A DNA stretch of 21,672 nucleotides from Anaerohalosphaeraceae bacterium (GCA_050309605.1 JBNRMN010000059.1:1-21672), one strand, 5' to 3'. Positions 1 through 21,672 are shown, counted from the stretch's first letter. Numbers and translations are program-made. Notes: a model not told the origin generated them from the letters alone.

Positions 1-1
1 G

Positions 2-211
2 AAGGCCTGGCCGTCAGGCTCTATCCGAGGCCTGCGCGCTCCCGGCGGCTTTGAAGTCGATATCGAGTGGCACGACGGCGAACTGACTGTCGCCCGCATT
101 ACCAGCGTCGGCGGCACAACCTGCAAGGTCCGCTACGGAACTGAAATATGCGAAGTGACTCTGCAAAAAGGACAATCCCGACGTCTGACGCCGAGCGATT
201 TGGGGCGTTGA
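2..211 (+). CDS. C-terminal end of a GH95 alpha-L-fucosidase-like glycoside hydrolase (truncated by window start; not in ORF track)
   Basis: Manual translation of frame 2: KAWPSGSIRGLRAPGGFEVDIEWHDGELTVARITSVGG...DLGR*, matching the typical GH95 C-terminal 'AWPxGSxxGLRARGGFEVDxxW' motif; TGA at 209-211. Confidence 0.8.
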   Translation, partial: KAWPSGSIRGLRAPGGFEVDIEWHDGELTVARITSVGGTTCKVRYGTEICEVTLQKGQSRRLTPSDLGR

Positions 212-235
212 CGGGGTATGGACAATCAAAAGCGG

Positions 236-619
236 TCATGAGTCGCTTGTCAGGGACCAGCCGTCCGGCTCATCGGTTTGGCGAAGTAAAAAGCGGCCCT
301 TCAAATGAATGCCGTCGAAACGGACGGCCAGCAAAGTCGGAGTCTGTTCGATGATTTCAAACCGGCCGTGTTCTGCGATTTGGACGCGGCCGGTTTTGTT
401 TTGCACCGGTCCTTCATACGTCAAAAAACGAAGCGGATGGTCTTGGATTCGCTTCAGTGGCAGGGGATTGCTTCCGACGGCATCAGGCGGCTGATTCATT
501 CGCCAAGTCCACAGAGTGCGGTCTATCTGGAGCATCAAGTCCCAATGGATACCGTCAGGGGTTTGGTGTTCCTGAATCACAAACGACGACAACGGATTGT
601 GATCGATTTGAAGTCTCAA
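236..619 (-). CDS. Stand-alone LigD 3'-phosphoesterase-like (DNA polymerase/ligase N-terminal) domain protein
   Basis: Motifs FVIQEH...HWDLML, DHPLRFLTYEG and G...HGRFE...FDGIHLKGRFLL resemble the LigD PE domain. TTG start is uncertain. Confidence 0.7.
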   Translation of the reverse strand: MRLQIDHNPLSSFVIQEHQTPDGIHWDLMLQIDRTLWTWRMNQPPDAVGSNPLPLKRIQDHPLRFLTYEGPVQNKTGRVQIAEHGRFEIIEQTPTLLAVRFDGIHLKGRFLLRQTDEPDGWSLTSDS

Positions 620-692
620 TGGTACTGATCGATACCGCCCTTATGTTTCGTTTTTGGTCATGAGACCAAGCCAGGTTTTTTGACTTCTGACT

Positions 693-1685
693 TTACCCAT
701 TTGCCTGGATCGCGGTGATGGCGACCGTGGCGACGATGTCGTAGGCACTGCACCCGCGAGACAGATCATTGACCGGTTTGGCCAGTCCCTGTACGATAGG
801 CCCGTACGCATCGGCTCCGGCCAGCCGCTGGGTGGATTTATAGCACAGATTGCCCGCACCCAGATCGGGGAAAATGAAGATATTGGCGTTTCCCTTGAGC
901 GGACTGTCAGGCGCTTTCTTTGCGGCAACAGAAGGCACGTATGCGGCGTCAAATTGCAGCTCACCGTCGAGAATCACCTTGTCGCCGAAAATACTGCTGA
1001 CGGCTTCTTTGGCTTTTTCCGAGGCAATGGCCATTTTGACGGCGTTCGGCCCGGTGGCCGAGCCTTTGGTCGAATAGCTCAGCATCGCCACGCGCGCTTC
1101 AAGACCGAACTGAAGAGCGGTTCGCGCGGTCGAAACGGCAATATCGACGAGCTGCCGTTCGTTCGGATCCTCAATCAGGCCGCAGTCGGCAAACAGCAGG
1201 ACGTTGTCCGGCCAGCACATAAAGAACATACTCGATACCGAACTGATGCCCGCGGCCGGTTTAATGATCTGAAGGGCCGGACGCAGCGTATCGCCGGTGG
1301 AGTGCGAAGCTCCCGCCACCAGGCCGTCAGCACGGCCGGTTTTGACCATCATAGTGGCGAAACAGATTTCTTCCTGAACGGCGGAACGGGCCTGTTCGAG
1401 TGTGACGCCTTTGTGTTTGCGCAACTCGTAAAAGGTATGAGCATATTCATCCAAATGGGGGTCGATTTTCGGGTCAATCAGTTTGATTTTTGAGACATCG
1501 GCACCGCAGTTGCGCAATTTTTTTTCAAGCGTCGGGATATCCCCCAGAATAACCGGATGGGCACATTGCCGTTGGAGAACTTCAGCCGCGGCGGGGGGAA
1601 TGCGTTCGTCATTGCCTTCCGGCAAAACGATAGTCTTTGTCGATTGAGATGCACGATGAATAATGTCATCAAAAAACGAAGCCAT
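693..1685 (-). CDS. pta: Phosphate acetyltransferase
   Basis: IVLPEG, ADGLVAGA, FADC, AMLSYSTKGS, DGELQFDAA, FIFPDLGAGN, GPIVQGLAKPVNDLSRGC are diagnostic. ATG 1685 chosen over the TTG at 1703. Confidence 0.96.
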   Translation of the reverse strand: MASFFDDIIHRASQSTKTIVLPEGNDERIPPAAAEVLQRQCAHPVILGDIPTLEKKLRNCGADVSKIKLIDPKIDPHLDEYAHTFYELRKHKGVTLEQARSAVQEEICFATMMVKTGRADGLVAGASHSTGDTLRPALQIIKPAAGISSVSSMFFMCWPDNVLLFADCGLIEDPNERQLVDIAVSTARTALQFGLEARVAMLSYSTKGSATGPNAVKMAIASEKAKEAVSSIFGDKVILDGELQFDAAYVPSVAAKKAPDSPLKGNANIFIFPDLGAGNLCYKSTQRLAGADAYGPIVQGLAKPVNDLSRGCSAYDIVATVAITAIQANG

Positions 1686-1729
1686 AACCCTATGCACTTT
1701 CAAGATAGTGGAGTTAATAAATACAAAAA

Positions 1730-1803
1730 CGCGCCCGAAGGGACTCGAACCCCTAACCTTTGGTTCCGTAGACCAATGCTCTATCCAATTGAGCTACAGG
1801 CGC
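1730..1803 (-). tRNA. tRNA-Arg(ACG), CCA not encoded
   Basis: Reverse complement GCGCCTGTAGCTCAATTGGATAGAGCATTGGTCTACGGAACCAAAGGTTAGGGGTTCGAGTCCCTTCGGGCGCG folds as a cloverleaf; anticodon arm TTGGT-CT-ACG-GA-ACCAA; GTTCGA T-loop. Confidence 0.97.
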
Positions 1804-1826
1804 AAACCGTCATAAGCGTTGGATGT

Positions 1827-1854
1827 ATAATACAATATCTTAATGCGATGTCAA
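1827..1854 (-). promoter_or_regulatory. Sigma70-type promoter for tRNA-Arg (and possibly pta)
   Basis: Minus strand TTGACA-N16-TATTAT, about 23 nt upstream of the tRNA 5' end. Confidence 0.6.
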
Positions 1855-2014
1855 CAAATTTCCGCTTACTTTACACAAAACCAAACGGGATTGCAAGACG
1901 TTTAGCGATAAAATTCCAACGCCTATTTCATTTTTGCGCTGCCGTGCTTCAATCCTGTATCACCATGTGCATTGGCTATGCCTTGGCCCAAAGAAAGCTC
2001 CCATTGCCTCGATG

Positions 2015-5000
2015 CTACTCAACCGCAACCGTTGTTCCTTTGACCTTCAGTGCAATCACCGTGTTGACCGGGTCGAGCGGTTCTGTCGGAACTTGAATGA
2101 TGACGTCATTGCCTCGGCGGGAAGCGGCCAGAGGCTGTCGGGTTGTCAACGGCACTGCTTCAAGGATCTCATTTTTCAGGCCGGGAACGATCAGCCTGCC
2201 GTCATCGGGCCAATCAAAGATGTGCAGATACAGCAGCGTATTGTGTCCGTCGGGCTTTTGGGTGCAGCGTCCCCATTCCAGAGCCGCAAACGGGCTGGCC
2301 GTCGTGCCGTAAATCGACTCGCTGTTGACCCGCATCCATCGGCCGATTGCACGCATGCTTTCAACGCTTTCGACAGGCACCGAGCCGTCGGCCTTCGGCC
2401 CGATGTTCAGCAGATAATTGCCGCCTTTGCTGGCGATGTCCGCCAGGTTGCGAATCAGCGTCTCGGCGGATTTCCAGGCGTGGTCGTGCTCACTGTAACC
2501 CCACGTGGTGTTCATCGTCATACAGGTTTCCCAGTCCAGGCCGGGCACGCCGGTGGGCGGTATGTGCTGCTCCGGCGTGATAAAATCGGCATATAAAGGA
2601 TCCAACTGCATGGCAAAGCCGCCGGTGCCCATGCTCAGCCAGCCGGCCTGCGGAATCCGAAAGAGACGGTTGTTCATAATGATATGCGGCTGCTTGATAC
2701 GCACCGCATCCAACAGATCAAACGCCCGCCAGGCTGTCTGCCCGTAAAAATCCAGAGCGCTGTAGTCCCACCACATAATATCAATCGGCCCGTAATTGGA
2801 GACCAATTCATCCACCTGAGCGTGCAGATAATCCAGATATTTGTCATGGTTGCGAGGTTGCTTCGGCGGTGTTCCTCGGGAGGGATGCGGCAGCATCTCG
2901 GAGCGCGTATAGTCGTACTCCGGATGGTGCCAGTCGATCACGGAATGGTAGAATCCGACGCGCAGACCCGCATAACGTGCCGCGTCCACGATTTCCCGTA
3001 CCAGGTCGCGTCCGAGCACAGCTCCGGCGTTATACTCGCCCACCTTGGAGTCGTGCAGGGCAAAGCCGTCGTGATGTTTGGTAGTAAACACGATATAGCG
3101 GCAGCCGGCGGCTCTGGCCAGTTCGGCCCATTCGGTCGCAAAGTCCGGCGAGGGTTTGAACAGCGGAATGGCTCGCTCGGCGTAGGTGTTAGTATCCGCT
3201 CGGACGCGATTTTGTATCCATTCCATCCCGCCGCGTGTGGCAACGGGCTTTCCGTCCCATGTCCCGGCCAGGCCGGAATACAATCCCCAATGGACAAACA
3301 TTCCGAACCGCGCCTCGCGCCACCACTGCATCCGCCGATCCCGCTGCTCAATCGCCCAGACTGCGGCTTTCGGAACCGGCTTGAGCGTAATTGAACGCAC
3401 ATTGATCGGATTCCAGGCGTCGCGGACGGGCCGGATTTGCAGGGCATACTCCCCCGGCTGGTCAAGGGTGACAATCGCGAGCCGGTTTTCCTGAAACGTC
3501 GCATAATCGCCCGTCGGCGGGAAAGAGACGGGACGAACGATCTCGCCGATGCGTATCTCCGCTCGACTGTCCGCAGCAGGGTTGGCCGCATCGATATGAA
3601 TAGCAAAGGAACCCGGTTTGTCAATCGTAAACTGCCACTCGACCCAGCTTTGCGGGTCGGTCCAGAAGCCGATATTCGGGAGATTGTTTTTCATTTCAAC
3701 TTGCGTATTGCTTCCGAGCCGATTGTGAATGTCGGCCATTTCCGCCGTCAGATGCAGTGTGCCGTCCGGCGTTTGTTTCGGCAGTATTTTTTCAATTGTC
3801 AGCGTCCCTTTCACCTCAAGGGCAATCACCGAGGCAATCGGATCCGGCGCAGTCGTCGGTAACGACAAGACCACGCCGTCGGCCGCAGATTGCGTTTTGA
3901 TCGGTTGTCCAGTGGCCAACAGACGAGCGGAGTTGACCTCGTTTTTCAGCCCCGGTACAAGCAATCGGCCGTCATCGGGCCAGTCAAACACGTGCAGGTA
4001 CAGCGTCGCGCCGTCATCGCGGACCTTCTTGGTGCAGCGTCCCCACAAGAGTTTGGCAAACGGATTGGCTGTTGTGCCGTAAATCGCCTCGCCGTTGACC
4101 CGCATCCATTGCCCGATTGCCTTGAGCCGTTCAATGCTCGGCTGCGGAATCTCACCTTCGGCGGTCGGGCCGACGTTGAGCAGATAATTGCCGCCTTTGC
4201 TGGCGATATCGATCAGGTTGCGAATCAACACGGCCGTGGATTTCCAGTTATGGTCGTAACTCTTGAATCCCCAGGTGTCGTTCATTGTCATACAGGTTTC
4301 CCAGTCCCGGTCGCCGTAGCCGGTGGCGGGGATATGCTGTTCGGGTGTTTCGGTATCGCCGCGATAGCCGCCGCCGAGCCGATTGTTGGTAATAATCCTC
4401 GGAAACTGCGAAACGACCGGCTCAAACAGTGCCGCCCGCTGCGGCGTCATGTTGGTGGGTGTGTCCCACCACAAGACGGCAATGTCGCCGTAATGGGTCA
4501 GAATTTCTTTAACCTGCGGTACGGCGATGGTGCGCAGGTACTCGTCCATATCGCCGTCCTGGGCCGGGTCCCACAGGCGATTGCCGGCCTTGGCGCCGCC
4601 CGGATGGCACCAGTCCTGCGCCTGCGAATAATAAAAACCCAGCTTCAGCCCGTGTCGGCGGCAGGCCTCGGCCAGCGGCTTGAGCAGGTCCTTGCCGTAG
4701 GGCGTCGCATCCACCACGTCCCAATCGGTAACCTTCGAGTCAAACAGGGCAAATCCGTCGTGGTGCTTTGAAGTAATGACAATATATTTCATCCCCGCTT
4801 CTTTGGCCAGCCTCACCCAGGCGTCCGGATCATATTTGACGGGGTTGAACTGCCTGGCGAACGCCTTATATTCGCTGACGGGAATTTCGGCACGAAGCAT
4901 AATCCATTCGCCGATGCCGCCGATCTGTCGGTCTTGATATATTCCGGCCGGCACGGCGTACACGCCCCAGTGAATGAACATCCCGAACCGCGCGTCGCGC

Positions 5001-5176
5001 CACCATTGCATCCGCTCATCACGCTGCTGCCGGCTCTCCTCGGCATACGGCCAGACGGGTGCCGTTTGAGCGGCAGCGAATTCCCGCCCCAGGCCGAAAA
5101 CCAGGGCAACGGCGGAAAATAAAAACATACGAAAAACAGAGGAGAATGTGCTGAATTGGGGTTGTGCCGGTGTCAT
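2015..5176 (-). CDS. Secreted alpha-L-fucosidase with two tandem GH29 catalytic modules separated by a CBM-like beta-sandwich
   Basis: N-terminal signal peptide. Two copies of WWxxARFGMFxHWG, TxKHHDGFAL, WWD (nucleophile), NNRL, TPEQHIP, WETCMTMN and SKGGNYLLNxGP. Intervening ~130 aa (NIGFW...WVEWQFTIDKPG...TGDYATF) resembles a carbohydrate-binding module. Confidence 0.95.
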   Translation of the reverse strand: MTPAQPQFSTFSSVFRMFLFSAVALVFGLGREFAAAQTAPVWPYAEESRQQRDERMQWWRDARFGMFIHWGVYAVPAGIYQDRQIGGIGEWIMLRAEIPVSEYKAFARQFNPVKYDPDAWVRLAKEAGMKYIVITSKHHDGFALFDSKVTDWDVVDATPYGKDLLKPLAEACRRHGLKLGFYYSQAQDWCHPGGAKAGNRLWDPAQDGDMDEYLRTIAVPQVKEILTHYGDIAVLWWDTPTNMTPQRAALFEPVVSQFPRIITNNRLGGGYRGDTETPEQHIPATGYGDRDWETCMTMNDTWGFKSYDHNWKSTAVLIRNLIDIASKGGNYLLNVGPTAEGEIPQPSIERLKAIGQWMRVNGEAIYGTTANPFAKLLWGRCTKKVRDDGATLYLHVFDWPDDGRLLVPGLKNEVNSARLLATGQPIKTQSAADGVVLSLPTTAPDPIASVIALEVKGTLTIEKILPKQTPDGTLHLTAEMADIHNRLGSNTQVEMKNNLPNIGFWTDPQSWVEWQFTIDKPGSFAIHIDAANPAADSRAEIRIGEIVRPVSFPPTGDYATFQENRLAIVTLDQPGEYALQIRPVRDAWNPINVRSITLKPVPKAAVWAIEQRDRRMQWWREARFGMFVHWGLYSGLAGTWDGKPVATRGGMEWIQNRVRADTNTYAERAIPLFKPSPDFATEWAELARAAGCRYIVFTTKHHDGFALHDSKVGEYNAGAVLGRDLVREIVDAARYAGLRVGFYHSVIDWHHPEYDYTRSEMLPHPSRGTPPKQPRNHDKYLDYLHAQVDELVSNYGPIDIMWWDYSALDFYGQTAWRAFDLLDAVRIKQPHIIMNNRLFRIPQAGWLSMGTGGFAMQLDPLYADFITPEQHIPPTGVPGLDWETCMTMNTTWGYSEHDHAWKSAETLIRNLADIASKGGNYLLNIGPKADGSVPVESVESMRAIGRWMRVNSESIYGTTASPFAALEWGRCTQKPDGHNTLLYLHIFDWPDDGRLIVPGLKNEILEAVPLTTRQPLAASRRGNDVIIQVPTEPLDPVNTVIALKVKGTTVAVE

Positions 5177-5434
5177 TGGGGTTCCTTTCTCTGGTTCCTG
5201 TGCTGCCAGTTATTAACCGTAACAATGTGCCCCAATGTTAGGCAAAATGACAGAGGGCCGCAATAGACTTTTTTTTTGTTTTAATGGATATTTTACAGAT
5301 ATGGCTCGGGTTCCGCATCCGAAAACGCATCTCAGCAATAAAAAAGGGTATAAATTAAAAAGTTTTTCCAATATTTTCGCGTTGCGCTCCTATACTGATA
5401 ATAAGGCATTCTGCTTTGCCCTGCGAGATGAAAT

Positions 5435-5968
5435 ATGGACAGCGGTACACACAATTCGAGGACAGAACTTTTTGTTGAGCTTCTGACCGCCCATCAAGGG
5501 CGGATCAGGAAATTTATTCTTTCGCTGGTACCGAACTTTGCGGATGCGGACGACATTATGCAGGAGACAAGTCGGGCAATGTGGCTCCAGTTTGGCAGTT
5601 TTGTGGAGGGCACGGATTTCTTGGCCTGGTCGTTCAAAATCGCTCATTATCGCGTTCTTGAGTTTCGAAGAAGCAAAAAACGAGGGGTCTATTTTAGCTC
5701 TCTCTTACTTGAAAAAATTGCTGAGGACGCCTCGCTGCATCGCAATGAACAAAACAGGGTTATGCCTCATTTGTACCAGTGTATTAATAAGCTGGCCGCG
5801 GTTGATCAGAAGATATTGAGGCTCCGATATGAGGAAAATCTGAAGATCAAAGAGATTTCATCGCGGATCGGCAAGTCGTGCGATGCGCTGTACAAGCAGA
5901 TTTCTAAGATTCACGACTGGCTGTTAGTGTGTATTAAACGAAGTGTTTTTTCGGAGGAGACCCGGTGA
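5435..5968 (+). CDS. ECF sigma-70 factor (planctomycete/verrucomicrobial type)
   Basis: FVELLTAHQ...ADADDIMQET...F.EGTDFLAW..IA (region 2); LRLRYEENL...IS.RIGKS..ALYKQISKI (region 4). Confidence 0.93.
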   Translation: MDSGTHNSRTELFVELLTAHQGRIRKFILSLVPNFADADDIMQETSRAMWLQFGSFVEGTDFLAWSFKIAHYRVLEFRRSKKRGVYFSSLLLEKIAEDASLHRNEQNRVMPHLYQCINKLAAVDQKILRLRYEENLKIKEISSRIGKSCDALYKQISKIHDWLLVCIKRSVFSEETR

Positions 5969-7620
5969 TGATCGATTCCGAAAAAAGAAAGAAATGCCGG
6001 GACCTGCTGATTCTCTCGCTTGAGGGCGAATTGACGACGGAGCAAAACGCTTGCCTGAATGACCTCTTGGAAGATACGGCGTTGAGGCGGTATTATTTGG
6101 ATTTTATCGAGCTAATCCAATATCTTAAGGATATACATTGGCCGGAAGAAAACCTTGTTCCGGTACTGGATCAATCGTTGTGGCAACTGTTGGCCCAGGA
6201 TGAAAAAGAAGCCCAGCCCCTGGTTCTTCCCTCCGAGCAGCCTCCAATCGAACTGATCACGGATGTTCGGCAACGCAAGACACAGCTAAAAAGCCCTCAG
6301 CGAAAAATCCCCGCCAATTTCTGGCTGTCGCTGGGGTCTCTTGCCGCGGTGGTGATGCTGTTGTCGTATATTGCGCATCGACCCCATGTGCCTGCGCAGC
6401 CGGTTGCTGTTCTGGAAGATTCGCTTGAGGCGCGGTGGGAAACACCGCTCGACTCGGATGCTCGGTTCTATGCTGCGTCTTCTTCTTCTTATACCCTACT
6501 GAAAGGCTATGCCAAAATCAGATTCGATACCGGGGCCATGATCCATCTTGAATCGCCGGCAAAATTTGTGCTTGATTCAGCCGATCACATGCGGCTTCAT
6601 TACGGCAGTCTGGTCGCCTTTATTCCCGATGCCTCAAGCGGTTTTGTCGTGGACACGCCCACGTGTCGAATTGTTGACTTGGGGACCGAGTTCGGTGTAG
6701 GCATAACGGACAGGGGCGAGACCGAAGTTCAGATGTTCAGCGGTAAAGCGTCGCTGACGTCGGCTGTCCGGGGGCACGGGCGGGAAACTCAGTTGCTTAC
6801 GGAAGGACAAGCCCGGATGGTGGATACGGCCGGACGGGTTTCAATTGTGCCATTTGCTCCCAACGCCTTTGTTCGAGGCATCAATTCACAGATGCAGATC
6901 GTCTGGAGAGGGCAGATGGAATTGGATCTTGCCGATATGGTCGGCGGCGGCAACGGATTGGGAACCGGAACACCCGGAGCCGGAATCGATCCGGCCACCG
7001 GCACTATGCGGAACCTGTTCGATCAGTCCGCCATTCTGACTCGCCCGGCGTCGCATCGTTTTGCTGTGACGCCGGAATTTGACTTTGTGGATTCTGTTTT
7101 TATCCCCGGCTTTGATCAAGGCCCTTCGCTGATCGCTTCCACTGGCTTGACGTGCGATGAAATCCCCCTCACGTCCGCCCAGTATTGGGGATATCCTTTC
7201 AATGGCGCCTGGCACGAAGGGGCGGGTGTCCCGCGACATACGCTCATATTGGACGGGGTGAGGCTGGATCAAAACGACGTGCGGGCACTGACTCTGCACC
7301 CCAATATGGGGCTGACGTTTGATTTACAGCGGATACGGCGGTCGCTGCCCGGGCCGCGACCGGTTCGGCTGCGCGCTCGAGTCGGTTTGTCTGAGACCAT
7401 TGCTCATTTTGTAGATGCCGACCCGGAATCAGAGGTTTGGGTGTTGCTGGACGGTCGGGTTCGGCTCCGTCAACGGATACGGTTAAGGGAGGGGGGATTT
7501 GACATCAATGTTCCGCTGCGTCCGGCCGATCAGTTTCTTTCACTGGCCGTAACCGATGCGAATCAGGATGTGGCCTATAAGTGGGTTGTGTTTGTGAACC
7601 CCGTTATCGAACTGGAATAA
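5965..7620 (+). CDS. FecR-like anti-sigma factor with C-terminal NPCBM/NEW2-like sugar-binding domain
   Basis: Start overlaps sigma stop (GTGATG). N-terminal helical domain, one TM segment (FWLSLGSLAAVVMLLSYIA), FecR motif GFVVDTP...VDLGTEFGV...G, C-terminal VLLDGRVR...FLSLAVTDA...WVVFVNPVIELE. Confidence 0.85.
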   Translation: MMIDSEKRKKCRDLLILSLEGELTTEQNACLNDLLEDTALRRYYLDFIELIQYLKDIHWPEENLVPVLDQSLWQLLAQDEKEAQPLVLPSEQPPIELITDVRQRKTQLKSPQRKIPANFWLSLGSLAAVVMLLSYIAHRPHVPAQPVAVLEDSLEARWETPLDSDARFYAASSSSYTLLKGYAKIRFDTGAMIHLESPAKFVLDSADHMRLHYGSLVAFIPDASSGFVVDTPTCRIVDLGTEFGVGITDRGETEVQMFSGKASLTSAVRGHGRETQLLTEGQARMVDTAGRVSIVPFAPNAFVRGINSQMQIVWRGQMELDLADMVGGGNGLGTGTPGAGIDPATGTMRNLFDQSAILTRPASHRFAVTPEFDFVDSVFIPGFDQGPSLIASTGLTCDEIPLTSAQYWGYPFNGAWHEGAGVPRHTLILDGVRLDQNDVRALTLHPNMGLTFDLQRIRRSLPGPRPVRLRARVGLSETIAHFVDADPESEVWVLLDGRVRLRQRIRLREGGFDINVPLRPADQFLSLAVTDANQDVAYKWVVFVNPVIELE

Positions 7621-7712
7621 CGGTTTTAGACGTAAGTGCTTAATGAAATCCGTTCCGCGGTCGCCGCAGCGGCGGGACGAGAAACGGGATGCGGCAATTT
7701 GGGAGATGTATC

Positions 7713-9830
7713 ATGAAAAAGCTGGTGTTGGGTGTAATGATGAGCATGTGTCTTGTCGGTGTGGCAAACGCTGAAATTATCGGGGCCGAGACATTCGATT
7801 ACCCGAATGGGGCGATTGCAGGGCTGACCGGCGGTGAGTTCTGGATGTGGAATAATGTCGTCCAGGATCATACCAACGACAAAACAGCCTGGGAAGTGCT
7901 TTGGGGCAACGTTGTTCTGCAAGGTCAAGCGCTTTATACCCATGACGGCGGTGCATTGCGAAACTATGGCAGTAATCTGAATGATGCTGCGTTTCGGGCC
8001 TCAGGCGTTGTTTATTACAGTGTTCTGTTTACTTCCGTCAGTAACCCCGATTGGGGCGGAATCAGTGGATATGATTTTGGAGATGAGCGTCTCTTCTTTG
8101 GGATGCCGGGAGCGCAGGGCGATGTGAAATATTTCGGCGTGGACGGAGGGGCTGGTCGTGGTCTGACAGATATCCCCATCGAACTGGAGCGAGAATACCA
8201 CTTGATCTGTGCGATCGATTTTGACGGCAGCCAAATCAGAATGTGGGTCGATCCCGATGCGGATGATTGGGATCATGGCGCGGCGGATAATTCGGCGGAT
8301 ATCCGGCGGGACTATTTCGGAACCAATTGGAATACGGGTGTTCGCCTGGCCTCAGGCGGCAACTGCAAATGGGATAATCTTGTTGTGGCGACTGACTTTT
8401 GGGATGTGGTTCCCAAAGTGGCCCGAAATCCCTATCCGGCCAACGGCCAGAAGTCGGTTCCTCTGGAAATCACCGTCGGCTGGGAGCCGGCCCTCGATCC
8501 TGACGATCCCGAGTCGCCCAATCCGGATATAACGGCGCATCGGCTCTTTGCGAACTTTGACAACCCCAATGATCCCAACCTGTATTTTATCGCTGAAATT
8601 GCCAATACGGGCCAGCGTGTCGAATACGGCCCGTTTTCACTGACCACCGACACGGTCTATTCCTGGCGTGTGGATCAGGTGCTGCCCGATGCCAATGACA
8701 TTATTGGGGCTGTGTGGCAGTTTGAAACGATCCTCTCCGTTCCGGTGATCGACGATCAGCCGCAGTATCAGGTGGTTGAGCAGGGCCAAACGGCGGTCTT
8801 TGCCGTCGGCGTCGATTCGATGTCGCCCCCGACCTATCAGTGGTATAAATATGTGGACGGCATCGATGATATTGAGTTGATGGATGGCGAGTCGATTGAG
8901 GGGGCGCAGACGGATACCCTTTCTATTCATGATGCGCAGTTGGATGATGAAGGCGCGTACTATTGTGTTGTCAGCAATGCGTCCGGCGTCCCTGTTCCAT
9001 CCGAACAGGCCCTGCTGGGCATCCAGCGAAAGATTGCTTATTGGCCGTTTGAAGACAACAGCGTCCAAAGCGTCGTGCCCGGAAGTCCGACCACCATTGC
9101 CTACGGTCAGCCGACCTTTGACAGCGGCGCTGTTGGAGATGCGATGGTCTTTAGGGCCGGTTTGGATATGCTCTACACCGATCCGAATGAAACCTCGTAT
9201 TTCGATATCTGCAATTACAGTATGTCGGTGGCGTGCTGGGTCAGAACGACTACCGCCCGGACATGGGTGCCTTTTGTGGCACGACACGGCGAAGGCAATC
9301 AGGGCTGGCAACTGCGGCAAGGTTCCATGGCCGGACGTCCCACCTTTACGACGCGCCAAACCGGCAACGATGACGGCACGCGCGGCAACCGAACGGTCGC
9401 CGACGGCAACTGGCATTATGTGGTCGGAACGTTTGATGGGTCGGTCAAAAAGCTTTACATCGACGGCGTGCTGAGCCGACTCTATTCGGAAGATACCGGC
9501 CAAATGCTCAGAGACGGCGATGAGGTCAGCGGAATGATCGGGGAAACGCAAATGCCCGTGGCTATTGCAGGACGGGTAACCGGTGAACCGGGCGAGCTGA
9601 TTTTTGAATATTGGAACGTCGTCGGGGCACGGTACGATGAAGTGGAAATCTATAACTATGCCCTGGACGCTGAAACGATTGCCCAAAACTATGCCGACAT
9701 CACCGGCCAATCCCTCTGTCCCGAGCAGCCGATGTACGATCTGAACGCTGACTGTGTCGTGGACTTGAATGATTTTGCGTTACTCGCATCCGAGTGGCTC
9801 AGCGGTTCGCTGATCCAGCCAAATCCTTGA
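7713..9830 (+). CDS. Secreted multidomain protein: unknown N-terminal domain, FN3-like, Ig-like, LamG/concanavalin-like jelly roll, C-terminal dockerin-like motif
   Basis: GGAG before ATG 7713 and signal peptide MKKLVLG...ANA. YSWRVD...GAVWQFET; YQWYK...DEGAYYCVVSN (Ig); ADGNWHYVVGTFDG...KLYIDG...DEVEIYNYAL (LamG); DLNADCVVDLNDFALLASEWL. Confidence 0.85.
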   Translation: MKKLVLGVMMSMCLVGVANAEIIGAETFDYPNGAIAGLTGGEFWMWNNVVQDHTNDKTAWEVLWGNVVLQGQALYTHDGGALRNYGSNLNDAAFRASGVVYYSVLFTSVSNPDWGGISGYDFGDERLFFGMPGAQGDVKYFGVDGGAGRGLTDIPIELEREYHLICAIDFDGSQIRMWVDPDADDWDHGAADNSADIRRDYFGTNWNTGVRLASGGNCKWDNLVVATDFWDVVPKVARNPYPANGQKSVPLEITVGWEPALDPDDPESPNPDITAHRLFANFDNPNDPNLYFIAEIANTGQRVEYGPFSLTTDTVYSWRVDQVLPDANDIIGAVWQFETILSVPVIDDQPQYQVVEQGQTAVFAVGVDSMSPPTYQWYKYVDGIDDIELMDGESIEGAQTDTLSIHDAQLDDEGAYYCVVSNASGVPVPSEQALLGIQRKIAYWPFEDNSVQSVVPGSPTTIAYGQPTFDSGAVGDAMVFRAGLDMLYTDPNETSYFDICNYSMSVACWVRTTTARTWVPFVARHGEGNQGWQLRQGSMAGRPTFTTRQTGNDDGTRGNRTVADGNWHYVVGTFDGSVKKLYIDGVLSRLYSEDTGQMLRDGDEVSGMIGETQMPVAIAGRVTGEPGELIFEYWNVVGARYDEVEIYNYALDAETIAQNYADITGQSLCPEQPMYDLNADCVVDLNDFALLASEWLSGSLIQPNP

Positions 9831-9855
9831 TGTGAACGTGTGTACGGTCAGTTTG

Positions 9856-9898
9856 CGGATCTCCCTGTCGGTCAGCGGCAGGGAGATCCGTTGTTTTT
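9856..9898 (+). terminator. Rho-independent terminator
   Basis: CGGATCTCCCTGTCG-gtcag-CGGCAGGGAGATCCG stem (15 bp, one G-U) followed by TTGTTTTT. Confidence 0.85.
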
Positions 9899-10096
9899 AG
9901 CCGACGATTTTTTCATTTCGCAGACACGATGTCCCCGAATCGGCCGCGCGCAGATGAGTCGTAAAAGTCCCTTGCGTCATCAGGCAGGATCGGATAAACT
10001 GAAGACGATGAGGCCGCGCGTGTCTTCATCTGTGGATGGGATATAAACGTTTTCCGCTCAATATATGAGAACCGCCAAATGCCAAAAGGAATCGTT

Positions 10097-11371
10097 ATGA
10101 GGATGCTCGCTCTCTATCTGGCTTATGTATTCGCTATAGTCTGTCCCTCTTTTGCGGATGAATTCCATTGGCCCGACTGGCGCGGGCCGGAGCACAACAG
10201 GGTGGTTTCGAAGGGACCTTATCCTGTGACGTGGGATCCGGACCGTCCGCTGTGGAAGCTGGATGTTCCCGGCAGAGGATATTCAACGCCTGTTGTGTGG
10301 GATAAAACGATCTATCTGACCACCGGCGCGGATGGTCAGGATACGGTGCTGGCGGTGGACTGGTCGGGTAAGCTGCTTTGGCAGACGCCGCTGGGTTCCG
10401 AAGTGCCGGGCAGACATCAAAATGCCTCCGGCAGCAATCCCTCGCCCACGACCGACGGTTCGGCGGTGTTTGTCTTCTTCAAAAGCGGTCATTTTGCCGC
10501 TTTGGAACGAGACGGGACCGTCCGCTGGCAGACCAACCTGTTTGAGCGCTTCGGCAAAGATGATCGGTTTTGGGATTTTGGGACGTCTCCTGTCTTGACA
10601 AAGGATTATGTGGTCATGGCTCAGATGCACGACGGGGACTCGTGGGTGGCCGCATTTGACAAGCAGACCGGCGATTTGGCCTGGAAGGTCTCTCGCAACT
10701 ACCAGACGCCTCGGGAAAACCGTCAGGGCTACACCACGCCGATTGTTTATTCACATCAAGGAACAGAGGCCCTGCTGATCTGGGGCGCCGAGCATCTGAC
10801 GGCTCACAATACGGCTGACGGCAGCTTGATTTGGTCGTGCGGCAATTTCAATCCCGACGGCACGGCCTACTGGCCCGCCGTCGCGTCGCCGGCGATTTGC
10901 GGGCAGGTTGCGGTTGTCTCGTTTGGCCGAGCGGATCGTCGTCAGCCTCGACTCCATGGGGTGAAACTGGGTGGAAGCGGAGATGTTACCGAAACGCATC
11001 ACTTATGGAGCCGACGCGATGCGGGGTCTTTTATCCCTACACACGTGGCATACAACGACCATGTATATGTTCTCGGTGACCGCGGCGATATCCATTGTAT
11101 TGATCCGCTGACCGGTGAAAGCGTCTGGAGCGACGACTTTCCGTCCGGAAGGGGCGCTTTTTATGCTTCCCCGCTGATCGCAGGGGGACACCTCTATGCC
11201 GCTCGTGAAGCCGGAACGGTTTACGTCATCAAACTGCAGGACGACGGTTTTGAGCTGATCTCCCAAATCGATATGGATGATAAGATGATTGCCTCCCCGG
11301 TTGCGCTGTCGGGGCGTCTGCTGATTCGGACCGAGCGCCGTTTGTTCTGTTTCGGCGAAAAAGAGGACTGA
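10097..11371 (+). CDS. Secreted PQQ-binding-like beta-propeller protein (planctomycete-expanded, BamB-like fold)
   Basis: Signal peptide, WPDWRGP, GYSTPVVW, repeated D..G...W blades, YASPL, IASPV, LLIRT...LFCFG end. AAGGA before ATG 10097 (ORF track start 10079). Confidence 0.88.
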   Translation: MRMLALYLAYVFAIVCPSFADEFHWPDWRGPEHNRVVSKGPYPVTWDPDRPLWKLDVPGRGYSTPVVWDKTIYLTTGADGQDTVLAVDWSGKLLWQTPLGSEVPGRHQNASGSNPSPTTDGSAVFVFFKSGHFAALERDGTVRWQTNLFERFGKDDRFWDFGTSPVLTKDYVVMAQMHDGDSWVAAFDKQTGDLAWKVSRNYQTPRENRQGYTTPIVYSHQGTEALLIWGAEHLTAHNTADGSLIWSCGNFNPDGTAYWPAVASPAICGQVAVVSFGRADRRQPRLHGVKLGGSGDVTETHHLWSRRDAGSFIPTHVAYNDHVYVLGDRGDIHCIDPLTGESVWSDDFPSGRGAFYASPLIAGGHLYAAREAGTVYVIKLQDDGFELISQIDMDDKMIASPVALSGRLLIRTERRLFCFGEKED

Positions 11372-11391
11372 AACCGGCCGCATCGCAAAGT

Positions 11392-12057
11392 TCAGTCCGT
11401 GTTTTGCGTTTTTTGGGTCCATTGGGCGGTGCACAGGCGGGCCAGATGTGCTTTGGCCGCGAGGCTATCGACAGGTTGGCCGGTTTCTTCTTGGGCTGAA
11501 GTCATCATGACGCCGTCCAGCCCGCAGGGGATGATGTGATTGAAGATGGACAAGTCGTTGTTCAGATTGATTGCCATGCCGTGAAACGTGACCCATTTTT
11601 TGATCTGCACGCCGATGGAGGCGATTTTTTTCTCGCCGATCCACAAGCCGGGATATCCTTTGCGCCGCTGTGCAGTGATGCCCAGCTCGGCCAGCAGGGC
11701 GATGCCGACCCCCTCCAATTGGCGTATATACTCGGTAACGCCCAGCCCAAGGCTGCGCAGTTTGATGATCGGATAAAAAACAAGTTGGCCCGGATTGTGG
11801 GCCGTCGTTCCGCCGCCGCGCCCGACGGTCAGTACCTCGACGCCGCAGGCGGTGATCTGCTCGGCGTTGGATTTAAGCTTGTTTTCGGTTTTTCGCGCAC
11901 CGAGGGTAATCACCGGCGGGTGTTCAACGATCAGGATGGTATTGTCGATTTCGTCGGTCTGCCGCTGGATGCACAGCTCCAGTTGCAGCGCAAGTGCCGC
12001 CGCATACGGCATCAGCCCGCAATCACGAATATCCAAAGGTACCGTTGTATCAGCCAC
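11392..12057 (-). CDS. lipB: Lipoyl(octanoyl) transferase LipB
   Basis: VEHPPVITLG, RGGGTTAHNPGQLVFYPI, KKIASIG, VTFHGMAIN, F..IIPCG. GGAGG 6 nt before GTG 12057; the ORF track start at 12249 is likely too long. Confidence 0.95.
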   Translation of the reverse strand: MADTTVPLDIRDCGLMPYAAALALQLELCIQRQTDEIDNTILIVEHPPVITLGARKTENKLKSNAEQITACGVEVLTVGRGGGTTAHNPGQLVFYPIIKLRSLGLGVTEYIRQLEGVGIALLAELGITAQRRKGYPGLWIGEKKIASIGVQIKKWVTFHGMAINLNNDLSIFNHIIPCGLDGVMMTSAQEETGQPVDSLAAKAHLARLCTAQWTQKTQNTD

Positions 12058-12258
12058 CAATTCCCTCCGATTGTTACGGATAGTATTGTGTATGCCACTG
12101 GAAACACAACAAACAGCTCGTTGCTGTCGCGACTTGGTCGTCCAAGCGTCGGCATTCCGACAGATGAACGGCAAATTAATTGGCATTGTACCCGCCACAG
12201 GCCAGAAATCAACCCGCACAAACACACAACCGTACATAACCGAACACAAACGAAAATG

Positions 12259-12288
12259 TTGTATGCGACCGCAGTTTCCGTTTATAAT
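12259..12288 (+). promoter_or_regulatory. Putative sigma70 promoter for the YcjF-like gene
   Basis: TTGTAT-N18-TATAAT, 40 nt upstream of ATG 12328. Confidence 0.5.
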
Positions 12289-12327
12289 TAGGATTCAAAC
12301 GAATGTTTTATTTTTGGATGGGATATT

Positions 12328-13512
12328 ATGCTAAAACACTGGTTTCGGATCATGCGCACGGCGGTGACGGCGGTGGGGGTGCTGTTGGCGTTTTTTGCAT
12401 TTATCGAGGTGGTGCGGGCGTATCAGACGCTGCGGATGATGCACCCGGCGGCGGGATGGGCGTTTTTGGCAGTGATTGTCGCCGCCGGCGGCTGGCTGGG
12501 GTGGTATCTGTGGGTCAATCTGGCCGCGGTGCCGCGAGCGCTGCGCCCGCCGGTGATACCTGATCCCGCACACGCCACGGACCGACAGCTTAAAAGGTAC
12601 CTGTTGTACCTGCGGCAGTTTATCCGGCGGCTGGCCCACAATCCGTCGGTTCCGACTGACCAAGTTCCCTTGCTGGAGGAGGCCGTGAGGCGAATCGAGC
12701 AGACGGCGACCGGTTCGACAACGCCGGAAATGATGCGCAAGACGATTGAGGCAGTCGAGACCGAGGCGATTGGGCCGGTGCTGGCTGAGATCGACGATCT
12801 GGCGTCCCGGCAGGTCCGCGATTCAATGCGGGATATTATGATCGGCGTTACGCTCAGCCCGTACAAATCGGCCGATTTGTTCATCGTGATCTATCGCAAT
12901 TTGGTGATGACGATCCGCATTATTCGTATTTATAACGCCCGACCCGCGGCGGCCGAGCAGTGCCGCATTCTGCTGGACATTCTCAATGTCATTGCGACCG
13001 TCAACTACATCAATATGGGCAAGAACCTGATCGAGGGACTTGGCTCGCGCGTGCCGGGCATCGGGCGGTTCATCGACGACATTGCTCAGGGCGTTGGGGC
13101 CGGCTTTATGACAACGATTGCCGGCCATGCCGCGATGCAGCGGTGCCGGGCATTTAAGGGCTGGAACGCGGTTGAGGCCAAACGCCACCTGCTCAGCCAC
13201 GTGGGCGATTTTTACAACGATGTCAAAGACATCTTTTTCCGAGATGTTTGGCAGGGCCTGCGCCGCCGCGCCGGAACAACCGCCACTGATGAAACCGGCA
13301 AGAAAGTCGCCGACGCGCTGAATGAAACCGGCGACAGTCTGACCAGCTTCATCCGAACTCCCGTCCGCTCGGTCGTGACCGTCTCGACGGCCTCGACCAA
13401 AGCGGTCTATCACACCGGCGTTCAAGGGGTCTCACTGGTCGGCGGCATTTTTAAGAAAACCGGCCGGTTCTTTACAAAACCGTTTCGAAAAAAACAAGAC
13501 AGCAGTGATTGA
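12328..13512 (+). CDS. YcjF-family (DUF697-like) membrane protein
   Basis: Two N-terminal TM helices, then IDDLA...VTLSPY...DLFIVIYRN..M...I...YN.RP and AQGVGAGFMT...G.AAM..CR, matching the YcjF pattern. Confidence 0.75.
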   Translation: MLKHWFRIMRTAVTAVGVLLAFFAFIEVVRAYQTLRMMHPAAGWAFLAVIVAAGGWLGWYLWVNLAAVPRALRPPVIPDPAHATDRQLKRYLLYLRQFIRRLAHNPSVPTDQVPLLEEAVRRIEQTATGSTTPEMMRKTIEAVETEAIGPVLAEIDDLASRQVRDSMRDIMIGVTLSPYKSADLFIVIYRNLVMTIRIIRIYNARPAAAEQCRILLDILNVIATVNYINMGKNLIEGLGSRVPGIGRFIDDIAQGVGAGFMTTIAGHAAMQRCRAFKGWNAVEAKRHLLSHVGDFYNDVKDIFFRDVWQGLRRRAGTTATDETGKKVADALNETGDSLTSFIRTPVRSVVTVSTASTKAVYHTGVQGVSLVGGIFKKTGRFFTKPFRKKQDSSD

Positions 13513-13542
13513 TCCGATTTTGGCCTGAAAGGACGGTTTGTG

Positions 13543-13570
13543 TCAGCCCGCCCAACGGGGCGGGGGCTGA
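13543..13570 (+). terminator. GC-rich hairpin downstream of the YcjF-like gene (possible terminator, no clear U-tract)
   Basis: TCAGCCCGCCC-aacg-GGGCGGGGGCTGA imperfect inverted repeat. Confidence 0.35.
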
Positions 13571-13649
13571 TCGTTCGACTTTCCGCCTCTCTTTGGGGAC
13601 AATGACAGCACTTTTTTGTACGAATACCCTGATTCGACCTGAAGTCCTA

Positions 13650-13678
13650 TTGAAATTGAGCCGTATAATGACTATAAT
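13650..13678 (+). promoter_or_regulatory. Sigma70 promoter for the S8 peptidase gene
   Basis: TTGAAA-N17-TATAAT in an AT-rich patch; supports a start at ATG 13725 rather than 13509. Confidence 0.7.
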
Positions 13679-13724
13679 AAGAAAAACAGGTTTAATTGGG
13701 AGACTAGGCAGTTTGCGGTCATCA

Positions 13725-15440
13725 ATGTTGAAAATAGTCGGGGTTATTTCGGTTCTTACGGCCTGGACAACGGGATTCGTTTTCGCCGATATTGGAACTC
13801 TGCAACGTCCGCTTGAACCGGCTGCTGTGGACGCAGCGGGTATTCGACACCTTCAGCAGGTCGATCCGAATCTGACCGGTGGGGGGATCGTCATCGCGGC
13901 GGTATGTCGAAGTATGAGCTATATCAACGGGCTGCCTCAGAATGACTACCGTTTTAATATGCAGCACAACAGCCTGGCCGGAGCTGATGTGCTGTTTGAG
14001 GACCATTCGGACGGCCTGCACGGTATTTCGCCCCATGCAACGGCTATCGGCGGTATTCTGGTGGGACTCGATGACGCGGCCGTCTTGCCCGACGGCACAC
14101 CGGTTGCGTATCGAGGCGTCTGCCCGTCGGCTTCGGTCGATGTGTATGAGTTTTGGCGATTCGCGGCGTTACGCTTGTTTGCGCGTGAACCGGTCAGCGC
14201 CGACGTGCTTACGCTGAGCCTTGGCGAGGTGTTCGACGACTGGTGGACCAGAGCCATCGAACGGCTGGCCGCCGAACAGGGGACGGTCGTCGTGGCGTCC
14301 ATCGGCAACGGACAGGCCGTCAAAGATCCTCCCCTGTATCCGGCCGCCGGCGCCAATGTCATTGGAGTGGGCGTACTCAACTCCGTCGTTTGGCCGGATG
14401 GAACGGACAGCTTGAGTGAATTTACCCTCCCGACCGCCGCCGGTTCCAGTCAGGGTCCGACCGACGATTTGCGGTCCAAACCCGACCTCGTTGCACCGGG
14501 ATCCGCCGTTGTTCCGGACGCTTATTCAGAAGACGGCTATGCCATACAGGTCAATGCAAGCAGTTTGGCCGCCCCAATCACAGCCGGAACAGCCGCCTTG
14601 CTGCTGCAGCGCGCTTACGGGGACCCGACGCTTGCCGCGGCACTGGAGAATACACCGATCAACAGCGTCATAAAGGCGATTTTAATGAACTCGGCACGAA
14701 AACTGCCCTATTGGCACAAAGGCCGGATTGCCGAAGACGACGATACCACAACGCCGCTGGATCGACTCCAGGGCGCGGGGATGCTGGACGCTCAAGCAGC
14801 CACGGCCCAATTGACCGCCGGCAAACAGCCGCCGGGCCAAGGGGAGACGCTCGGCTGGGACAGCCGCTCAATCGGGCAGGACGACGTTTATTATTATCTA
14901 TTTGAATCCACCGACCCGAATGCCATGCTGACGGCAACGCTGACGTGGAACCGTCATTATGAGGACAGCTATCCCTTCCGGGCGCAGACCGAACAAAGCG
15001 ATCTGCGGCTGGAATTGTGGGCATTCGATGGCGATTGGCCGACCGAAATGACACTGCTGGATGTCAGCGACAGTCCCGTCGATACCGTCGAGCACCTCTG
15101 GATGTCTTTGGACGGCGATGATACGCACTATGCCGTGGCCGTTCGGTTCAGTCCGGATGCTGTCTTGCCCATACCCGAATCCGAGCATTTCGCACTGGCC
15201 TGGTCGGTCGGGTCGGATACGTCGCTGGGCCATCCGCTGTGGCGGGATTTGAACGGCGACGGAAAAATCGACGCTCTCGATGACTTCATTTACTTATTGC
15301 TTGAAAGCGGACAGTTGAACACTCTTGAACCGGATTTTTATAAAGACGCTCTGGGCCTTTCGTCGGAACGATTTGAGCTGCTGACAACCCTTTGGCCCCG
15401 CTGGCAACCCTATCTGGCAGCCGCGTCGATAGGCGATTAG
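13725..15440 (+). CDS. Secreted S8 (subtilase) family peptidase-like protein with C-terminal dockerin/EF-hand-like motif
   Basis: Signal peptide MLKIVG...VFA; HATAIGGIL (His), VVVASIGN (oxyanion Asn), KPDLVAPG, SSLAAPITAGTAALL (Ser), IKAILMNSA, QGAGMLD, TATLTWNR; DLNGDGKIDALD. Confidence 0.85.
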   Translation: MLKIVGVISVLTAWTTGFVFADIGTLQRPLEPAAVDAAGIRHLQQVDPNLTGGGIVIAAVCRSMSYINGLPQNDYRFNMQHNSLAGADVLFEDHSDGLHGISPHATAIGGILVGLDDAAVLPDGTPVAYRGVCPSASVDVYEFWRFAALRLFAREPVSADVLTLSLGEVFDDWWTRAIERLAAEQGTVVVASIGNGQAVKDPPLYPAAGANVIGVGVLNSVVWPDGTDSLSEFTLPTAAGSSQGPTDDLRSKPDLVAPGSAVVPDAYSEDGYAIQVNASSLAAPITAGTAALLLQRAYGDPTLAAALENTPINSVIKAILMNSARKLPYWHKGRIAEDDDTTTPLDRLQGAGMLDAQAATAQLTAGKQPPGQGETLGWDSRSIGQDDVYYYLFESTDPNAMLTATLTWNRHYEDSYPFRAQTEQSDLRLELWAFDGDWPTEMTLLDVSDSPVDTVEHLWMSLDGDDTHYAVAVRFSPDAVLPIPESEHFALAWSVGSDTSLGHPLWRDLNGDGKIDALDDFIYLLLESGQLNTLEPDFYKDALGLSSERFELLTTLWPRWQPYLAAASIGD

Positions 15441-15464
15441 CGCTGACAATAGAAAAAGCCCCCT

Positions 15465-16094
15465 ATGAACACTCCCAAACGAAAGGTGTTGTTTCGTTTT
15501 CGCGCGTTTGTCTCACTGACGGTCGCCTTGTCATTTTTTGTGATGGTCGTCAGCGGAATCATCCTGTATCTGGCGCCATCCCGTCGTCTTGCCGAGCAGC
15601 AGGATTGGAGCGTCTGTGGACTGTTCCGTTCGCAATGGATTGCGCTGCATTTGAGCTTCAGCACCCTGTTTCTCATCGCCGCTGTCATTCACCTCTGGTT
15701 CAATCGACGTCCTTTGCTCAGTTATCTGAAACTCAAAAGGAAAACCGCCGCCGGTCTGCGGTGGGAATGGGCGGCGGTGCTGCTTGCGGCCGTATGGGTC
15801 GCATGGGGAACACTCGCCCCGTTTGGGCCGTTTACGGCACTGCTGGAACAGCGCCAGCAGTTTTACCGGGGCGATACAACCGAGGCCGACTCTCAGTCCG
15901 ACCGCACAGGAATGGGGCAAATGACCCTTGCCGATTACTGTCGTCAGACAGGACAGGATGCCGATAGCGTCATTGATTATCTGAATGCACAAGGCATCGC
16001 CGCGCGTAAAAACGACACGCTTCGCGCCATCAGCGACCGTAACGACATCCGTCCCAGCCGCCTGCGACGCCTGATTGAAACCGCCCGGCCATGA
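15465..16094 (+). CDS. DUF4405-like membrane protein (cytochrome b-like TM region)
   Basis: R.FVSL...VSGIILYLAP, W..LH...IHLWFN (two TM histidines), third TM helix, C-terminal GQMTLADYC helical domain. Confidence 0.75.
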   Translation: MNTPKRKVLFRFRAFVSLTVALSFFVMVVSGIILYLAPSRRLAEQQDWSVCGLFRSQWIALHLSFSTLFLIAAVIHLWFNRRPLLSYLKLKRKTAAGLRWEWAAVLLAAVWVAWGTLAPFGPFTALLEQRQQFYRGDTTEADSQSDRTGMGQMTLADYCRQTGQDADSVIDYLNAQGIAARKNDTLRAISDRNDIRPSRLRRLIETARP

Positions 16095-16123
16095 AACCGG
16101 TTGGTATTTGCACGTCTTGACCC

Positions 16124-16152
16124 TTGCCAAACCCGGCCCAACGTGGTATATT
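16124..16152 (+). promoter_or_regulatory. Sigma70 promoter for gatCAB
   Basis: TTGCCA-N17-TATATT with an extended -10 TG. Confidence 0.6.
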
Positions 16153-16232
16153 CGACACTATCGAGTGGGATATTCGATAGTATCAATCTGTAACAACATG
16201 TGCGCCAAACTTAAAGACCCAATGGAAGAGCG

Positions 16233-16541
16233 ATGAGCAATCAGATAGACAGACAAATGGTTGAGCGGGTGGCGCTGCTCTCGCGGCTGGAGCTGAGCGA
16301 ATCGGAAATCGCGCAGTTCAGCACACAACTCAGCGCCATTGTAGATTACATCGAAAAAATCAACACACTGGACACCGACCGGGTCGAACCGCTGGCGCAT
16401 TGCCTGCCGGTTCACAATGTGCTTCGTGAGGATGAGCCGCTGTCGTCGCTGAGCAATGAGGCGGCTTTGGCCAACGCGCCCGATCAGGTGGACGGCTATT
16501 TCAAAGTCCCCAAGATTCTTGACGACAATTCCGGCGCGTAA
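16233..16541 (+). CDS. gatC: Asp-tRNA(Asn)/Glu-tRNA(Gln) amidotransferase subunit C
   Basis: VERVALLSRLEL...IVDYIEKI..LDT..VEP...NVLRED...ALANAP...GYFKVPKI. Confidence 0.96.
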   Translation: MSNQIDRQMVERVALLSRLELSESEIAQFSTQLSAIVDYIEKINTLDTDRVEPLAHCLPVHNVLREDEPLSSLSNEAALANAPDQVDGYFKVPKILDDNSGA

Positions 16542-16577
16542 ATTAAGATAAAGGGCAAAAGGGAAAAGGTAAAATCA

Positions 16578-18095
16578 ATGAGTGAACTGCTGACTGCTCT
16601 TGAGCTTCGGGATGCGATTGCCGCCAAAACACTATCCAGCACAGAGGCGGTTCGGGATTGCCTTGGCCGTATCGAACAATACGACCCGACCCTTGGGGCG
16701 TATCTTTCGACATTTACCGAAAAGGCAATGCAGGACGCCGACGCGGTGGATCGGAAAATAGCCGCCGGTCGGCTTGCCGGGCCGCTGGCGGGCGTGCCGA
16801 TTGCGGTCAAAGACAATATGTGCACGACCTTCGGCATGACGACCTGCGGCTCGAACATTCTAAAACGCTTTGCCGCTCCGTTCAACGCCCATGTCATTGA
16901 ACGTCTGCTGGCCGCCGACGCGGTGATTATCGGCAAAACCAACCTCGATGAGTTTGCCATGGGGTCCAGTACGGAAAACTCGGCCCTGAGAAAAACGGTC
17001 AACCCCTGGGATCTTTCGCGCGTACCCGGCGGCAGCAGCGGCGGTTCGGCAGCGGCGGTCGCTGCCGGTTTGTGCGCCGCGGCGCTGGGCTCTGATACCG
17101 GCGGCTCGATTCGTCAGCCCGCCTCTTTTTGCGGCGTAACGGGGTTAAAGCCCACCTATGGACGTGTGTCCCGATACGGCCTGGTGGCCTACGGCTCCAG
17201 CCTCGACCAGATTGGGCCGCTGACCCGCAATGCCGCCGATGCCGCGCTGCTGATGAATATCATCGCCGGACACGACCCCCGCGACAGCACCAGCGTCAGC
17301 GACGCCCTGGCAAAAAAGCCCGACTATCTGGCCGAGCTGAACCAGCCGATAAACGGACTCAAAATCGCCGTCGTTCCGGAATTGAACGCCGGCGCCGAAC
17401 CGCGCATCCGAACGGCGATTGAGGACGCATTGAAGGTGTATCAATCGCTGGGGGCGGAACAGATTGAAATCACGATGCCGCATTTTGATTACGCCATCGC
17501 CGCCTATTATGTCATCGCCACCGCCGAGGCGTCCAGCAATCTGGCGCGATTTGACGGCGTACACTACGGCCATCGCAGCGCCGAGGCCGGCGACTACATC
17601 GAGGTCTATTCCAAATCCCGCGACGAAGGTTTCGGCCCGGAGGTCAAACGCCGCATTATGCTCGGCACGTTCGCCCTGTCCAGCGGATACTATGACGCCT
17701 ACTATTTGAAAGCCCTGAAGGTGCGCAATCTGATTCGTCAGGATTTCGTCAAGGCATTTGAAAAAGCCGACTGCCTGATGTTGCCGGTCAGCCCGACGAC
17801 CGCCTTCAAAATCGGCGAAAAAACCGACGACCCGCTCCAGATGTACCTGGCTGATGTCTATACCATCGCCGTGAATCTGGCGGGGCTGCCCGGGTTGAGC
17901 GTTCCCTGCGGTGTTGACGAAAACAGTTTGCCCATCGGCCTGCAAATCATCACCGATGCCTTTACCGAAGATAAACTGCTGCGGATCGGACAGATGTATC
18001 AGAACGCCACCGACTGGCACAAACGGAAACCTTCTTTTTTTTTTCCACAGAGGACACAGAGAACACAAAGAGATAAAAAATGGCGGATGAACTGA
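16578..18095 (+). CDS. gatA: Asp-tRNA(Asn)/Glu-tRNA(Gln) amidotransferase subunit A (C-terminus extended through a repeat)
   Basis: Amidase signature GKTNLDEFAMGSSTE, PGGSSGGSAAAVAA, GSDTGGSIRQPA; GatA-specific SSNLARFDG and EVKRRIMLGTFALSSGYYDAYY. Confidence 0.98.
   Translation: MSELLTALELRDAIAAKTLSSTEAVRDCLGRIEQYDPTLGAYLSTFTEKAMQDADAVDRKIAAGRLAGPLAGVPIAVKDNMCTTFGMTTCGSNILKRFAAPFNAHVIERLLAADAVIIGKTNLDEFAMGSSTENSALRKTVNPWDLSRVPGGSSGGSAAAVAAGLCAAALGSDTGGSIRQPASFCGVTGLKPTYGRVSRYGLVAYGSSLDQIGPLTRNAADAALLMNIIAGHDPRDSTSVSDALAKKPDYLAELNQPINGLKIAVVPELNAGAEPRIRTAIEDALKVYQSLGAEQIEITMPHFDYAIAAYYVIATAEASSNLARFDGVHYGHRSAEAGDYIEVYSKSRDEGFGPEVKRRIMLGTFALSSGYYDAYYLKALKVRNLIRQDFVKAFEKADCLMLPVSPTTAFKIGEKTDDPLQMYLADVYTIAVNLAGLPGLSVPCGVDENSLPIGLQIITDAFTEDKLLRIGQMYQNATDWHKRKPSFFFPQRTQRTQRDKKWRMN
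18045..18071 (+). repeat. 9-nt periodic repeat array R1 (CCACAGAGG ACACAGAGA ACACAAAGA)
   Basis: Read directly; preceded by a T10 run at 18035-18044. Confidence 0.9.
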
Positions 18096-18445
18096 CAGAG
18101 CGAATCATCGGAGCGGCCATTGAAGTCCACAAGGAATTGGGGCCGGGATTGCTGGAATCCATCTACGAAGAGGCGCTCTGTCACGAATTTCAGTTGCAGA
18201 ATATTCTGCACCAACGACAAGTACCCGTTGATATCATTTATAAGGGACGGGAAATCAAGGGATTGAAAATCGACCTTCTTGTCGAGAATGAAGTTGTTGT
18301 AGAGTTAAAAGCCGTCAAAATGCCAACCGCCGTTGCGCTGTCGCAAACGATTTCATACTTGAAAGCGACAAAACTCAAACGCGGCCTAATTATAAATTTC
18401 GGCGAATCTCTTTTAAGAAATGGCATCAAACGGGTGTCTGTGTAA
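18080..18445 (+). CDS. GxxExxY protein (PD-(D/E)xK nuclease superfamily)
   Basis: IIGAAIEVHKELGPGLLESIYEEAL (GLLESIY = GxxExxY), IDLLVENEVVVELKAV, Q..SYLK....RGLIINFG. Confidence 0.95.
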   Translation: MADELTERIIGAAIEVHKELGPGLLESIYEEALCHEFQLQNILHQRQVPVDIIYKGREIKGLKIDLLVENEVVVELKAVKMPTAVALSQTISYLKATKLKRGLIINFGESLLRNGIKRVSV

Positions 18446-18455
18446 TTTTAGTTTC

Positions 18456-18474
18456 GCCACAGAGAACACAGAGA
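18456..18474 (+). repeat. Repeat array R2 (GCCACAGAGA ACACAGAGA), same orientation as R1
   Basis: Starts 11 nt after the GxxExxY stop; preceded by TTTC. Confidence 0.9.
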
Positions 18475-18521
18475 TTAAACTGAATACATAGAAAAATACT
18501 GTAAAAACAAGGAAAACTGAT

Positions 18522-18823
18522 ATGCCACTTAATGATTTTTTGTTGTTTTTCTGCCTTTGATTGCTGCTGGACTGAGCGCCATTTTGACATATTGGTTTGG
18601 GATAAAATCAAAAGAAAAAAAATCAATGCTCAAGTTAATGGAAGAAAGATACTCTACTCTCTTGATGGTATTGCAGGGTTTTGTCAGCGAAACCGCCAAT
18701 AGCAACATTAAGAAAGAGTTCTTTGAAGAACAATATCGTTCTTTCCATGAGAAAAGATATGCTGGGAAAAACGAATCTATCATGTAAAGTTTTTTTAACA
18801 CCGATGTAAGACAAGACAAATAA
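18522..18823 (+). pseudogene. Frameshifted small single-TM hypothetical gene filling the R2-R3 interval
   Basis: AAGGA plus ATG 18522 reads MPLNDFLLFFCL*. One extra T in the T6 run (18536-18541) joins it to ORF 18557-18787, giving MPLNDFFVVFLPLIAAGLSAILTYWFGIK... with a clean TM helix. Further frame breaks lie near 18745-18800; TAA 18821-18823 abuts R3. Confidence 0.6.
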
Positions 18824-18824
18824 T

Positions 18825-18852
18825 TCTCTGTGGCCTCTGTGACCTCTGTGGC
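18825..18852 (-). repeat. Repeat array R3, inverted relative to R1/R2 (TCTCTGTGG CCTCTGTGA CCTCTGTGG C)
   Basis: Read directly; followed by A6. A partial extra copy CTGTGGCAAA lies at 18869-18878. Confidence 0.9.
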
Positions 18853-18894
18853 AAAAAATAGACCCGCCCTGTGGCAAATAAAGGAACCCTAAGA

Positions 18895-20358
18895 ATGGAT
18901 TTAGAGTATAAGATTATTGTGGGATTGGAGATTCACGTTCAACTGGCCACGCGGACGAAAATGTTCTGCGGCTGCGAGTTGGGATTCGGCCGGCCGCCCA
19001 ACACACGGGTTTGTCCGGTGTGTCTTGGACTGCCCGGATCGCTGCCGGTCATGAACAAAGCGGCCGTCGAGTCGGCCATTTTGACCGGATTGGCACTGAA
19101 TTGTACCATTCCGCGCTTGACCAAATGGGATCGCAAGAGCTACTACTATCCCGATCTGCCGAAAAATTACCAAATCAGCCAATACGATTTGCCGCTGGCC
19201 GAGCACGGCTATATTGAAATCCCGCTGGAAGACGGATCGACCAAAAAGATTCGCATCCGTCGCGCTCACCTCGAAGAAGACGCCGGCAAAAACACCCACA
19301 CCCTGGGCAATTTCTCGGCGGTGGATCTGAATCGGGCCGGCACGCCGCTGCTGGAAATCGTTACCGAACCGGATATGAACAGCCCGACCGAAGTGCGGCT
19401 GCTGGCCCAGGAGCTGCAGCGCATCGTCCGCTTTCTGGGTGTCTCGGAGGCGGATATGCAGAAAGGCCATATGCGGTTTGAGCCGAATATCAATCTGCAT
19501 ATCACCCGAAACGGCCAAGTCTTCAAAACGCCCATTACCGAAGTCAAGAACCTCAACAGTTTTCGGGCGCTGGAACGCAGCATCGCCTATGAGGTCAATC
19601 GCCAGTTGGATGAATTCCTGACCAGCGGAAAGACGATGCAAGTCGGCAACAAAAGCACCTTCGGCTGGGACGATGTCAATCAAATCACGGTTTTGCAGCG
19701 GGAAAAAGAAGAGGCACACGATTATCGGTATTTTCCCGACCCCGATTTGGTTCCGGTGGTGATTTCGGACGACTGGCTTGATCGCATCAGATCGCGGATG
19801 GGGGAGCTGCCGCTGGCGATGCAGAAACGCTTCGTATCCGAGTACGAATTAAGCGATTACGACGCGCAGGTTCTGACGGCGGAGAAGGCCACGGCGGTTT
19901 TTTTTGACGCGGCTGTACGTTGCGGCGCTGAGCCGAAACGCGTCTGCAATCTGCTGACCCAAACGGGGCTGAAGCTGGCCAAGGAACACCAAACGACGGT
20001 TGATGCGCTCGGCATCAGCCCGGCTCAGGTGGCATCACTGGCCGGAATGGTTGAGGCCGGCGATGTCAGCGCCACTTCGGCCGCGGTGATTTTTGAAGCC
20101 ATGAGGCAAAGCGACGACGACCCAAAACAGATCGCCGAACAGAAAAATCTGCTCCAAAAAAGCGACGCCGGCCAGATCGAAGCGCTCGTCGAACAGGTCA
20201 TCGACGAAAACCCCAAGGCGGTTGCCGATGCGAAAACCAACCCCAAGAAAGCCAAAAAGGCAATGGGATTTCTGATGGGCCAGGTTATCCAGAAAAGCAA
20301 AGGGCAGGCCAATCCGAAAATTGTCGCCGAGGTCCTGAATCAAAAACTGATGAAATAA
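18895..20358 (+). CDS. gatB: Asp-tRNA(Asn)/Glu-tRNA(Gln) amidotransferase subunit B
   Basis: IVGLEIHVQL.T.TKMFC, CPVCLGLPGSLP, RKSYYYPDLPKNYQISQ, HLEEDAGK, DLNRAGTPLLEIVTEP, EVKNLNS, DYRYFPDPDL, GFLMGQV. AAGGA before ATG 18895. Confidence 0.98.
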   Translation: MDLEYKIIVGLEIHVQLATRTKMFCGCELGFGRPPNTRVCPVCLGLPGSLPVMNKAAVESAILTGLALNCTIPRLTKWDRKSYYYPDLPKNYQISQYDLPLAEHGYIEIPLEDGSTKKIRIRRAHLEEDAGKNTHTLGNFSAVDLNRAGTPLLEIVTEPDMNSPTEVRLLAQELQRIVRFLGVSEADMQKGHMRFEPNINLHITRNGQVFKTPITEVKNLNSFRALERSIAYEVNRQLDEFLTSGKTMQVGNKSTFGWDDVNQITVLQREKEEAHDYRYFPDPDLVPVVISDDWLDRIRSRMGELPLAMQKRFVSEYELSDYDAQVLTAEKATAVFFDAAVRCGAEPKRVCNLLTQTGLKLAKEHQTTVDALGISPAQVASLAGMVEAGDVSATSAAVIFEAMRQSDDDPKQIAEQKNLLQKSDAGQIEALVEQVIDENPKAVADAKTNPKKAKKAMGFLMGQVIQKSKGQANPKIVAEVLNQKLMK

Positions 20359-20373
20359 AACGCATAAAACCAA

Positions 20374-20418
20374 GCAACCGCCGGCGGCATACCGTTTCGA
20401 TGGATCGCTGGCGGTTGC
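20374..20418 (+). other. Long intergenic hairpin after gatB
   Basis: GCAACCGCCGGCG pairs with CGCTGGCGGTTGC (13 bp, one G-U); inner CCGT-TTCG-ATGG. Confidence 0.6.
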
Positions 20419-20428
20419 CGATAAGTAC

Positions 20429-20471
20429 AAAAAAAGAGGACGCAGGCCAAAACCTTGCGTCCTCTGTCTTT
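20429..20471 (-). terminator. Rho-independent terminator for the secretin gene, probably bidirectional
   Basis: A7 then AGAGGACGCA...TGCGTCCTCT stem, then GTCTTT; lies between convergent genes. Confidence 0.8.
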
Positions 20472-20489
20472 GCGTTAAAATATGAACGC

Positions 20490-21671
20490 CTATGGTCTGG
20501 ATAAAGCGCCGACGGCATCCTCTTCGGTTTCGTGCGGCAGCATAATCGTCGGTTTGACCAGCACCAGTAGAATCTGTTTATCTTTAATTTGACTGCGGTT
20601 GGAAAACAGCCGTCCCAGCACCGGCAGTTTGCCCAATACCGGCACGCCGGACTCCATTTCACGTTCCGCGGTCAGTGTCAGCCCGCCCAGCATCACGGTT
20701 CCGCGATCCGGCACGGACACACGCGTCTGAATGGAGCTGGTCTGGGTCAACGGCAGCTCATAGGTATCCGTCAACGGCTCATCGGAGAACGGCGTAATAC
20801 CCACCGTAGTGACCGGCGTGGTATCCAGCAGCTCCGACAGATAAGTGACGATCCGCAAAAGCACATATTTCTTATCCGCGGTAATCGTCGGCGTAATCGA
20901 CATTTGAATACCCGTGGTAATATCTTCGTGGTCAACCTCCCAGTAGGCATAGGTATTGACCACGCCTTCGGTTGTGGTGGTATCCGTCACCAACTGGCTG
21001 TCTGACTTGATTCGCTTTTGGGTCTGAACATTCATCGTCGCCGATTCGCCGTTAAGTACCACAATCTTGGGCGCGGTCAATTGTCTGGAGTTTCGGTGTG
21101 CCTGGGTGGCACGAATCATGAAATCCACCGTCAAATCATCCAGCGCCACGACCGAATCGATAGAAAATGCCGCTCCGCCGCCGACGCCGCTGCTGCCGAG
21201 TACGCCGCCGAGTGTGCTCGAAATATTAGTCCCCGTCGAGAATATCTGTTCATACACATGCCGCGACGAATCCTGGCGAATATCAAGAGGCAGTCCTTCG
21301 TTCCACCGTCCGCCGGGCTTTTCGATGGTGATTCGGCTGATGTCAAGCCCGATATGTTCGAGAAAGTTTTCATCAACGAGTAAAAAGCGTGTTTCGATGG
21401 CGATTTGCTGGCCCAGATCCATCCGTAAGTACTCAAGAAATTCTTTGATTTTTTGGTGCACTTCCGGCGTCTGCCAGATGATCAGCTTGCTTTCGCCGAA
21501 TTGGTCAATCCGGCCGTCGCCGCCTTCCTCCCACCAGCTTTCCGGATCGATGGTCTGCTGAATCGTCCAAATGACCTGATAAGCGCGGTACATCGAGCGC
21601 CAGTTGCCCACGCCGCCCATACTTCCGCCCATGCCGCCCATCATGCCGCCATACATTCCCCCCATGCCGCC
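20490..21671 (-). CDS. Type II secretion/type IV pilus secretin (GspD/PilQ-like), 5' part outside the window
   Basis: LIIWQTPEVHQKI, QIAIETRFLLVD, LTAPKIVVLNG, ITPTITADKKYV, TRVSVPDRGTVMLGGL, GVPVLGKLPVLGRLF, LLVLVKPTI. Frame is open to the window edge. Confidence 0.9.
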   Translation of the reverse strand, partial: GGMGGMYGGMMGGMGGSMGGVGNWRSMYRAYQVIWTIQQTIDPESWWEEGGDGRIDQFGESKLIIWQTPEVHQKIKEFLEYLRMDLGQQIAIETRFLLVDENFLEHIGLDISRITIEKPGGRWNEGLPLDIRQDSSRHVYEQIFSTGTNISSTLGGVLGSSGVGGGAAFSIDSVVALDDLTVDFMIRATQAHRNSRQLTAPKIVVLNGESATMNVQTQKRIKSDSQLVTDTTTTEGVVNTYAYWEVDHEDITTGIQMSITPTITADKKYVLLRIVTYLSELLDTTPVTTVGITPFSDEPLTDTYELPLTQTSSIQTRVSVPDRGTVMLGGLTLTAEREMESGVPVLGKLPVLGRLFSNRSQIKDKQILLVLVKPTIMLPHETEEDAVGALSRP

Positions 21672-21672
21672 G
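21611..21672 (-). repeat. Low-complexity Gly/Met coding repeat (GGCGGCATG-like) in the secretin
   Basis: Encodes GGMGGMYGGMMGGMGGSMGG. Confidence 0.75.

What the first reader, a model, noticed from the sequence alone, without database searches (positions are those of the whole stretch)
18035..18878. GxxExxY nuclease with 9-nt periodic CACAGAG inverted repeat arrays: candidate cassette-type mobile system in gatCAB
Seen: the layout is gatA-T10-R1(three units, forward)-GxxExxY-R2(two units, forward)-cargo gene-R3(three units, inverted)-A6-partial R4-gatB. The 7-nt core CACAGAG is nearly invariant while the 2-nt spacers vary. Arrays sit exactly at gene boundaries, the insert is AT-rich, and there is no transposase or integrase. 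Known: GxxExxY proteins have a PD-(D/E)xK nuclease fold and no established function that I know of; REP/RAYT systems and integrons pair an enzyme with short repeats. Inference: the nuclease recognises these arrays and drives insertion, exchange or excision of repeat-bounded cassettes in conserved operons.
Basis: partly seen in the sequence, partly recalled or inferred. Interest (0 to 1): 0.88.

Follow-up and report, generated by a model that had tools for sequence, protein, structure and literature searches.

The report
Heptamer-armed nuclease cassette in gatCAB
A small piece of selfish-looking DNA that carries a nuclease gene of unknown function, bracketed by mirror-image runs of a 7-base word, sits between two essential translation genes, and it belongs to a very widespread but barely described family of such cassettes that come and go at this same spot in related bacteria.

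Summary
An ~825-bp AT-rich insert (18035-18858) lies at the stop codon of gatA. Its layout is T10, left arm R1, an intact GxxExxY (PF13366) gene, internal left arm R2, an orphan ORF, inverted right arm R3, A6. "R4" is a native spacer motif also present in empty sites of two congeners.

Among 30 relatives, 10 carry a GxxExxY cassette directly after gatA, 3 carry other arm-type elements and 14 have short empty spacers. Across about 19 phyla, 38 of 77 GxxExxY genes pass a strict test for inverted tandem arrays, against 0 of 44 control ORFs. The unit sequence follows the protein clade. Heptamer cores match between the two arms (94%) but the spacers do not (37%, chance 33%).

The same architecture also surrounds HNH, HicAB, nucleotidyltransferase and seven four-helix-bundle (23S IVS protein) genes in this genome, and occurs without cargo. 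The nuclease is therefore the commonest passenger and a plausible reader of the arms, but it is not shown to drive mobility.

The closest described things are ORF-bearing 23S rRNA intervening sequences and cyanobacterial STRR hairpins. I found no paper linking GxxExxY to such repeats. Earlier notes of this scan report the same theme on other genomes.

The parts
16578..18095 (+). gatA. The native stop is displaced, so the ORF reads through T10 and R1 for 18 extra codons and ends at a TGA inside the GxxExxY gene.
   Evidence: Amidase PF01425, E 1.6e-155. Tail translation. Relatives end at ...KPSF* or similar.
18035..18044 (+). T10 run, the outer part of the left terminal inverted repeat. It pairs with A6 at 18853-18858.
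   Evidence: Sequence. The same T-run plus GCCAC terminus occurs in G003 (L009) and on C90.
18046..18070 (+). Left arm R1: CACAGAG GA CACAGAG AA CACAAAG. Its last unit lies 9 nt before the GxxExxY ATG and is Shine-Dalgarno-like.
18080..18445 (+). Intact GxxExxY gene of 121 aa, a minimal PD-(D/E)xK nuclease fold with E26, D65, E75 and K77 conserved.
   Evidence: PF13366 and TIGR04256 matches. Invariant residues in 76 sequences. AF2 model with pLDDT 94.2. Fold matches to Cas4, BpuSI, BglII and Hjc at Z 6.5-7.9. dN/dS 0.037 against the G003 copy.
18455..18473 (+). Internal left arm R2: CGCCACAGAG AA CACAGAG, two units. It begins 12 nt after the GxxExxY stop.
   Evidence: The same L-Gxx-L-cargo-R layout occurs in L009, L019, L034, L035 and L038.
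18523..18787 (+). Second cargo slot. It holds an orphan ORF (TTG 18557-18787, 76 aa; a short ATG ORF at 18523 lies in another frame) with a hydrophobic N-terminus. It may be frameshifted at a T-run. Coding status is doubtful.
   Evidence: No Pfam match. The only hit among 5.8 billion proteins is its own 53-aa form. No similarity to the second cargos of relatives and no second copy in the genome.
18826..18858 (-). Right arm R3, three inverted CACAGAG units, plus the GC and A6 terminus. It pairs with R1 in the predicted RNA fold.
   Evidence: R1 pairs with R3 in both the minimum-energy and the centroid fold.
18859..18861 (+). TAG, the probable ancestral gatA stop codon, now separated from gatA by the insert.
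   Evidence: Alignment by eye of the G000, G006, G001 and G005 junctions. This is an inference.
18867..18875 (-). 'Partial R4', CCCTGTGGC. This is a native, arm-terminus-like motif of the gatA-gatB spacer, not an arm of this insert.
   Evidence: The same motif sits at the same distance from gatB in the empty sites of G001 (CCTGTGGCA) and G006 (CCTGCGGCG).
18895..20358 (+). gatB. The start is ATG 18895, with AAAGGA 12 nt upstream.
   Evidence: GatB_N and GatB_Yqey matches. The start was fixed by comparison with relatives.

Best explanation
The stretch 18035-18858 is a selfish insert lodged between the last sense codon and the stop codon of gatA. It belongs to a large family of 'heptamer-armed' cassettes.

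Anatomy of the family. Each end is an arm of 2-4 tandem 7-nt units separated by 0-3 free bases, and the two arms are inverted. The usual passenger is a GxxExxY PD-(D/E)xK nuclease gene. In this sub-clade the recurrent layout is: left arm, nuclease, second left arm, variable small gene, right arm.

How it most likely works (inferred, not shown):
1. The arms are the cis-acting sites.
2. Their heptamers are read as sequence by a protein that changes along with them. The best candidate is the cassette's own GxxExxY protein, bound as several copies on each arm.
3. As a nuclease, GxxExxY makes breaks at or next to arms or arm-like sequences. Host recombination and repair then let cassettes be gained, lost, stacked and swapped there. 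Copies without the nuclease (other cargo, or none) would depend on it in trans.
4. In the gatCAB transcript the arms can pair (R1 with R3) into a stem like that of 23S rRNA intervening sequences. That stem could be cut by RNase III, or could hide the nuclease gene's ribosome site until ribosomes finishing the extended gatA open it.

My odds for each step: inserted and mobile cassette 0.85; the heptamers are read by the GxxExxY protein 0.5; that protein causes the DNA events 0.35.
For: It is an insert:
- It is AT-rich.
- gatA has lost its stop codon.
- The closest congener, G006 (gatA C-terminus 96% identical), and G001 have 44-45 nt spacers.

Turnover at the site. Of 30 relatives' loci, 25 show both gene ends:
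- 14 have short spacers (8-77 nt).
- 1 has a 122-nt spacer without arrays.
- 9 hold GxxExxY cassettes, from two protein clades with different units.
- 1 holds a cargo-less hairpin.
Of the other 5 loci, G022 has GxxExxY plus a DUF5677 gene, G008 has a CACAGAG-armed 305-aa cargo, and G014 has a stack of solo arms of several classes.

The arrays go with the gene:
- All 3 PF13366 copies of this genome are flanked by inverted arrays of three different units.
- Under a strict test, 38 of 77 loci from about 19 phyla pass, against 0 of 44 control ORFs in the same loci.
- In the relatives, 18 of 62 copies pass strictly and a further 40 have tandem 6-mers on at least one side.

Unit class follows the protein tree:
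- 19 changes observed against 41.3 +/- 1.4 in 200 label shuffles, minimum 37.
- The window's 30-row clade (SH-aLRT 99) is almost entirely CACAGAG and spans at least 9 phyla.

The heptamers are read as sequence rather than only as a stem. In 25 loci the cores agree between arms at 436 of 462 positions. The spacers agree at 30 of 82, against 0.33 +/- 0.05 for shuffled partners.

Genome-level link:
- This genome has arrays of exactly the three classes that flank its three GxxExxY copies (8, 9 and 3 hits). It has 0-1 hits for three classes it lacks.
- G002 (98% complete, no PF13366) has 1 hit over five classes. G003 has 52 CATGAAG hits and a CATGAAG-flanked gene.

The protein looks functional:
- dN/dS is 0.037.
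- The catalytic residues are invariant.
- The PD-(D/E)xK fold is predicted with confidence.

RNA stem:
- R1 pairs with R3 in both the minimum-energy and centroid folds, z -4.3.
- For the Coxiella intervening sequence, RNase III cuts a stem of inverted repeats built on tandem heptamers (passages read, PMC4990558).
Against: - No binding, cleavage or movement has been seen. Every step of the mechanism is inference.
- The same architecture surrounds proteins that are not nucleases. Seven PF05635 genes in this genome have their own unit sequences. A nuclease cannot therefore be a general requirement unless it acts in trans on units unlike its own.
- Arrays are frequent in genomes where no PF13366 gene, or no cognate one, was found: G006 with 16 hits, G008 with 18, and 11 of 19 array-rich relatives. 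These genomes are 73-97% complete, so genes may simply be unassembled.
- Unit-protein covariation is also what plain co-inheritance of one DNA segment would give.
- The cassette's synonymous divergence between G000 and G003 (dS 1.06) equals that of gatA (0.91). This copy may be old and vertically inherited rather than recently mobile.
- Contigs of three other studies carry the same insert. No contig joins gatA to gatB without it.
- PD-(D/E)xK nucleases are not known (from my own knowledge) to perform strand transfer.
- Period 8-10 is not a fixed helical phase.
Confidence: 0.5

Rival explanations
1. The arms are the element and GxxExxY is only its commonest passenger. Inverted heptamer arrays are made, moved or kept by host functions that recognise structure: hairpin or cruciform processing, replication slippage, and RNase III at the RNA level. 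Small selfish or defence genes (nucleases, toxin-antitoxin pairs, four-helix-bundle proteins) settle and persist inside them.
For: - In one genome the same architecture holds PF05635 (7 genes), HNH, HicAB and a nucleotidyltransferase, and also occurs without cargo.
- Arrays occur in genomes without a detected PF13366 gene.
- Stacks of solo arms of different classes lie side by side.
- STRR hairpins of 7-bp repeats between operon genes are described in cyanobacteria without any enzyme attached (passage read, PMC2670836).
Against: - A purely structural signal does not explain why cores are kept identical within and between arms while the spacers are free.
- It does not explain why the unit class tracks the cargo protein's clade across phyla.
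- It does not explain why this genome holds only the three classes matching its three GxxExxY genes.
Confidence: 0.28
2. GxxExxY is a free-standing homing endonuclease. It cuts cassette-free copies of conserved junctions such as gatA/gatB, and repair from an occupied copy spreads the cassette. The arms serve only at the RNA level, insulating the host operon from the insert as in an intervening sequence.
For: - There is a strong hot spot. 12 of 30 examined relatives have a GxxExxY gene directly next to gatA: 10 downstream and 2 upstream.
- The flanking genes are conserved at 69-96% identity, which would allow homologous repair between species.
- The native spacer holds a motif like the arm terminus, which could be a target.
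- R1 pairs with R3 in the RNA fold.
Against: - The insertion points differ between occupied sites: before the stop codon in G000, directly after it in G005, and 4 nt after it in G003.
- Two distant protein clades with different units use the same junction.
- Other copies sit in unrelated places.
- It does not explain the arm-protein covariation or the cargo-less copies.
Confidence: 0.12
3. It is an old, now immobile insertion that is kept because the hairpin and its genes have been co-opted, for example for translational coupling or transcript stability between gatA and gatB, as has been proposed for STRR hairpins.
For: - The cassette's dS between G000 and G003 is about equal to that of gatA.
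- The same insert occurs at 99% identity or more in contigs from three other studies.
- The gatA reading frame runs into R1 and stops inside the nuclease gene, which would allow coupling.
Against: - The distribution within one genus is patchy: two CACAGAG-type cassettes with different second cargos, one cassette of another clade, and three sites without a cassette.
- 14 of 25 junctions in relatives work with short plain spacers, so the hairpin is not needed.
- The second cargo here looks decayed.
Confidence: 0.1

Closest known systems
ORF-bearing 23S rRNA intervening sequences (IVS), e.g. the 428-nt Coxiella burnetii IVS with the S23p four-helix-bundle ORF (PMC4990558; abstract and passages read)
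   Same: - A small AT-rich insert in a conserved, highly expressed gene region.
[quoted passage not shown]
- Tandem heptamers (GACAGAT x3) lie directly upstream of a ~120-aa ORF.
- The number of heptamers varies between strains.
- It is regarded as selfish and its origin is unknown.
- In this genome the IVS protein family (PF05635, 7 hits) also sits between inverted tandem arrays.
   Different: - This insert is in an mRNA operon, not in rRNA.
- The ORF is a PD-(D/E)xK nuclease, not a four-helix bundle.
- The heptamers are separated by 2 unpaired bases, so the stem is interrupted.
- It has a second cargo slot.
- RNase III processing has not been tested here.
STRR (short tandemly repeated repetitive) hairpins of filamentous cyanobacteria (passage read in PMC2670836; the unit sequences of STRR1-3 are only recalled by me)
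   Same: Tandem 7-bp repeats that can form a hairpin between genes of one operon (hupS-hupL). Their function is unknown, with transcript stability or translational coupling proposed. They resemble the cargo-less copies seen here (C33, C52, C63, and L027 between gatA and gatB).
   Different: STRR are described as repeats only, with no gene inside and no link to a protein family. I did not test whether STRR arrays flank GxxExxY genes in those cyanobacteria, apart from two cyanobacterial loci in my set (L091, L103).
REP/REPIN sequences with their RAYT (Y1 HUH) transposases (PMC3733652, search listing and abstract start only)
   Same: Short palindromic repeats dispersed in intergenic regions. Their copy number goes with the presence of one small enzyme gene, which is itself flanked by the repeats. 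Non-autonomous copies far outnumber the gene.
   Different: - The enzyme here is a PD-(D/E)xK fold, not HUH.
- The arms are tandem heptamers, not a single 20-40-bp palindrome.
- This genome's own Y1_Tnp gene (C63) is flanked by different, REP-like repeats.
- Here the cassettes carry varied cargo.
Integron gene cassettes with attC sites (from my own knowledge, not looked up)
   Same: Promoter-less small genes of varied function are bounded by imperfect inverted repeats whose sequence varies but whose architecture is kept. They occur as stacked arrays, with exchange of cassettes at one site.
   Different: There is no integrase, attI or Pc in the window. Arms lie on both sides of the gene. The arms are built of tandem units. 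The sites are scattered over the genome.
Free-standing homing endonuclease genes and PD-(D/E)xK homing enzymes (from my own knowledge; PMC2602781 and PMC3984707 seen in a search listing only)
   Same: A small nuclease gene sits as an optional insert in conserved genes and recurs at the same site in related genomes.
   Different: Insertion points are not identical between occupied sites. Repeat arms are not a feature of homing genes. Two protein clades share one site.

Membership tests
GxxExxY protein family (TIGR04256 / Pfam PF13366 PDDEXK_3) | Full-length match to the family models above their curated cut-offs | tested here: met
   PF13366: 133.8 bits against a cut-off of 22, covering residues 4-119. 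TIGR04256: 137.7 bits against a cut-off of 35.
GxxExxY protein family (TIGR04256 / Pfam PF13366 PDDEXK_3) | GxxExxY motif and the D...ExK catalytic core are conserved | tested here: met
   G23, E26, D65, E75 and K77 are invariant and Y29 is at least 90% conserved in 76 sequences. 13 of my 89 sequences were left out of that alignment: L052 for an in-frame stop, the others to shorten the list.
PD-(D/E)xK nuclease superfamily | alpha-beta-beta-beta-alpha-beta core fold | tested here: met
   AF2 model with pLDDT 94.2 and pTM 0.87. Best matches are all PD-(D/E)xK nucleases: Cas4 SSO0001 (Z 7.9), BpuSI (7.7), BglII (7.3), Hjc (6.5). No single subfamily stands out. There was no sequence match to any solved structure.
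23S rRNA intervening sequence (IVS) | Insert lies in helix 25 or 45 of the 23S rRNA gene | tested here: not met
   The insert lies between gatA and gatB. There is no Rfam match in 17900-19000.
23S rRNA intervening sequence (IVS) | ORF of the S23p / PF05635 four-helix-bundle family | tested here: not met
   The ORF matches PF13366 only.
23S rRNA intervening sequence (IVS) | Terminal inverted repeats forming a stem, with tandem heptamers before the ORF | tested here: met
   R1 and R3 are three units each. They pair in both the minimum-energy and centroid folds.
23S rRNA intervening sequence (IVS) | Excision from the transcript by RNase III | not testable with these tools
   Only assembled contigs were available for the runs that hold this DNA.
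REP/REPIN-RAYT system | A Y1 HUH transposase gene flanked by the repeats it mobilises | tested here: not met
   The genome has 2 PF01797 matches. Their flanks hold other repeats and no heptamer arrays. The cassette itself encodes none.
Integron cassette | An adjacent IntI tyrosine recombinase with attI | tested here: not met
   No integrase domain was found in the 11 other large ORFs of the window. The rest of the genome was not searched for IntI.
TIR transposon / MITE | Terminal inverted repeats | tested here: met
   T10 + R1 against R3 + A6. The same design occurs on C90, C21 and C82.
TIR transposon / MITE | Target-site duplication flanking the insert | tested here: not met
   Comparing the occupied site (G000) with the empty sites (G006, G001) shows no duplicated bases outside T10 and A6. 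The flanks are ...CCTTC and TAGACC....
Free-standing homing endonuclease gene | The same precise insertion point in all occupied alleles | tested here: not met
   The left junction lies before the stop codon in G000, directly after it in G005, and 4 nt after it in G003.
Free-standing homing endonuclease gene | The enzyme cuts the empty allele | not testable with these tools
   This needs the purified protein.

The most novel reading that the evidence does not exclude
GxxExxY proteins are the sequence-specific enzymes of a transposase-free class of mobile cassette. Each clade reads its own heptamer, presented three times in each inverted arm, and cuts there. In doing so it mobilises itself, cargo-swapped derivatives and gene-less hairpins, and it directs new insertions next to arm-like sequences. 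This creates hot spots such as the gatCAB junctions. On this reading, 23S rRNA intervening sequences and cyanobacterial STRR hairpins, both unexplained for decades, would be members or relics of the same kind of element.
Probability: 0.33. Interest if true: 0.9.

Novelty: new variant of a known kind. Interest (0 to 1): 0.74.

Why it matters
GxxExxY is a very large protein family. One degenerate peptide pattern alone found more than 585 relatives in one-genome-per-species data. It has no assigned function: the 2012 PD-(D/E)xK survey lists it as 'Unknown' (PMC3424549).

Two other things have been described but never explained: the heptamer-built stems of 23S rRNA intervening sequences, and the 7-bp STRR hairpins. 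If the three are one kind of element, several consequences follow.
- A cheap bench experiment (protein plus arm oligonucleotides) could reveal how all of them move.
- The many spurious 'TQRTQR / LCGLCD'-type peptides and read-through tails in gene calls, such as the GatA tail here, would be explained.
- A family of small proteins, each reading a different 7-nt word, would become available for study.
- It would show a route by which essential operons are colonised without being broken.

Tried and rejected
- **Excised or empty forms in public runs.** Only assembled contigs were on hand. Contigs from X10, X13 and X14 carry parts of the insert at 99% identity or more. No contig joins gatA to gatB without it. 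The three 'joints' in X15 (18067/18071 to 18826/18835) have 17-23 other letters between the sides. They are therefore gene-less CACAGAG hairpins from elsewhere, not excision products.
- **Dimer prediction for GxxExxY.** The job was never accepted because the queue was full or still closed. There is nothing to report.
- **An error of mine.** The gatB query was one base out of frame. The apparent fast divergence of gatB is an artefact. In the right frame gatB is 69-95% identical, parallel to gatA. The junction classes did not change.
- **First control for flank similarity.** It was spoiled because many loci share the same unit, so mismatched pairs also scored up to 50. I replaced it with control ORFs (0 of 44) and report the mismatched pairs as 46 of 385.
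- **Searches with no or few matches.** No sequence match to solved structures. No Rfam match. Promoter-like and terminator-like sites were not above shuffles (3 vs 1.6, and 4 vs 1.6). No match in 50,697 phage records. One locus in IMG/VR, found with a single pattern. 7 of 72,556 plasmid records. The vector of spread between phyla is therefore unknown.
- **Second cargo.** It has no relatives (only near lengths were searched). It has no similarity to the second cargos of relatives.
- **Cognate-class test within the genus.**
  - The 8 genome-by-class cells with a cognate GxxExxY have 2-52 hits.
  - Of the 22 cells without one, 16 have 0-2 hits.
  - The other 6 have 5-22 hits (G001 CACAGAG; G003 CACGAAG; G005 CACAGAG, CATGAAG and CACGAAG; G006 CACGAAG).
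  - The link is real but leaky. The genomes are related and 76-99% complete.
- **Compensatory changes in cores.** I saw only two cases where both arms share the same deviant unit (L043, L104). That is too few to count.
- **Literature.** I ran these searches: GxxExxY (3 papers, none on repeats); PDDEXK_3/PF13366/TIGR04256; CACAGAG with inverted repeat; IVS terms; MITE, tandem and nuclease terms; STRR. I found no paper that links GxxExxY genes to flanking repeat arrays. Subscription journals are largely outside that library.


Full report
**What is there**

Reading 16000-21672 and scanning the ORFs gives gatC (16233-16541), gatA (from 16578), a 121-aa GxxExxY gene (18080-18445; PF13366 E 4.6e-39, TIGR04256 E 2e-40) and gatB (ATG 18895, to 20358).

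The word CACAGAG occurs 9 times in the window against 1.49 expected. None of 100 shuffles reaches 9, and 7 of the 9 lie between 18046 and 18850. The elements, in order:
- T10, 18035-18044.
- R1, 18046-18070: three forward units, the third being CACAAAG.
- The nuclease gene.
- R2, 18458-18473: two forward units.
- A poorly defined ORF region, 18523-18787.
- R3, 18826-18850: three inverted units.
- GC and A6, to 18858.
- TAG, 18859-18861.
- CCCTGTGGC, 18867-18875.

GC content falls to 33-47% inside the insert, against 52-65% outside. None of the other 11 large ORFs of the window has a transposase or integrase domain.

Three refinements:
- gatA has no stop codon where its relatives have one. It runs through T10 and R1 for 18 more codons, to a TGA 13 nt inside the nuclease gene.
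- T10 and A6 belong to the inverted repeat.
- 'R4' is a native motif of the spacer (see the junction section below).

**The rest of this genome**

The assembly (3.4 Mb, 97 contigs, 54.5% GC) has three PF13366 matches. Each is flanked by inverted tandem arrays, each with a different unit:
- CACAGAG at period 9 here.
- CACAGATTTT at period 10 on C21.
- CACGAAG/CACGGAG at period 9 around a truncated copy on C82.

Arms of the same classes also bracket other genes:
- An HNH endonuclease gene, at C90:7620-8232, with CACAGAG arms and the same T-run plus GCCAC termini.
- A nucleotidyltransferase.
- A HicB/HicA pair, in the C67:167.5-170 kb cluster.

The arms also occur as gene-less hairpins of 60-90 bp (C33, C52, C1, C63, C66, C45).

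Seven matches to the 23S-IVS four-helix-bundle family PF05635 likewise sit between inverted tandem arrays, but of other short units. The genome's two Y1_Tnp matches have different, REP-like flanks.

**The gatA-gatB junction in relatives**

I fetched the 30 best gatA loci out of 39 relatives with a match. I located gatB in the correct frame; my first query was out of frame, see the last section.

Twenty-five loci show both gene ends:
- 14 have plain spacers of 8-77 nt.
- 1 has a 122-nt spacer without arrays.
- 9, the window included, hold a GxxExxY cassette with inverted arms.
- 1 holds a gene-less CACAGAG hairpin.

Of the other five:
- G022 has GxxExxY plus a DUF5677 gene after gatA.
- G008 has a CACAGAG-armed cassette with a 305-aa cargo.
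- G014 has a stack of solo arms of about four classes.
- G019 has a GxxExxY gene upstream of gatA, as does G032.

The junction cassettes belong to two distant protein clades (33-41% identity). One has CAC(A/G)GAG units and the other has CACGAAT/CACAGAT units.

Within the genus:
- G000 and G003 carry the same nuclease (93% aa identity) but different second genes. Here it is an orphan ORF; in G003 it is an HNH_5-like ORF (E 5.6e-4, below the Pfam cut-off).
- G005 carries a cassette of the other clade.
- G006, G001 and G002 carry none.

The left junctions differ: before the stop codon in G000, right after it in G005, and 4 nt after it in G003. I see no target-site duplication.

The empty spacers of G001 and G006 contain CCTG(T/C)GGC at the place of 'R4'. 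In G003 the last unit of the right arm sits exactly where that motif would be. I read this as insertion at, or recombination with, an arm-like native sequence. That is an inference.

**The family at large**

I kept 80 loci from about 19 phyla.
- A strict test asks for the same 6-mer tandem at 7-12 nt upstream and, inverted, downstream. It is passed by 38 of the 77 loci that have both flanks, by 0 of 44 control ORFs from the same loci, and by 46 of 385 mismatched flank pairs. Many loci share units, which explains the mismatched-pair hits.
- A 5-mer listing shows tandem units in the flanks of nearly all loci.
- Among 62 full-length copies from the 40 relatives, 18 pass strictly and 40 more have tandem 6-mers on at least one side.
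- On a tree of 89 proteins the unit class changes 19 times, against 41.3 +/- 1.4 for shuffled labels (minimum 37 of 200). The window sits in a 30-row clade (SH-aLRT 99) that is almost entirely CACAGAG and includes at least 9 phyla.
- In that clade's closest branch the layout left arm, nuclease, left arm, other gene, right arm recurs. The second genes are unrelated: DUF5677, an FRG-domain protein, and an ORF with no match.

**Are the arms a stem or a set of words?**

In 25 loci with period-9 CACAGAG-type arms, core positions agree between the two arms at 436 of 462 positions. My filter allowed at most one mismatch per unit, so the floor is 86%. The 2-nt spacers agree at 30 of 82 positions, which is no more than shuffled partners give (0.33 +/- 0.05).

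A stem kept only for pairing should keep its spacers complementary too. This pattern fits repeated recognition of a 7-nt word.

The arms can still pair as 7-9-bp helices with small internal loops. In the RNA fold of 18030-18885, R1 pairs with R3 in both the minimum-energy and centroid structures, z -4.3.

**Genome-level link**

CACAGAGNNCACAGAG occurs in 32 of 41 genomes of the order, and its reversed control occurs in none. PF13366 is found in 32 of 41. The nine genomes without PF13366 have 0, 2, 0, 18, 0, 1, 1, 1 and 1 hits; the genome with 18 is 73% complete.

This genome has 8, 9 and 3 hits for the three classes that flank its own GxxExxY genes. It has 1, 1 and 0 hits for three classes it lacks.

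Within the genus:
- G002 (98% complete, no PF13366) has one hit over five classes.
- G003 has 52 CATGAAG hits and a CATGAAG-flanked gene.
- G006 (no PF13366 found, 83% complete) has 16 CACGAAG hits.
- G005 has many hits in classes for which I found no cognate gene.

Also, 11 of 19 array-rich relatives lack a CACAGAG-flanked GxxExxY among the copies I fetched. The association is clear but leaky, as expected if non-autonomous copies outlive their enzyme. The genomes are related and incomplete, so I give no test statistic.

**The protein**

G23, E26, D65, E75, K77, Y93 and F107 are invariant in 76 sequences. The AF2 model is confident (pLDDT 94.2). Its best structural neighbours are all PD-(D/E)xK nucleases: Cas4 SSO0001 (Z 7.9), BpuSI (7.7), BglII (7.3), Hjc (6.5). 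None stands out. No solved structure matches by sequence.

Between G000 and G003 the gene has dN/dS 0.037 and dS 1.06, close to the dS of 0.91 for the adjacent gatA segment. The gene is under strong purifying selection. This copy may be as old as the split of the two species. In that case the empty sites of the closer relatives G006 and G002 (gatA dS 0.32 and 0.58) would be losses.

**What is known**

- The 2012 survey of the superfamily lists PDDEXK_3 as 'Unknown', with multiple transfers (PMC3424549, one table row read).
- The Coxiella IVS paper (PMC4990558, abstract and passages read) describes a 428-nt selfish insert. It has a 28-bp stem of terminal inverted repeats and three tandem heptamers (GACAGAT) before the S23p ORF. 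The number of heptamers varies between strains, RNase III cuts at the first repeat, and the origin is unexplained.
- A Nostoc paper (PMC2670836, one passage read) describes STRR sequences of 7-bp repeats that form hairpins between hupS and hupL, function unknown.

These are the closest described things. Seven literature searches found no paper that ties GxxExxY genes to such arms.

Earlier notes of this scan report the same theme on other genomes, including between gatA and gatB. I treated them as leads and tested the claims above myself.

**Verdict**

The finding is a real member of a widespread family of heptamer-armed cassettes. The claim that the nuclease reads the arms is plausible, at about even odds. 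It rests on covariation, free spacers and class matching. The claim that the nuclease drives mobility is unproven, and it is weakened by the non-nuclease cargos that share the architecture.

**Things that failed or were wrong**

- My gatB query was out of frame. The 'fast-evolving gatB' seen is an artefact, corrected.
- Public runs gave contigs only and showed no empty site or circle.
- The dimer prediction never ran because the queue was full.
- The second cargo has no relatives.
- Phage and viral collections hold almost none of this family, and plasmids hold few.

Noticed in passing
window 16541-16577: The gatC-gatA spacer is a purine-rich tandem run (AAAGGGCAAAAGGGAAAAGGTAAAA). It resembles the arms around a PF05635 gene at G000:C33:73334-73630 and may be a solo arm. 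In G032 and G019 a GxxExxY gene sits directly upstream of gatA; in G032 it lies between gatC and gatA.
   Followed up: partly
G000:C90:7620-8232: A second CACAGAG-armed cassette in this genome carries a 183-aa HNH endonuclease gene on the minus strand. Its ATG lies 5 nt after the arm, and the termini have the same T-run plus GCCAC design.
   Followed up: yes
G000:C67:167500-170100: A cluster of arm-bounded small cassettes and solo arms of several unit classes. It includes a nucleotidyltransferase, a HicB/HicA pair (HicA possibly frameshifted), a lipoprotein-like ORF, and a pilin-like gene preceded by GTTTTGA x5.
   Followed up: partly
G000: C33:141372, C96:51323, C33:73334, C33:76035, C3:70101, C33:74289, C67:162100: Seven matches to the 23S-IVS four-helix-bundle family PF05635, two of them with an in-frame TGA. 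Each lies between inverted tandem arrays of its own short unit, for example GATGGAC, TTAGTTTT or GTCAGAG/GACAGAG.
   Followed up: partly
G000:C63:13043-13384: A Y1_Tnp (RAYT- or IS200-like) gene is preceded by two copies of a ~50-nt REP-like repeat (TTAATCCACGG...CTGCTGCGCAGGCT). A similar GGGCT(A/G)AAGCCCATCCTAC element lies next to the HNH cassette on C90.
   Followed up: no
G000: C1:54100-54220, C52:3460-3590, C33:112920-113030, C66:27800-27910: A ~120-bp dispersed element. It is a CACGAAG hairpin with conserved asymmetric flanks (...aataatttgactgttttt on one side, tcaatgattcgtgaatcagtc on the other) and occurs in both orientations.
   Followed up: no
L020 (G014) 2060-2420; L202 (G036:C21:5050-5500); L197, L198 (G030): Stacks of solo left arms from three to six different unit classes lie side by side in one orientation. 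One such stack sits directly after gatA. They look like a record of repeated hits at one place.
   Followed up: partly
L028 (G008) 2060-3065: Directly after gatA there is a CACAGAG-armed cassette whose TTTAGCCAC terminus supplies the gatA stop codon. It carries a 305-aa ORF with a D...ELK motif near its C-terminus. No PF13366 gene was found in that 73%-complete genome.
   Followed up: partly
L013 (G033) 2100-2550: The GxxExxY gene in that genome's gatA-gatB cassette is interrupted near its 5' end. The open frame has 105 aa and the family match starts at profile position 17. A duplicated left arm lies upstream.
   Followed up: no
window 18523-18560: The short ATG ORF (MPLNDFLLFFCL*) and the following TTG ORF would together encode a hydrophobic N-terminal helix if one base were gained or lost in the T-runs. 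The same sequence is present in an independent contig (X10, two differences elsewhere), so this is not an assembly error of this genome alone.
   Followed up: partly
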